A stretch of 64,000 nt of DNA, from assembly GCA_965223465.1 (NCBI GenBank), contig OZ245025.1:641685-705684 (forward strand), read 5' to 3'. Position numbers and translations under genes: made by a program. Of this stretch, positions 1 to 64,000 are shown piece after piece (the first letter of the stretch is position 1; the number at the start of each line of letters is the position of its first letter). This DNA is from Candidatus Poriferihabitaceae bacterium. Lineage in GTDB: Bacteria; Pseudomonadota; Gammaproteobacteria; Arenicellales; Poriferihabitantaceae. The notes beneath the pieces are model-generated. The model did no database searches. It had not been told where the DNA came from and saw nothing but the letters and a program-made list of their open reading frames with translations.

Positions 1-143
1 TCCTTGAATATGGGCCCTAACAAGAATGGGCGCCATGCAATTTGCACACGTCTTGTTGCAGCAAGTGCTTCGATGCGCATTGCCGCAGGGTAAGAGTAGG
101 TGCTGGCAAACTCGAACCAAAAATCAATTTTCAGCTCACCCAT
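1..143 (-). CDS. 2-hydroxychromene-2-carboxylate isomerase / DsbA-like thioredoxin-fold protein, N-terminal part only (runs off the window start)
   Basis: Minus-strand ATG at 143-141 gives MGELKIDFWFEFASTYSYPAAMRIEALAATRRVQIAWRPFLLGPIFK..., open to the window edge. The IDFWF-F-S-YSY ... WRPFLLG pattern is typical of this family. It is absent from the ORF track because there is no stop in the window. Confidence 0.5.
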   Translation of the reverse strand, partial: MGELKIDFWFEFASTYSYPAAMRIEALAATRRVQIAWRPFLLGPIFK

Positions 144-179
144 TAGCGTATGGCGTAATTCAGACTACCAAGCTTTATG

Positions 180-2909
180 TTATGGGTCTTTGCACTCGGA
201 CGCTTCCCGTAATGCGGCTTGTGCAGCTGCCAGGCGAGCAATCGGTACACGAAAGGGTGAACAACTTACATAGTTAAGCTTGAGCTTATGGCAAATAGCG
301 ATAGATTTGGGATCGCCGCCATGTTCACCACAGATACCCACCTCCAGGTCAGGCCGAGTCTTGCGGCCTAAATCCACACCGATTCCCATTAGCTTGGCCA
401 AGCCCTTTTCGTCAATACTCTCGAACGGGTTTTCCGGCAGGATGCCTTTTTGAATGTACTGTGCCAAGAAGCCTTTCTCCGCGTCGTCCCGGCTAATGCC
501 GAACACGGTCTGCGTGAGGTCATTCGTTCCAAAGGAGAAGAATTCCGCATATTCGGCAATTTCATCAGCAGTTAGTGCGGCGCGCGGCAACTCAATCATG
601 GTGCCAAATTTGTAATTGATGTCGATGCCTTGTTCCTGCATGATCTCTTTAGCGACGGTTTCCAATTCGGTGCGTTTTAATTTCAATTCGTTTACATGGC
701 AAGCCAGCGGGATCATCACTTCAGGTTTGACATCGATACCTTCTTTGGCAACTTGGCATGCGGCTTCGAATATAGCCCGGACTTGCATCTGCGTAAGCTC
801 CGGCATGGTAATACTCAAGCGAACACCACGGGTGCCGAGCATCGGGTTGGATTCGTGGATTGCTTCGACCCGCTTTAACACGTAGGCTTCACCCTCAATT
901 TTTTGCAATAAATCATCTACTTCTTGCAAATTGTTGGCGCCCAGCAAGCGGATTTTCTGATCGGTTAATCGTTGCATCAAGTCTTCATGGCCAGGCAGGA
1001 ACTCGTGCAAAGGTGGGTCGATCAGGCGAATGATAACGGGATATCCCTCCATCGCTCGAAACAGGCCCGCGAAATCCTGGCGTTGAAAGGGGAGCAAATC
1101 GTTCAGGCAGTCACGGCGTACCGTAGCCGAATCTGTCATAATCATACGCTGCACAATCGGTAGGCGCTCGCTTTCAAAAAACATATGCTCGGTACGGCAC
1201 AGACCAATCCCTCGCGCGCCGTATTCGCGGGCGCGGGCGGCGTCTTCTGGATAGTCAGAATTTGCCCACACATCCAGATGTCGAAACTCATCTGCCCAGG
1301 ATAAAAGCTTAATCAACCAAGGATCGGAAAGATCAGGTACCATGGTTTCGAGCTGGCCCAGATAGACATCACCACTGGTGCCATCAAGGGATATCCACTC
1401 GCCTTCGGAAATGGTTTCACCAGCCACTGCAATACGTCGCTGGTTCATATCTATTTTTAGTTCGGCAACACCGACTACCGCGGGTTTGCCAAACTGCCGT
1501 GCGACTAATGCAGCGTGGCTGGTACGGCCTCCGCGACTGGTTAAAATACCTTGTGATGCCAACATGCCATGGACATCATCTGGTTTGGTTTCGGGCCGTA
1601 CCATAATGACTTTTTTACCTTCTTTAGACCACTCCTCAGCGAGGTTAGCATCCATGGCAACCACACCCACTGCTGCACCAGGAGAGACATTCAAACCCGC
1701 AGCCAACAACCGTGCACTGCTCTTCGCCTTAACTGGGAATTGCGGATGCAAAAAGAAATCAATCTGCTCCGGGCTGACTTTTAACACGGCTTCTTCTCGG
1801 GAAATCAGCCCTTCTTCTGCTTGATCAACCGCGATTCGAACAGCAGCTTGCGCGGTGCGTTTACCATCACGGGTTTGTAGCATCCATAATTTGCCACGCT
1901 CGACAGTAAACTCAACGTCTTGCATTTCTCGATAATGCTGCTCGAGTTTTAGCGTGATTTCTTTAAATTCAGCCCATATCTCGGGCATATCGTCTTTAAG
2001 CTTGCTCACGCGCTCGGTCACGCGCGTGCCAGCGACCACATCCTCGCCCTGAGCGTTGAGCAGATAGTCACCTTCAATTTGATTTTCACCCGTGGTAGCG
2101 TCACGCGTGGTAGCCACGCCGGTGGCACTACCTGCACCCATATTACCAAACACCATGGTTTGAATATTCACGCCGGTGCCTAAATCATGCGCAATACCGG
2201 CAGCGTTTCGGTAGTCAATGGCACGCTTGCCATTCCATGATTTGAATACTGCTTCGGTAGCAAGACGCAATTGTTGGACCGGATCTTCGGGGAAATCAAT
2301 ACGGTTATAGCGTTGAAAAATAGTTTTGAATTCTTCCGCAATGGCTTGCCAATCAGCGGCGGTGAGATCCGCGTCACTATTTACCTTGCGTTGTTTGCGA
2401 TAGTGGGTAATGACTTCCTCAAAAGGCTCGTCTGGCACACCCATCACAACCGAACCATACATTTGAATCAGGCGTCGATAAGAATCGTAGACAAATCGCG
2501 CATCATTGGTTGCTTTGATCATGCCTTTGACGGTTTCCTGATTCAAACCAATGTTCAGTACGGTATCCATCATGCCGGGCATGGAGAATTTGCCACCAGA
2601 TCGACATGAGACCAACAACGGGTTTTTCGGATCACCGAAGGTCTTACCCGTCTGTTGCTCAACTGCTTTCATCGCCTCTAGCTCTTGTTCCCACATTCCG
2701 GGTGGGAATTCTTCGTGATTGTCCAGATAAGCGTTGCAGGCCTCGGTAGTGACGGTAAAACCTGGAGGTACCGGCACACCTAAGCGAGTCATGTCACCCA
2801 GATTAGCACCTTTACCGCCAAGTAGACTTCGAACCGCCTCCCATTCGCCATTTTTATATTCTTCAGCCTGATCGATCTCATTGAAAAGATATACCCACTT
2901 GCTTTTCAT
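180..2909 (-). CDS. ppdK: pyruvate, phosphate dikinase
   Basis: 909-aa ORF. The N-terminus (GGKGANLGDMTRLGVPVPPGFTVTTEAC), the central phosphohistidine region (GGRTSHAALVARQFGKPAV) and the C-terminal PEP-utilising TIM barrel (FFSFGTNDLTQ) are all PPDK hallmarks. Confidence 0.95.
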   Translation of the reverse strand: MKSKWVYLFNEIDQAEEYKNGEWEAVRSLLGGKGANLGDMTRLGVPVPPGFTVTTEACNAYLDNHEEFPPGMWEQELEAMKAVEQQTGKTFGDPKNPLLVSCRSGGKFSMPGMMDTVLNIGLNQETVKGMIKATNDARFVYDSYRRLIQMYGSVVMGVPDEPFEEVITHYRKQRKVNSDADLTAADWQAIAEEFKTIFQRYNRIDFPEDPVQQLRLATEAVFKSWNGKRAIDYRNAAGIAHDLGTGVNIQTMVFGNMGAGSATGVATTRDATTGENQIEGDYLLNAQGEDVVAGTRVTERVSKLKDDMPEIWAEFKEITLKLEQHYREMQDVEFTVERGKLWMLQTRDGKRTAQAAVRIAVDQAEEGLISREEAVLKVSPEQIDFFLHPQFPVKAKSSARLLAAGLNVSPGAAVGVVAMDANLAEEWSKEGKKVIMVRPETKPDDVHGMLASQGILTSRGGRTSHAALVARQFGKPAVVGVAELKIDMNQRRIAVAGETISEGEWISLDGTSGDVYLGQLETMVPDLSDPWLIKLLSWADEFRHLDVWANSDYPEDAARAREYGARGIGLCRTEHMFFESERLPIVQRMIMTDSATVRRDCLNDLLPFQRQDFAGLFRAMEGYPVIIRLIDPPLHEFLPGHEDLMQRLTDQKIRLLGANNLQEVDDLLQKIEGEAYVLKRVEAIHESNPMLGTRGVRLSITMPELTQMQVRAIFEAACQVAKEGIDVKPEVMIPLACHVNELKLKRTELETVAKEIMQEQGIDINYKFGTMIELPRAALTADEIAEYAEFFSFGTNDLTQTVFGISRDDAEKGFLAQYIQKGILPENPFESIDEKGLAKLMGIGVDLGRKTRPDLEVGICGEHGGDPKSIAICHKLKLNYVSCSPFRVPIARLAAAQAALREASECKDP

Positions 2910-3365
2910 CAGTAGATTCCTCCTATTTTCTAAATTAGATTATTTTTATGACGCAATAAAAGCAATTTACCACGAGATGCCTCCATGATGCACTAAAAAA
3001 AAGGTTGATCGAAAACACTGGGCATACAAGATGGCTGGTAGTCCTTTTATTGGCCATTCTGAAAACCGTTCTAGTAAATATAAAGAGGCTGAGTACGAAC
3101 AAAATTTGTTACTTTTGTAATATAGGGATTACGCAAAATAACAACGCTAAACGGGTTAAAATCTCTTCCCGAGAAGGGGCCTATACCAACGCGATTGTAG
3201 GTACCCGTCACTAAGTAATAGGTTGATTCTACATCTTTGGTTAAATTCAACCAGTGATGGGTTGATTAGGGGTAAAATTTTTATATCGGGGAATAGGTTT
3301 TCTATGTTCGACGCCCGAGCAATTTAAGGATACTCTTCGGCCTCAAAATTTTGAGGATAATTTCA

Positions 3366-4217
3366 ATGTTCATGAGCAACCCTTTTGCAGAGCTTTCGGC
3401 GTTTATATCACCTGCAGTCATGCAGGGTTATGTCGTTCTGATGTTCTTACTGGTAGTCGGTGGAACCGTACTCGACATGATGCATAAAAAGAGTGCCAAG
3501 TACTTTTTTGAAAATGCGGAAAAAGCCAAGAAAAGCGCCAAACGCACCGTGAGCGGGGGAGAGAAAGCTTCGCTCGCTGTATCAACACTCGCAAACGAAG
3601 TATTAACTTCATCAGAATTCAATAATCAAAAGCGTCGGGTTTCACATCTGTTGACCATGTATGGCTTCATAATATTCGTTGTTACGACTGCCATTATGAT
3701 TTTCAGCTACCCAACACCAGCAACCCCAACACCTGCCATTTGGCCACTTCTTTGGCATTTAGGTGCGTTAATGCTGTGCGTAGGTGGATACTGGTTCTGG
3801 TTCGCTATCCGGGTGGATGTGAATTCAGAAGGTAAGAAATGGTATAAACTGGATCGCGCAGACCTGTTTATTGTTTCACTTCTTATGACCTGCACCTTTG
3901 CGCTTATCTGGTCATTTTTTCAATCTGTGGGTGCGAGCGGTTTAAGCATGCTAGCCTTTTGTCTGTTTATCCTGGCCAGTACCGTTTTATTCGCTGGTGT
4001 GTACTTTTCGAAATTCGCACACATGTTTTTCAAGCCGGCTGCGGCTTACCAGAAAAAAGTCACTCGGGCAGATGGTTCAAGAGAGAATCTACCCGCTGAT
4101 TTCGATCTCAGTGATCCAGAGGTGCATGCAAAGTTTCCTGATATCCCACAATATATGGGCAAAAACCCACCCTACATGGGGCTTGGTATCAAACGTGAGT
4201 CACCAAACCACTACTAA
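3366..4217 (+). CDS. aprM: adenylylsulfate reductase membrane anchor (AprM-like, about 5 TM helices)
   Basis: Integral membrane ORF lying directly upstream of aprBA on the same strand, which is the aprMBA arrangement of sulfur oxidisers. Five hydrophobic segments are visible. The track start at 3351 is TTG; I prefer ATG at 3366, which has GAGGA 8 nt upstream. Confidence 0.7.
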   Translation: MFMSNPFAELSAFISPAVMQGYVVLMFLLVVGGTVLDMMHKKSAKYFFENAEKAKKSAKRTVSGGEKASLAVSTLANEVLTSSEFNNQKRRVSHLLTMYGFIIFVVTTAIMIFSYPTPATPTPAIWPLLWHLGALMLCVGGYWFWFAIRVDVNSEGKKWYKLDRADLFIVSLLMTCTFALIWSFFQSVGASGLSMLAFCLFILASTVLFAGVYFSKFAHMFFKPAAAYQKKVTRADGSRENLPADFDLSDPEVHAKFPDIPQYMGKNPPYMGLGIKRESPNHY

Positions 4218-4254
4218 CATTAATTTAATTATTACTTAATAAAGAGAGAATATT

Positions 4255-4737
4255 ATGCCAACTTTTGTATATATGACTCGTTGTGATGGTTGTGGGCAGT
4301 GTGTTGATATCTGCCCCTCCGACATCATGCACATCGATAAGACCCTCCGTCGTGCTTATAACATTGAACCGAATATGTGCTGGGAGTGTTATTCCTGTGT
4401 AAAGGCTTGCCCACATCACGCGATTGATGTACGCGGCTATGCAGATTTCGCTCCACTAGGCCACTCGGTACGCGTAATTCGTGATGAGGAAAAAGGCACC
4501 ATTGCGTGGCGTATCAAGTTCCGCAACGGTAAAAAAGATATGGATCTTTTAGCGCCGATTACGACAAAGCCCTGGGGTACGGGTTATCCTGATCTCGCTA
4601 ACGAGGCTGCGCCTAACGCAGAGATGCGTGACAGCGAGTTATTGTTTAACGAACCCAAGTATGTCCGTATGGATGACGGCGATTTACATACGCTGGAATC
4701 AAATGGCTTGGAAATTAAAGAAGGGGTTTACTACTAA
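4255..4737 (+). CDS. aprB: adenylylsulfate (APS) reductase beta subunit, [4Fe-4S] ferredoxin-like
   Basis: MPTFVYMTRCDGCGQCVDICPSDIMHID...CWECYSCVKACPHHAI carries two Cys clusters and an AprB-type tail. The stop overlaps the aprA start (TAATG). Confidence 0.95.
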   Translation: MPTFVYMTRCDGCGQCVDICPSDIMHIDKTLRRAYNIEPNMCWECYSCVKACPHHAIDVRGYADFAPLGHSVRVIRDEEKGTIAWRIKFRNGKKDMDLLAPITTKPWGTGYPDLANEAAPNAEMRDSELLFNEPKYVRMDDGDLHTLESNGLEIKEGVYY

Positions 4738-6644
4738 TGGGCTACAAGACAATTATTGAAGACGATATTGATATCCTCGTAGCAGGGGCGGGCCTGGGTG
4801 GTACCGGTGCAGCCTTTGAAGCAAGATATTGGGGAAAAGACAAAAAAATCGTTATTGCTGAAAAAGCAAACATTGATCGTTCTGGTGCGGTCGCCCAGGG
4901 TCTGTATGCGATCAACTGTTACATGGGTACACGTTTCGGCGAAAATAATCCTGAAGATCACGTACGCTATGCGCGTATCGATTTAATGGGTATGGTTCGT
5001 GAAGATTTGGCGTTTGATATGGCACGCCACGTGGATTCGGCGGTACACCAGTTTGAAGAATGGGGTCTGCCTATCATGCGCAACGAAAAGACCGGCACTT
5101 ACCTGCGGGAAGGGCGTTGGCAAATCATGATTCACGGCGAGTCGTACAAGCCGATAGTGGCTGAAGCGGCTAAAAAATCCGCTGATAAGGTATTCAACCG
5201 AATTTGTGTCACCCATCTGCTGATGGATGAATCCAAAGAAAACCGCGTCGCGGGTGCCGTTGGTTTCAACGTGCGAACGGGTAACTACCATGTGTTTAAA
5301 TCCAAGACGGTTATCTGTGGTGCTGGTGGTGCGTCTAACATCTTTAAACCACGGTCGGTCGGTGAAGGTGCCGGTCGGGTCTGGTACGCACCATGGTCAT
5401 CCGGTTCTGCTTATGGTCTGATGATTGAAGCCGGTGCAAAGATGACACAAATGGAAAACCGCATCGTACTGGCGCGCTTTAAAGATGGATACGGCCCGGT
5501 AGGCGCATACTTCTTGCACCTCAAGACGTATACCCAAAACTGTAATGGCGAAGAATACGAATCAAAATGGTTCCCTGCCTTACAAGAAATGGTGGGTATA
5601 GAATATCTGGACCCAGAAGCGTCTCACGCGACGCACCGTCCAATCCCAACCTGTTTGCGTAACCACGCCATCATCCATGAAGTGAATGCGGGTCGTGGTC
5701 CTATCCACATGGTTACGATGGAAGCTTTTCAGGACCCTCATCTCGAAGAGATTGGCTGGCATAACTTTCTGGGTATGACCGTTGGTCAGGCCGTGTTATG
5801 GGCAGCAACAGACGTTGATCCGAAATACGAAAACCCAGAGCTGACGACATCTGAGCCTTATGTAATGGGTTCACACGCTACCGGTTGTGGTGCATGGTGT
5901 TCTGGTCCTGAGGATGTCTCTCCGGATGAGTATTTCTGGGGTTATAACCGCATGACGACCATTGAAGGTCTGTTTGGTGCTGGTGATGCGGTCGGTGGTA
6001 CACCCCACGCATTCTCATCTGGTTCATTCACAGAAGGTCGTCTGGCGGCCAAAGCAGCTTGTAAGTATATCGACGATGGTAAGGCGGAAGGCATTCGTGT
6101 CACTGATGCGCAGATTGATCGCCGCAGGGAAGAGATTTACAAGCCGCTGGAAACTTACACAGTATATCGCAACGAGATCGTTGCTGGGTCGGTGAATCCA
6201 AACTACATCAACCCCAAACAAGGTCTTGATCGTTTGCAGAAACTGATGGATGAGTACTGTGGTGGTTTTGGTGTGAACTACATGACCAACGATAAGTTGC
6301 TCCAAATTGGTCTTCGTAAGTTGAAGACTTTTGAAGAAGATCTGGAGAATATCGCGGCTGAGGATATCCACGAGCTGTTGCGCGCATGGGAGCTAAAGCA
6401 CCGTTTTCTGACGTCCGAAAGCGTGTTCCACCATACTCTGTTCCGTAAGGAAACGCGTTGGCCTGGTTACTACTATCGGGGTGATGCGATGAAGTTGGAT
6501 GATGAGAACTGGCATGTGTTAACCGTTTCTCGTCGCGATCCTAATACCGGTGAGTACACGATGGAAAAAGCGCCTCTGTATCACCTTGTCGGTGACATCG
6601 AGGACAAAGACTTGGCCAAGCTGAAAGCAGAAGGTCATCACTAA
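4737..6644 (+). CDS. aprA: adenylylsulfate (APS) reductase alpha subunit, FAD flavoprotein
   Basis: 635-aa ORF with an N-terminal FAD fold (DILVAGAGLGGTGAA). The fumarate-reductase-like AprA sequence runs throughout, and the gene is translationally coupled to aprB. Confidence 0.95.
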   Translation: MGYKTIIEDDIDILVAGAGLGGTGAAFEARYWGKDKKIVIAEKANIDRSGAVAQGLYAINCYMGTRFGENNPEDHVRYARIDLMGMVREDLAFDMARHVDSAVHQFEEWGLPIMRNEKTGTYLREGRWQIMIHGESYKPIVAEAAKKSADKVFNRICVTHLLMDESKENRVAGAVGFNVRTGNYHVFKSKTVICGAGGASNIFKPRSVGEGAGRVWYAPWSSGSAYGLMIEAGAKMTQMENRIVLARFKDGYGPVGAYFLHLKTYTQNCNGEEYESKWFPALQEMVGIEYLDPEASHATHRPIPTCLRNHAIIHEVNAGRGPIHMVTMEAFQDPHLEEIGWHNFLGMTVGQAVLWAATDVDPKYENPELTTSEPYVMGSHATGCGAWCSGPEDVSPDEYFWGYNRMTTIEGLFGAGDAVGGTPHAFSSGSFTEGRLAAKAACKYIDDGKAEGIRVTDAQIDRRREEIYKPLETYTVYRNEIVAGSVNPNYINPKQGLDRLQKLMDEYCGGFGVNYMTNDKLLQIGLRKLKTFEEDLENIAAEDIHELLRAWELKHRFLTSESVFHHTLFRKETRWPGYYYRGDAMKLDDENWHVLTVSRRDPNTGEYTMEKAPLYHLVGDIEDKDLAKLKAEGHH

Positions 6645-6697
6645 GTAAATAGTGGCCTGATTTAATTCAGGCCAGCAAACCTATTTGCGCTTATAAA

Positions 6698-6728
6698 GGG
6701 CCGACATAGTTTGTGTTGGTCCTTTTTT
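6698..6728 (+). terminator. putative rho-independent terminator after aprA
   Basis: GGGCCGACAtagtttgTGTTGGTCC hairpin (with G-U pairs) followed by TTTTTT. A second hairpin, GGCCTGAtttaaTTCAGGCC, lies just upstream at about 6653-6674. Confidence 0.5.
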
Positions 6729-6829
6729 CGTATCCTCCTTGATCGATCGTTAGATTGGTTCAGGGACTTGCTTTAACGTGTTTTAGATCATATATAAAAG
6801 AACATTTTGTATTTTACTGAGATTACTAG

Positions 6830-7180
6830 ATGAACATTATTGAGCACACAGACGAAGAAATTTTGGAGCATGCCCATCCAATGTGGGCAGATTTAGTTAA
6901 GTACTCAAATGAAGGGAATTACGGCGCGTTCACCCGTAACTTCTCGTCTTCGTTTATTAAGGGTGCGAATGAAATTGAAATGGGGAAGCAATTTGCCAGA
7001 AGTGACCTAGCAAAAAATCTATCAGAAGATTATTCTTATCTCGGCATGATACGTCGTGGTGAATACGTCACCGTGCTTTATAAAGTAATCAACAAAAAAG
7101 ATAATGGTGAATGGTTGGGTAGACTGGTGCTCGGCTATGAAAAAGAGCGGGTTCGAATTTTTGGTGCCACTTTATTCTAA
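6830..7180 (+). CDS. hypothetical protein (116 aa), no family recognised
   Basis: Clean ORF on the same strand, downstream of the aprA terminator-like hairpins. I recognised no motif. Confidence 0.45.
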   Translation: MNIIEHTDEEILEHAHPMWADLVKYSNEGNYGAFTRNFSSSFIKGANEIEMGKQFARSDLAKNLSEDYSYLGMIRRGEYVTVLYKVINKKDNGEWLGRLVLGYEKERVRIFGATLF

Positions 7181-7241
7181 AATTGTTTGTGCTTATCGTA
7201 TACACGGCGTGGATAAAGTCACCTAAATAGATTTACTAGAA

Positions 7242-7751
7242 ATGTCAGATACAATTGAAGACCAAAAGTTTGTCGAACTAAATTATAAAGTCATCGACGA
7301 TAAGACTGGTAGCGTACTGGTGACGGTTGATTATCCTCTGGGCTATGTTCACGGTGTCAATGATGTGATGTCAGAAGACGTCACCAAACATCTGTATGGC
7401 AAAAAAGCTGGTGATGTTATTGAAGTGCCGGTTGACACCAAATTGCTGTATGGAGAGCGAGACGAATCACTGGTGTTTACCGATCGTATCGAAAATGTTC
7501 CCAAGGAATATCGCGAAATCGGCATGACCATCACCATGGAAAATGAAAAGGGCGAACCTAAAAATTTTATCGTTACGCGTATGGATGACAAGACTTTAAC
7601 CGTTGATGGCAATAATCCACTGTGTGGCAGGGAGGTTACGTTTAAGTTAACGGTATTGTCGATACGTGATGCCACCGACGAAGAAATTGATCTGGGTGGG
7701 GCAGTGGGTGCTGATCCTGAACTGAATGAAATACTCGAACGCGCCGAATGA
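7242..7751 (+). CDS. FKBP-type peptidyl-prolyl cis-trans isomerase (SlyD/FkpB-like)
   Basis: The sequence VELNYKVIDDKTG...DYPLGYVHG...PLCGREVTFKLTVLSIRDATDEEI has the split FKBP fold with an insert-in-flap region typical of SlyD-like PPIases. Confidence 0.8.
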   Translation: MSDTIEDQKFVELNYKVIDDKTGSVLVTVDYPLGYVHGVNDVMSEDVTKHLYGKKAGDVIEVPVDTKLLYGERDESLVFTDRIENVPKEYREIGMTITMENEKGEPKNFIVTRMDDKTLTVDGNNPLCGREVTFKLTVLSIRDATDEEIDLGGAVGADPELNEILERAE

Positions 7752-8781
7752 AGTTTTCCCAATGAACTACAGCGAGCCCTACCTGTTTTATCCGGACAAC
7801 CGAGTGCTTGAACGGGCCATAGCAGCGTCACTCGGCCTGCTCAATGAGGAGACGGCAGCATTGGCTGCCCCGGATACCACAGTAACGGTTGCTGATAATT
7901 TTATTCATACGCGCGGTCATTTCGAACAGCAGCATTTTAGTGCCAATATTCTGGAACCTTTGACTGAGGCACTTGAGGCATCGCTAACTGACGAGTATCG
8001 TAATCAGGCACCACTTGCCTGGGCTGAGCGGCAAAATCATCTGGGTAATATACTTAGCGCACTGAGCCAGCAACAAAGTAATGCTGCGCTGTATGAAAAG
8101 GCGATTACGTGCTTTAACCATGCGCTTGAAGTAGTGACCCAGGAAAACGCTCCAAATGAATGGGCTACCACCCAAACGAGTCTTGGTGCCGCATTACAGG
8201 CGCTGGGCAGACAAGAGTCTGATTCAAAACGTTTAAATAGTGCGGTTGATGCCTATACTGAGGCCTTGCTGGAATGGTCTCGTAAAGAAACCCCAGAAGA
8301 GTGGGCGCTAACCATGCATCAGCTGGGGGCGACTTTCCACGCCTATGGGAAATTACTGAAAGGTAACCGCATGTTTCAAAAATCGGTGGTTGCCTATAAA
8401 AATGCACTCGCAGAATTCGATGCGGACAACCACGCATTCGAATTAGTCGCTACCCACAATAATTGTGGTGCGGTACTGCAGAATTTGGCCGAATCGGAAG
8501 AGAGTCTAGACCGCCTGGAAGAGGCAATGAGGTCATACGAAACCGCGTTAACCGTGTGTATGGAACAGCAACTGCCCATTCATTTGGCGGTACTATGCAG
8601 GGTTAACCGATCTACAGCGCGAAGCGTACTGGCTGAATTAAGAAAAGACACCGGCTTGGCTGAAGAAGCGGCTGATGAGTTCGAAATAATTGTTGAATGT
8701 TTTCCGCACGCGCTTCAACCACTTTGTTTGAAGCATTGTGAGGCGCAATTAAATAAAGCAAGGGGGGCTAACTACGGTTAA
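7726..8781 (+). CDS. TPR-like repeat protein
   Basis: A repeating unit of about 40 aa (W..TQ..LG.AL..LG....RL..AV.AY..AL) occurs several times. The start is ambiguous: ATG at 7726 overlaps the upstream gene by 26 nt, and the alternative is ATG at 7762. Confidence 0.6.
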   Translation: MKYSNAPNEVFPMNYSEPYLFYPDNRVLERAIAASLGLLNEETAALAAPDTTVTVADNFIHTRGHFEQQHFSANILEPLTEALEASLTDEYRNQAPLAWAERQNHLGNILSALSQQQSNAALYEKAITCFNHALEVVTQENAPNEWATTQTSLGAALQALGRQESDSKRLNSAVDAYTEALLEWSRKETPEEWALTMHQLGATFHAYGKLLKGNRMFQKSVVAYKNALAEFDADNHAFELVATHNNCGAVLQNLAESEESLDRLEEAMRSYETALTVCMEQQLPIHLAVLCRVNRSTARSVLAELRKDTGLAEEAADEFEIIVECFPHALQPLCLKHCEAQLNKARGANYG

Positions 8782-8913
8782 CCTCGGGAGAAGATTCACC
8801 AAGCATAAAGCAACAACTCGCACGAAAGAATTTATTACACACGTCAGTTAACTGGGAGGGGCTGGCAACTCTGTTAATATGCCTCCCGTTTTAACCAATT
8901 AGGAGTTACGATT

Positions 8914-9075
8914 ATGAGTGATGCACCAAAAACCCGGCCCAAGGTTCCCGAGGGCGAGTCTCGTTTTCTGAAAACCCGTCAGAAAAAAGCCGATGATAAC
9001 GGCTACGTCGGCTATGAAACGATCTGGGAACCTTTCCAAAAAGAAGTTCCATACAGCACGCCCAAGAAACCCTAA
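8914..9075 (+). CDS. possible small protein (53 aa, basic), unannotated in the ORF track
   Basis: ATG at 8914 has AGGAG 9 nt upstream. The product is MSDAPKTRPKVPEGESRFLKTRQKKADDNGYVGYETIWEPFQKEVPYSTPKKP*, and a GC hairpin follows. It falls below the track's 60-aa cutoff, and no family was recognised. Confidence 0.3.
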   Translation: MSDAPKTRPKVPEGESRFLKTRQKKADDNGYVGYETIWEPFQKEVPYSTPKKP

Positions 9076-9083
9076 AGTCAGTA

Positions 9084-9111
9084 GCCGCGCGTGCCTGTTC
9101 GGTCGCGCGGC
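9084..9111 (+). terminator. GC-rich hairpin (terminator-like, weak T tract)
   Basis: GCCGCGCG-12 nt-CGCGCGGC sits directly after the small ORF. There is no strong U-run, so the function is uncertain. Confidence 0.3.
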
Positions 9112-9252
9112 CACGATTATTCAATTAGCTTATCAGGTAGACGCTTTTTGGCGTTTGATGCTTGATGTGTGGCATACTGAAAGAATAATTGTCTTTTTAT
9201 ATCAAAAGGATATGGTATAAATATCTAGAAATATCTCACGACAGTTCTCGGC

Positions 9253-9669
9253 TTAAATACGCTCAGAAAGCTGATAATCGACATTGATAAAGGCGCCGAT
9301 TTCTGCCAGAAAACGAATCGTTCTGGCACCGAAACCAACGTCGGGTACCGTCTCGTCTTTGTCAACTGACAAACCCAGGACCACACAAATTCTAGGAGAT
9401 AAATTGTGACTTTTTGTGACTTCTAGGATCTTGTCTTTGGCCGGCTCAATTTGTTCGATTAGTTCGTTGGTCAATTTATAGATATCTATATCATCTATGA
9501 TTGTATCGGTCGACAACTCCCAGGAACTGATCACGGGCCTGTCCAGTCCGCTGCTTGCACCCGCCGCATTGATAGCGGTGGGCTCTATTCCTAGTAGGCG
9601 AGTTATGTCATCAGGGTTAAAATGGTAACCACTCAATGCGAAGTAGGCCCGTCCTTTATTAGATGCCAA
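9253..9669 (-). CDS. DUF4279 domain protein
   Basis: The N-terminus AYFALSGYHFNPDDITRLLGIEPT and the overall length of about 140 aa match what I remember of DUF4279. The gene is AT-rich. Confidence 0.6.
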   Translation of the reverse strand: MASNKGRAYFALSGYHFNPDDITRLLGIEPTAINAAGASSGLDRPVISSWELSTDTIIDDIDIYKLTNELIEQIEPAKDKILEVTKSHNLSPRICVVLGLSVDKDETVPDVGFGARTIRFLAEIGAFINVDYQLSERI

Positions 9670-9887
9670 GCGTTTGCCCTCATTAATGAACAGTAATTAT
9701 GGTGGGAGATTATAGCGTATAGGTCAACCATATAAATAAGCTGCTTGGTATAGTAAAACGTGCCCTTACTGACACCAATTCAATTGCCATTTAAAGCCAA
9801 TTACAGGGCATTGCTTCAGGTTTTTGTGGCCATAGGTTTCGCCTTAAGAGCAAGCTGTACTAACAGACATTGGTGCGAATTTCTTTG

Positions 9888-10316
9888 TTAAGACTTGTTC
9901 TTTACATCACCAAGTGGATGCTCTTCGAAATAATTCACAATATGAGGAATACTTTTTTCAAAACCGCCTGGTGTGTTTATGGACATAAAACCAACGATAT
10001 TTTCACTTCGATTTTCAAAGCCGTGTTCCGTTTCACCGGGGATATAAATGTACGATCCTTTTTCTACCTCAAACCAATTCTCACTTTGCAGGTAAACCGT
10101 CAGCACGCCCTTAATGACATAAAACAAATGGGCTTCTGGATGTTTGTGAATGTGCGGCCCTTCCGTATTGGGCTCAAGCCACCACTCGGACACCGATAAA
10201 GTCGAATTTGTTTCTTTAAGATCGGCTTTAAAAGTTGCAGACATCCGACCCATTGGGTAAGTACGACCTTCATCAGGGCGCAGGATTATAGGTTTTAGTA
10301 TGGTTTTCTGGCTCAT
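9888..10316 (-). CDS. cupin domain protein
   Basis: Cupin motifs H.H...E (HKHPEAHLFYVIKG) and G....P....H.F.N (YIYIPGETEHGFEN) are present. Confidence 0.8.
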   Translation of the reverse strand: MSQKTILKPIILRPDEGRTYPMGRMSATFKADLKETNSTLSVSEWWLEPNTEGPHIHKHPEAHLFYVIKGVLTVYLQSENWFEVEKGSYIYIPGETEHGFENRSENIVGFMSINTPGGFEKSIPHIVNYFEEHPLGDVKNKS

Positions 10317-10450
10317 TGCTTTGCTAAGTGCTATTAATTCCTAACCAATCAGACCACCCCGCAGGTAGCTCGTTAACACCGGTCATCGTTTTGAACTTCT
10401 CCACAGGGCAGGAATGACCTTAAACATGCAGTAATAAATGCTAAATCTGT

Positions 10451-11143
10451 TTAATCAAGGGATCTTTCTATGGCAGCAATGCAGTGTAATTCGGTTGTTG
10501 CAAACGAAGGAATTCTTATCTCTTCTGATTGTATTAGTAAGGGTATTTCCGTACAACCCAGAATGACTCCTTCTGCCCCAGCCTCATATAAACGCTCGAT
10601 AACATCAAGATATCCTATTTTTGTAGACGCATTAAGGATATTCATTACCAGTTCGTCGTAAATTCGTGCGTGAATATAGTCTCTGTCTGCCAAATTTGGA
10701 ATCAGGACCTCCACACCATGTTTAGCCAGAATATCTGGATAAAACTCGCTCTCCATGGTCTTCATTACGCCCAGCAATCCAACCTTTTTTAAGCCTCTGG
10801 AAACAATAGCTTGTGCAGTTACTTCAGCTATATGTAGAAAAGGGATTTGAATTTTGGGTGCCACATGAGGAACAAATCTATGCACATCGTTACAAGAGAT
10901 GACAATAAAATTTGCACCAGCATGTTCAAGATTTCGACACGCATCAAGAATCATTGAACAGGCTGACGCCTCATCTTGGCGTTCAATAACAGCATCGACA
11001 TAATTCTGGCGGTTTAAGCTTTCCAATACGATTCTGGCGGAAGTCACTCTACCTATTTGGTCCTGCATTAATTCATTCAAACGTCGGTAATACTCTGCGG
11101 TAGATATCCAACTTAGCCCACCCAATAAACCAATCTTCTGCAT
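10451..11143 (-). CDS. aspartate/glutamate racemase family protein
   Basis: The N-terminus is MQKIGLLGGLSWISTAEYYRRLN, and two catalytic-Cys contexts are present (IVISCNDVH and ILGCTEIPLL). The gene starts 44 nt after the last clear attC. Confidence 0.85.
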   Translation of the reverse strand: MQKIGLLGGLSWISTAEYYRRLNELMQDQIGRVTSARIVLESLNRQNYVDAVIERQDEASACSMILDACRNLEHAGANFIVISCNDVHRFVPHVAPKIQIPFLHIAEVTAQAIVSRGLKKVGLLGVMKTMESEFYPDILAKHGVEVLIPNLADRDYIHARIYDELVMNILNASTKIGYLDVIERLYEAGAEGVILGCTEIPLLIQSEEIRIPSFATTELHCIAAIERSLD

Positions 11144-11186
11144 ATTATCTGGATGCTTTAAAGTTAATTGTCATTGGTTTCGTATC

Positions 11187-11243
11187 GCCTAACGTCTAAA
11201 TCAGCGCCCGCTTTCAGCGGTGCGCTGTATTTCCTTGTTAGAG
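11187..11243 (-). repeat. integron attC site (57 bp) of the Mrr cassette
   Basis: The plus strand reads GCCTAAC-43 nt-GTTAGAG, with internal imperfect inverted repeats (cagcgc/gcgctg, ccgc/gcgg). The minus-strand R'' box CTCTAAC contains the Mrr stop codon, and the R' box is GTTAGGC. Confidence 0.75.
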
Positions 11244-12071
11244 GTTTTCAAAATAGGACTCATTTACAATAACTTCCTCGATTACCTTTTCCTTTACTTC
11301 AATTCCAATATTTAATTCTTTCAGTTTAGCAACCAAATCTTCACCATCAATCATATCCAATGGAGGAGCCCCATCTCTTTGGGCTTCTCTTCTCGCTTCT
11401 CGAGTAAATGTTCCGGTAGTTATTAGCAACCCTTTATCAGCCCTTCCTACCATAGCACCTCTAAAATCTCTAACTATCGACGGAGATATCGAACCCTTGT
11501 AACGTTTACATTGAAAAATTACATGGAATGACAACAATCCACCAATTCTTACTACACCTTTACCGTCAATCCCCCCATCTCCAGACTTTCCAGTAACTTC
11601 AACTGAGGTAAATCCGGATTCTCTCAGTATCCTTTGGCACAATCGTTCAAAAGCATCAGGAGGAATATTTTTAACTATTGTTAATACTTGGTCCTCCCAT
11701 AGTAATTCTTCTAGTTCTTCGGGCTCTTTATCTTTCTTACTAGGAGCAGATTTTTTATCCAAATTTTGAACAAACTTTTTTACTTCGTTCTTTTCGACAG
11801 AAGTGCGCTTTTGCCCTTCGGAAGTGATAGCCCAAATCCCGCGAGAAGAATTCGTTATTACTCCAAATCGTTTTAGGTAGGTTCTAGCCCAGGCTAGACG
11901 ATAACTAAACTTAGTTCTATTTCCTCGATGTATTTCAGCAAGTTCTTTGTCGGTCATCAACAAGATTTCAGCAACCTTTTCTTCCTGTTCGTCAATCGAA
12001 GCGGAACCTCCTAGGTCTCTAATAGCTATAAAAAGAGGTTCTAGAAGGTCATCATATTTTGGAACTGCCAT
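11238..12071 (-). CDS. Mrr-like (type IV) restriction endonuclease
   Basis: An Mrr_N-type winged-helix N-terminus (LLEPLFIAIRDLGGSASIDE...FSYRLAWARTYLKRFG) is combined with a C-terminal Mrr catalytic core (GDGGIDGKG...FQCKRY...). AGGAG precedes the ATG, and the stop lies inside the attC R'' box. Confidence 0.85.
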   Translation of the reverse strand: MAVPKYDDLLEPLFIAIRDLGGSASIDEQEEKVAEILLMTDKELAEIHRGNRTKFSYRLAWARTYLKRFGVITNSSRGIWAITSEGQKRTSVEKNEVKKFVQNLDKKSAPSKKDKEPEELEELLWEDQVLTIVKNIPPDAFERLCQRILRESGFTSVEVTGKSGDGGIDGKGVVRIGGLLSFHVIFQCKRYKGSISPSIVRDFRGAMVGRADKGLLITTGTFTREARREAQRDGAPPLDMIDGEDLVAKLKELNIGIEVKEKVIEEVIVNESYFENL

Positions 12072-12086
12072 AAATTTCTCCTAGAC

Positions 12087-12215
12087 CTCTAACGTTTTGA
12101 ATATGGGGCGACTTGCAGCGCGCTTAGTAAATGTAAGCTAACTAGCACATTGAAAAAGCGCGCTGTAAGGCGTCCCAGCTGGCCACAAGCCAGCGACATC
12201 ATTCTCTTGTTATGT
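12087..12215 (-). repeat. integron attC site (129 bp) of the HNH cassette
   Basis: The plus strand reads CTCTAAC ... GTTATGT, with a long imperfect inverted repeat (ggggcgacttgcagcgcgctt / aagcgcgctgtaaggcgtccc). The HNH stop codon lies in the minus-strand R'' box ACATAAC. Confidence 0.8.
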
Positions 12216-12947
12216 GCGATTTTCAATCACCTGCCCTAACTGTTTAATACTCAACGCGGGGCGCGTAATATGAATCATTGCATGACAATTAGGGCATACA
12301 GGAACCAAATCGTTAATCGGGTCTAGTTCGTATTCTTCACCGATTTCGGATATTGGAACGATATGGTGGACGTGTATATAGTTTTTTCCGATTTCACCAT
12401 AAGCTTTCTCGAAATCGAAAGAGCACACCGCGCATTTATAACCATGATGCGCTAAGCACCTTGCTCTTGCGTCGGCGCTTCGCTCGTATTGATTTACAGT
12501 CACAGTTTTCGAAGCACCCTCTTTAAATATCTCTTTAGGATCTACTTCTTCAGCTAATCGCGTTCCATGTGATTCGTCCGATGCGTACCAGCAATTATCA
12601 ATACGAATAAGTTTTTTATCAAACAGCTTTCGGGTGAAACCTTTTATTTTTGCTGGTGCGCCTTCCTTTTGACCGGCCGCTTCATACTCCATTGGAAATG
12701 TTTTGAGTTTGTACCCTTCCTCTTCTATCAGCCGTATATGCTCCCGTGATTGGGGATATCCCGGTTGTTTGGCATCCTTGCGACTATACTCCCAGTCCTC
12801 GCTCAGGATAAGGGTCATGTTGCCGTCATCGTATACATCCCAAGCGCCGAAAATAATGAATTTTTCAGTCTCATTTATAAATGACCAACTCCACATCCAA
12901 TTCTTACAAGTTGCACCTTGAGATTCGATGAACTGCTTTCTACTCAT
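12210..12947 (-). CDS. HNH endonuclease with an unrecognised N-terminal domain of about 150 aa
   Basis: The C-terminus (CAVCSFDFEKAYGEIGKNYIHVHHIVPISE...DLVPVCPNCHAMIH) is an McrA-type HNH/zinc-finger nuclease. I could not place residues 1 to about 150 in any family. Confidence 0.85.
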   Translation of the reverse strand: MSRKQFIESQGATCKNWMWSWSFINETEKFIIFGAWDVYDDGNMTLILSEDWEYSRKDAKQPGYPQSREHIRLIEEEGYKLKTFPMEYEAAGQKEGAPAKIKGFTRKLFDKKLIRIDNCWYASDESHGTRLAEEVDPKEIFKEGASKTVTVNQYERSADARARCLAHHGYKCAVCSFDFEKAYGEIGKNYIHVHHIVPISEIGEEYELDPINDLVPVCPNCHAMIHITRPALSIKQLGQVIENRT

Positions 12948-12968
12948 GTGGTATCCCAGTTCTTAAGC

Positions 12969-13041
12969 ACATAACGCCTCGCATCAGCGGCCAAATGCAC
13001 GCGTAGCGGGCATTTGGTCCGACTGCATGCGCTTGTTAGGC
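12969..13041 (-). repeat. integron attC site (73 bp) of the acidic-protein/protease cassette
   Basis: The plus strand reads ACATAAC ... GTTAGGC, with the inner inverted repeat ggccaaatgc/gcatttggtcc. It lies 17 nt downstream of the protease stop. Confidence 0.8.
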
Positions 13042-13057
13042 ATGAGTATCGAACTCA

Positions 13058-13984
13058 CTACGGCATAGCATCCACCCGCAGGTAGTTGCCTCGGCCGTTA
13101 TTATTTTCAACTAGCTTGACACAATTAGTTACTGAAAAAGTAACCATGGTTGCATGAAAAGCAGATAGAACTTTCTCTTGAAGATCTTGGTCGCTTTCTA
13201 AATTAGAGACTCTAAGCCCAATTTTCTTCGCTGTGTCGATATTGATAGGTCGGCCATGTGTTTTATGTAAATTAGCGTTTGCAAGCCATGCTGCAATTTC
13301 CTTTCCAGGTCTTTTTGCTACCGGCCTTCGCTTAAACATGTTTGCGTTTAGCCACTCCTCAACCTTCTGTTGTGATAAAACCAATGTGGTTTTACAAATA
13401 TTAAGAAATCCATGAGGGTAGGCTTGTATTTTTGTAACCCATAGTGGTGCTGTTTTTGGATCAGCCGTTATTTCCTTTTTTGCTTGCTCAAATTCGTCAA
13501 GAATGGCTTGAGCGGGAGCAGTGAAACTGCCATTGACAGTCGGGAAAGTTACTTGTGGGTCGATTGGTCCAATAGCAGAATGCTTGCCCATTACTATTTC
13601 ATCACAAGCGCATGCGATCATAGTTGCTGCGGACATCGCATTTTGCGGAACGATGGCCCGAATATGCGTGTACTTGCTTCTAAGATATTGTACAAGTTGT
13701 TCCGCTGCCTCCATTGAGCCACCCGGGCTATGAAGTATTAGATCTAGCTTGCTATTGGTAAGTCCGTGTATCGCTGACATAAACCCTTGTATATCTTGGG
13801 TTGTTACAGAAAGAACGTTTGCAGGAAGATTTGCACTGTTGCTGGCAGTAAATGCCGTTGCATAGATTATTGTATCTCTGCCAGTGTATGCAGATAGGTC
13901 AGATAGATACTGGCGCCTTATCGTATCTTGAGCTCCACCTTTTGCTTCATGTATTTCAGTCCTTATGTCATTTAGTGTTGGCAT
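13058..13984 (-). CDS. SDH-family / ClpP-fold (SppA-like) serine protease
   Basis: The core LDLILHSPGGSMEAAEQLVQYLRSKY...IVPQNAMSAATMIACACDEIVMGKHSAIGPIDPQ matches the serine-dehydrogenase-proteinase (PF01972-like) Clp fold. GGAGGA lies 8 nt before the ATG, which sits inside the upstream small ORF. Confidence 0.8.
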   Translation of the reverse strand: MPTLNDIRTEIHEAKGGAQDTIRRQYLSDLSAYTGRDTIIYATAFTASNSANLPANVLSVTTQDIQGFMSAIHGLTNSKLDLILHSPGGSMEAAEQLVQYLRSKYTHIRAIVPQNAMSAATMIACACDEIVMGKHSAIGPIDPQVTFPTVNGSFTAPAQAILDEFEQAKKEITADPKTAPLWVTKIQAYPHGFLNICKTTLVLSQQKVEEWLNANMFKRRPVAKRPGKEIAAWLANANLHKTHGRPINIDTAKKIGLRVSNLESDQDLQEKVLSAFHATMVTFSVTNCVKLVENNNGRGNYLRVDAMP

Positions 13985-14159
13985 CTCCAGTGTCCTCCGT
14001 TGATACTGTCAATTTAAACTCCTTAGCCGATGCAGAAGCTTCTAAAGCGATGGCGATGCTTTCAGCTAACTTTTCAGGAATGTTTTCTGATATCAGTGAA
14101 AGTAGTTCTTCGCGTTCGGCTTCTAAGTCTCTGTCAGTTGAATCTTCGGTTTCAGTCAT
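13968..14159 (-). CDS. small acidic protein (about 63 aa), translationally coupled to the protease
   Basis: The ORF overlaps the protease start by 17 nt. The track start at 14171 abuts the attC directly; ATG at 14159 has GAGGAAAAAT upstream. The sequence is very Asp/Glu-rich (TETEDSTDRDLEAEREELL...) and no family was recognised. Confidence 0.55.
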   Translation of the reverse strand: MTETEDSTDRDLEAEREELLSLISENIPEKLAESIAIALEASASAKEFKLTVSTEDTGDANTK

Positions 14160-14171
14160 ATTTTTCCTCAT

Positions 14172-14241
14172 GCCTAACGCCTTTAGCAGCGGACCGAAAA
14201 GCCGCTAGGCTTTTTGTGTCCGATGCCTAAACTTGTTAGGT
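14172..14241 (-). repeat. integron attC site (70 bp) of the membrane-protein cassette
   Basis: The plus strand reads GCCTAAC ... GTTAGGT, with the inner pairing tttagcagcggac / gtccgatgcctaaa. Confidence 0.75.
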
Positions 14242-14250
14242 GTGCCTTTG

Positions 14251-14733
14251 TTAAGCAAATGCCCATAAAATAGTACCTACAACTGCTGAGAAAACGATGA
14301 TGTAATCTACAACTTTCTCTAGTCTATCCATAGTTTGATCAATGTACCACATACGGCCATTATTCTGATTGAAGAACTCTTTTGGCTTTGCTAAATGATA
14401 AATAGTCCATGAATCAGTATTTACAATCACTTTGCCAGACCTGTATTGCTGGGCAGTAATTTCTATGTTTTTTGTAGGCTTGTCATCTGCATCAACTTCA
14501 AGATAGATGTATTGTGTAGATTGCCCAGGTTGGACTTGGTTTACAAAGCGTCGGTGGCCTTTGTCGTGGAATACTTCTGCTATTATTACTCCGCAAATTA
14601 ATAGGGCGCCAGCTCTATCAAGTGATAGGTATGGAGTTGCACTCAAAGGAACGGCGAGCCATCCACAAGCCAAAGGTTTCCAAACGCGTGAGGCAAATGT
14701 ATACCAATGTTTAAGATTTCTCAGTTTTAACAT
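14251..14733 (-). CDS. hypothetical membrane protein (about 3 TM) - orphan cassette ORF
   Basis: The track start at 14760 is TTG and lies inside the attC R' box, so I prefer ATG at 14733 (MLKLRNLKHWYTF...). Hydrophobic segments flank a soluble insert of about 80 aa. Confidence 0.55.
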   Translation of the reverse strand: MLKLRNLKHWYTFASRVWKPLACGWLAVPLSATPYLSLDRAGALLICGVIIAEVFHDKGHRRFVNQVQPGQSTQYIYLEVDADDKPTKNIEITAQQYRSGKVIVNTDSWTIYHLAKPKEFFNQNNGRMWYIDQTMDRLEKVVDYIIVFSAVVGTILWAFA

Positions 14734-14748
14734 TTTACTTCCAAGTAC

Positions 14749-14823
14749 ACCTAACGCCAAGTTAACCGGCGCGCGATAGCGCGTCCGAGCGAGGAACGAG
14801 CGCTGTTGAACTTTTTGTTAGGG
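14749..14823 (-). repeat. integron attC site (75 bp) of the lipoprotein cassette
   Basis: The plus strand reads ACCTAAC ... GTTAGGG, with the inner inverted repeat aagttaac / gttgaactt. The lipoprotein stop codon lies within the minus-strand R'' box CCCTAAC. Confidence 0.8.
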
Positions 14824-15300
14824 CTTCTCTGCCTCAAGGTGCCTATTCCTCTCGATTCTTTTTGGAATGAAGTTCTCTTGAACAATACCTTTGGAGAATA
14901 ACTCATCCCACTTTTTTCGTGACTCCGCTTCAAAATAGAAATAACCATCATAGCCTAGAATTTTGAAGAACCCACCGTAATAGCTCAATGCTAATAGACT
15001 TTCTTTACCATCACGCACTCTAGCTACAGCTAATCGACTTCCTTTCCACAGCACCCACTCATTCTTATAGCGCGCCTGCGGTGCTAGAAGCCTAAAGTGC
15101 TCAGCTTCAATGGTGGCTTGAAATGCGTTTTCCAGTTCGTTCTTAGAATATTTTGTACCGGAGAGCCCTTCTAGATCATAGACCGTTATAGATTCAATTT
15201 TCTTTGAGATTCCTACGAGATCTGGTGGCTCGGATTTACAGGCTGCAATAAGCAAGCCACAAGTAATAAGAATCATCCATTGCCATGATCTCCGTTTCAT
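14818..15300 (-). CDS. hypothetical lipoprotein (160 aa) - orphan cassette ORF
   Basis: The track ORF (to 15486) runs across an attC and into the RT gene. The internal ATG at 15300 gives MKRRSWQWMILITCGLLIAAC|KSE, a signal peptide plus lipobox. No family was recognised. Confidence 0.6.
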   Translation of the reverse strand: MKRRSWQWMILITCGLLIAACKSEPPDLVGISKKIESITVYDLEGLSGTKYSKNELENAFQATIEAEHFRLLAPQARYKNEWVLWKGSRLAVARVRDGKESLLALSYYGGFFKILGYDGYFYFEAESRKKWDELFSKGIVQENFIPKRIERNRHLEAEKP

Positions 15301-15308
15301 TCTAGTAG

Positions 15309-15381
15309 CCCTAACGCTTGGGCTCAGCCGACCCGAAAACGCGCCAGCGTTTTTGGGGTCGGCTGGAGCCCCTTGTTCGGC
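15309..15381 (-). repeat. integron attC site (73 bp) of the RT cassette
   Basis: The plus strand reads CCCTAAC ... GTTCGGC, with a strong inner inverted repeat gggctcagccgaccc / ggggtcggctggagcccc. Confidence 0.8.
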
Positions 15382-15412
15382 CTTTTTTGGACTGGAAAAC
15401 CAGCACTTAGAT

Positions 15413-16523
15413 TTAGTATGCCCATGCATTCTCCTTGAACAATTCAACCTCTTCCGGTTGAACCACTTCCTCGGCCTCGCTGGCATCCCCTACAATTATC
15501 TTTCCAACCTCCAGGGCTTTCTTTAAGGCATCGCTCGAAATCCAGGTAGATTCCCATAGCTGCGGTGATTCACCATTAACAATTTTGCAAATAGGCTCTT
15601 CGCTTTCAAACTTGATACCGATGGCTTTTGGTTGGGTAACTCGCTGCAACCAAATTTCAAGATATCCGTTGTACGGAATTCGCGCCATTTTCTTTCGGAC
15701 TTTCGTCCACAATCGCACTTTATCATCACTCGGAGCAAGTGATATCAAATGGCTCAAGATTCCGGCTACAGCCGGAAACGTTGCTGGCGATACAGATGCG
15801 ATATCAGTTGCGATGGCGATTTGTACCTCCAAATCGTCAGGGGCTTCAGTTTGCTTTGAAACGCTTGTGTGAAACTCGCCTACTAACCTTCTCAGAGCCC
15901 CGCTATTCGGATACTTTTGGCCGAAGGAATGCAACCTTAACAGTTGCTTTTGTATCGTTTTCGCATTGGAATTTCCAAGATCCTGAAGTTCGATGCCGGC
16001 TAGCTTATCCGGCTTAATTGACCCTTCGACAACGTTTCTGCAGGAGAATGTTTTTGACACGCCGAGCTTCATACCCACAGATCGCAATTTGTCGCTTACA
16101 AGTTTAAGAACTGTTTCTGCTTTATCATCACTGTTGGCAAATATCCGATAATCATCCCTATATCGGAGTATTTTAAAATCCGCATTTTGTCCTACTTCTT
16201 GATTTATTTGCTCGTCCACATACCCAAGAACCATTTCCGCCACAAAGTCCATGAGAACCGAACCTTGTGAAATTCCATTTGTTTGACCATAACGGCCTGC
16301 CTGAATATGTGCATCAATCTTGTTGCCGAGAAGTGAGTTCTTTCCCTTATTGTTCTTGGCGTTGTCTAAGCCATGTAATGCCCATGAAATGCTATGCGTA
16401 TATAGCGATCCGTAGCAGTCGGTTACATCAGTATGGAGAAGATGATTGAACTCCAGAGAATAAATTAGTGATCGTTGCTCTACACTTTGCCACCAACTTT
16501 TGATCTGCGTTGCAACATCCGTC
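15413..16523 (-). pseudogene. Abi/UG-type (defence-class) reverse transcriptase, 5'-truncated by the IS21-family element
   Basis: The listed ORF (15413-16252) begins at an internal Met. The same frame stays open upstream to the IS end (16524). It reads ...LLHTDVTDCYGSLYTHSISWALHG...GISQGSVLMDFVAEMVL...ILRYRDDYRIF...MKLGVSKT, giving RT motifs 1/2, 4, 5 (YxDD) and 6. No start codon or N-terminal region remains. Confidence 0.75.
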
Positions 16524-16595
16524 TGTTAATTTGCATCCAAAATTGACCCGGGATTTGCACTGAATTTTGACCCGTCTATTTGGTCTGATTATGAC

Positions 16596-17369
16596 CTAAG
16601 TTGAGTTTCTTTTTTTAGCTTTCACCTCCTTCATTTTTGCTGTTGAATGCCTGAACCGGTAACTGTCATTACCCGTTTCAATGATATGGCAGTGATGGGT
16701 TAATCTGTCCAACAATGCCGTTGTTAATTTCGGATCACTGAACACACTAGACCATTCTGCAAAATCCAGATTAGTGGTAATGATGATACTAGTCTTCTCA
16801 TAGAGCCTGCTGATCAGATGGAATAATAATGCCCCACCGCTTTGACTGAACGGCAGATAGCCCAATTCATCCAGGATCACCAGATCGGTATGCAATAAAC
16901 GATTCGCCAGGCGCCCTGGTTTTCCCAATTGTTTCTCCTGCTCAAGCTGGTTGACCAGTTCAATTACGGACAGACAACGCACCCTGAGATGGCGATGCTG
17001 TATGGCCTGTACACCAATGGCTGTTGCCAGATGTGTTTTGCCCGTACCCGGGCCGCCCACGAAGACGATATTCTGCGCGTCTTCCAGAAACTCACAGCGA
17101 TGCAAGGCCCGGATAAGTGCTTCATCGGCCTCGCTCTCGCTAAAATCAAAGCCAGCCAGATCTCGATAGGCCGGGAACCTGGCTACCTTCATCTGGTAGT
17201 TGATGGAACGGACTTCCCGTTCAGCCACCTCAGCCTTAAGCAAGACCTCCAGGATCGGTATCGCCTGCTGATAAGCAGGTGCAGACTGAGTGGACATGGT
17301 CGCAATGGTCTCAGCCATACCAAACAGCTTGAGAGACTTCAACGTAGTAATCATGGCTTGCGCTTTCAT
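16596..17369 (-). CDS. istB: IS21-family helper ATPase IstB
   Basis: The Walker A motif [20 protein letters not shown], and a DnaA/DnaC-like AAA+ fold are present. The start overlaps the istA stop (ATGA). Confidence 0.95.
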
Positions 17370-18904
17370 TGCTTGCCTCCACGAAGACGATCATAGCGCC
17401 GGGTGTTGGCCACAGGCTCATTCACCAGCTTCAGCGCTGCAGGTGTTCGAAGCGACTTGGGACGAGGGGGGTCACTGAGCCTGCTCAGGCAATTGAGTAC
17501 ATGCTCCCGGGACGGGTGTTCAACCTTCAGAGCTTCGTTAACTGCCCGTTCAACCAATTGCTCATCGTGCAACAGCACCAGGGCCAGTACATCAACCATC
17601 TCACGATCACCACCAGGGTGCTTTAACAATCGGGTTTGCAGTTGTTGGAAACTCTCCGGCAGTTCCTTGAAGGGGGCACCATTACGTAACGCCCCAGGCT
17701 TACGCTGTACCACTGACAGATAGTGGCGCCAGTCATATATTGTCCTGCCGCTGCTGCCATGATCGCGGGTAAAGACCCGTTCATGAACGGCCACCTGGCG
17801 GGCTTCAGCCACAATCACCAACCGTTCGGCATACACGCGCAGGCTCACCACCCGGTTGGCAAAGCTCGCCGGGACACTGTATCGATTATGTTCAAAGGTG
17901 ATCAGACAGGTCGAGGTAACACGTTTGCTGTGTTCAACAAAGCCGTCAAAGGCAGCGGGCACCTCCATCAGATTTGCTTGCTCCTGTTGCCAGTAATCGT
18001 AGATCGTCTTTAGTTTGTCCTGGGGATGGGCCGATTCTTGCCACAGATCAATACAGCGCTTAAGCAACCAGCGGTTCAGTTCAGCGAGCGATTTGAATCG
18101 GGGGGCATCCTGCCATATCCGGTACCGCGCATCGCGTACCCCTTTCTCCACCTGACCTTTCTCCCAGCCCGCTGCAGGGTTGCAGAACTCCGCTTCGAAT
18201 AGATAGTGGCTAGCCATCGCTTGAAAGCGCCGGTTGATGGTCCGTTGCTTGCCGCGACCTACTTTATCCACCGCTGTCTTCATGTTGTCATATATCCCCC
18301 GTTCTGGAACACCACCGAAGATGCCGAAGGCATGGTAGTGCGCATCAAACAGCATCTCGTGGCTCTGCAACAGGTAGGCCCGCAGGTAGAAGGCCCGACT
18401 GTGGCTGAGCTTGAAGTGCGCAATCTGCAACTTGGTGTTCACGCCATTGATCACCGCATAGTCTTCGCTCCAGTCGAACTGGAAGGCTTCTCCTGGCGCA
18501 AAGGATAAGGGAACATAGGTGTGTTTGCCCGCACCTCGCTTTGCCTCCTGCTGTTCCTGCCTCCAGGCGCGAGCAAAGGCAGCCACTCGATCATACGAAC
18601 CTGTAAACCCAAGCTTAACCAAATCACTGTGCAGTCGCCGCATCGTGCGTCGCTGCTTGCGGTGTCTTCTTGATTCCCTAAACAGCCAATTGGTCAGTGT
18701 CTGCTCATAATCATCAAGCTTGGATGGACTCTTCCTGCTGGGGTAGCTCGGCTCCACCACGCCACTAGCGAGGTACTTGCGAACTGTATTACGGGACAGC
18801 CCGGTTCGCCTTGCTATCTCTCGAATCGGCATCCCCTGGCGGAAATGCCATCGTCTTATTACACTTAATAACGCCACGTCTATCACTCCGATTATCTCCT
18901 GCAT
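17366..18904 (-). CDS. istA: IS21-family transposase IstA
   Basis: 512 aa, with an N-terminal HTH ([19 protein letters not shown]) and a DDE integrase core (FQFDWSE...). Confidence 0.95.
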
Positions 18905-19003
18905 TAGTTCTTCGCAGGAGGGGTTGTACGTGGGTCAAAATTCGATGCAAATACCTAGCCTTAGTGGGTCAATTTTGGATGCAAATTAACATTTCAACGA
19001 ATA

Positions 19004-19732
19004 ATGCTTGATACCGAATGCGTTGGTGCTGATTGGGTCAAAGATTCTCAGGGAGAGCTGTCGTCGCGCGACCGCCTGAACATTTATCATAACGCCTACC
19101 GTATTCGATTGATCGATGTTTTGCTTGATACCTTTGAGCATACGGCTGTTTATTTAGGGGATAACTGGTTTAAGCAGCTGGCTTCAGCCTATGTTCAATT
19201 TCACGGCTCAATTTATACCAACATTGGCTTGTACGGTCTTGATTTCCCTAAATTTCTAGCAAAACAATTGCCCGATGATTTAGATGTTTCTGAGCTAGCA
19301 GAAATGGATTGGAAGCTGCGCAGGGTATTTGACGGGCCCGATAGCGTAGCCATGACTCGCTCTGATATCCAACAACTCGCGTCGGGAGAATCTGAGAGTC
19401 GATTACACTTTATAGCGACGATGAGCGTCATCACGCAAAAATTCAATACTTTGGATATTTGGCATGCCATCAATCAAGAACAAACCCCACCTAAAGCACA
19501 GTTGCAAACAGAACCGGTTGACGTTTTAATTTGGCGCAAGGGGTATTCACCTCATTTTAGGAGCCTTTCGGTTATCGAATCATCCGCTATTGCACACCTT
19601 ACTAATTACCGCACACTGGATGATATTGGTCGCGCATTAGGCTTGGATTATCCTGACGTCGATGTTGCGACGGAGTTTGGCTTGATGCTAAATCGCTGGC
19701 TGGACGATGAGATTTTATGCAAGTCTGAATAG
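19004..19732 (+). CDS. DUF2063 (putative DNA-binding) domain protein, with its 5' end abutting or clipped by the IS
   Basis: RLNIYHNAYRIRLIDVLLDTFEHTAVYLGDNWFKQLASAYVQFHG matches the DUF2063 core. The frame is open from the IS boundary (18992, FQRIMLDTE...). The DUF692 partner gene usually found upstream is absent. Confidence 0.7.
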   Translation: MLDTECVGADWVKDSQGELSSRDRLNIYHNAYRIRLIDVLLDTFEHTAVYLGDNWFKQLASAYVQFHGSIYTNIGLYGLDFPKFLAKQLPDDLDVSELAEMDWKLRRVFDGPDSVAMTRSDIQQLASGESESRLHFIATMSVITQKFNTLDIWHAINQEQTPPKAQLQTEPVDVLIWRKGYSPHFRSLSVIESSAIAHLTNYRTLDDIGRALGLDYPDVDVATEFGLMLNRWLDDEILCKSE

Positions 19733-20064
19733 CGTCTCAGTATGCGTCCAGCTTGAAAAGGAGGCCGAGTTCCTTGTTTTGTCGGAATAACGCTTAATTC
19801 TTGTTCCGTATTTCTGGGGTTGGCCTGGTTTACAAACCCATATTGGTTTTAACCCATTATTTCTATAGCGCTAATTGAAACGTAAGGTTATGGTTTTATA
19901 CCCACTTACACTCTTTCAAAAAACAGGTGAACATGGCTTTTCAAAACACCGCTGCATTTACTTGGATACAGTTTAGCGCGGTTCCGGAAATTCGCTATGG
20001 TATATACGTTAGTTTTAAATGCTGAGGCATCAAGCGCATCATAACCACGCTTAAACCGACTGGC

Positions 20065-23000
20065 TCAACTAAGGCTTGGCGCCAACCATCTGCGTGCTTC
20101 TTTGATATCCATACCCTTAAGATCGGCATATTGGGCGAGCTGATCTTCATCAATTTTACCCACGCCAAAATATTGGCTTTGTGGATGCGCAAAATACCAG
20201 CCTGAAACCGAGGCGGCAGGCAGCATAGCAAAACTTTCGGTAATGCTAATGCCAACTTTGGAATCTGCTTCCAGCAAAGACCACAGCGCGGCTTTTTCAG
20301 TATGATCGGGGCACGCAGGGTAACCCGGCGCGGGCCGAATACCCTGATAGTGTTCTTTAATCAAGGCTTCATTATCAAGTTGTTCATTCTTCGTATAGCC
20401 CCAGAAATCGATACGCACGCGCTGATGCAAGCGTTCAGCAAAGGCTTCTGCCAGGCGATCTGCCAGTACTTTCAGCATTATTGCGTTGTAATCATCGTGA
20501 TCTACCTCAAAGCGCTTAACGTGCTCCTCAATACCGATACCAGCCGTGACCGCAAAACCGCCGAGGTAATCGCTTAGCTTGCTTGATTTCGGGGCAATCC
20601 AATCACTCAGACATTGGTTCGGCTTGCCATCTGGCCGTGCGCTTTGTTGGCGTAAATGGTGGAGGCTAAGAACGTGTTCTTGCTGGTTATTTTGGGTGTA
20701 GATTTCGATGCGCTCGTTATCGCTACGCGCGGGGAAAAACCCAAATACGGCTTTTGCTTGCAGCCAACCTTCATCGATGATTTTATCCAGCATGGCTTGG
20801 GCGTCGTTAAATAATTCGCGTGCATGCGCACCCTTGGCTGGGTCATCCAGTATTTTCGGGTAACTGGCGCTTAACTCCCAAGCGTGAAAGAAAGGTGTCC
20901 AGTCAATGAACTCGCGCAGATCTTGCAGTGGGTAATCTTCAAACACAAATAATCTATGGCCATGGGCTGACGTGGTTTCGCGTAAACCTTCGACATTTAA
21001 TTCAGGCTGCTGTAACAGGGCAGGGGTGGGTGGTTGATACTGATTCCAATCAATTTGGGTTTTATTTTCCTGCGCGGCTGAGAATGGAATCAAACGGCTG
21101 CGCTGGCCACGGTTTGCGCGTTGCGTACGTACCTTTTCATATTCTGCCTTGATCTCCTGCGCATACGCTAATGCTTCACTCCCTAACAAGCTCGCCGCGA
21201 CTCCAACCGCACGAGAGGCATCCTTAACATACACCGCGGTATGTTCATACTGCGGATCTATTTTCACCGCCGTATGCGCGCGTGACGTGGTGGCGCCGCC
21301 AATCATGACCGGAATATCCATACCCAGACGCGCCAGTTCGCTGGCAATATGTACCATTTCGTCAAGTGAAGGGGTAATCAGGCCGGATAGGCCGATAATA
21401 TCCACTTTTTCGTCCACCGCAGTTTGGATGATGGTGGAGGCAGGGACCATCACGCCTAAATCGATGACCTCAAAGTTATTACACTGCAGTACGACGCCCA
21501 CAATATTCTTGCCGATATCATGCACATCCCCTTTAACCGTTGCCATCAAGATTTTGCCTGCAGTTTGCGCAGCCGATCCATCTTTCTCAGCTTCGATATA
21601 AGGCATGAGATAGGCAACCGCCTTTTTCATCACACGCGCGGATTTCACCACTTGCGGCAGAAACATTTTGCCCGCGCCAAATAAATCACCCACCACATCC
21701 ATACCCGCCATCAACGGGCCTTCAATTACTTCCAGGGGTTTGTCTGCTTGCAGGCGCGCTTCTTCGGTATCCGCTTCGATATATTTGGTAATGCCCTTGA
21801 CCAGTGCATGGGATAAGCGGCTGTTAACGTCTTGCTCGCGCCATTCGTCCGTTTCTACCGCTTTGGCTTTACCGGTGGCGTCTTTAAATTGTTCAGCGAT
21901 GTCCAGCAGGCGTTCGGTTCCATTTTCATCCCGATTCAGCACGACATCCTCGACCACCTCACGCAGTGCTTCGGGCAATTCGTCATACACCGCGAGTTGC
22001 CCAGCGTTGACGATACCCATATCCATGCCGGCATTGATAGCGTGAAATAAAAACACCGCATGAATGGCTTCACGTACCGGATTATTACCGCGAAATGAAA
22101 AGCTGACGTTAGACACGCCACCCGAGACCAGCGCGTGCGGTAGGGTAGCTTTGATTTCGCGTGTGGCTTTGATGAAATCCAGCCCATAGGCATTGTGTTC
22201 TTCAATACCGGTGGCAATAGCGAAAATGTTGGGGTCAAAGATAATATCCTGTGGGGCAAAGCCGACGGTTTCTGTCAGAATTTGGTAGGCGCGCGCGCAG
22301 ATCTCAACTTTTCGCGCTTGGGTATCGGCCTGTCCGGTTTCATCAAATGCCATTACAATCACCGCCGCACCATATTTAAGGCATAGCTTGGCATGACTAA
22401 TAAAAGCTTCCTCACCTTCTTTAAGTGAGATGGAGTTGACGATGCCTTTGCCCTGAATACATTGTAGGCCGGCTTCGATGATGTCCCACTTGGATGAATC
22501 GATCATTACGGGAACGCGCGCAATATCGGGCTCAGTGGCGCATAGATTCAGAAAACGAATCATCGCCGCTTTGCCGTCAAGCATACCTTCATCCATGTTG
22601 ACATCGATAATCTGTGCACCATTTTCCACTTGGCTACGGCAGATATCCAGCGCTTCTTCGTACTTCTCTGCCAGAATCAAGCGTTTAAAAATCGCCGAAC
22701 CGGTTACATTCGCGCGTTCACCCACGTTTACAAACAGAGAATCTTGCGCAATATTAAACGGTTCCAGTCCGGATAGCCGCGTTTCAATGGGTAAATCAGG
22801 TATCAGGCGTGGCTTCACACCTGAAATCGCATCCGCCATTGCCTGAATATGCGCAGGTGTGGTGCCGCAACAGCCGCCCACGATATTTAAAAAACCTTGT
22901 TTCGCCCATTCACAGATATGCCCTGCCACGTCTTCAGCGGACATATCATATTCGCCAAATTCATTGGGCAAACCTGCGTTAGGATGCGCTGAAACGCTGG

Positions 23001-23808
23001 TATCTGCTACTCGACTTAATTCTTCAACGTATTCACGCAATAAATCCGGCCCCAGCGCGCAGTTTAATCCAATAGAAACCGGCTTGGCATGGATGACCGA
23101 ATTATAAAATGCTTCCGTGGTTTGCCCGGATAAGGTGCGCCCGGATTGATCAGTAATCGTACCCGAGATCATGATAGGTAACTCGACGCCTACTTTCTCA
23201 AAGGTTTGTATTACCGCAAAGATGGCCGCTTTGGCGTTGAGGGTATCAAAAATAGTCTCGATTAGAATGACATCCACCTCGCCTTCGATCAGCGCTTCAG
23301 TCGCTTCGCAATAGGTTTCAACCAACTGGTTGAAGTTGACGTTACGGTAGCCCGGGTCATTGACATCCGGCGATAGTGAAGCAGTGCGGCTGGTGGGCCC
23401 GAGCACACCCGCAACAAAGCGTGGTTTGTACGCGGTTGACCATTTGTCCGCGGCTTTGCGGGCAACTTGAGCAGCCGCCAGATTGATCGTTGTCACCTGA
23501 TCTTCCATTCCGTAATCGGCCATTCCAAACTGATTGGCGTTAAAAGAATTGGTTTCGATAATATCCGCGCCTGCGGCCAGATATTTTTCGTGAATCTGCT
23601 GCAGAATATCAGGCTGGGTGATGCTCAGCAGATCGTTATTGCCTTTTACATCTGACGGCCAGTCTTTAAACTGTTCACCGCGATAATCGGCTTCTTCCAA
23701 GGAATGCGCCTGAATCATGGTGCCCATCGCACCATCGAGCAATAAAATGCGGTCGCTTAACGCGGATTCAAACGCCTGCTTACGTTGCCTGATTTGAGTT
23801 GTATTCAT
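20065..23808 (-). CDS. metH: cobalamin-dependent methionine synthase
   Basis: 1247 aa. The Hcy-binding, pterin-binding, B12-binding ([10 protein letters not shown]) and AdoMet-activation domains all appear in order. Confidence 0.97.
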
Positions 23809-24698
23809 GCTACGCGCCGCCCGCTAATTTGCGGTACACCGAGCACATTGCAAATCGCCTCGGTCGATTCCCATTTGTTCAGCGTGTATATATGAAAATC
23901 TTTTACCCCTTCATTTTTAAGCTGCAATACCAGTTCAGACGCGACCGTGACCGCCACCAACTCGCGTAATTTGGGGTTTTCATCCAAACCATTAAAGATT
24001 GAATGAAACCAATCCGGGATGCTGGCGCCGCAAGCCTTGGCAAAATGCTTCACGCGCGAATAGTTGGTTACGGGTAATATGCCGGGAATAATCGGAATGG
24101 TGATCCCTGCGGTTACGGCTAAATCACGAAAGTGTAAAAAAGCATCGGCATCAAAGAAAAACTGGGTAATCGCGCGATTCGCGCCGGCATCCATTTTGCG
24201 TTTAAGATAATCGATATCGGCAATCGCGGATTTGGCGCGCGGGTGGGTTTCCGGATAGGCTGCAACGCTGATATCAAACCCCCCCATTTTTTGGATATGC
24301 TCGATAAGTGATATGGAATCCTGAAAACCACCGGGATGCGGGGTAAAACTACCCTGACCTTCGGGGGGATCACCCCGTAGCGCGAGGATATGATCAATGC
24401 CCGCTTCCTTATAATCCAGCAACAGTTGATTGATTTCGTCTTTGGTTGCACCAACGATGGTTAGATGCGAGGCGGCCGGAATGTTTAACTCATCATGTAT
24501 GCGTTTGACCGTATCGAAAGTACGGTCCTGTGTAGAACCGCCCGCACCATAAGTGACCGAAGCAAAGTCAGGATTAAGTGGGGCAAGCTTTTCCAGCGTT
24601 TGCCATAGCCTGGTTTCGCTTTGCGGGCCAGTCGGCGGAAAAAATTCAAACGAGATGGCTAAATCATCTTGTAGGGGTGAAATAATGCAGTGATTCAT
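23805..24698 (-). CDS. metF: 5,10-methylenetetrahydrofolate reductase
   Basis: SFEFFPP...[10 protein letters not shown]...LRGD is the MetF signature. The stop overlaps the metH start by 4 nt. Confidence 0.95.
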
Positions 24699-24719
24699 AA
24701 TTTTATTGTTTCTATTGTT

Positions 24720-25655
24720 TTATTGATGAGCCAGTACCCATAAAACGACGTCTAACCCATCGGCATCATTATGGGTAACTGCCTGAGAATGGCGCAGCTT
24801 AAGGTCGTTACTTTTGGCCCAAAATTCGACTTCACTATTAGCGAAACCCAAGCGTCGATGGGCATGATCTGTGCGTAAAAACTCATGTTGATGCTTGGCA
24901 AAATCAACAATCAATATATTGCCGTTCAGTGCTAACAGGCGTTTCGCTTCTTCAATCACCGCAAAGGGGCGATCCAGATAATGCAACACCTGGTGGATGG
25001 TAATAAGATCTGCTGAACCACTTTTCACGGGTAGCGCGGTGATGTCGCCTAATCTGGCCTGACAATGATTTAGACCTGCCTGTTCCAGGTTGGCACGCGC
25101 GAGTTTCAGCATTTCTTGACTGCTGTCATAACCTACCGCGCTTTTCACGTGCGGGGCAAAGATTTCTACCACGCGTCCCGTCCCCGTGCCCATATCAATC
25201 AAGTGACCAAAGTTACGCCCCTGAATGGTTTCCAACATGGCCGCTTCGATATTGGTATCCGAACCGACCATAGTACGAATCTGATCCCAGTCACCGGCAT
25301 TTTGCGCAAAATAGTCGGTGGCGAGTTTGGCGTTATGCAACTTGATTTTCTCCAAGCGCGCGCTATCTTGCTTAACGGTAGGGTCGTGAAAATCAATAAG
25401 CTCAATGACTTTCTTGCCTACTTCTGCGGTACTGGAATTTTCATCCAGCCGTTGGAAAACCCAGGAGCCTTCCTGGAACCGAGTGACCAGACCGGCTTCT
25501 AATAGTAATTTCAAATGGCGGCTCACGCGCGGTTGGCTCTGCCCCAACAAACTTACCAGTTCGGTTACGGTCAGCTCATATTGTGATAAAGCAGCTAAAA
25601 TGCGTAATCGAGTGGGTTCACCCGCAGCTTTGAGCGCCTTAATTAATCGGTTCAT
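24720..25655 (-). CDS. ArsR/SmtB-family HTH regulator fused to a class I SAM-dependent methyltransferase domain
   Basis: The N-terminus is an ArsR wHTH (LKALKAAGEPTRLRILAAL...LTVTELVSLLGQSQPRVSRHLKLLLEAGLV). The C-terminus carries methyltransferase motif I (LIDMGTGTGR). Confidence 0.85.
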   Translation of the reverse strand: MNRLIKALKAAGEPTRLRILAALSQYELTVTELVSLLGQSQPRVSRHLKLLLEAGLVTRFQEGSWVFQRLDENSSTAEVGKKVIELIDFHDPTVKQDSARLEKIKLHNAKLATDYFAQNAGDWDQIRTMVGSDTNIEAAMLETIQGRNFGHLIDMGTGTGRVVEIFAPHVKSAVGYDSSQEMLKLARANLEQAGLNHCQARLGDITALPVKSGSADLITIHQVLHYLDRPFAVIEEAKRLLALNGNILIVDFAKHQHEFLRTDHAHRRLGFANSEVEFWAKSNDLKLRHSQAVTHNDADGLDVVLWVLAHQ

Positions 25656-25679
25656 GATATAACAAAGAGAATATAGATT

Positions 25680-25697
25680 AAGATATAAACATATCTT
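25680..25697. promoter_or_regulatory. 18-bp palindrome, candidate operator upstream of the ArsR-MTase/metF/metH operon
   Basis: AAGATAT-aaac-ATATCTT lies 25-42 nt upstream of the regulator's start codon. Confidence 0.3.
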
Positions 25698-25829
25698 TAT
25701 GTGATAGTCAAATTCGATTCTACTGTATTTGTCTGGCGTTGGGAAATAGGCGTTTACCAGAGGAATCAGTTGATAGGGCGTATTGTTCTCTAATAATTGA
25801 TTTTACGGACAAGTTTTTAGCTTAAATGA

Positions 25830-25858
25830 TTGACTCATTATGGCTGGGCGCATAAAAT
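25830..25858 (+). promoter_or_regulatory. sigma70-type promoter of rplU-rpmA
   Basis: TTGACT-17 nt-TAAAAT is followed by a GC-rich discriminator (ctcgcgcc), as expected for a stringently controlled ribosomal-protein promoter. Confidence 0.55.
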
Positions 25859-25921
25859 CTCGCGCCTTGAATTTTGGCATCTATTCTGCCAAGAACCGAT
25901 TTATTTCCCGGAGTGAAACAG

Positions 25922-26479
25922 ATGTACGCTGTAGTTGAGACAGGCGGTAAACAATATAGAGTCGCAGTTGGCGACAAGCTAATGGTTGAAAAGCTTGATG
26001 CTGTAGAAGGCACGAACATTGAATTAGATCGTGTCTTGCTGGTTTGTGATGATGGTAAAGTAAACGTTGGTGCACCGCTGGTTAAAGGAACTGCGGTCAG
26101 CGCAACCGTACTGGCACAAGGACGCGGTGAGAAAATCAAGGTGTTCAAGTTTAAGCGGCGTAAGAAATACCGCCGCACGCAAGGCCACCGTCAATCTTTC
26201 ACGCAATTAGAAATCACCGCTATTGGTGGCAAGAGCGAAAAGTCCGAGAAAGCTGAGCCTAAGAAGGCAGCAGCTAAGAAAAGCAAAACGAAGCAAGATG
26301 TTTCTAAGAACGCTGCGGCTAAGAAAGCCAAAACCAAGAAGGAAGCGCCTAAGAAGGCTGAAACTAAAAAAGTCAAGGCTAAAAAGGATGCACCTAAAAA
26401 AGCAGACAAAAAATCTGATAAAGCCAAATCAAGCGCAAAAAAGCAGAAAAAGACTAAAAGTAAAGATAAAGACAAATAG
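25922..26479 (+). CDS. rplU: 50S ribosomal protein L21 with a Lys/Ala-rich C-terminal extension of about 80 aa
   Basis: [14 protein letters not shown]... is the canonical L21 start (ATG at 25922, GGAG upstream; the track start at 25874 is probably too early). After about 103 aa, a tail of KKAAAKK / KKAKTKK repeats continues to the stop. Confidence 0.9.
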
Positions 26480-26555
26480 TCTGGGCGGTACAGCACAGCG
26501 ATATACCATAATTTTTAAACGAATATAGCTAAAGAACTAATCAGGAGTCACAACG

Positions 26556-29069
<2,514 letters not shown>

Positions 29070-29105
29070 TGATCGGGGTATAGAAAAAACACTTCTCCTC
29101 ACGGT

Positions 29106-29132
29106 TGTTACAATTTGTTACACACTGTTACC
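29106..29132 (+). promoter_or_regulatory. three direct TGTTAC(A/C) repeats at exact 10-bp spacing, a candidate OmpR-family response-regulator site
   Basis: GTTAC occurs at 29107, 29117 and 29127, about 75-100 nt upstream of the CpxP/Spy-like gene. A 7-bp inverted repeat ATTGTAG/CTACAAT follows at 29144-29169. Confidence 0.4.
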
Positions 29133-29203
29133 AAGCTGAAAAGATTGTAGCCATATAAGAATCTACAATTTGAGCCTCAATCAACTAATAGAAGAGGTTT
29201 AAA

Positions 29204-29731
29204 ATGAAACGATCTACAAAGATCATTATTGGTACGGTCATCGGTGTTGGTCTCGTTGGGGCTGTTACCGCTAAGCAATTTGGCAGTTGTGAATATGGTG
29301 GTGGTTATGGGCACCGAGGGCATTTTTCCAAGATGGAACACGGTGGCCGACATATGGACCGTATGGCGCAACGTATCACTAAAAAGCTCGATCTCAATAC
29401 CGAGCAACAAGCGGAACTGGATAAGCTCAAAACGAGCATATTTGACAGTGTCCAAGACATGCGCTCGCAAAAGCCTGATGCAAGTGAAATACAGGCGTTA
29501 TTGAACAACGAGTTTGACCAAACCAAGGCGATGCAGCTGATCGAACAGCGGGGTCAGGTTCTAAAGGAAACTGCGCCTCAGATCATTACTGCATTTGCGC
29601 AGTTTTACGATCAGTTGAACGCCGAGCAACAAGCCAAAGTCAGTGAAATGGTGGAATATCGGATGAGCCATCGAGAGCATAAATGGGGTGGTCGTGGTAA
29701 AACGTCCTACGAAGCAGGGGACAATCGTTAA
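29204..29731 (+). CDS. Spy/CpxP/ZraP-family periplasmic protein (LTxxQ motifs)
   Basis: A signal peptide and two LTxxQ-like motifs (LNTEQQAELDKL, LNAEQQAKVSEM) are present. The gene precedes a two-component pair. Confidence 0.7.
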   Translation: MKRSTKIIIGTVIGVGLVGAVTAKQFGSCEYGGGYGHRGHFSKMEHGGRHMDRMAQRITKKLDLNTEQQAELDKLKTSIFDSVQDMRSQKPDASEIQALLNNEFDQTKAMQLIEQRGQVLKETAPQIITAFAQFYDQLNAEQQAKVSEMVEYRMSHREHKWGGRGKTSYEAGDNR

Positions 29732-29845
29732 ACAAGCGCTGCTGTAGCTTAAAATAGTTACGGGCTTTGGTTTAATCGGCTTTTTACAGTGCATAGGTGG
29801 GGTGATGTTACCCCACCTTATTTTTTAGTTTGGTAGACTATACCC

Positions 29846-30502
29846 ATGATCAAAGTGCTGATGATTGACGATGATACCGGGCTGGCCAAGCCGCTGATCA
29901 GCTATTTTGAGCGCTATGACTTACAACTGGATCACTCAGACGAACCGGTATCGGGGATTGATAAACTCAGGGCCGGGAATTATGCCTTTCTGATATTAGA
30001 TATCATGCTACCCGGTATGGATGGATTCGAGGTGTGCCGCCGAGTACGCGAGTTTAGCGATATTCCCATTATTATGTTAACCGCTCGCGGTGAAGTCAGC
30101 GATCGTGTCGTTGGTCTGGAACTGGGGGCGGATGATTATCTTCCCAAACCATTTGACCCCAGGGAATTGGTCGCCAGAATTCAAAGAATTCTTAAACGAA
30201 CACAGCGGCGCCCAGCGTCTGAGATAAACAATGGGTTGATCATCGATTTAAACTGCCAAACTGCCAGTTTGGAAGGCACTCCACTGGAACTCAGTACCCG
30301 AGAATTTGCCTTATTAGCACTACTAAGTCAGGCACCCGGTAAAGCATGGACACGCGATGAAATCATGAACGAGCTGCGTGGTACGGACGCAGATATCTAT
30401 TCGCGTGTAATTGATATTTCCATCAGTCGTTTACGTAAAAAACTCAAACCCTTGGACCCAATCAAAACCGTATGGGGCACGGGTTACCGATGGAGTAATT
30501 AA
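29846..30502 (+). CDS. OmpR/PhoB-family response regulator
   Basis: The receiver domain (DDD...LILDIMLPGMDG...) is followed by a winged-helix output domain (LSTREFALLALL...VWGTGYRW). Confidence 0.9.
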   Translation: MIKVLMIDDDTGLAKPLISYFERYDLQLDHSDEPVSGIDKLRAGNYAFLILDIMLPGMDGFEVCRRVREFSDIPIIMLTARGEVSDRVVGLELGADDYLPKPFDPRELVARIQRILKRTQRRPASEINNGLIIDLNCQTASLEGTPLELSTREFALLALLSQAPGKAWTRDEIMNELRGTDADIYSRVIDISISRLRKKLKPLDPIKTVWGTGYRWSN

Positions 30503-30507
30503 CGGAT

Positions 30508-31824
30508 ATGTCGTCATCTATGTTCAGCCGTTGGCGCGATAAATTTGGTGCCAGCCTGTCGCTAAAGTTAATCGGTATTTTCGTGGGCGGAAGTATTGCC
30601 CTGGTGATGCTGATTGGCAGCGTGTCTCGCTTTGGCCTGGAGAGGCAGGTTTTTATGACCGCCAGACCGGTATTGAGTCATTATATTGAGTATTTGTCCG
30701 ATGAAGTGGGTACACCACCCAGCACAGCGCGTGCCGAAGAAATTACCGAACGATGGCCGCTAATCATTCGTATTTTTGACCCGGTACAAGATCTGCGTTG
30801 GGCCAGCGATGGCAAGGTACGAGAGCCGCGCATTAACGAGCACCGCAAAGATCGAAAATTTGGCCGACGTAGGGCGGTATTCTGGGATCATGGCACTGTC
30901 TTTTTGCGTAAAAACGCAGGTGAAGCCAGGGTGTATTATGGGCTCAGACTGCGTCATGGTGGCCCACCTTGGGTGCCGCTTGCGTTCATCAGCTTGGTAT
31001 TACTTGGCCTGGTGGGTTTTTATCTGCTGACGCGCAAATTGTTCGCACCGATTCAGCAGATCGAAACCGGTATTGCCAAAATAGGCGATGGACAGCTAGA
31101 TCATCGAATTACCATAAAGCGACGTGATGAACTTGGTCGGCTTGCGGATCAGGTCAATCAGATGGCTAAGCAACTCGGTGGCATGATGCAGGCAAAGCGA
31201 GACTTATTGTTGGCGTTGAGTCATGAATTGAAATCACCCTTGGCCCGTTCGCGAGTCACCCTGGCGTTGTTAGAAGACACTGAAGAGCGTGATGCCCTGC
31301 TGGATGATCAGCAGGAAATGCAGCGTTTGATCGATCAGATCATTGCCGCCGAACGCACTCAGGGCGATTTTGCCATCATTCATCGTGAGTCTACTGATAT
31401 GCGGGCCTTGATTGAAGGTGTGGTGGCCAAGTTCGAACCACCGAATGTAATTGAAATAAGTGTTAGTCTGGATGAACCTGTCAATGTCGATAGCGGGCAG
31501 ATTGAACGTTTATTACGTAATTTGTTAGAAAATGCGCTACGTTATAACCGACCAGAAATAGGGCCGGTAAAGCTTAATTGCGATAAAGAGGCGGGCCAAA
31601 TGGTGCTGGTGGTGGCAGATCACGGGCCGGGTGTCGAAGCACAGCATCTTGATCGCTTGACCGAAGCATTTTATCGCGCGGACGCGTCGCGTGAACGTAA
31701 AACTGGTGGCTTGGGTTTGGGTCTGTACTTATGCCAAGCCGTGGTCAATGCGCATAAGGGTACGTTGGAGATCAGTAGTGAAGTGGGGCAGGGGATGCGT
31801 GTGACTTGCCGTATTCCGGTGTAG
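30508..31824 (+). CDS. sensor histidine kinase (2 TM, HAMP, HisKA, HATPase_c)
   Basis: The H-box SHELKSPLA, the N box LLRNLLENALRY, and the G boxes DHGPGV and GGLGLGLY are present. Confidence 0.9.
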   Translation: MSSSMFSRWRDKFGASLSLKLIGIFVGGSIALVMLIGSVSRFGLERQVFMTARPVLSHYIEYLSDEVGTPPSTARAEEITERWPLIIRIFDPVQDLRWASDGKVREPRINEHRKDRKFGRRRAVFWDHGTVFLRKNAGEARVYYGLRLRHGGPPWVPLAFISLVLLGLVGFYLLTRKLFAPIQQIETGIAKIGDGQLDHRITIKRRDELGRLADQVNQMAKQLGGMMQAKRDLLLALSHELKSPLARSRVTLALLEDTEERDALLDDQQEMQRLIDQIIAAERTQGDFAIIHRESTDMRALIEGVVAKFEPPNVIEISVSLDEPVNVDSGQIERLLRNLLENALRYNRPEIGPVKLNCDKEAGQMVLVVADHGPGVEAQHLDRLTEAFYRADASRERKTGGLGLGLYLCQAVVNAHKGTLEISSEVGQGMRVTCRIPV

Positions 31825-31833
31825 ATAACCGGT

Positions 31834-32682
31834 TTAATCAGTGTTTAGAGTTTCCGCGTGGTGCTGAATATGATCTTGCATAAAGCTGGCGATAAAAAAG
31901 TAGCTGTGATCATAGCCTTCCTGCATGCGCAATATTAGATCTTGCTCTGCCGCGTCACAAGCCTGCGCGAATAACTCCGGGCGTAATTGTTCGTCCAAAA
32001 AAGAATCCCCACTCCCCTGATCGATCAAAATGGGGTTGGTAGTGCGATGACCTGCCTTGACCAGCTCGGTGGCATCATATTGCTGCCAGTGTGTTTCATC
32101 TCCACCCAGATAGCCAGCGAAGGCATTTTGGCCCCACGGCACCTGGGTTGGTGCAACAATCGGCGAAAAAGCAGAAACCGAGCGATACTGATCGGGGTTA
32201 CGCAGGGCAATTGTCAACGCCCCATGCCCACCCATGGAGTGGCCAAAAATACCGGACTTCTCAGGATTCACAGAAAAATGCTGCGCGAGCAATGCAGGTA
32301 GCTCGTCAACAATATAGCTGTACATGCGGTAATTGGTAGACCAGGGTGTCAGCGTCGCATCCAGGTAAAATCCTGCGCCGCTGCCAAAATCATAGTTATC
32401 GTGTTCCCCCGAGTGATGCGAGTTGCGCGGGCTGGTGTCTGGGCAGACGACCATAAGCCCGTGTTCGGCGGCATATCGCTGAAAGCCTGCTTTGGTGGTG
32501 GCGTTTTCCTGAGTGCAGGTCAGGCCAGACAAATAATATAGCACCGGCACCGGCCCCGTATTTGCCTGGGGTGGCGTATAGACGCTAAATTCCATTGCGC
32601 ATCGGGTGTTATCGGATTGATGTTTATAAACTCCCTGCATGCCCCCAAATGAAGCATGCTGTTCTATGGTTTCCAACGCCAC
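31834..32682 (-). CDS. frmB: S-formylglutathione hydrolase (esterase D)
   Basis: FGGMQGVYKHQS...YYLSGLTCT...GHSMGGHGAL is the FrmB/FghA signature. It is separated from frmA by 1 nt. Confidence 0.9.
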   Translation of the reverse strand: MALETIEQHASFGGMQGVYKHQSDNTRCAMEFSVYTPPQANTGPVPVLYYLSGLTCTQENATTKAGFQRYAAEHGLMVVCPDTSPRNSHHSGEHDNYDFGSGAGFYLDATLTPWSTNYRMYSYIVDELPALLAQHFSVNPEKSGIFGHSMGGHGALTIALRNPDQYRSVSAFSPIVAPTQVPWGQNAFAGYLGGDETHWQQYDATELVKAGHRTTNPILIDQGSGDSFLDEQLRPELFAQACDAAEQDLILRMQEGYDHSYFFIASFMQDHIQHHAETLNTD

Positions 32683-32683
32683 T

Positions 32684-33793
32684 TCAGAACTCCACCACGC
32701 TGCGGATCGATTCGCCGGAGTGCATTAAATCCCAGGCCTGGTTAATGTCCTCCAATGCCAGTTTATGTGTGATCAGATCGTCAATATTGATTTTACCGTC
32801 CATATACCAGTCTACAATTTTAGGTACATCGGTCCGCCCCTTAGCGCCGCCAAAAGCGGTTCCACGCCAGACCCGGCCGGTGACCAATTGAAAAGGTCGG
32901 GTGGCAATTTCCTGACCCGCACCAGCCACACCGATTATGGTGCTTTCCCCCCAGCCTTTATGACAACATTCCAGCGCTTGGCGCATTACCTCAACATTGC
33001 CAATACATTCAAATGAATGATCGGCTCCGCCGCGTGTCAGATCGACCAGATAGGGGACCAAATCACCCTCTACTTCACTGGGATTAACAAAATGGGTCAT
33101 GCCAAACTTCTCACCTAATGCTTTGCGGTCCGGGTTGGTGTCCACCCCGACAATCATATTAGCGCCGACCATGCGCGCACCCTGTACCACATTCAGACCA
33201 ATCCCGCCCAATCCAAAAACGATAACGTTATCACCTGCCTGAACCTTGGCAGTGTTTATCACCGCGCCAATACCCGTGGTGACGCCACAGCCGATATAGC
33301 AAACCTTGTCAAAAGGCGCATCCTCGCGAATTTTAGCCAGGGCAATTTCGGGCACTACGGTGTAATTGGAAAAAGTGGAGGTACCCATATAGTGGAAGAC
33401 ATCTTCCTTGCCCAGCTTAAAGCGAGACGTTCCGTCGGGCATGACGCCCGCACCCTGGGTTTCGCGTATCGATTGACATAGATTGGTTTTCCCCGAGGTA
33501 CAGTATTCGCATTGTCGGCATTCTGGTGTATACAGGGGGATAACATGGTCGCCTTTTTTCAGCGAGGTCACGCCTGCACCCACATCCACCACGACACCGG
33601 CACCTTCGTGGCCCAAAACCGCTGGAAACAAACCCTCTGGGTCATCACCGGAACGGGTAAATTCATCGGTATGACAGACCCCCGTCGCGCGGATTTCAAC
33701 CAGACATTCGCCGGCTCTGGGACCGTCAAGTTGTAAGGTTTCTATGCTTAAAGGTTCGCCCGCTTGAAATGCTACTGCTGCTCTGGTTTCCAT
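32684..33793 (-). CDS. frmA: S-(hydroxymethyl)glutathione dehydrogenase / class III alcohol dehydrogenase
   Basis: AAVAF.AG.PL.IE...GVCHTD...LGHEGAGVV and the remainder of the 369 aa are typical of class III ADH. Confidence 0.93.
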
Positions 33794-33820
33794 TTGTTTT
33801 TCCTCTTTTTAAGTAGTTGT

Positions 33821-34468
33821 TTAGCTTGCGAATGCTTTTTCGAGCATCGCGTTAGATGTGCTCTGGGCCTCGGTCGAATTGCTCACGCCAGACCATATGG
33901 TTTCAAAAACCTGATCAATGTATAGATTTAAAGGGTCAGTGATCACGCCATCGAGTCTTAACTGAATCAGTCTCGACATGCCGCCAAAAATAGTCGTTGT
34001 CGTTATCCAGGCATTGTTTGCTCTAAATTCGCCCCGGTCGATTCCATTTTGGACTATGGCTTGCATTTTGGTAAACGGGGCTGCGTCACAAATGGGTGGC
34101 AGCTGGGGTAAAAACTCAGAATGTTTGGCATGAAAAACATAGGCAATAATATCTGAATGGGTTTCGGTATAGCTAAAAAACGCTGAAATAAGTGCTTCAC
34201 ATTTTGCTCTAGCGGTTTTGTTATGCAAAATAACATCGTCAACCAAAGCTTCAATTTCGCCCAAAATATGGTGGTAAAGTGATTCTGCAATACCTTCCTT
34301 TCCATCAAAATATCGGTAAATCGAGCCAATACTTACGTCCGCCAGCTTTTGTATCTCATGTATCGAAACCTTGTGATAACCATGTTCTACGAACAAGACC
34401 AAGGCAGCAGTTAGTATTTTACAATCCAGTGGTTCTGGCTCCGGAGTCGGTCGATTTAGGTATGGCAT
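33821..34468 (-). CDS. TetR/AcrR-family transcriptional regulator
   Basis: The N-terminal TetR HTH is LFVEHGYHKVSIHEIQKLADVSIGSIYRYFDGKEG. It is the first gene of the apparent tetR-frmA-frmB operon. Confidence 0.85.
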   Translation of the reverse strand: MPYLNRPTPEPEPLDCKILTAALVLFVEHGYHKVSIHEIQKLADVSIGSIYRYFDGKEGIAESLYHHILGEIEALVDDVILHNKTARAKCEALISAFFSYTETHSDIIAYVFHAKHSEFLPQLPPICDAAPFTKMQAIVQNGIDRGEFRANNAWITTTTIFGGMSRLIQLRLDGVITDPLNLYIDQVFETIWSGVSNSTEAQSTSNAMLEKAFAS

Positions 34469-34490
34469 ACGTATTAGTATATTATATTAA

Positions 34491-34519
34491 TTGACAAAAA
34501 TGAACATTCATTCTATTAT
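34491..34519 (+). promoter_or_regulatory. sigma70-type promoter of the mtoX-like gene with an embedded palindrome (candidate TetR operator)
   Basis: TTGACA-17 nt-TATTAT. The spacer contains AATGAA-ca-TTCATT (34499-34512). Confidence 0.45.
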
Positions 34520-34566
34520 GAAAATTCACATTCTATAAAGCACTAAATATACCGTAGGAGGAAAAT

Positions 34567-35940
34567 ATGAATTTGACTAAAATAGGTATTCATAAGCTGA
34601 AATCAGCCAGCCTGTCCCTATTAGCGGCACCGCTGCTCGCTTTTTCAGCGCCTAGTTTCGCCGATGAAACCTGTATGTCACCGTACATGGCAAAGATTAC
34701 CGGCCAGGAAGATTATGTCTATGTCTGGACGCTGGGTACCGAAGGCATGGGCGATGGGCAGGATAAGCTGGTGACCGTGGATGTGAATCCATCCTCTTCG
34801 TCTTATGGCACGGTAATCAACAGTTTATCAGTTGGTGGTAGAAATGAAGCCCATCATTCCGGCTTCACCGATGATCGCAAGTATCTTTGGGCGGGCGGGC
34901 TGGACACCAGCAAAGTATTCATTTTTGACGTACATACCGATCCGGCCAAGCCCAGTTTACATAAGGTAATCGATACCTTTGTGGCCGATAGTGGCGGAGT
35001 CGTAGGGCCGCACACGACCTACGCATTACCAGGCCGTATGATGATTACCGGGTTGTCGAACAACAAAGACCACGGAGGGCGCACCGCACTGGTGGAATAT
35101 TCCAATGCGGGTGAATATATCGCGACGCATTGGATGCCCACCGACGAAAACCTCAATGGCGCGGATAAGACCGGTAAATTTGCGGATGGTTATGGTTACG
35201 ACTTACGCGTGTTACCGCGTAAAAACCTGATGGTGACTTCATCATTTACAGGCTGGAGCAACTATATGATGGATTTTGGCAAAATGCTGGGTGATGCAGA
35301 AGCCATGAAGCGTTTTGGCAATACCGTGGTTGCTTGGGATTTGCACGCGAAACAACCCAAGAAAGTATTTGATGTTCCAGGTGCGCCTCTTGAAATTCGC
35401 TGTGCCTGGGGAGCGAATAATAATTACTGCTTTACTACCGCGGCATTGACTTCAAAAATATGGTTGATTCACGAAGATGAGAACGGTGAGTGGCAAGCGA
35501 GCGATGTTGCCGATATTGGTGACCCGGCGAAAATACCCTTACCAGTTGATATCTCAATTTCCAGTGATGATAAAAGGCTATGGGTGAATACTTTTATGGA
35601 TGGTAAAACGCGACTGTTTGATATTTCCGACCCTAAAAACCCGACTCAGGTCTATGAAGAAACCGTCGGTGATATGGTCAATATGGTTTCTTCCAGTTGG
35701 GACGGAAAACGACTGTACTACACCACTTCATTGTTGGGGAATTGGGATAAAAAGGATGGTGATCAATTCCTTAAACTGTATGAGTGGGATGGAGAGAAGC
35801 TCAATGAAAAGTTCAAGATTGATTTCTATGCAGCAAAATTAGGTAAGCCACACCAAATGCGCTTTGGTGCGCATTCCTTGTACAGCATTGCAAAAGGGGG
35901 TGACAAGGCGCCACAAAATAGCCCGATTGCGGCAAACTAG
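34567..35940 (+). CDS. mtoX: selenium-binding protein (SBP56) family / methanethiol oxidase-like, periplasmic
   Basis: 457 aa with a signal peptide (...APSFADE). SBP56-type beta-propeller sequence is visible (YVYVWTLG...NEAHHSGF...GPHT...). The neighbouring SCO1 and MauG-like genes match the reported mtoX context. Confidence 0.8.
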   Translation: MNLTKIGIHKLKSASLSLLAAPLLAFSAPSFADETCMSPYMAKITGQEDYVYVWTLGTEGMGDGQDKLVTVDVNPSSSSYGTVINSLSVGGRNEAHHSGFTDDRKYLWAGGLDTSKVFIFDVHTDPAKPSLHKVIDTFVADSGGVVGPHTTYALPGRMMITGLSNNKDHGGRTALVEYSNAGEYIATHWMPTDENLNGADKTGKFADGYGYDLRVLPRKNLMVTSSFTGWSNYMMDFGKMLGDAEAMKRFGNTVVAWDLHAKQPKKVFDVPGAPLEIRCAWGANNNYCFTTAALTSKIWLIHEDENGEWQASDVADIGDPAKIPLPVDISISSDDKRLWVNTFMDGKTRLFDISDPKNPTQVYEETVGDMVNMVSSSWDGKRLYYTTSLLGNWDKKDGDQFLKLYEWDGEKLNEKFKIDFYAAKLGKPHQMRFGAHSLYSIAKGGDKAPQNSPIAAN

Positions 35941-35958
35941 GCTGGTTTGTGCACTATA

Positions 35959-35991
35959 GACCGCCTGCTAAGTTCGCTTAGTTAGGCGGTC
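35959..35991 (+). other. intercistronic hairpin between mtoX and the SCO1-MauG gene
   Basis: GACCGCCT...AGGCGGTC (8-bp stem, with extra ctaag/cttag inner pairing). No U tract follows, so it may be an mRNA stability or attenuation element rather than a full terminator. Confidence 0.35.
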
Positions 35992-36001
35992 GCGTGGATT
36001 G

Positions 36002-37924
36002 ATGATTCGGTCTCTAGATCTGGCCCTGGCCACTTTTTTATTATCTCTCAGTCTGAATTTCGCGCAAGCAGACTCGCCATCACTGGCAGTTGGCTACGGC
36101 GAGCTACCTTATCAGCTTCCCGCTGCGGGGAGCTATCCTTTGCCGGTGCTGGGTCTGGCGAAAGACGCAACAATCCTGACTTCGGAAGGCAAAATAAGCA
36201 GTTTGTATGAGGTGTTTGGTGATCAGTATGTGCTGCTCAGTTTTATCTATAGTTCTTGTAACGATGTAAATGGCTGCCCCTTAGCCTCGCACGTTTCCTA
36301 TCAGCTAAAAGCCCAAATGCGGAATAACGCGTTGTTGGCGGATAATTTGAAACTCGTGAGCATCAGCTTTGATCCAGAAAGAGATACCCCTCAGGTGATG
36401 AAGTTATACGCGAATAACTTCAAATATGCCGGTAAAGCGGGTGAATGGCAGTTTCTTACCACAGATTCGGTATCCAGTCTGGCCCCGATTCTGGCTGACT
36501 ACCAGCAGGATATCCAAAGAGAATATAGCCTGGATGGGAATCAATCTGATGATTTTTCGCACATTTTAAGGGTATTTTTAATTGATCCTCAAAAGCAGAT
36601 TCGCAATATATATAGCGTGGAATTTCTGCACCAAGATGTCGTGTTAAATGATCTCAACACGCTGTTCATGCAGGCCGGGCTCAATGCACCTGATCCATTA
36701 GATCCAAATCAGAAAAGGGCTGATGTCACCAGTAAGTTGCATGGGCCAGGTGATAATAAACAGGGTTACGAAAGCAGCGCGTACCAAACGCAAAGCGAAG
36801 ACTTGACCCAGCGCACGGGTCAAGCTACTGATTTGCAGGCTTTGCTCAATTCGCCGCCGTTGGGTTTGCCGCCTTTACCCACCGAACAAAGCTTCAGCGC
36901 AGCGCAAATTCAGTTAGGTCGTCGATTGTTTTTTGATCGGCGTTTATCCCTGAACGACACTTTCTCTTGTGCGATGTGCCATATCCCGGAGCAAGGGTTT
37001 ACCAGCAATGAAATGGCGACTGCGGTCGGCGTAGAAGGGCGTTCGGTGCGGCGCAATTCACCGACGCTTTACAATGTGGCTTACGCGAGCAGACTGTTTC
37101 ATGATGGGCGTGAAAATTCACTCGCACAACAAGCCTGGGGCCCCTTACTGGCGCGAAACGAGATGGCCAACCCATCGGTTGGTTATGTAATTGACAAACT
37201 AAAAGCGATACCTGACTACCAGGGCTTATTTGAAACAGCGTTTAATGGCAGATCAGCAAGTATGGAAACGGTCGGCACTGCTTTGGCGGCCTATCAAAGC
37301 GCTTTGCTTTCGGCCAATTCTGCGTTTGATCGCTGGTACTATGGCAAACAGCAAAACGCCTTGGATGATCAGCAGAAAAAGGGCTTTGCCCTGTTTACCG
37401 GTCAGGCGGGTTGCGCAAGTTGCCATGCGATTACCCAGCAAGCAGCGATATTTACCGACAATCAGTTGCACAATACCGGCCTGGGGTTTGCGGCTTCCAT
37501 GGGCGTAGGTGATGAAAAACAGCGTGTGCAACTCGCGCCGGGGGTCTATGTTGAAGTAGAGCAATCGATTATCGATAAAGTCGGCGAACCTCGACCTGCG
37601 GATCTTGGTTTGTACGAAGTAACCCAGAACCCGGATGATCGCTGGAAGTACAAAACACCCACATTGCGCAACGTCGCATTGACCGCACCGTATATGCATG
37701 ATGGAAGATTCAGTGATTTACGCGAGGTGGTGGAGTTTTATAATCACGGAGGGATACCTAACCCCTTATTATCGCCCAAAATTCGCCCCTTGTATCTGAG
37801 TGATCAAGAAATAGATGCGTTGGTCGCTTTCATGCAGGCACTGACCGGCGATAATATTAATATATTGGTCGCGGACGCATTTGCTGCGCCCGTGGGTGAT
37901 CATGTCTCTGTTGATCAGCAGTGA
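36002..37924 (+). CDS. fusion protein: N-terminal SCO1/SenC-like thioredoxin-fold domain plus C-terminal di-haem cytochrome c peroxidase/MauG-like domain
   Basis: The N-terminal half resembles SCO1 (LLSFIYSSC.....C; SISFDPERDTP). The C-terminal half has two CxxCH haem motifs (CAMCH, CASCH) and MauG/CCP-like sequence (TPTLRNVALTAPYMHDG). ATG at 36002 is preferred over TTG at 35999. Confidence 0.8.
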   Translation: MIRSLDLALATFLLSLSLNFAQADSPSLAVGYGELPYQLPAAGSYPLPVLGLAKDATILTSEGKISSLYEVFGDQYVLLSFIYSSCNDVNGCPLASHVSYQLKAQMRNNALLADNLKLVSISFDPERDTPQVMKLYANNFKYAGKAGEWQFLTTDSVSSLAPILADYQQDIQREYSLDGNQSDDFSHILRVFLIDPQKQIRNIYSVEFLHQDVVLNDLNTLFMQAGLNAPDPLDPNQKRADVTSKLHGPGDNKQGYESSAYQTQSEDLTQRTGQATDLQALLNSPPLGLPPLPTEQSFSAAQIQLGRRLFFDRRLSLNDTFSCAMCHIPEQGFTSNEMATAVGVEGRSVRRNSPTLYNVAYASRLFHDGRENSLAQQAWGPLLARNEMANPSVGYVIDKLKAIPDYQGLFETAFNGRSASMETVGTALAAYQSALLSANSAFDRWYYGKQQNALDDQQKKGFALFTGQAGCASCHAITQQAAIFTDNQLHNTGLGFAASMGVGDEKQRVQLAPGVYVEVEQSIIDKVGEPRPADLGLYEVTQNPDDRWKYKTPTLRNVALTAPYMHDGRFSDLREVVEFYNHGGIPNPLLSPKIRPLYLSDQEIDALVAFMQALTGDNINILVADAFAAPVGDHVSVDQQ

Positions 37925-37926
37925 TA

Positions 37927-38505
37927 ATGCGTCCAATCAAACCAACACTTTGTAGCGCACTTCTGATTATGGCGGTAGCCGTGTCCAACCCGATCTATGC
38001 GCAAACTTCAGCGGTTGGTGGGGATTTCACCCTGATCGATCATCATGGCCAAACCTTTAATCTGAAGCAATTGCGCGGTAAGGTGGTGTTGGTGTTTTTT
38101 GGCTATACCTTTTGCCCGGATATTTGTCCGACCGAGTTGGCCAGTATGGCGCAACTTAACCGCACCCTGGGAACGCAAAAAGATCAGCTCCAGGTGCTAT
38201 TTATTACGGTGGACCCAGCGCGTGATACGCCCGAGCAATTAAAAGAATATGTACGCTTCTTTAGTGAGGATTTAATCGGTCTGAGTGGCTCTGAGCAACA
38301 GATCGAAGCAGTCAAGCAAGCCTATCATGTTCAATCGAAAATTTTTCGCAAACACGCGAGTGATCAAAATTACAGCGTTGATCACAGCGCCAATCTGTAC
38401 GTGATAGACCAGGCGGGTAAATTGGTTAACATCGTGCCCTATGGATTCCCCCTGGCGCACGTCGAGCAAATTGTGCGCGCATTGATTGGCGAGCAGCCGA
38501 CGTAG
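37927..38505 (+). CDS. SCO1/SenC-family copper chaperone
   Basis: FGYTFCPDICPTEL (CxxxC) and DHSANLYVID are SCO1 signatures. The start lies just after the upstream stop. Confidence 0.88.
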   Translation: MRPIKPTLCSALLIMAVAVSNPIYAQTSAVGGDFTLIDHHGQTFNLKQLRGKVVLVFFGYTFCPDICPTELASMAQLNRTLGTQKDQLQVLFITVDPARDTPEQLKEYVRFFSEDLIGLSGSEQQIEAVKQAYHVQSKIFRKHASDQNYSVDHSANLYVIDQAGKLVNIVPYGFPLAHVEQIVRALIGEQPT

Positions 38506-38532
38506 AACCGCATTTCTTGCAGGGGAAAAGCG

Positions 38533-39465
38533 TTATTCCTGCTCCAGCACGTCAAGGATACCCGCGCCGCGTTCTTTGGGTACATCGGTGATGCCACGAA
38601 CCTTGCGACTTTTAGTGATCAACTTGTGGATAGCGGGCATAATGATCAATTCCAGGGCCAGATCAATTTTGGCCCCCGGTACCAGCAGCGTATCCTGGCG
38701 GGTCATTAGTGAGTTGTGTAATAAATTCAATAAATTAGATAGGTCAGGCGTTTCGAAATTCTGAAAATGTATCACCAGAGACATCTCATCTACACTGACT
38801 TTCCCGGTATTGGCGAACGGATCAGAGGTATCAACTTGCGGGATGAGCTGAAAATTAATATGCGTGCGTGAAAATTGCGGGGTTATGTAGTTTACATAAT
38901 CGTGCATGCGATCAAGGATAGATTCCTTGACCTGTGCTTTGGATTTACCACGTGAAGCGGTGTCTCGATGCATTCTGCGAATCCACTCAAGATTCACAAT
39001 TGGGACCACGCCGATGAGTAAATCTGGATATTGCGCAATGTCAATGTCGCCATCAATTGCTGCACCATGCAGGCCGCGGTAGAGGAGTAAATCGGTGTCC
39101 GGGTCCATTTGTGTCCATGGAGTAAAGGTTCCCGGTTTCTGACTGAACTGCGCAGCAGCTGCTTTAGTGTGTAAATAATGTCGGTACACCCCTGTGCCGA
39201 CATTGGCATACTCAAAAAACAGAGAATCTAGTTTATCCAAATGATTACCGGCAGGCGCATAATGCGATAGATGTTCGCCATTCGCCTTCGCCTTCTGCAT
39301 TTCGATCTCCATTTGTTTGCGCGAATAGCGATGAAACGCGTTACCCTGAATAAAGGCTGCTTTGACGCGTTCGCGCCAAAATATATGTTGGAAGGTTTTA
39401 ATTAGTAGGGAACTGCCCCCTCCAGAGGAGCCGGTGACCGCCACGATTGGAAATTCTTCAGACAT
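38533..39465 (-). CDS. prk: phosphoribulokinase
   Basis: PIVAVTGSSGGGSS (P-loop) ...FHRYSR...PGTFTPW...LLYRGLHG is a bacterial class I PRK pattern. Confidence 0.88.
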   Translation of the reverse strand: MSEEFPIVAVTGSSGGGSSLLIKTFQHIFWRERVKAAFIQGNAFHRYSRKQMEIEMQKAKANGEHLSHYAPAGNHLDKLDSLFFEYANVGTGVYRHYLHTKAAAAQFSQKPGTFTPWTQMDPDTDLLLYRGLHGAAIDGDIDIAQYPDLLIGVVPIVNLEWIRRMHRDTASRGKSKAQVKESILDRMHDYVNYITPQFSRTHINFQLIPQVDTSDPFANTGKVSVDEMSLVIHFQNFETPDLSNLLNLLHNSLMTRQDTLLVPGAKIDLALELIIMPAIHKLITKSRKVRGITDVPKERGAGILDVLEQE

Positions 39466-39693
39466 ACTATTTAATTTTCTGATCTAGGAGCAGCGCCGTT
39501 AGGCAAAGCGAGTTTCCAAATTTAATCAACGACATATTCACTAGACGGCCGGTTTTACTGAGCGCTGCATTGTAACGGGTCTTAGCCTAAACTGATCGCT
39601 GAAATATTTTATCCTTCTATTCGGTTTTGGTATGGAGCGGGTATGATCATGATTTTTAGGGCGCTAAGCAGCACGGGCAGCTGCCGGTAATCT

Positions 39694-40479
39694 TTAGAAC
39701 CGTAGCGATAAACAGCTTAGCCCGCCGTCGAGCTTGCGAAACTCTGATGTCTCTACTTCAATGGTGTTATAAGCTGCTGCTTTAATCATTGCCAGCGTCT
39801 TCGGAAAGCCTTTGGGCACTAGCACATTATCATTGATCCACACTGAGTTTGCAGCATAGGATTCGTCTGGACTGATTTCCAAATGTTCGAATGATGCAAA
39901 TTTGGGCTCATCAGCAAATGCGCGGCTTATCAATAGCTTATTGTGTTCTAGATAACTCAGCCCTGTTTTCAAATGCAGCATATCATTCATTTTAGTCGGG
40001 ATGCCCCGCATACCGTAACGCTGTAAAATACCCACTATTTGATCAATACCAGCTTTGTTCGTACGCTTCGATCGGCCGATATAATAATCATCGCCAACCA
40101 TCATAATATCTCCAGCATCTACGGTACCAGGTGGTGCGATTGTCTCAATAGCCGGATAAAAAGCCGAGATGGTATCGCGAATAGTTGCCACTTCGCCTTG
40201 TCTGGTTGTTGCTCCAGGGCGAGTCAAGATCGCGCAGGCCAGCGTCAATAGTGCAACATCTTCCACAAAGGTAGAGTCGGGATATTGTTCATCCGCGGGT
40301 AACACCGTGACGTCCAGGCCGCAACATTGTAAGGCCTCGACGTAATCGCGGTGCTGCCGTAATGCCTTTGCATAATTTGGTTTGCCCAAATTAGCAGTGC
40401 TGATTCCATCAACGAGGTTTTCGCACGGTGTGCGCACTATTGCGTGGGTAAATCGTAACGGTTTTGAGGTGGTCAGCAC
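39694..40479 (-). CDS. N(G),N(G)-dimethylarginine dimethylaminohydrolase-like amidinotransferase-fold protein
   Basis: HAIVRTPCENLVDGISTANLGKPNYAKALRQHRDYVEAL...PDSTFVEDVALL and the C-terminal GGLSCLSLRF (catalytic Cys) are present. The start is GTG. Confidence 0.8.
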   Translation of the reverse strand: MLTTSKPLRFTHAIVRTPCENLVDGISTANLGKPNYAKALRQHRDYVEALQCCGLDVTVLPADEQYPDSTFVEDVALLTLACAILTRPGATTRQGEVATIRDTISAFYPAIETIAPPGTVDAGDIMMVGDDYYIGRSKRTNKAGIDQIVGILQRYGMRGIPTKMNDMLHLKTGLSYLEHNKLLISRAFADEPKFASFEHLEISPDESYAANSVWINDNVLVPKGFPKTLAMIKAAAYNTIEVETSEFRKLDGGLSCLSLRF

Positions 40480-40583
40480 GGGCTATCCCTTCACTATTTA
40501 CTTAAGGGACTTGGCATCTTTCGATTTTTTAAACGCCACACGTTAGTCGATAAATCACGTTTACTCAATGAATAGTTATGGTT

Positions 40584-41843
40584 CTAGAGTTGACCGTCAC
40601 CTGAAATTTCGTTGATACGCGCCATCAAGCCGCGATCCTGGTAGCGCTGGGGCGCGAAATAGGGCGCGTAGTTGGGTAATTTCCCTTCTGCCATAATCTT
40701 CGCGCATAATTCGCCCGCCGCGCAGGCAGACATTGTTCCATAGCCCGCCAGGGCAGCAATTGTATACAGTCCGCGATCTAATTTACCGATAATGGGCAAA
40801 TTCTCGGCGGTTCGGGTGTAATAGCCGCCAAATTCGATTATAGGTCCCGGAGTGGGTTGATCGACGTATTGCTTCAAGCCGGGAATAAACCGGCTGCTGC
40901 CGCGCAGGACAACATCCCTAAATTCAGGATCTTCAGGAATCTCCCAGCGAGGGAGTGATGGCTTGGTATTGTATGCCCAGCCGAGTTTAATTTGCTGGCT
41001 TCCTTCAGGTTTAATATGCAATCCAGCGGGATAGGTTTGCAGTAAATGCAAGTACTGTTCATCGCACTGAATAAGCTCACGCTCTTCGTCGGTCCAATTG
41101 AGTGCCTGTTGGTCCGCATATATTGTAAAGGGCATATCGCGTGGAATAATGCCTGCCGGGTCGGGTATAACAATTTTACGCTGAATTACCGAATAAATCG
41201 GTAGCTCGAACCGGAGCTGATTGACATGTTCAGCGACAAAAGGCCCAGAGCATAGAACGAGCTGATCCGTTTTGAGCGCTTTTTGTTTGGATAAGATAAC
41301 TTCGTATCCACCTGTTTTAATGGGTTTTAATGCTTTTATATCCGCCTGTAATAACTGCACACCGCGACTGCGCGCTTGTTTTAGCAACAGGCTGCCCAGT
41401 GCATAAACATCAATCGTGCCTGCACGCTGGATGTGTATGAGTTGTTGGATATCGGGATCCAGATAGGGTTTTTGTGCGTGAATTAAGGCTTGGTCATCAC
41501 ACAAATCAAATGGTGGCTGGCTTGCAGTTTCAGGCGTACTAAATATGGGCGTTTTCTTTTGGTGGCTAACAAAATCATAGCCAGAAAAACGCATTTTAAA
41601 TGCGTCTGGGTTATCCGCTAATAGTTGCTCCATTAAATCGATGCTATGGCTGACAAAATCGTTCATCCATGGCTGTGGCCAGAACTGGCGAAAATTCTCT
41701 CCCGATTGCGCCGTGGTAAATGAGAGCGGGGTGAGCTTGTCAATCAGGCAGATATTCGCCTGGTGGTATTTTTTGCTGAGATAATAGGCGCAAGCGACGC
41801 CCGCTATACCGGCGCCGCAAATAGTGATGTTTTTGTTTCGCAC
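40584..41843 (-). CDS. FAD-dependent oxidoreductase (DAO family)
   Basis: The N-terminal dinucleotide fold is ITICGAGIAGVACAYYL. The length of 419 aa is typical. Confidence 0.8.
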   Translation of the reverse strand: MRNKNITICGAGIAGVACAYYLSKKYHQANICLIDKLTPLSFTTAQSGENFRQFWPQPWMNDFVSHSIDLMEQLLADNPDAFKMRFSGYDFVSHQKKTPIFSTPETASQPPFDLCDDQALIHAQKPYLDPDIQQLIHIQRAGTIDVYALGSLLLKQARSRGVQLLQADIKALKPIKTGGYEVILSKQKALKTDQLVLCSGPFVAEHVNQLRFELPIYSVIQRKIVIPDPAGIIPRDMPFTIYADQQALNWTDEERELIQCDEQYLHLLQTYPAGLHIKPEGSQQIKLGWAYNTKPSLPRWEIPEDPEFRDVVLRGSSRFIPGLKQYVDQPTPGPIIEFGGYYTRTAENLPIIGKLDRGLYTIAALAGYGTMSACAAGELCAKIMAEGKLPNYAPYFAPQRYQDRGLMARINEISGDGQL

Positions 41844-42010
41844 CCAGGAGGGAAGGCATGTTAAGTACGGCCATTTTAAGAACTGCCAGCCGTGTGTTCA
41901 AGCATTCTTTTACGAAATGCTACTCTCATTAATGTGGACACACGGGCAGTTTTTGTTCATCTCGCTATGGTATGATGACCAGCCTTGTATCCAATCTGGA
42001 GGAAAATCTA

Positions 42011-42760
42011 ATGCGTAAACTTAGCAGGGTATTGTTGTCCGTGATTACCATATTGCTACCATTTCAGGTTTGGTCAGCTGAAGGTAAGGCGGTGCTTTAT
42101 CAGGTCAATGGTGATGATTATGAAGGTTATTATGTCAGTGCTGGAGATGCCGCGCCATTGGTGCTGCTGATGCACGACTGGGATGGTTTAACCGACTATG
42201 AAGTCAAGCGTGCAGGTATGTTAGCTGAAATGGGCTACAGTGTGTTTGCGGCGGATTTGTTTGGCGCAGGGGTTAGGCCAACAGAAAATAAAGATAAAAA
42301 ACAGCATACCGGAGAGCTGTATAAAGATCGTGAAAAGCTACGCGCTTTGATGAACGGTGCCTTAGCACAAGCGGCTGACCTAGGTGGCAATACCAGCAAT
42401 GCGGTGGCCATGGGCTATTGTTTTGGGGGTGCAGCAGTGCTTGAAATGGCACGTTCGGGCGCAGACTTAAAAGGATTTGCCACCTTTCATGGTGGTTTGG
42501 CCACACCAGAAGGGCAGAATTACAGCGCTGCGAAGGGAAGCTACTTAATCATGCACGGCAGTGCTGATACTGCCATAACCATGCAAGATTTTGCCGGGTT
42601 AGCCAATGAATTAGAAGCAGCAGGGCTCGACCATGAAATGGTTTCCTACGGTGGTGCGCCACATGCATTTACGGTGTTTGGCAGTAGCCGCTATCAGGAA
42701 CAGGCTGACACTAAATCCTGGGCCTTGTTTAGCGATTACTTGAATACCACGCTTAACTAA
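42011..42760 (+). CDS. dienelactone hydrolase family protein (secreted)
   Basis: ATG at 42011 has GGAGG upstream. A signal peptide is present, along with GYCFGG (nucleophile elbow) and HGSAD...HAF. Confidence 0.85.
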   Translation: MRKLSRVLLSVITILLPFQVWSAEGKAVLYQVNGDDYEGYYVSAGDAAPLVLLMHDWDGLTDYEVKRAGMLAEMGYSVFAADLFGAGVRPTENKDKKQHTGELYKDREKLRALMNGALAQAADLGGNTSNAVAMGYCFGGAAVLEMARSGADLKGFATFHGGLATPEGQNYSAAKGSYLIMHGSADTAITMQDFAGLANELEAAGLDHEMVSYGGAPHAFTVFGSSRYQEQADTKSWALFSDYLNTTLN

Positions 42761-42870
42761 CCATCAGGATTTGCGATATGTTGGCTTATCCTTACCTTGA
42801 ATAATTTGGGTTTAGTTGGTTGGATGATTGGCTTATTCATTCCCAATCATCCAACCTGAACAAATCAAAT

Positions 42871-43299
42871 CTATTGGGTTGTAGATTTTACCGCCTCACC
42901 GGCATCTTCGGCCATTTCACCCGCTTTTTCTGCTGCTGCAGCGCCTGCTTCTTTGGTTGCGTCAACCGCGTCACCCGCCATTTCCTTTGCGCCCGCGGCC
43001 ATTTCACCCGCTTTTTCTGCTGCTGCAGCGCCTGCTTCTTTGGTTGCGTCAACCGCGTCACCCGCCATTTTTTTGGCGCCTTCGGTCATTTCCCCGGCTT
43101 TTTCTGCAACGACAGCCCCAGCATCTTTAGCGGCCTCGACCGCGCCTTCGGCCATCTTTTTGGTGCCTTCGGCTACTTCCTGTGCACCCTCTGATACTTT
43201 ATTGGCTGCATCTGAGGTTTTATCAGTCGCATCTTCGGCGTTGCCACAGGCGGTTAAACCAGCTGCTACGAGGGTTATAAATACTAAATTCTTCATCAC
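42871..43299 (-). CDS. lipoprotein built from Ala/Glu/Lys-rich 29-aa tandem repeats
   Basis: The lipobox is LVAAGLTAC. The DNA contains two near-identical 87-bp units (starting at 42911 and 42998), with a further partial unit. The protein unit is AEKAGEM..GAK.MAGDAVDATKEAGAAA. Confidence 0.7.
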   Translation of the reverse strand: MMKNLVFITLVAAGLTACGNAEDATDKTSDAANKVSEGAQEVAEGTKKMAEGAVEAAKDAGAVVAEKAGEMTEGAKKMAGDAVDATKEAGAAAAEKAGEMAAGAKEMAGDAVDATKEAGAAAAEKAGEMAEDAGEAVKSTTQ

Positions 43300-43460
43300 G
43301 TAAATTTCCTCAAGGTTATAAACTCATGCCAGTATATTCTATGGTTTATTAATATTCCCTTAAGCTAAATATTAACCCACAGTATGTAATTCCACATCGT
43401 CGAACCAGTATTTTTACGGCTTATTCGCGGCCTTTCGGGATAGTGGTAGCTAAGGTATGT

Positions 43461-44717
43461 TTAACTTAAATCGGATAGCTCTGCTTCAAGTGTTTCGAGT
43501 ACCTGGTCAATTGCTTCTAACTTGCAGGTCCCTACTGAAATTCTAAACCAATTTCCGTAGCTTTGTGCACCAAACCAGGAAAAGGGTAGCACGCCAAGTT
43601 TTACCGAATTGAGTAAATACTGTTGTGCAGCCTCACTATCGGTTAAGAATTGCCCTTGAGCGGTCGTTTTTCCCACCAGGTCAATCTTGACTGTAAGATA
43701 AATAGCAGCTTGAGGTGCGATCGCATCGACTGGGTAACCTTTGTTTTTAAGCGCAATAAAGCCGGTATAAAATCTTTGTAGGCGGTTTTGCAGTTGTTGA
43801 CGAAACTGGGTTAAATAATGGTCCACCGCATCGGTATTGTGTAAAAATTTGCCAGCCGCAACTTGTTCAGGTTTGGGTGCCCAGGCACCAATATGGGCGA
43901 TAAAAGCACGCATTTTGGGTAGTATATGCGCCGGGGCGGTTGCCCAGCCAACCCGAATCCCCGTGCCGGCGAAGGATTTAGATAAGCCGTCGATGAAAAT
44001 AGCGTAGTCCTTTATTTCTGGGCAAACCGACAAAGGATGATAAAACTCAACATCCCCGAATGTTAGCAACCAGTACACTTGATCAAACATAACGTACAAT
44101 GGTTTTGCATCCGCAGCGCGGCGCTTGTTTTCTTCCAGCACCAAATGACAGATGTCTTTCAGTTGTTGACGAGCAAAGACCGTCCCCGTGGGGTTTTGAG
44201 GTGAGCATAGCGCTAATAGGCTGGCATCTTGCAAATGGGGTCGCAGCTCTTCAGCGGTGGGCATAAAATTGTTTTCCGGCGATGTTTCGACCACTACCGC
44301 CTCGGTTCCAGTCAGCAGCGTGTAGTAATCGTTATTCCACGAAGGCGCTGGAAATACGACGGTGTCTCCCGGGTCAACAACGGTCATATAACAGGCGTAA
44401 ATAAGCGGGCGTGAACCACAGGAAATTTGGACTTCATCCGCCTCATAATTCAGGCCGCAAATTCGATTTAGGGTGTCGGCGACGCCTTGGCGTAAACCGG
44501 TATCACCAAAAGCGCCGGGATAATTGGTCTGGTGATCTTCGTATGCCGCGATGGTCTCAGCGCTTAAAAGCTCAGGGATTGGAAAAATATTGGCGTCAAA
44601 ATCCCCAATCGTAAAATTGAAAATTTGCTCTCCTGCCGCCTTTTTCTCGTTAATCTGAGCGGCGATGGTGAGGATGGGTGAAGTAGTAATACTTTCAGCA
44701 AGTTTTGATAGTTTCAT
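43461..44717 (-). CDS. pyridoxal-phosphate-dependent aminotransferase (class I/II)
   Basis: 418 aa, with SPQNPTG and the SKSFAGTGIRVGW (PLP-Lys) motif. Confidence 0.85.
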   Translation of the reverse strand: MKLSKLAESITTSPILTIAAQINEKKAAGEQIFNFTIGDFDANIFPIPELLSAETIAAYEDHQTNYPGAFGDTGLRQGVADTLNRICGLNYEADEVQISCGSRPLIYACYMTVVDPGDTVVFPAPSWNNDYYTLLTGTEAVVVETSPENNFMPTAEELRPHLQDASLLALCSPQNPTGTVFARQQLKDICHLVLEENKRRAADAKPLYVMFDQVYWLLTFGDVEFYHPLSVCPEIKDYAIFIDGLSKSFAGTGIRVGWATAPAHILPKMRAFIAHIGAWAPKPEQVAAGKFLHNTDAVDHYLTQFRQQLQNRLQRFYTGFIALKNKGYPVDAIAPQAAIYLTVKIDLVGKTTAQGQFLTDSEAAQQYLLNSVKLGVLPFSWFGAQSYGNWFRISVGTCKLEAIDQVLETLEAELSDLS

Positions 44718-44979
44718 TATTTATAATCTAGTCGGGCAAAAAGAGTGGATACACGTTTGTTGGGGGAGATTACCCATCCCATCAATGGCTAAGCATCGTC
44801 GATATCGAGTTTAACTTTATAATTCTCAGTAAACCAGCCGTTCGCAGTGCGAAGCGGGTGATTTGATAAAATGTTAATATCAATTCGGACTTGTGCTTGG
44901 GTAAGCCTTGATGTTGCAGTTCTAATGGGTCTGGGGATTCAATTTTTCGCTAAAACTAAAATCGATAGAAGGGGACAGA

Positions 44980-45417
44980 ATGAAAAATAAGATAAGGGTG
45001 CTAATATGCTGTTTGCTACCCATTTATGCCAGCGCAGACGCTGAAATACTCAAATGGGTAGATGAAGATGGTAAGGTTCATTATGGTGATGCTAGACAGA
45101 TGCGAAGTCGGGCCGAAGTGGTAAAAACTAAAATTAGCTCATATGAACACGTAACCATCACCCAATCTAAAAGTGCAGCCGGTAACGATGTGGTGATGTA
45201 TTCAACCACGAGTTGTGGGTATTGCAAACAGGCAAGGCGTTACTTCAAGCAAAACGGTATTGCCTTTGCAGAGCATTTTATTGACAAAGACAGGGCGGCC
45301 AGGCGCACCTACGACAAGCTGGGTGAAAAAGGGGTGCCGGTGATTCTTGTCGGCGATGCACGTATGACGGGGTTTAGTGTTCCAGCGTTTGAAAAATTAT
45401 TTAAAAAAGTAGATTAA
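44980..45417 (+). CDS. DUF4124 / glutaredoxin-domain protein
   Basis: A signal peptide, KWVDEDGKVHYGD (DUF4124) and a glutaredoxin CxxC (YSTTSCGYCKQARRYF) are present. Confidence 0.8.
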   Translation: MKNKIRVLICCLLPIYASADAEILKWVDEDGKVHYGDARQMRSRAEVVKTKISSYEHVTITQSKSAAGNDVVMYSTTSCGYCKQARRYFKQNGIAFAEHFIDKDRAARRTYDKLGEKGVPVILVGDARMTGFSVPAFEKLFKKVD

Positions 45418-45442
45418 AAAAAGCGGCTAACTGCCGCTTTTT
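45416..45442. terminator. bidirectional rho-independent terminator between convergent genes
   Basis: AAAAAAAGCGGCtaactGCCGCTTTTT has an A-run and a T-run flanking a 7-bp stem. Confidence 0.7.
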
Positions 45443-45451
45443 ATTTGATGA

Positions 45452-45904
45452 TTAGATTATTTCCCAACTTCCATCTGGCCGACGACAAGCTGTGCCGTAG
45501 GCATTCTCGCGTCTACCATCGATGGTGACTGAGGACTGATATTCACGACAGTATCTACCCGAGTTAGCCTGGTAGGTACGCGTTGGTGTTACGCTGTAGG
45601 CATTTCCGCTGTCCGGGTTGACCCAACTGGTGGCATACCCGGTACGGCTACTTTCAAGCGCGCGTTGCGTATTCGCTGCATCGAGCGCATCCAGCGACTT
45701 GCCTATATTTGAGCCGGCCATGGCACCTGCGAAAACGCCAACGGCGGTTGCGAGATCTTTACCGCGTCCCCCACCGACTTGATTGCCGACCACGCCACCG
45801 ACTACTGCGCCCATTACTGCGCCAGATTCCTGACGCGATACCGTGCACGCGCTTAGCTGCAATAAAGCCAGCACGAAGGTTGAAACGAATACGATTTTAC
45901 TCAT
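45452..45904 (-). CDS. glycine-zipper (17-kDa surface-antigen-like) outer-membrane lipoprotein
   Basis: The lipobox is LQLSAC. The glycine zipper is GAVVGGVVGNQVGGG...GVFAGAMAGSNIG. The C-terminal domain has conserved CREY...G.ACR.PDGSW. Confidence 0.75.
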   Translation of the reverse strand: MSKIVFVSTFVLALLQLSACTVSRQESGAVMGAVVGGVVGNQVGGGRGKDLATAVGVFAGAMAGSNIGKSLDALDAANTQRALESSRTGYATSWVNPDSGNAYSVTPTRTYQANSGRYCREYQSSVTIDGRRENAYGTACRRPDGSWEII

Positions 45905-46059
45905 TGCAAACTCCCAAATATTTTATTAACAACATGCTGCGACTTTACGGCCATATGGCTGTCGCTAATGTGAATAACTAATGGTTTATGCAACACGATT
46001 GCGCCATGATTGCGCCATAAATAGGGCTTGGCGAATACCCCTATTGTAGGTGTTATCCC

Positions 46060-47772
46060 TTACAGATTTTCCTTAATAAACGTCGCAACCTCATCAACTG
46101 CGACATCCTGCTTTTTACCACTGGATCGATTAGCGTATTCGATGACGCCTCTTTCCAGTGCTCGATCACCAACGGTAAGACGGTGGGGGATGCCAATAAG
46201 CTCCATATCTGCAAACATCACGCCTGGGCGTTCTTTGCGATCATCCAGCAAGACCTCAACACCGGTTTCCTTCAGCGCCTGATATAGTGCGTCGGCCTGG
46301 CGCTTTACTGCGTCGGATTTGGCGTACCCAATGGCGACGATGGCGATCATGAAAGGTGCAATCGCTGGTGGCCAGAGGATGCCGCGATCATCATGATTTT
46401 GTTCGATCGCTGCTGCGACAATGCGCGTGATGCCGATTCCATAACATCCCATTTGCATGGTTACCGTCTTACCTTGTTCGTCCAAAACGCTTGCCCCCAA
46501 GGCCTTGCTGTATTTGGTACCGAGTTGAAATATATGGCCGACCTCAATACCGCGCTTGATCTCCAGCGTGCCCTCACCATCCGGGCTGGCATCGCCTTCA
46601 ACCACATTACGCAAATCCGCGGCCATCGGTTCGTCCGCATCGCGTCCCCAGTTGATACCAAAATAATGTTTATCTTCAATGTTTGCGCCCGCCCCAAAAT
46701 CACTCATACGCGCGACTTCATGGTCAGCAATGATAGGTAACGGCATGTTAACCACACCAAGAGAACCAGGGCCCGCACCAATTGCGGCACGAATTTCATC
46801 TTCCGTGGCGAATTCAAGTGGTTGTGCGACTTGTGCCAGTTTTGAGGCTTTAAATTCATTCAAATCCCGATCACCCCTGACCAACAATGCAACCAAATCC
46901 GCATCTGTATCATCTGACGCCTTGACTACCAGTGTCTTAATGGTTTTCTCAATGGGCAGCTTATAATTTTCGACCAGCGCCTTGATGGTCTTGGTGTTAG
47001 GGGTGTCGACTAATCTTAATGCTTCTTGTGGTGCTGCTCGCTCAGCAATCGTGGGAATGGCCTCTGCCATTTCGATATTAGCGGCGTAACCAGATTTGGT
47101 TGAAAAGGCGATATCATCTTCACCGGACTCTGCCAATACATGAAATTCATGTGAAGCATCGCCACCGATACTGCCCGAGTCGGCTACCACTGCACGATAA
47201 TTGAATCCAATTCGATCAAATACACGAACATAGGCATCGTGCATGATTTGATATGATTTCTGTAACGCTTTTTCTGAAATATCAAAGGAATATGCATCTT
47301 TCATGATAAATTCACGAGATCGCATTATGCCAAATCGGGGGCGTACCTCATCACGAAATTTAGTCTGAATCTGATACAGGTTCACCGGCAATTCACGGTA
47401 ACTGCGAATCTCATGTTTCGCCAGCTGCGTAATCACCTCTTCATGCGTGGGGCCGAGGCAAAATTCACGATCATGTCGGTCGTTGAGGCGCAATAGTTCT
47501 GGCCCGTATTCCTCCCAGCGACCTGAATCCTGCCAGATTTCAGCCGGTTGCACGACCGGCATCATTACCTCCTGGGCTCCTGCGGCATCCATTTCTTCGC
47601 GCACAATGGCTTCGACCTTGCGCAATACCTTAATACCTAATGGCAGCCAAGTGTATATACCCGAGGCGAGGCGTCGAATCATGCCCGCGCGTAGCATTAG
47701 TTGATGACTGATTACCTCCGCATCAGAGGGGGTTTCCTTTAAGGTGGCAAGTAAAAGCTGGGAGGTACGCAT
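46060..47772 (-). CDS. proS: proline--tRNA ligase
   Basis: [44 protein letters not shown] is the canonical bacterial ProRS. The 570 aa include the INS editing domain. Confidence 0.97.
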
Positions 47773-47945
47773 GTTGAATTGCTGGCCTGAAAATAAAGCA
47801 GGTTAGTCTAACTGAATGCGCTTCCTGCACCAAGCATGGTTGGGTTTAGATTGCGTAATATTTTAAATGATGCACCGCTTCTCTCGATCAAAGCGTATGG
47901 GACAACGTTTATTCGGGGGAAATAACCCTATTTGCTGGACTGATC

Positions 47946-48392
47946 TTAAGTAAATTCCTTACGATAGAAAATACGATTTAAACCGTCTTCCTTCCAGCGG
48001 CCAAATTCGGTGTAGCCTCTGGCGGGATAAAAATGAGTACTTTCCGTCATTTCTTCGTTAATGAATAATTCTACTTTATTCAAACCCAGCGCTTGAGAAA
48101 GCTCTTCTGCGTATTCTATCAATCGACTGCCATAGCCCTTGCTTTGTAGCTCTGGGAATACCGCGACGCTTTCAATATGGATGTAATCTTCCTGCCGATA
48201 GAATACGATAAAACCGACTACCTGGCCTTCATCTTCCATCACATACAGGGTTTGTTCCGTGATGTGATCTTCGTAATCTGCAACCATGGGCGCGGGTTTC
48301 TGGCCGATGCGTGAGACATACATTTCGTATGATTTATAGGCACAATCTTCGATAACCGGCAGGTCGGATAATTTTGCTAGTCGGATAGTCAT
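47946..48392 (-). CDS. GNAT-family N-acetyltransferase
   Basis: The acetyl-CoA motif is VAVFPELQSKGYGSRLIEYAE. Confidence 0.85.
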   Translation of the reverse strand: MTIRLAKLSDLPVIEDCAYKSYEMYVSRIGQKPAPMVADYEDHITEQTLYVMEDEGQVVGFIVFYRQEDYIHIESVAVFPELQSKGYGSRLIEYAEELSQALGLNKVELFINEEMTESTHFYPARGYTEFGRWKEDGLNRIFYRKEFT

Positions 48393-48453
48393 ACGGCGTA
48401 TCCTACTAGAATTCTTTAGTAAATTGTCAAGTAATCCGTACAGTCTTTCTCGG

Positions 48454-50325
48454 CTATAGGTTCACGCTTTTCATCGCACCAATTTGGCTGACATACCAAA
48501 ATGGATTGCTTCGTAGGGTTGTCTCACCACGATTTAGCGCAGATAGCGCCAGTTGGTATAAACCCTCATCTTGGAGCTTGCCAGCATTGTACAGCTCAAT
48601 AGTCGTTTGTATGATACTGGCGGAAGGGGAGCGGCTCGCGTCTTCAGCCAATATCTCCTCACCGTCAGCAGGGGGGAGCAAGGAAGAATCAGCGTATGAC
48701 CAGGCATTGTTTTGATAAAATCGCCGCCAACCCTGGGTTAGAACGGCATCGGCGAGTTGATAGTCGGCGTCCTCACCGCTTAGCTCAGCAAAGCGCAGCA
48801 GGCCTTCCGCCACATAGGCATAGTCTTCAATGGCGGCGCTACCAATTAGTTGGCCCTGCGCCTGACTGCGTGTAAGTTGCGCATTACGCCATAGGGTTTG
48901 CATGATAAAGGTTTTTAACGCTTCCGCTTGTTGTCGGTAGCGCGGCTCATCAAGCCTTTTTGCGGCGACTGCAAATGCGGAAAGTGCCAAGGCATTCCAG
49001 CTGGCCAGCAGTTTGTCGTCTGTTGGAAGCACGCGTTGTGCACGCTTTTTGATTAACTTGGTTTTGGCCGATTGCAGTAGCCTATTCGCCTCTGAAACGC
49101 TTAACGCTAAGTGATCGGCAATTTCAGTCAGCGGTTTGGCTGCGCGTAAATGATTACCGCCCTCTAATTCGTTGGGGCGGTCGGTTTGCCAAGCCACACT
49201 AAAGGCTTGATATTCCGCTTTACTCAGCGTATTTTTTAGCTGTTCAGCCTCCCATAAATAGTAACCTCCCTCAACATCTTGATCGTCAACCGCCGAAAAA
49301 GAAGCATATAACGCACCGCTTGAATGGCGCATTTCGCGCATCATGAAATCCAGTGTATCGCGCGCGATACCGGTGTATCCGGGGTTATTTAACACCTCGC
49401 CGGCTTTAAGATATAAAAGCGCCAAATTCGCATTGTCGTACAGCATTTTTTCAAAATGCGGGATTTCCCACGCCGGGTCGACTACATAGCGATAAAACCC
49501 ACCCGCGAGATGGTCGCGCATGCCATTGTCGGCCATCGCTCGCAGGCTAAGATGGAGAAACTCGACAAGCTCAGGGTTGCGATTATCTGCCAGGCTATTG
49601 AGTAAAAAGGTCAGCTGGGGTACCGACGGAAACTTGTTGATTTGTCCAAAGCCGCCTTCGATGGTGTCTGCATGCGCCATGATTTTCGCAATAGCAATAT
49701 TATGCAGCTCATGGACCATTTCGGGTTGGAGATGGGGTTTTGTGTCCGGGAAGCTGATCGGCTCTTTTTCATCCAATGCCAGTGCCCGTATACGCGTACT
49801 TTGTTGCTGCCATAATTCGGATATCTTCTCAAGCAAGCTGAGAAATTGGGGCTGTGGTTGGTAGAGCACGGCATACACTGGCAGACCGTCCGGTGACATA
49901 AACACGTTCAACGGCCAACCACCACGCTTGATGGTCGCTTGGGCATAAGTCATTAGGCGTTTATCCAGCGCTGGTTCTAGTTCACGGTCAATTTTTACGG
50001 AAATAAAATGTTTATTCAGTATTTGTGCGACCGCGTCATTTTGGTAGCTTTCCCGCTGCATTACGTGGCACCAGTGGCAGGAAAAATAACCGCTGGAGAG
50101 CAAGATCAGTTTGTTTTCGCGTTTGGCTCGTGCGATGACTGCTGGTTGCCAGTCTTGCCAGGCGACCGGGTCGCTACCGTGCAGGGCGAGATACGGAGAA
50201 GGGTGGTTTTCAAGCTGATTATTCAGGCCTTTGTCTGTATCCGCATGGGCGGGTTGTACTATGAGATTGAGCGCGAGTGCACATAGCCATAAACGAATAT
50301 CGCGATGGTGTGTTTTGATCAGCAT
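48454..50325 (-). CDS. thioredoxin-domain (DUF255/YyaL-like) protein with an (alpha/alpha)6 barrel
   Basis: SPYLALHGSDPVAWQDW...SSGYFSCHWCHVMQRESY is the DUF255 signature. A signal peptide is present. Confidence 0.85.
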   Translation of the reverse strand: MLIKTHHRDIRLWLCALALNLIVQPAHADTDKGLNNQLENHPSPYLALHGSDPVAWQDWQPAVIARAKRENKLILLSSGYFSCHWCHVMQRESYQNDAVAQILNKHFISVKIDRELEPALDKRLMTYAQATIKRGGWPLNVFMSPDGLPVYAVLYQPQPQFLSLLEKISELWQQQSTRIRALALDEKEPISFPDTKPHLQPEMVHELHNIAIAKIMAHADTIEGGFGQINKFPSVPQLTFLLNSLADNRNPELVEFLHLSLRAMADNGMRDHLAGGFYRYVVDPAWEIPHFEKMLYDNANLALLYLKAGEVLNNPGYTGIARDTLDFMMREMRHSSGALYASFSAVDDQDVEGGYYLWEAEQLKNTLSKAEYQAFSVAWQTDRPNELEGGNHLRAAKPLTEIADHLALSVSEANRLLQSAKTKLIKKRAQRVLPTDDKLLASWNALALSAFAVAAKRLDEPRYRQQAEALKTFIMQTLWRNAQLTRSQAQGQLIGSAAIEDYAYVAEGLLRFAELSGEDADYQLADAVLTQGWRRFYQNNAWSYADSSLLPPADGEEILAEDASRSPSASIIQTTIELYNAGKLQDEGLYQLALSALNRGETTLRSNPFWYVSQIGAMKSVNL

Positions 50326-50372
50326 GGCGTTGAGACTACCATGGCAGGCGTAAGTTCATCGCAAAGTGTTAC

Positions 50373-51194
50373 TTACGAGTGTTCCTCTGGCGGTTTATCC
50401 AGTGCCTCTAACTCTTTTTCTGCGGCTTCAAATTCAGCGTCTATGTCGAGCTCGTCCTCTTCTTCCTCATCTTCCACATCGTCAGGTGCTTTGATGAAGG
50501 TTTTTGAGGCAAACAGGCCCGCTTCAAATAATATCCATACCGGTATGGCCAATAAGGTTTGCGAAAAAATATCCGGCGGTGTGAGCAGCATTCCAATGAC
50601 AAAAGCGGAAATAATCACATAAGGCCTTTTCTCAGCGAGTGATTCGGGGGTTGTTACACCCATTTTTACCAATAAGATAGTCGCAATGGGTACTTCAAAG
50701 GCTATTCCAAAGGCGAAGAACAGTTTGAGCACAAATCCTAAATAGGAATTGATATCCGTCATCACCGCCACACCCTCAGGCGCACTGGCCGTAAAAAATT
50801 TAAAAATCAGCGGGAAAACCACAAAATAGGAAAACGCAATACCCAGATAAAACAAGATGCTGCTGGATACCATCAGCGGAAACACCATGCGTTTTTCATG
50901 TTTATACAGCCCGGGCGCGACGAATGCCCACATCTGGTAAAGCAAGTAGGGAATGGCTACCGCAAACGCCACCGCAAAGGCGAACTTAAAAGGGACAAAG
51001 AAGGGCGCGTGCGGTTCGGTGGCGATCATACTGGTGCCCTGTGGGAGCTGTTCCATCAGGGGTTTTGCTAGAAATTCGTACAGTTCGTTTGCGACAATGG
51101 CAAACGGTATAAACAAGATGATCAGGGCGATAATTGATCGCATTAAGCGATCACGCAGTTCAAGCAGATGGGAAATAAGCGAGCCTTCTTCCAT
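50373..51194 (-). CDS. tatC: twin-arginine translocase subunit TatC
   Basis: SLISHLLELRDRL... and six TM helices are present, plus an acidic C-terminal tail. Confidence 0.95.
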   Translation of the reverse strand: MEEGSLISHLLELRDRLMRSIIALIILFIPFAIVANELYEFLAKPLMEQLPQGTSMIATEPHAPFFVPFKFAFAVAFAVAIPYLLYQMWAFVAPGLYKHEKRMVFPLMVSSSILFYLGIAFSYFVVFPLIFKFFTASAPEGVAVMTDINSYLGFVLKLFFAFGIAFEVPIATILLVKMGVTTPESLAEKRPYVIISAFVIGMLLTPPDIFSQTLLAIPVWILFEAGLFASKTFIKAPDDVEDEEEEDELDIDAEFEAAEKELEALDKPPEEHS

Positions 51195-51199
51195 TGGAT

Positions 51200-51712
51200 T
51201 TATGCTTTTTTAGATTTTTTGGATGAAGCCTTTGTCGCGGCTTTATTCGCTCGCTTTTTGCTTGACGTTTTATCCGATATTTTTTTATCTTTTTTCTTGC
51301 TTCTGGGTTTGGTGTTTTTGGCCGATTTTTTCGTTGATTGACTTTTGGGCTTGTTTTCAGGCTTACTTTTAGCCTTCTTTTGGGCTGTTTCAGTAGAATT
51401 ATTCAAAGCATCTGCGATCGCGTTATCCATTTCAGAAGTGTGCGATTTGACGTTCTGATCAGCTGCCTCAACCTGTGATTTAAACGCCACGCCTGCTTCG
51501 CGAATATCCTTGCCGACATTCTTAAGTTCAGTGATTTCTGATGCATCTAATTCACTTTTGATATCAGCTTTCACTTCTCGTAGCATGCTACGCGCTTTAC
51601 CTATCCATAAGCCAGCGGTGCGTGCCACTTTGGGTAGACGTTCTGGGCCAAGGATAATCAGCGCCATGACGCCAATAATCGCGACTTCCCAAAAGCCTAC
51701 ATCACCTATCAT
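51200..51712 (-). CDS. tatB: twin-arginine translocase subunit TatB (with a long Lys/Ser-rich tail)
   Basis: GFWEVAIIGVMALIILGPERLPKVART is the TatB N-terminus. The C-terminal 70 aa or so are KK/SK-rich. Confidence 0.9.
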   Translation of the reverse strand: MIGDVGFWEVAIIGVMALIILGPERLPKVARTAGLWIGKARSMLREVKADIKSELDASEITELKNVGKDIREAGVAFKSQVEAADQNVKSHTSEMDNAIADALNNSTETAQKKAKSKPENKPKSQSTKKSAKNTKPRSKKKDKKISDKTSSKKRANKAATKASSKKSKKA

Positions 51713-51741
51713 TACTTAAAACTACTAACCCAACTAAAAGC

Positions 51742-51945
51742 CTAGCTTTCTTTGGTTTTCTCTTCTTCAGCGCCGTCTTCGACTTCTTTGGCTTTGTCTT
51801 CTTCTTCCGACATGGCGGATTTAAAATTCTTTACCGCACCACCAATATCCCCGCCCATATTTTTCAGCTTTTTGGTCCCAAAAATCAGCACCACAATCAA
51901 CAAAACAATTAAAAGCTGCCAAACGCTTATGCCACCTAAACCCAT
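51742..51945 (-). CDS. tatA: twin-arginine translocase subunit TatA
   Basis: [35 protein letters not shown] is present. Confidence 0.92.
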
Positions 51946-52033
51946 GATTTAACCTCTGTACTATGTTAATTACCCACACCGTGATGCAATTTACCGCAAA
52001 TTTGGTTTAATTGCTGGTGTTCTTACGCCTACT

Positions 52034-52354
52034 TTATTGGGTACGAGATGCCTTTTCTTCAATACCCGAAACGCCAAAACGATTTTCAAGCTCGTCCAGC
52101 ACATCGCCCACGCTGGCTTTTTTATACGCCAGCAGAACCATGGTATGAAACCATAAATCTGCTACTTCGGACACTAACGCCTTCTGGTCGTTTGTTTCAG
52201 CGGCTAAAACGGCCTCTAATGATTCTTCATTCACTTTCTTTTGAATTTTCTCCAAACCTTGGTCAAATAAAGCGGCTACATACGACTCATTTGGGTCTTG
52301 TGCGCTGCGTTTTACGATCACTTTATCAATTCGCTGGAGGATATCTTTACTCAT
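52034..52354 (-). CDS. hisE: phosphoribosyl-ATP pyrophosphatase
   Basis: SYVAALF..G..KI.KKV.EE..E...A......LV.E.ADLWFH..VLL is the HisE pattern. Confidence 0.93.
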   Translation of the reverse strand: MSKDILQRIDKVIVKRSAQDPNESYVAALFDQGLEKIQKKVNEESLEAVLAAETNDQKALVSEVADLWFHTMVLLAYKKASVGDVLDELENRFGVSGIEEKASRTQ

Positions 52355-52379
52355 CAGACTATTTTACTCGCCATAAGGC

Positions 52380-52775
52380 CTACTGGTAGATATCTTTTGG
52401 ATCTTTTTTGACTGGCTCAACGTCTATCCAGTGACCGTCTTCAAAGCGTTTGTAGAAACAGTGCGCGCGGCCTGTATGACAGGCAATCCCGCCAATTTGT
52501 TCAACTTGCATCAGGATAACATCATCATCGCAATCTAAACGAATCTCTTTCAGGGTTTGTACGTGCCCAGATTCTTCCCCCTTGCGCCACAGTTTTTGGC
52601 GTGAGCGCGAGTAGTAAATGGCGCGGCCTTCAGCAACCGTCGCGGCCAGCGCTTCTCGGTTCATCCATGCCATCATTAAGATTTGCCCGGTTTTATAGTC
52701 CTGCGCTATAGCAGGAACCAGCCCATCTTTGGTCCACTTGATTTGTTCCAGCCACTGCTTGTTTGGTTCTGTCAT
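52380..52775 (-). CDS. hisI: phosphoribosyl-AMP cyclohydrolase
   Basis: [26 protein letters not shown]...[18 protein letters not shown]...DCDDD...CHTG is present. Confidence 0.95.
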
Positions 52776-53545
52776 ATCCGCATCTCGATTCCGGCCGCCG
52801 CCATATGTGCCTTGGCCTGTTGCACGCTGTAATCGCCAAAATGAAAAATACTCGCAGCGAGTACCGCATCAGCACCACCTTTTAGCACGCCATCAACTAG
52901 ATGATCCAAATTGCCAACACCACCTGAAGCGATTACGGGAATGCTGACTGCATCACATATGGCGCGTGTAAGAGGCAGGTTAAAACCGTCACGTGTGCCG
53001 TCGCGATCCATGCTGGTGAGTAGGATTTCGCCTGCGCCGTTATCCTGCATTTTTTTCGCCCAATCAACAGCATCCAAACCAGTTGGCTTACGCCCACCAT
53101 GGGTGAAAATTTCCCAGCGCGGCGCCTCATTATCTGTGCTGACGGTTTTTGCGTCGATAGAAACCACGATACACTGGTTACCAAAATGTTTGCTGGCTTC
53201 GCTAATAAAATCCGGGTTGAATACCGCGGTGGTATTGATGCCGACTTTATCCGCTCCGGCATGCAGCATGCGATGAATGTCTTCCAGCTTGCGAATGCCG
53301 CCCCCGACGGTGAGCGGAATAAATACTTGATCAGCGACATGCTCAACCACATGCACGATGGTATCTCGATCATCCGAACTGGCGGTAATATCCAGAAAAG
53401 TAATTTCATCCGCGCCTTGGTCGTCGTAGCGTTTAGCTACTTCTACCGGATCTCCTGCATCGCGAATATCGACAAATTGCACACCTTTAACCACGCGACC
53501 TGCATCGACATCCAGGCAGGGGATAATGCGTTTTGCCAACCCCAT
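52772..53545 (-). CDS. hisF: imidazole glycerol phosphate synthase cyclase subunit
   Basis: [13 protein letters not shown]... I prefer the internal ATG at 53545, which overlaps the hisA stop (TGATG), over the track start at 53563. Confidence 0.96.
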
Positions 53546-54294
53546 CAGTTTTGCTCCTCGCACAAGCGATCCAGCAATGCTTGACCCTTGGCGAAATCCA
53601 GCGAGCCTTCATAGATGGCGCGCCCGGTAATCGCGCCAGACAAATTACATCCGGTGGTGCGCGCTAACTGTTCTAGATCACTTAGTTGGTGCACACCACC
53701 TGCTGCGATAATTGGAGTATTGATAGATTCTGCTAGGATATGGGTATTCTCCGCATTGGCGCCTTGCATCATGCCATCGCGGTTGATGTCGGTATAAATA
53801 ATTGCACTGATACCGTCTCGCTCAAATTGTTTCGCCAAATCGACCAGGCCCAGATCGGTGACATTCAGCCAGCCTTCGGTAGCGACCTGATTACCTTTGG
53901 CATCCAGCCCAACGATTACGTGTTGCCCACCGAACCGTTGGCATAAGCGTGTGATAAACGCCGGCTCATCCACCGCCTTGGTGCCGATAATGACGTAGGA
54001 AACACCCGCTTTAAGATAAGTCTCAACCGTCGCCTCATTGCGGATGCCGCCGCCTATTTGCACCGGTAATTCAGGGTAACGCTGGCAGATTTGCTTGACG
54101 ATATCAGCATTGACAGGTTCGCCCGCTTTGGCGCCATCCAGATCAACAATATGCAGGCGTCGCGCACCGGCCTCCACCCATTTGCTTGCCACGGCGACTG
54201 GATCGGTGTCAAATACGGTTTTATCATCATAATTGCCCTGGCGCAGACGCACGCACTGGCCATCAATTAAGTCAATTGCAGGGATCAGTAACAT
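53545..54294 (-). CDS. hisA: ProFAR isomerase
   Basis: [22 protein letters not shown]... is present. Confidence 0.96.
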
Positions 54295-54296
54295 TT

Positions 54297-54935
54297 TTAG
54301 TTTGCTGGATTCCAGTGAACAAAGTTTTCGATCAGGCGTAGCCCATCATGCTGGCTTTTTTCCGGGTGAAATTGCACTGCAAATAAGTTATCTTTTGCAG
54401 CTGCTGCGGTAAACGAAAGGCCGTAATCGCAGCGCCCAGCAAGATGGTTGGGATTCTCACAATGGGCAAAATAGCTGTGCACGAAGTAAAAACGCGCACC
54501 CTCTTTGATTCCCGCCCAAAGCGGATGGGTTTGCGTTTGGGCCACATTGTTCCAACCCATGTGGGGGATACTCAGATGCGCTTGGTCGGTAGGAAGGTGT
54601 GCGTCAAAGTGATCGACCTTGCCCGGCAGTATGTTAAGGCAATGCGCTTCTTCATACTCGCTACTGGATTCAAACAGTGCTTGCAGTCCCAAACAGATTC
54701 CCAATACGGGTTTCTCGCGTAGTACCTGATCGATCACTTCGCGGATGTGTTCCTGTTCGAGTTGTTTCATCCAGGTGCCGATGGCGCCCTGGCCGGGCAG
54801 AACGATGCGCTCTGCCTGTGCAATCACTTCCGGCAGATGACTAATCACAACTTTGCGCTTGGGGGCGACATGTTCGACCGCTTTTGCAACTGAGCGCAGG
54901 TTTCCTGTGCCCAGATCAACCACCACGATACTCAT
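54297..54935 (-). CDS. hisH: imidazole glycerol phosphate synthase glutaminase subunit
   Basis: [12 protein letters not shown]...GICLGLQ...HSY triad context is present. Confidence 0.96.
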
Positions 54936-55529
54936 TTATAGCGAACCTTTAGTCGACGGAATGGTATGGCTATTGCGTGGGTCGAAAGAGACCGCCATGC
55001 GTAAGGCGCGTCCGAAGGCCTTAAAAATGGTCTCAACGATATGGTGCGAATTTTCCCCGCGAATATTGTCAATGTGCAGGGTGACCAAGGCATGATTACA
55101 AAAGCCCTGGAAAAACTCATGCACCAATTCAGTCTCAAAACTACCGATATTTTTACCCGGGTATTTCACCTTTTCCACCAACTGTGGGCGACCGGATAAA
55201 TCAATCACGACCCGGCTTAAGGCCTCGTCCAGGGGCACATAAGCATGCCCATAGCGCACGATTCCTTGTTTATCACCGACTGCCTGGGCGACCGCCTGGC
55301 CGAGCGTGATACCAATGTCTTCAACCGTATGATGCGCATCGATCTCAAGATCGCCTTTGGCATTGACGGTCAGATCTACCAGACCATGGCGCGCGATTTG
55401 ATCCAGCATGTGATCTAGAAAAGGCACGCCGGTGGTAAATTCTGCCCTGCCGGTTCCATCAAGGTTGAGCTCGATTTCGATCTGGGTTTCGTTGGTGTTG
55501 CGAGCGACGCTCGCTGTTCGGTTAGACAC
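54936..55529 (-). CDS. hisB: imidazoleglycerol-phosphate dehydratase
   Basis: [16 protein letters not shown]...GVPFLDHML...HH.VE is present. Confidence 0.96.
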
Positions 55530-55796
55530 AGTAATTGCCAGGTAGTGTTTAATCGCGGTATTGTAACGGATGTAAGTGCTGATTTAATAGCTTTTGCTTA
55601 CGCTTTTAATATTATTGTTTGACTTTATAATAACAATATAACTATTTGTATTATTGGGGTAAAAATATCTTATACGCGAGAAGGAAATCCCTATGCCAAT
55701 AGTGTGCGTAGCATTGAGGCTGGGGTTAACTGGGTAAACTTAATTTCAGCGCAGCAGCTTCGCGCGTTCTGGCAGGAGAATCTGGCCAGCTAATTA

Positions 55797-56162
55797 TTAC
55801 ACCCAAACATCATTTTCGGCGGTCAGCGCACTCCTGGCTTCACCGGTGTTTACTACGCCTTTGGGTTCTATAAGCATAGTTTTACACTCATTTTGAGCAA
55901 CGGGTTTGTGCGCCACGCCTTTTGGAACGACGAACATTTCGCCAGATTCGAGGGTGACTTTCCCATCTCTAAACTCTATATCCAGCGTACCTTCTATAAC
56001 CATGAATACCTCATCCGTATCTGCATGATCATGCCACATGAATTCGCCTTGTACTTTTGCAAGTTTAAACTGGTAGTCGTTCATCTCGGCGATGACTTTG
56101 GGAGACCAATGATCATCAAATTTCGACAATTTGTCGTTAAAATTAATAGGTGCAAATTTCAT
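55797..56162 (-). CDS. cupin domain protein
   Basis: WHDHADTDEVFMVIEG...MFVVPKGVAHKP cupin motifs are present. Confidence 0.8.
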   Translation of the reverse strand: MKFAPINFNDKLSKFDDHWSPKVIAEMNDYQFKLAKVQGEFMWHDHADTDEVFMVIEGTLDIEFRDGKVTLESGEMFVVPKGVAHKPVAQNECKTMLIEPKGVVNTGEARSALTAENDVWV

Positions 56163-56192
56163 GTACTTTTCTAGTTAGTTAAGTGAAGTGTA

Positions 56193-57155
56193 TTAATCCT
56201 CAGGTCTTGCGTAAACAGCCACACGCGGTTTTGATTGCATAATTGAGACAGCACCAATAACCAAGACCAGGCCAAATACTTGGGGCCAGCCGAAGTATTC
56301 ACCCAGCAAAAGCACCGCAAATAATGAGGTCGTTATCGGGCCAATTGTGCCGGTTATCGCAGTTTTGGCGGGGCCAAGGTGGGAAATCGCCGCCGCCATT
56401 AAAAAGGTAGGAAAGACCGTGGCTAGAATTGCCATCGCCACCACCAGCCAAAAAGCAGGCATTGGGATGATTAGTTGATGCCAATCCTGGGTTAACGCAA
56501 AGTGGAGCAGGGCGACAATACTGCTGGTGATCATCGCGATGACGGTGAACTCTTTGGCGCCTATTTCATCAATAATAGGTTTGCTGAGCACGATATATAA
56601 CGAAAACGCGATCGCTGAAAGTAACACCCAAACCGAGCCCACCAGTGCGCCATGACCAAGCTGTTGCCAGTCACTCACCATAATGACCGCAATGCCGATG
56701 TACGAAAGCAACAAGGCAACACCGATTCGCTTCGTTAAGCGAGTTTTTAGCAGTAGCCACGATAAAATCGCCACCCAGGTCGGATAACTAAATAAAATCA
56801 AGCGCTCCAGTTGCGCAGTAATGGTTTGCAAGCCCTGAAGATCCAGCAACGATGCCAGATAATAGCCAAGCATACCGACCAGAGTTGCTTTGAAAAACCA
56901 ATTGAGGTGTTTACTATTTTTGCTGGAACGCTGTGGCTTTCTAAGCCAGATGATGATACCAATCACAATATAGATGGGCAATGAAATCAGCATTCGCCAC
57001 GTGAGCAGGGTAATCGCGCTTAAATCGTACACATAGATCAACTTAACAAGTATTGGTTTGAACGAAAACAATAGCGCCGCACTGATGGCGTAAATCAAGC
57101 CCAGATTGGGTTTTAGTGCAGCTAGAAATCGACTGGCTGCAGCGGGTGAAGTCAA
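56193..57155 (-). CDS. DMT-superfamily (EamA-like) transporter
   Basis: About 10 TM helices in a duplicated EamA architecture. The start overlaps the upstream gene's stop by 4 nt. Confidence 0.85.
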   Translation of the reverse strand: MTSPAAASRFLAALKPNLGLIYAISAALLFSFKPILVKLIYVYDLSAITLLTWRMLISLPIYIVIGIIIWLRKPQRSSKNSKHLNWFFKATLVGMLGYYLASLLDLQGLQTITAQLERLILFSYPTWVAILSWLLLKTRLTKRIGVALLLSYIGIAVIMVSDWQQLGHGALVGSVWVLLSAIAFSLYIVLSKPIIDEIGAKEFTVIAMITSSIVALLHFALTQDWHQLIIPMPAFWLVVAMAILATVFPTFLMAAAISHLGPAKTAITGTIGPITTSLFAVLLLGEYFGWPQVFGLVLVIGAVSIMQSKPRVAVYARPED

Positions 57156-57652
57156 AGTTCCTTAGGCCGCTGTAATACTATGAGCTCTGGGTTGAGTAAA
57201 TCATCAAATTCAATCACAGCGATGTTGGCTGTCGTCATCAGTTTCCCGCTTGCAGTGAGCGGTGCTTCTGGGCAATAATGCATGAGGACACCATCCATTC
57301 CGGGGTTGTGGGCAATCAGCATGATGGATTCATGTGTATTTAAATGCGATTTCACCAGGTCAACCAGGGTATGGGTTGAAGCCAGATACATACTATCTAA
57401 GTCGATTTGCTCTATTGCGTCTAAATCCACATCGGCAGATTGCATCGCCAGTAAAAATAGTTGCTTAGTTTGCTGCGTGCGCCGTGCGGTCGAGCATAAA
57501 ATCAGCTCGGGTAGTTCGTGTTCTACCGCCATCCACTTGCCCATTTTTCCAGAATCTTGTACACCACGTTTACTAAGGGGGCGCTCAAAATCGGTTAGGC
57601 CGTATTGACTCCAATCTGATTTGGCATGCCGCATTAGGATAAGTCGTTTCAT
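57152..57652 (-). CDS. sixA: histidine phosphatase family protein (SixA-like)
   Basis: LILMRHAKS (RHG-type motif) ...RPLSKRG...LIAHNP is present. Confidence 0.8.
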   Translation of the reverse strand: MKRLILMRHAKSDWSQYGLTDFERPLSKRGVQDSGKMGKWMAVEHELPELILCSTARRTQQTKQLFLLAMQSADVDLDAIEQIDLDSMYLASTHTLVDLVKSHLNTHESIMLIAHNPGMDGVLMHYCPEAPLTASGKLMTTANIAVIEFDDLLNPELIVLQRPKEL

Positions 57653-57694
57653 GGGGTGTCGACCTGTTTAATGTAGATACCTGATATTTAAGCA

Positions 57695-57724
57695 CAAAAA
57701 AAGCCCGCACTTGCGGGCTTTTTG
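57695..57724 (-). terminator. rho-independent terminator after the Hsp20 gene (symmetric A/T runs)
   Basis: AAAAAAAGCCCGCActTGCGGGCTTTTT. Confidence 0.75.
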
Positions 57725-57741
57725 ATTGGAGTGTGAAGGTT

Positions 57742-58179
57742 TTAATGCACTTTTACATCGATCATTTTTGGTTTAGCCGCTTCCAGTTTTGGAATCATCA
57801 GCTCGAGCACGCCATTTTTGTAAGCTGCGTCTACTTTATCCACGTCCACTTCTTCAGGAAGCGTGAAACTGCGGCTGAAATCACCGTATCGAGTTTCTAC
57901 CCGCGTCCACTGCTCGCCTTCTTTCGCTTCAACAAAGGTCTTCTCGCCTTTGATGGTGAGGACGTTATCTTCAATAGATACACCCACCGCATCTTTCTCA
58001 ACACCGGGTAGTTCAGCGCGTACCATAAATTTATCTTCAGCTTCGTAAATATCAACCAATGGCGACCAACTAGCAGTTTTATTATCGCTGTGGTCTTTGT
58101 CCGCATAGCGGGCGTAACGGCTGAATATCTGGTTAAAATTGTTAAATGGATCCCAAGTAACTACGTTCATAATTAGCAC
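57742..58179 (-). CDS. Hsp20/alpha-crystallin small heat-shock protein
   Basis: WSPLVDIYEAEDKFMVRAELPGVEKDAV...FSRSFTLPEEVDVDKVDAAYKNGVLEL is present. Confidence 0.92.
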   Translation of the reverse strand: MLIMNVVTWDPFNNFNQIFSRYARYADKDHSDNKTASWSPLVDIYEAEDKFMVRAELPGVEKDAVGVSIEDNVLTIKGEKTFVEAKEGEQWTRVETRYGDFSRSFTLPEEVDVDKVDAAYKNGVLELMIPKLEAAKPKMIDVKVH

Positions 58180-58234
58180 CTCAAATATAGCTTCATTTCA
58201 TTTTCGGCGCACCATGCGCCTTCTCTGCTAGCCT

Positions 58235-58263
58235 ATATAGGGTTTGCTAATTAAAATTCAAAT
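58235..58263 (-). promoter_or_regulatory. possible sigma32 promoter for the Hsp20 gene
   Basis: The minus strand reads TTTGAAT-13 nt-CCCTATAT (consensus CTTGAA-N13-17-CCCCATnT), 56 nt upstream of the ATG. Confidence 0.35.
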
Positions 58264-58416
58264 AGCGGGTTTCAAAAAAGTAAATTATAGATGTATTCAT
58301 TCATACCTAAGTATTAATTAGATTAAATAATAGTACTATCTATATGAATATAAGTAGTATTATTTTTATAAAGGGATCAACACAATATGTTATACCGGTG
58401 GTTTTATACCCCTGGG

Positions 58417-58863
58417 CTAAGCGGTGTTTTGTTTGGTATACAACTCGTCGGCGCGTTTGCAGAACGAATCGATCATGGAATCCGCAATCATCTTGAAAAC
58501 CGGCCCAATGACCGCGCCAACCACCTTGTTGGAAAAATTGAAAGCCAGATCCAGGCTGATTTTACAGGCATTGTCATCCAGCGACTTAAAAGTCCATTTA
58601 CCTTGGAGTTCGCTGAACGGACCATCAACCATATCCAGCTTGATTTCCTGGTGAGGTGTAAGCGTGTTAAGCGTCGTAAACGATTTATGAATACCTTTAA
58701 ACGCAATTGTTACCGATGCGGTACGGCTTGACTCACTTTCTTCAAGTACTTTAGACCCACCGCACCAGGGTAAGAAATTTTCATAGTCATCAACATCATT
58801 GACCAAATCAAACATTTTTTGATCAGAAAAAGGTACGAGCGCCGAACGGCTGATGTTATACAT
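58417..58863 (-). CDS. ratA: RatA/YfjG-like SRPBCC (CoQ-binding/ribosome-association) protein
   Basis: ISRSALVPFSDQKMFDLVNDVDDYENFLPWC...VDGPFSELQGKWTF aligns closely with E. coli RatA. It is divergent from smpB, as in enterics. Confidence 0.85.
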   Translation of the reverse strand: MYNISRSALVPFSDQKMFDLVNDVDDYENFLPWCGGSKVLEESESSRTASVTIAFKGIHKSFTTLNTLTPHQEIKLDMVDGPFSELQGKWTFKSLDDNACKISLDLAFNFSNKVVGAVIGPVFKMIADSMIDSFCKRADELYTKQNTA

Positions 58864-58980
58864 ATTTACAGATATTCTTTGGTTACAGCTTGCTTAGATA
58901 GATAGGTGTGATACTTGATATTTCAATCTTTTGCGCCATTATAGACCAACCCGTAGCAGGGATGAAATATACTCCACATC

Positions 58981-59463
<483 letters not shown>

Positions 59464-59651
59464 GGCAATAGTGTGCCCCAGAATAGGGCTGGGTTTGGCA
59501 TCTATAGAGCCGCTAAATCGAAGGGTTTAGCAAACTAATGACCACGGTGTTTATGGTTCTCTAGGGTTATCGTGAGATTCGGTATTCCGGGGCAGCACTA
59601 TTCTCAAAACGACTTGATTTTTTGAAAAATGACGCCATAATGGTTTAAGAC

Positions 59652-60009
59652 GGGGGTGACTGGTTTTGACGCTGGTCGCGAAGCCATCGGAGCATGTCGA
59701 GGGACAGATCACCTCGTTAAACCAGCTGTAAACAGTTATAGTTGCAAACGACGATAACTACGCACTAGCGGCTTAATTGTCACGCTAGTCCTCCTTCCCG
59801 GCTCGTTCGTAGGCTAGGTTTTCGGAGGTCACTTATACGAAACCGCTCGCAAGGTTGTCTGTGCCGCGCGAGTTAAACTAAAGCAGGCTCGCCACTGCCG
59901 CGCTAGTCTATCGGTGTTGCAGCGGTTAACTTAAGGCATAGACTAAACATGTAGTCGCCGATGAGTGTAGGGCTGACGGACGTGGGTTCAATTCCCACCA
60001 CCTCCACCA
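59652..60009 (+). ncRNA. ssrA: transfer-messenger RNA (tmRNA)
   Basis: The 5' end is GGGGGTGACTGGTTTTGACG. The 3' T-arm and acceptor are GGGTTCAATTCCCACCACCTCCACCA. The tag ORF at 59744-59776 encodes ANDDNYALAA*. Confidence 0.95.
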
Positions 60010-60020
60010 AATAATCAAAC

Positions 60021-60047
60021 GAGCCACTTTCGGGGTGGCTTTTTTTG
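60021..60047 (+). terminator. rho-independent terminator after ssrA
   Basis: GAGCCACtttcggGGTGGCT followed by TTTTTTT. Confidence 0.7.
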
Positions 60048-60130
60048 GCTATGTTTAACGTTCAACCGACTTATTTTAACGACGCCAAATCCTGACAATA
60101 ACTGGCAAAACTGACTTTGCATACTCCGCG

Positions 60131-61678
60131 CTATCTTTTCTGATTATGTAAAAGGATGTTAATCAGCCGCAGTGCAGCATTGAAAGCAGCGTAAACCTGA
60201 TTGGCGTGCAGGCCGCGAGTCTTGATCAACTTGCCGCTGGCATCTTCCCAACTGATAATGCATTCTGTGAGTGCATCAGTTTGGCCGCCCCTGGGGATAT
60301 GGACTTCATAATCAGTAAGCTCAGGCATGATAACATTGTGCTCGGGAAGGACTTTCTTGATCGCGTCAATAAAGGCATCAAAACCGCCGTTACCGCGCCC
60401 ATCTGATTGATGAACTTTTCCATTGATCTCAACTTTGATACTCACCACGGCTTCCTGATCCAGCTGACTGGCTATCGAGCAGTCTAATAGCTGGATGTGG
60501 TGGTAGTCTTTGCTTTCCAGCACGTCTGCGATGATAAAAGGTAGATCATCGGTTGAAATGCGCTGTTTGGAATCGCCCAGCTCAATGATTCTTTTCAGCA
60601 CTTTTTCCTGTTTTTCTGTCGACAAGCTCAAGCCCAGTGCCTCTAGATTTTTAGCCAGCGATGCTTTGCCGCTTAGCTTACCCAGCGCATAACTATGTTG
60701 GCGCGCGAAACGCTCTGGACTAAGCCGGGTTTTATACAAATCACCTTTTTGATCACCATCGGCGTGAATGCCTGCGGTTTGGGTAAATACATCCGCACCG
60801 ACAATTGGCGTATTGGCGGCTACTCGCTTGCCGGAGAAGTTCGCAACCAGATTACTCAGATGAACAATATGTGTCTCATCAATTGAAACATCCATCTCCA
60901 TTTTGTCTCGCAATGCCACCGCGACCTCTCCCATGGAGACATTACCCGCGCGTTCTCCCAGACAATTTACCGTACAATGAATGGTGCTGACGCCAGCACG
61001 TACGGCCGCCATGGAGTTAGCGAGCGCCAGACCGTAGTCGTTATGCGGGTGAAAATCGAATTGCAAATCGGGATAACGGCTACACATATCCTTGATGCTG
61101 ATATAGACTTCGTCGGGCGACATCACGCCCAGCGTGTCGGGAAGCATAAAGTGCGCAATACCCAGGTTTTTAAGCGCATCCAGTAAACCAAACACGTAAT
61201 TTGGGCTATCGTGATATCCATTGGACCAATCTTCCAGATAAACATTGGCTTGCAGTTGGTTTTCTAGGGCATATTCAACCGTGCGCTCTATCTCAGCGAC
61301 ATGCGCGGGTAGATCTTTACCCAATTGTTCCCAGCAATGCTTTTCGCTGCCTTTGGTGAGTAGATTGATCACCTTGCCGCCTGCCGCGCAGATCCAGTCC
61401 ACACTGCGGGTGTGATCAACAAAGCCCAGCACTTCGATTCGGTCATCAAGCCCTTTTTTATTGGCCCATTGGTTGAGGCTCGCGACAGCCAGTTGTTCAC
61501 CTTCGGATACCCGCGCGGAAGCGACTTCAATACGATCAATACGCAGTGAATTCAGTAACGCCTTGGCAATATTGACTTTTTCGGCCGGTGTGAAAGATAC
61601 GCCCTGGGTTTGTTCACCATCACGCAAGGTGGTGTCCATGAGGGCAACATGTCGGCGAGCTTGCTGTTGGGTAAGCAT
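60131..61678 (-). CDS. citramalate synthase / 2-isopropylmalate synthase family protein (CimA-like, with a LeuA-dimer regulatory domain)
   Basis: DTTLRDGEQTQGVSF...HPHNDYGLA...TVNCLGERAGN is the HMGL-like core. The C-terminal 130 aa or so resemble a regulatory domain. Confidence 0.85.
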   Translation of the reverse strand: MLTQQQARRHVALMDTTLRDGEQTQGVSFTPAEKVNIAKALLNSLRIDRIEVASARVSEGEQLAVASLNQWANKKGLDDRIEVLGFVDHTRSVDWICAAGGKVINLLTKGSEKHCWEQLGKDLPAHVAEIERTVEYALENQLQANVYLEDWSNGYHDSPNYVFGLLDALKNLGIAHFMLPDTLGVMSPDEVYISIKDMCSRYPDLQFDFHPHNDYGLALANSMAAVRAGVSTIHCTVNCLGERAGNVSMGEVAVALRDKMEMDVSIDETHIVHLSNLVANFSGKRVAANTPIVGADVFTQTAGIHADGDQKGDLYKTRLSPERFARQHSYALGKLSGKASLAKNLEALGLSLSTEKQEKVLKRIIELGDSKQRISTDDLPFIIADVLESKDYHHIQLLDCSIASQLDQEAVVSIKVEINGKVHQSDGRGNGGFDAFIDAIKKVLPEHNVIMPELTDYEVHIPRGGQTDALTECIISWEDASGKLIKTRGLHANQVYAAFNAALRLINILLHNQKR

Positions 61679-61960
61679 GGTTAGCGTCTATTTGGTTAGC
61701 ACGAACATTTAAAATGCGTCGCGCCAAAATTGAGTAGTCTGGAAATAGGGTGAGATGATACCAAATTGTGCCTTATTGTAGACTATTGCAATACAAACAA
61801 TTACGGCTTACTGACAGCTTGGCAATGTAAATGGGTTGCTTCCGACACTCTGACGAGTTAACAAAATTTTAATCAATTTTTGACGTGCGTCTAAGATTTT
61901 AGTTTTTATTTGGCATAGAGTGGCGGGTTATTCAGATGAATAGGAAGTGGGGAGGGTAAT

Positions 61961-62308
61961 ATGGCGATTAACCATGAAAAAATCGAAGATCTCTTAGCCG
62001 CGTTGGAAGATCAAAAGCGGAATCTGATTGCCGCATCATTGATCGCTAAACAGGAGTTACTGGAGGGGCTGGATACGCTTGAAGAGAAAATTGAAGATAT
62101 TGATACTGACGAGCTAAAGATGAAGCTGGTCTTGGCCAAACTCAAGGTGCTGGAAGAATTTGATGAGCTCGAGGAACGTTTTGAGCAATTGGGCGCTAAG
62201 GCCAAAGTCGTCGCCGAGGCGACAGAAGAAGAAATTCAGCAGGGCTGGCGTACTACCAAAAATATCGCGAAGGATATTGAAGAGAAGGTAAAGCAATTTT
62301 TTGCCTAG
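61961..62308 (+). CDS. hypothetical acidic coiled-coil protein
   Basis: The ORF has GGAGGG upstream and heptad-like Glu/Leu/Lys-rich sequence. No family was recognised. Confidence 0.45.
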   Translation: MAINHEKIEDLLAALEDQKRNLIAASLIAKQELLEGLDTLEEKIEDIDTDELKMKLVLAKLKVLEEFDELEERFEQLGAKAKVVAEATEEEIQQGWRTTKNIAKDIEEKVKQFFA

Positions 62309-62417
62309 GTATCGATGACCAATTCCCGTTTTCCGCATGATGCCTTGCCATAATAACAAATTAATAAGGGCATCAATTCAAAAATGATCAAAGCTACTTA
62401 AATTCGGATAAATTAAA

Positions 62418-63248
62418 ATGGGCCCTACGAAAACAGTTAAGCGTGATACCAAAAAAGTATTTTGGCAAATGGGCACTTGTTCGCGCACTTTTTTCTATTT
62501 GTTAAACCGCGAATTTGGCCACTCCATAGAGGTCGAGGAACACGCAGCCGACCCACTGGCGGGAGGTGTGATGCGCAAGGGTTTTCAGTGTGGCATGATT
62601 TGGGGCGCGGCGTTAGCGGTGGGTACGGAAGCGTATCGCAATACTAAGGATTTGGATCAAGCGGTTGAACTGGCTATTGTTACGACACAAAAGCTGGTCA
62701 CTTCGTTTAAGGAAAGGACACATACCGTCAATTGCCGAGAAATTACTGATACGGATTTTTCCAAGAAATTTCAAATGGCAAAGTATCTGTTGTTTAAAGC
62801 GAAACCCTGTTTTGACCTGGCAGAAAATTGGGCGCCTGAAGCCATAGAAGCGGCGTGCGCAGGGCTCTCTATGGAACCTGCCCGATTATCGAGAAACCCC
62901 TTGAGCTGCGCAACCGAAGTTGCCCGTAAAATGGGCGCAACAGACGAGCAAGCAGCTATGGTGGCCGGGTTTGCCGGAGGCTTAGGTTTAAGTGGTCAGG
63001 CCTGTGGCGCACTCGCCGCGGCAATCTGGATGAACAGCATGGAGTGGAGCAAAGCTCATCCCCAGAAAATGGCTACGTCGAATCCAGCAGCAGAGCGAAC
63101 GTTTAAAAAGTTTATTGAAGTCACGGGCGCTGAAGTGCTGTGTCATAAATTATGTGGACGACGTTTTAATTCCATTGACGAACATAGCGAATATATTGAG
63201 CAGGGGGGATGTGCAAAATTGATCGAGGCGCTCGCAAAAGTAACCTAA
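62418..63248 (+). CDS. C_GCAxxG_C_C family protein
   Basis: GFQCGMIWGAALA and GLSGQACGALAAA (GCAxxG-like), together with the C-terminal Cys pairs, are typical of this family. Confidence 0.75.
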   Translation: MGPTKTVKRDTKKVFWQMGTCSRTFFYLLNREFGHSIEVEEHAADPLAGGVMRKGFQCGMIWGAALAVGTEAYRNTKDLDQAVELAIVTTQKLVTSFKERTHTVNCREITDTDFSKKFQMAKYLLFKAKPCFDLAENWAPEAIEAACAGLSMEPARLSRNPLSCATEVARKMGATDEQAAMVAGFAGGLGLSGQACGALAAAIWMNSMEWSKAHPQKMATSNPAAERTFKKFIEVTGAEVLCHKLCGRRFNSIDEHSEYIEQGGCAKLIEALAKVT

Positions 63249-63494
63249 TCAACACCCTAGCTTATTTTTGAGTAACGTGGGCTTGGTAAAAAATAGAAGT
63301 AAATGGTTCGTATCGGAATTAGGATATCACGGATCAAATTATCAACTTCATAGCAAAACATTCCATACTGTTATGCCGTCGGTATAGGGTTATGTTCGCG
63401 AACTTTTAATCATACCGAAAATGCCGCCTTTTGCGTGTTGATGCTTGATCAGCTAAAATTTTTATTCTAAGCAACGATTATCAGGTAATGCACA

Positions 63495-64000
63495 ATGGTT
63501 ATTTTTGTCAGTGGGCTGGTGGGCGCAGGAAAATCAACCATTGCGAAGGCTATCGCTAAAGAAATCGGGTATCCCTGTTACGAAGTGGATAAAGTTAAGC
63601 GTGAGGTCTACCAACTCGATCCAGAGTATCAAAGAAAATACCGCGAAGGCATTCCATTTCCTAAAGCGATTCGGGCGAAAGTGTATGAGCGGGTTGCAGC
63701 TGATCTTAAGCGATTGAGAGACCAGCATGAACATATCGTGGTCGATGAGGTGCTTTATGCACGTGAATTACGTCGTAAACTGTATCAAACAGTCGAAGAC
63801 ATATTCGGTGAATTTATCATAATTTGGGTGCGGGTTGACGAAGCGATATTGTTGGATCGCCTACGCTCGCACAAGCGCGAAGGACATTTGCTGGAAGATC
63901 CCGTCCCCATGCACGAGGCGATAAGGCGTGAATTCGAAGGTTTTCATCGCAGTGTCATTGTTTGCAATAATATGGGCAAACCCGAAGACTCGATTGCCAG
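63495..64000 (+). CDS. P-loop kinase/AAA-family ATPase, partial (runs off the window end)
   Basis: ATG at 63495 gives MVIFVSGLVGAGKSTIAKAIAKEIGYPCYEVDK... (Walker A), open to position 64000. The track lists a different frame (63505-63717), which I consider spurious. Confidence 0.7.
   Translation, partial: MVIFVSGLVGAGKSTIAKAIAKEIGYPCYEVDKVKREVYQLDPEYQRKYREGIPFPKAIRAKVYERVAADLKRLRDQHEHIVVDEVLYARELRRKLYQTVEDIFGEFIIIWVRVDEAILLDRLRSHKREGHLLEDPVPMHEAIRREFEGFHRSVIVCNNMGKPEDSIA

What the first reader, a model, noticed from the sequence alone, without database searches (positions are those of the whole stretch)
15413..16523. Defence-class (Abi/UG-like) reverse transcriptase cassette decapitated by an IS21 insertion
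The track shows only a 279-aa ORF, but the same frame is open for another 90 codons, right up to the IS terminal repeat at 16524.

Together the sequence contains RT motifs 1/2 (HTDVTDCYGSLYTHSISWAL), 4 (GISQGSVLMDFVAEMVL), 5 (RYRDD) and 6 (GVSKT). A C-terminal domain of about 230 aa of unknown function follows.

The SIYTHSI-W and RYxDD pattern is what I associate with the Abi-P2/UG group of anti-phage RTs, not with group II intron or retron RTs. No start codon or N-terminal segment remains.

The gene has its own attC (15309-15381), so a defence RT was travelling as an integron cassette before it was inactivated.
Basis: partly seen in the sequence, partly recalled or inferred. Interest (0 to 1): 0.6.

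Follow-up and report, generated by a model that had tools for sequence, protein, structure and literature searches.

The report
IS-truncated Abi-P2 defence polymerase cassette
This is the dead 3' three-quarters of a known anti-phage polymerase gene (Abi-P2 type) that sits in an integron cassette array and was cut off at codon 129 by an IS21-associated rearrangement; it is ordinary, though this polymerase travels between phyla as an integron cassette.

Summary
On the minus strand one frame is open from 16523 to the stop at 15413-15415 (369 codons). The 279-aa ATG ORF is only its tail.

The product matches the PADLOC AbiP2 model almost end to end (E 3.8e-140, profile 133-487 of 489). It also matches the solved Abi-P2 structure 7R08. 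Group II intron, retron and DRT models score far below their cut-offs.

Intact orthologues are 498 aa and 72-89% identical across several phyla. The window copy starts at residue 129/130, so it lacks the start codon, RT motifs 1-2 and the priming tyrosine (Y30, equivalent to Tyr61 of 7R08). It is a pseudogene, and a recent one.

The attC at 15309-15381 is real, and at least five more attC sites follow in a co-oriented array. No integrase is present in the window. Orthologues elsewhere carry the same cassette ends, and those ends covary.

The IS (16524-18991) is a complete IS21-family element. It has no target duplication, and its other end truncates an unrelated gene (bufC/hvfC). So this was a deletion or inversion, not a simple insertion.

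It is a new member of a known kind, of low to moderate interest.

The parts
15413..16523 (-). Abi-P2-type RT pseudogene remnant: residues ~130-498 of a 498-aa protein plus the stop codon. It has no start codon, no RT motifs 1-2 and no priming tyrosine.
   Evidence: Translation. PADLOC AbiP2 E 3.8e-140, profile 133-487/489. 7R08 E 2.7e-50. 87-89% identity to intact 498-aa proteins.
16391..16435 (-). RT motif 3/A (HTDVTDCYGSLYTHS). The catalytic Asp equivalent to D161 is at 16427-16429.
   Evidence: Alignment to 7R08 'STDISNFYPSIYTHS'. Invariant in 10 homologues. Coordinates read.
16151..16162 (-). RT motif 5/C, the active site Y-R-D-D (Y250-D253 in orthologue numbering).
   Evidence: Sequence. 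Invariant columns. YRDD is the Abi-P2 active site according to PMC8632793.
15309..15381 (-). attC of the RT cassette: R'' GCCGAAC ... R' GTTAGGG. The cassette ends at the G of GTT (15315).
   Evidence: Hairpin z = -5.6. The same R'' box lies 15-33 nt after the stop in orthologues.
16524..18991 (-). Complete IS21-family element, 2468 bp, in the same orientation as the cassettes. No target-site duplication.
   Evidence: Perfect 26-nt IRs and subterminal repeats. IstA/IstB Pfam hits. Single copy in the window. Flanks are ...CATCCGTC| and |TTTCAACG.
17366..18904 (-). istA transposase, 512 aa.
   Evidence: Pfam HTH plus Mu-transpos_C_2. Plasmid hits are annotated as IS21 family transposase.
16596..17369 (-). 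istB ATPase helper, 257 aa. Its start overlaps the istA stop.
   Evidence: Pfam IstB_IS21, E 8.1e-80.
18992..19732 (+). bufC/hvfC (DUF2063) gene lacking about its first 9 codons. Native sequence FQRIMLDTEC runs right up to the IS end.
   Evidence: (homologues are 253-269 aa and start MNLxELQxxFQR). bufA and bufB are absent from the window but precede bufC in a relative.
14749..14823 (-). attC of the next cassette, which encodes a 160-aa lipoprotein-like ORF at 14818-15300.
   Evidence: z = -3.2.
14172..14241 (-). attC of the cassette carrying the 169-aa ORF 14251-14760.
   Evidence: z = -6.7.
12969..13041 (-). attC of the two-gene cassette: a 67-aa ORF plus an SDH/ClpP-like protease (13058-14171).
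   Evidence: (z = -5.7).
12087..12215 (-). Long attC (approximate ends) of the HNH-endonuclease cassette (12210-12947).
   Evidence: I2; z = -6.9.
11170..11240 (-). attC (approximate ends) of the Mrr/type IV restriction endonuclease cassette (11238-12071).
   Evidence: (z = -5.1).

Best explanation
The region is the 3' 74% of an Abi-P2-type defence polymerase gene that entered this chromosome as an integron gene cassette.

When intact (498 aa), such proteins are single-gene abortive-infection systems. An RT-like palm/fingers domain plus a C-terminal helical domain forms trimers. It makes DNA without a template, primed from a tyrosine in its own N-terminal segment. No ncRNA is needed.

Here an IS21-family element abuts codon 129/130. 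The start codon, the ribosome-binding region, the 5' cassette boundary, RT motifs 1-2 and the priming tyrosine are all gone. The remnant therefore cannot make an active enzyme.

The IS has no target duplication, and its other end cuts the first ~9 codons off an unrelated chromosomal gene (bufC). The truncation therefore came with an IS-mediated deletion, or with an inversion between two IS copies. That event also removed or displaced everything upstream of the RT in the array, including any attI/intI. What remains is an integrase-less attC array (CALIN).

Shown here: the family assignment, the break point, the missing parts, the attC array, the absence of an integrase and of a TSD, and the bufC truncation.

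Inferred, not shown: the biochemical mechanism (from Abi-P2 of phage P2-EC30, which is only ~31% identical), the anti-phage role, and deletion versus inversion.
For: Family:
- PADLOC AbiP2 scores 466 bits, E 3.8e-140, covering profile 133-487/489. The next best, RT_UG14, scores 152.6 bits.
- 7R08 (Abi-P2) is the top solved structure, aligned to chain residue 499, well into the helical domain.
- The founding Abi-P2 of P2-EC30 matches an intact orthologue over 92% of its length.

Truncation:
- Intact orthologues are uniformly 498 aa. The alignment begins at Q129/T130.
- No N-terminal coding sequence exists elsewhere in the window.
- Y30 (LPRYISF) aligns with Tyr61 of 7R08 (LPAYINF). The Y61F variant of Abi-P2 does not polymerise DNA (PMC9508834).

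Recency: the remnant differs at 1 of 220 columns that are invariant among 10 intact homologues. Intact proteins differ at 1-11 in the same leave-one-out test.

Cassette:
- attC hairpins are present.
- Orthologues in Aromatoleum, Thioalkalivibrio, Geothrix and metagenomes carry GTTCGGC about 30 nt before the ATG and GCCGAAC 15-33 nt after the stop.
- 17 of 68 non-redundant loci have perfectly complementary ends, including three compensatory variants.
- An IntI homologue lies 3 kb from the RT in L071.

IS and rearrangement.
Against: - No experiment exists on this subfamily. It is only 30-32% identical to the characterised Abi-P2, so template-independent protein-primed synthesis and phage defence are extrapolated.
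- About 30 of 68 orthologous loci showed no GTT core in the searched upstream interval under my strict test. The gene is therefore not always a recognisable cassette.
- The reciprocal junction (RT 5' end next to an IS copy) could not be sought. The source genome (a 3.38-Mb contig) is not readable with these tools, so deletion and inversion cannot be told apart.
- The IntI test on the window used an IntI1 sequence recalled from memory. The probe did find IntI homologues in L071 and L080.
Confidence: 0.9

Rival explanations
1. The 279-aa ATG ORF (15413-16252), or the 369-codon frame, is a functional shortened protein, for example a stand-alone helical domain or a dominant-negative subunit, expressed by read-through from istB of the IS.
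For: The frame is intact and shows no decay. istA and istB lie on the same strand directly upstream. The source genome's annotation called the 279-aa ORF as a gene.
Against: An in-frame TAA in the IS end precedes the frame. The first ATG lies after motif 4/B, so its product would lack the motif A aspartate. The longer frame has no start codon. Both lack the priming tyrosine and the fingers motifs. The lack of decay is explained equally well by a recent event. Shorter proteins do occur among the homologues listed (347-416 aa, against 498 aa for most), but none was examined here.
Confidence: 0.05
2. The RT belongs to another RT class (group II intron maturase, retron, DGR, or a DRT/UG type that needs an ncRNA or an effector), and the Abi-P2 label is superficial.
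For: Pfam sees only generic RVT_1. Weak hits to many DRT/UG models appear in PADLOC, and weak hits to group II and retron models appear in NCBIfam.
Against: The AbiP2 model scores three times the bits of the next model and covers the C-terminal domain to its end. The group II, retron, Drt2-5 and AbiA NCBIfam scores are all far below their cut-offs. The best solved structure is Abi-P2, and the alignment extends through the helical domain. The cassette leaves no room for an ncRNA.
Confidence: 0.03
3. A simple IS21 insertion split the RT gene, and the 5' half still lies just beyond the other IS end.
For: This is the simplest reading of an ORF that ends at an IS terminal repeat.
Against: The sequence beyond the other end is bufC, read on the opposite strand and itself truncated. 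No TSD is present. No RT N-terminal coding sequence exists anywhere in the 64 kb.
Confidence: 0.01

Closest known systems
Abi-P2 reverse-transcriptase-like polymerase of P2-like prophages (P2-EC30; PDB 7R08)
   Same: The same PADLOC family model matches nearly end to end. The YRDD active site and the motif A aspartate are shared. The C-terminal helical domain aligns. The N-terminal priming tyrosine is conserved in intact orthologues (Y30 = Tyr61). Both are single-gene systems.
   Different: Only 30-32% identical. This gene is carried on an integron cassette in environmental bacteria rather than in the variable region of a P2 prophage. The window copy lacks residues 1-128 and is dead. No phenotype or biochemistry exists for this subfamily.
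Anti-phage systems carried as integron cassettes (Darracq et al. 2025; Kieffer et al. 2025; Getz et al. 2025, as cited; bioRxiv 10.1101/2024.07.02.601686)
   Same: A compact single-gene defence system sits between attC sites. Its neighbours are other defence-like cassettes (Mrr type IV REase, HNH). IS-disrupted defence cassettes are also reported in the V. cholerae array.
   Different: Abi-P2 is not named in that preprint's text or in its one held supplement. No paper in the searchable library holds both 'Abi-P2' and 'integron'. The array here lacks an integrase within 64 kb.
AbiK, AbiA and DRT4 (other UG/Abi class 1 template-independent polymerases)
   Same: RT-like palm/fingers domain without a thumb, a helical C-terminal domain, and protein-primed or template-independent synthesis in the characterised members.
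   Different: Much weaker matches: AbiK 96.8 bits, Drt4 116 bits, against AbiP2 466 bits. According to PMC9508834, the helical domains of AbiK and Abi-P2 show no sequence homology.
IS21 family insertion sequences
   Same: Overlapping istA (512 aa) and istB (257 aa), 26-nt terminal IRs of the TG...CA type, and repeated subterminal motifs.
   Different: No 4-8 bp target duplication. The two flanks come from unrelated truncated genes, which indicates a secondary rearrangement.

Membership tests
Abi-P2 (UG/Abi class RT-like defence polymerases) | The family profile HMM matches along RT and C-terminal domains and outscores other RT classes. | tested here: met
   PADLOC AbiP2 scores 466 bits, profile 133-487/489. 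The next model, RT_UG14, scores 152.6 bits.
Abi-P2 (UG/Abi class RT-like defence polymerases) | Y(R/V)DD active site and motif A aspartate. | tested here: met
   YRDD is at 16151-16162. The Asp in HTDVTDCY is at 16427-16429. Both are invariant in homologues. The criterion comes from PMC8632793.
Abi-P2 (UG/Abi class RT-like defence polymerases) | C-terminal helical domain homologous to that of Abi-P2, replacing the thumb. | tested here: met
   The sequence alignment to 7R08 runs to chain residue 499 of 541. No structure was predicted here.
Abi-P2 (UG/Abi class RT-like defence polymerases) | N-terminal priming tyrosine (Tyr61 in 7R08). | tested here: not met
   It is deleted in the window copy, whose residues 1-128 are absent. 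It is present as Y30 in intact orthologues. The window gene is therefore a family-derived pseudogene, not a functional member.
Abi-P2 (UG/Abi class RT-like defence polymerases) | Fingers motifs 1-2 and a start codon (complete ORF). | tested here: not met
   Pfam RVT_1 aligns only from position 69 of 205. A stop codon lies in the IS end upstream. No N-terminus is found in the window.
Abi-P2 (UG/Abi class RT-like defence polymerases) | Template-independent, protein-primed DNA synthesis, trimer formation, and phage exclusion. | not testable with these tools
   Known only for E. coli Abi-P2 (PMC9508834; PMC8632793).
Integron gene cassette | 3' attC with R''/R' core sites (RYYYAAC ... GTTRRRY) that folds into an imperfect hairpin. 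| tested here: met
   GCCGAAC ... GTTAGGG at 15381-15309. The bulged hairpin has z = -5.6.
Integron gene cassette | 5' boundary at G|TT, with a core complementary to the cassette's own R''. | tested here: inconclusive
   The 5' end is deleted in the window. In orthologues it is met: 17 of 68 loci have perfectly complementary ends, including 3 compensatory variants.
Integron gene cassette | Lies in an array of co-oriented cassettes separated by attC sites. | tested here: met
   At least six attC sites lie on the minus strand between 11170 and 15381.
Integron gene cassette | Adjacent intI/attI platform (complete integron). | tested here: not met
   tblastn with IntI1 finds no tyrosine recombinase in the window. 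The same probe finds IntI in L071 and L080. The array is CALIN-like.
IS21 family | IstA transposase plus IstB ATPase, with terminal inverted repeats. | tested here: met
IS21 family | Short target-site duplication flanking a simple insertion. | tested here: not met
   The flanks CATCCGTC and TTTCAACG share no repeat. This indicates a rearrangement.
Group II intron, retron, and Drt2-5 RTs | NCBIfam equivalog score above the curated cut-off. | tested here: not met
   Group II 41.6 against 300. Retron St85 31.5 against 235. Drt4 111.7 against 450. Drt3b 108.8 against 350.

The most novel reading that the evidence does not exclude
The intact 498-aa form of this gene is a single, unusually conserved Abi-P2-type cassette (72-89% amino-acid identity). 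It is shared by Gamma- and Betaproteobacteria, Planctomycetota, Acidobacteriota and many metagenomes, with attC core sites that covary at both ends. That would make it one of the more widely disseminated defence cassettes of environmental integrons. This association of Abi-P2 with integrons does not appear in the searchable literature. The window would then record one host discarding it through an IS-mediated deletion.
Probability: 0.45. Interest if true: 0.45.

Novelty: new member of a known kind. Interest (0 to 1): 0.3.

Why it matters
For this window it matters little: it is a recently inactivated defence gene, and annotation should flag it as a pseudogene.

The wider value is in three points:

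- It gives a clear example of an RT-type abortive-infection system moving as a promoter-proximal, self-contained integron cassette across phyla. This extends the 'integrons as defence biobanks' picture to the UG/Abi polymerases.
- The intact orthologues are compact (about 1.66 kb per cassette), carry no ncRNA and are highly conserved. They are candidates for testing whether template-independent, protein-primed synthesis holds far from the E. coli prototype.
- It illustrates how an IS21 element can turn an integron into an integrase-less array while deleting a neighbouring chromosomal operon (bufAB).

Tried and rejected
- **Locating the source genome.** The look-up of encoding contigs with bufC, MetH, IstA and P0121 returned nothing on record. 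The listing of cluster members shows only that the proteins come from an unnamed 3.38-Mb NCBI/ENA contig.
- **Genome-wide IS search.** I spent the single genome-contig scan on the 26-nt IS end, hoping to find other IS copies and the reciprocal RT junction. It returned one unrelated solo end in a MAG (L004), which was useless.
- **Known IS name.** A megablast of the IS against plasmids gave only about 76% matches within istA, annotated IS21 family.
- **Rfam.** The whole-window scan found only a tmRNA and nothing near the RT.
- **Literature.** The supplement of the Darracq preprint does not mention AbiP2 or DRT. No paper in the library holds both 'Abi-P2' and 'integron'.
- **Rejected readings.** I considered and rejected a group II intron, retron or DRT identity, a simple insertion with the 5' half across the IS, and an associated ncRNA (no space in the cassette).
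- **Not run.** Structure prediction and the 1.84-billion-protein representative search were skipped, because a solved homologue and thousands of sequence homologues already settle the family.

Full report
**Observation**

On the minus strand, the frame that ends with TAA at 15413-15415 stays open upstream to 16523-16525. It reads QTDVATQIKSWWQ...ENAWAY*. The codon before it is a TAA that lies inside the terminal repeat of an insertion sequence. The first two bases of the Gln codon coincide with the terminal CA of that repeat.

The ORF list shows only the 279-aa ATG-initiated tail, 15413-16252.

**What the protein is**

Pfam sees a generic RVT_1 domain, and only from profile position 69 of 205. 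The PADLOC library is decisive. The AbiP2 model matches at E 3.8e-140 (466 bits) over profile positions 133-487 of 489. The next models are RT_UG14 (152.6 bits), Drt6, Drt4, Drt3b and AbiK.

NCBIfam equivalogs all score far below their curated cut-offs. This holds for the group II intron maturase, retron St85, Drt2, Drt3a/b, Drt4, Drt5 and AbiA.

The best solved structure is 7R08, the Abi-P2 polymerase. The alignment runs through the RT-like domain and well into the helical domain (E 2.7e-50 for the fragment; E 7.2e-76 for an intact orthologue). The founding Abi-P2 of prophage P2-EC30 matches an intact orthologue over 92% of its length, but at only 31.7% identity.

- HTDVTDCYGSLYTHS is RT motif 3/A, with the catalytic aspartate at 16427-16429, not motifs 1/2.
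- The roughly 230-aa C-terminal part is the known Abi-P2 helical domain rather than a domain of unknown kind.

**What is missing**

A search of the 5.8-billion-protein collection returned thousands of relatives. The best 120 are almost all exactly 498 aa and 79-89% identical. Named sources include Aromatoleum petrolei, Thioalkalivibrio sp. K90mix, Geothrix sp. SG200, a Thermoguttaceae bacterium and a Planctomycetes MAG.

Aligned with ten of them, the window copy begins at residue 129/130. The missing 128 codons contain three things:
- the start codon;
- the fingers motifs 1-2 (NKDGKFSWRPLELIHP);
- Y30 in the nearly invariant LP(R/K)YISF.

Y30 aligns without gaps to Tyr61 of 7R08 (LPAYINF). Figiel et al. 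showed that the Y61F variant of Abi-P2 does not polymerise DNA. They concluded that this tyrosine primes synthesis (PMC9508834).

tblastn with four intact N-termini finds nothing in the 64 kb. The remnant is thus a pseudogene.

It is a young pseudogene. It differs at only 1 of 220 columns that are invariant among the ten intact proteins (a conservative R263K). Intact proteins differ at 1-11 columns in the same leave-one-out test.

**Cassette status**

Fifteen to 33 nt after the stop codon, the window and most close orthologues share the box GCCGAAC. This is followed by a variable imperfect palindrome and a GTT core. The bottom strand folds into a bulged hairpin (-27.6 kcal/mol, z = -5.6).

At least five further attC-like hairpins with AAC/GTT cores separate the co-oriented minus-strand ORFs between 11170 and 14823.

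In intact orthologues the other cassette boundary is visible: GTTCGGC lies about 30 nt before the ATG.

A scan of JGI metagenome contigs with an alignment of the family gave 80 more loci. The counts are as follows:
- 46 of 84 loci with enough upstream sequence have a GTTCGGC-like core (at most 1 mismatch).
- 38 of 79 loci with enough downstream sequence have the GCCGAAC-like box.
- Of 68 non-redundant loci with both flanks, 17 have perfectly complementary end cores. These include three compensatory variants: GTTCAGC/GCTGAAC, GTTAGGC/GCCTAAC and GTTGGGC/GCCCAAC.

This is the signature expected of a cassette whose two ends form one attC when it is excised.

One locus (L071) has an IntI homologue, 49% identical to my IntI1 probe, 3 kb upstream of the RT. 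Another (L080) has an intI fragment.

The cassette leaves about 25-37 nt before the ATG and 15-33 nt after the stop, so there is no room for a companion ncRNA or a second gene. This fits a template-independent, protein-primed enzyme.

About 30 of the 68 loci showed no GTT core in the searched upstream interval under my strict test, and most of the rest did not pair with a complementary downstream box. The gene is therefore not always in a recognisable cassette.

**The insertion sequence and the rearrangement**

The element spans 16524-18991 (2468 bp). It has perfect 26-nt inverted repeats (TGTTAATTTGCATCCAAAATTGACCC), repeated subterminal motifs, and overlapping istA (512 aa) and istB (257 aa; IstB_IS21 E 8.1e-80). 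It is a single copy in the window. Its nearest plasmid matches are annotated as IS21 family.

Its flanks...CATCCGTC| and |TTTCAACG..., share no direct repeat.

Beyond the far end the plus strand reads FQRIMLDTEC.... This aligns with residues 10 onward of HvfC/BufC (DUF2063) proteins, which are 253-269 aa long and begin MNLxELQxxFQR. In a relative, bufC is preceded by a 96-aa precursor-like gene and a DUF692/MbnB gene. Neither is present anywhere in the window.

Both IS ends therefore abut the truncated 5' ends of unrelated, divergently oriented genes. The simplest history is an IS insertion followed by an IS-mediated adjacent deletion. The alternative is recombination between two IS copies, giving an inversion.

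The cassettes read right to left, so any attI/intI platform would have lain exactly in the lost interval. A tblastn with IntI1 finds no integrase in the window. The same probe does find IntI in two orthologue loci. What remains is an integrase-less attC array.

I could not distinguish deletion from inversion. The source genome is an unnamed 3.38-Mb contig, probably a sulfur-oxidising gammaproteobacterium related to Candidatus Thiodiazotropha. This is judged from aprBA and the bufC relatives. That contig is not readable with these tools. My one genome-collection scan returned only an unrelated solo IS end.

**Mechanism**

By homology, the intact protein should act as Abi-P2 does. That is a trimeric RT-like polymerase whose helical domain replaces the template strand. 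It synthesises DNA from its own tyrosine and blocks phage by abortive infection (PMC9508834; PMC8632793).

This is inference from a protein about 31% identical. Nothing has been tested for this subfamily.

The window copy lacks the primer residue, half of the fingers and any translation start, so it cannot do this. A residual role for the 279-aa ORF, for example expression by read-through from istB, is not excluded, but nothing supports it.

**Comparison and novelty**

Abi-P2 polymerases, defence systems in integron cassettes, IS-disrupted defence cassettes and IS21 elements are all established. What I could not find described is Abi-P2 as an integron cassette:
- No paper in the searchable library holds both 'Abi-P2' and 'integron'.
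- The Darracq et al. preprint does not name it in its text or in its one held supplement.

The library is incomplete, so this is weak evidence of novelty.

I rate the finding as a new member of a known kind. The pseudogene itself is ordinary. The cross-phylum cassette family behind it is the more interesting lead.

Noticed in passing
window 11238-12071 and 12210-12947 (minus strand): Two neighbouring cassettes look like defence genes. One is an Mrr_N+Mrr_cat protein (PADLOC mREase_IV, E 1.3e-27). The other is an HNH endonuclease with weak mREase_IV and ZorE hits.
   Followed up: partly
window 13058-14171 (minus strand): A two-gene cassette holds a 67-aa acidic ORF that overlaps the start of a 308-aa SDH-type ClpP-like serine protease. 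There is no clear PADLOC match. It could be an uncharacterised cassette-borne system.
   Followed up: no
window 18992-19732 (plus strand): bufC/hvfC (DUF2063) has lost about its first 9 codons at the IS end. Its operon partners bufA and bufB (DUF692/MbnB) are absent from the window, so the bufferin-type RiPP operon was destroyed by the same event.
   Followed up: yes
window 14818-15486 (minus strand): The 222-aa ORF in the mechanical list runs through the attC and is over-extended. The likely gene starts at the ATG at 15298-15300 and encodes a 160-aa protein with a lipoprotein-like signal (MKRRSWQWMILITCGLLIAAC).
   Followed up: partly
L009-L088 and L001-L008: The two ends of the RT cassette covary. 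There are 14 GTTCGGC/GCCGAAC pairs, plus GTTCAGC/GCTGAAC, GTTAGGC/GCCTAAC and GTTGGGC/GCCCAAC. The central part of the attC differs between otherwise 80-89% identical cassettes.
   Followed up: partly
L071 193-1089 and L080 4548-4748: L071 has a full IntI homologue on the same strand as the RT cassette, 3 kb away (the 'inverted integrase' arrangement). L080 has only a 68-aa intI fragment, divergent from the RT.
   Followed up: no
L001 518-13064: In one metagenomic chromosome the RT cassette lies between two DruA (Druantia) gene fragments and several IS66, ISL3 and IS240 transposases, next to a PIN-domain gene. This is a scrambled defence island.
   Followed up: no
L002 9604-16694: In Aromatoleum petrolei the RT is the first of about ten small co-oriented genes, ending with a TIR-domain protein, directly after eCIS_core genes. 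This is probably a long cassette array with further defence candidates.
   Followed up: no
L004 7942-7967: A MAG from the genome collection carries an exact copy of the 26-nt IS terminal repeat, but the sequence diverges immediately inside it. This is a solo or unrelated IS end.
   Followed up: partly
window 59652-60009 (plus strand); 180-2909; 4255-6644: The window also holds a tmRNA gene (Rfam, 204 bits), pyruvate phosphate dikinase, and APS reductase aprB/aprA. This points to a sulfur-oxidising gammaproteobacterial host. GC content is 47% overall, 43% in the cassette array and 52% in the IS.
   Followed up: no
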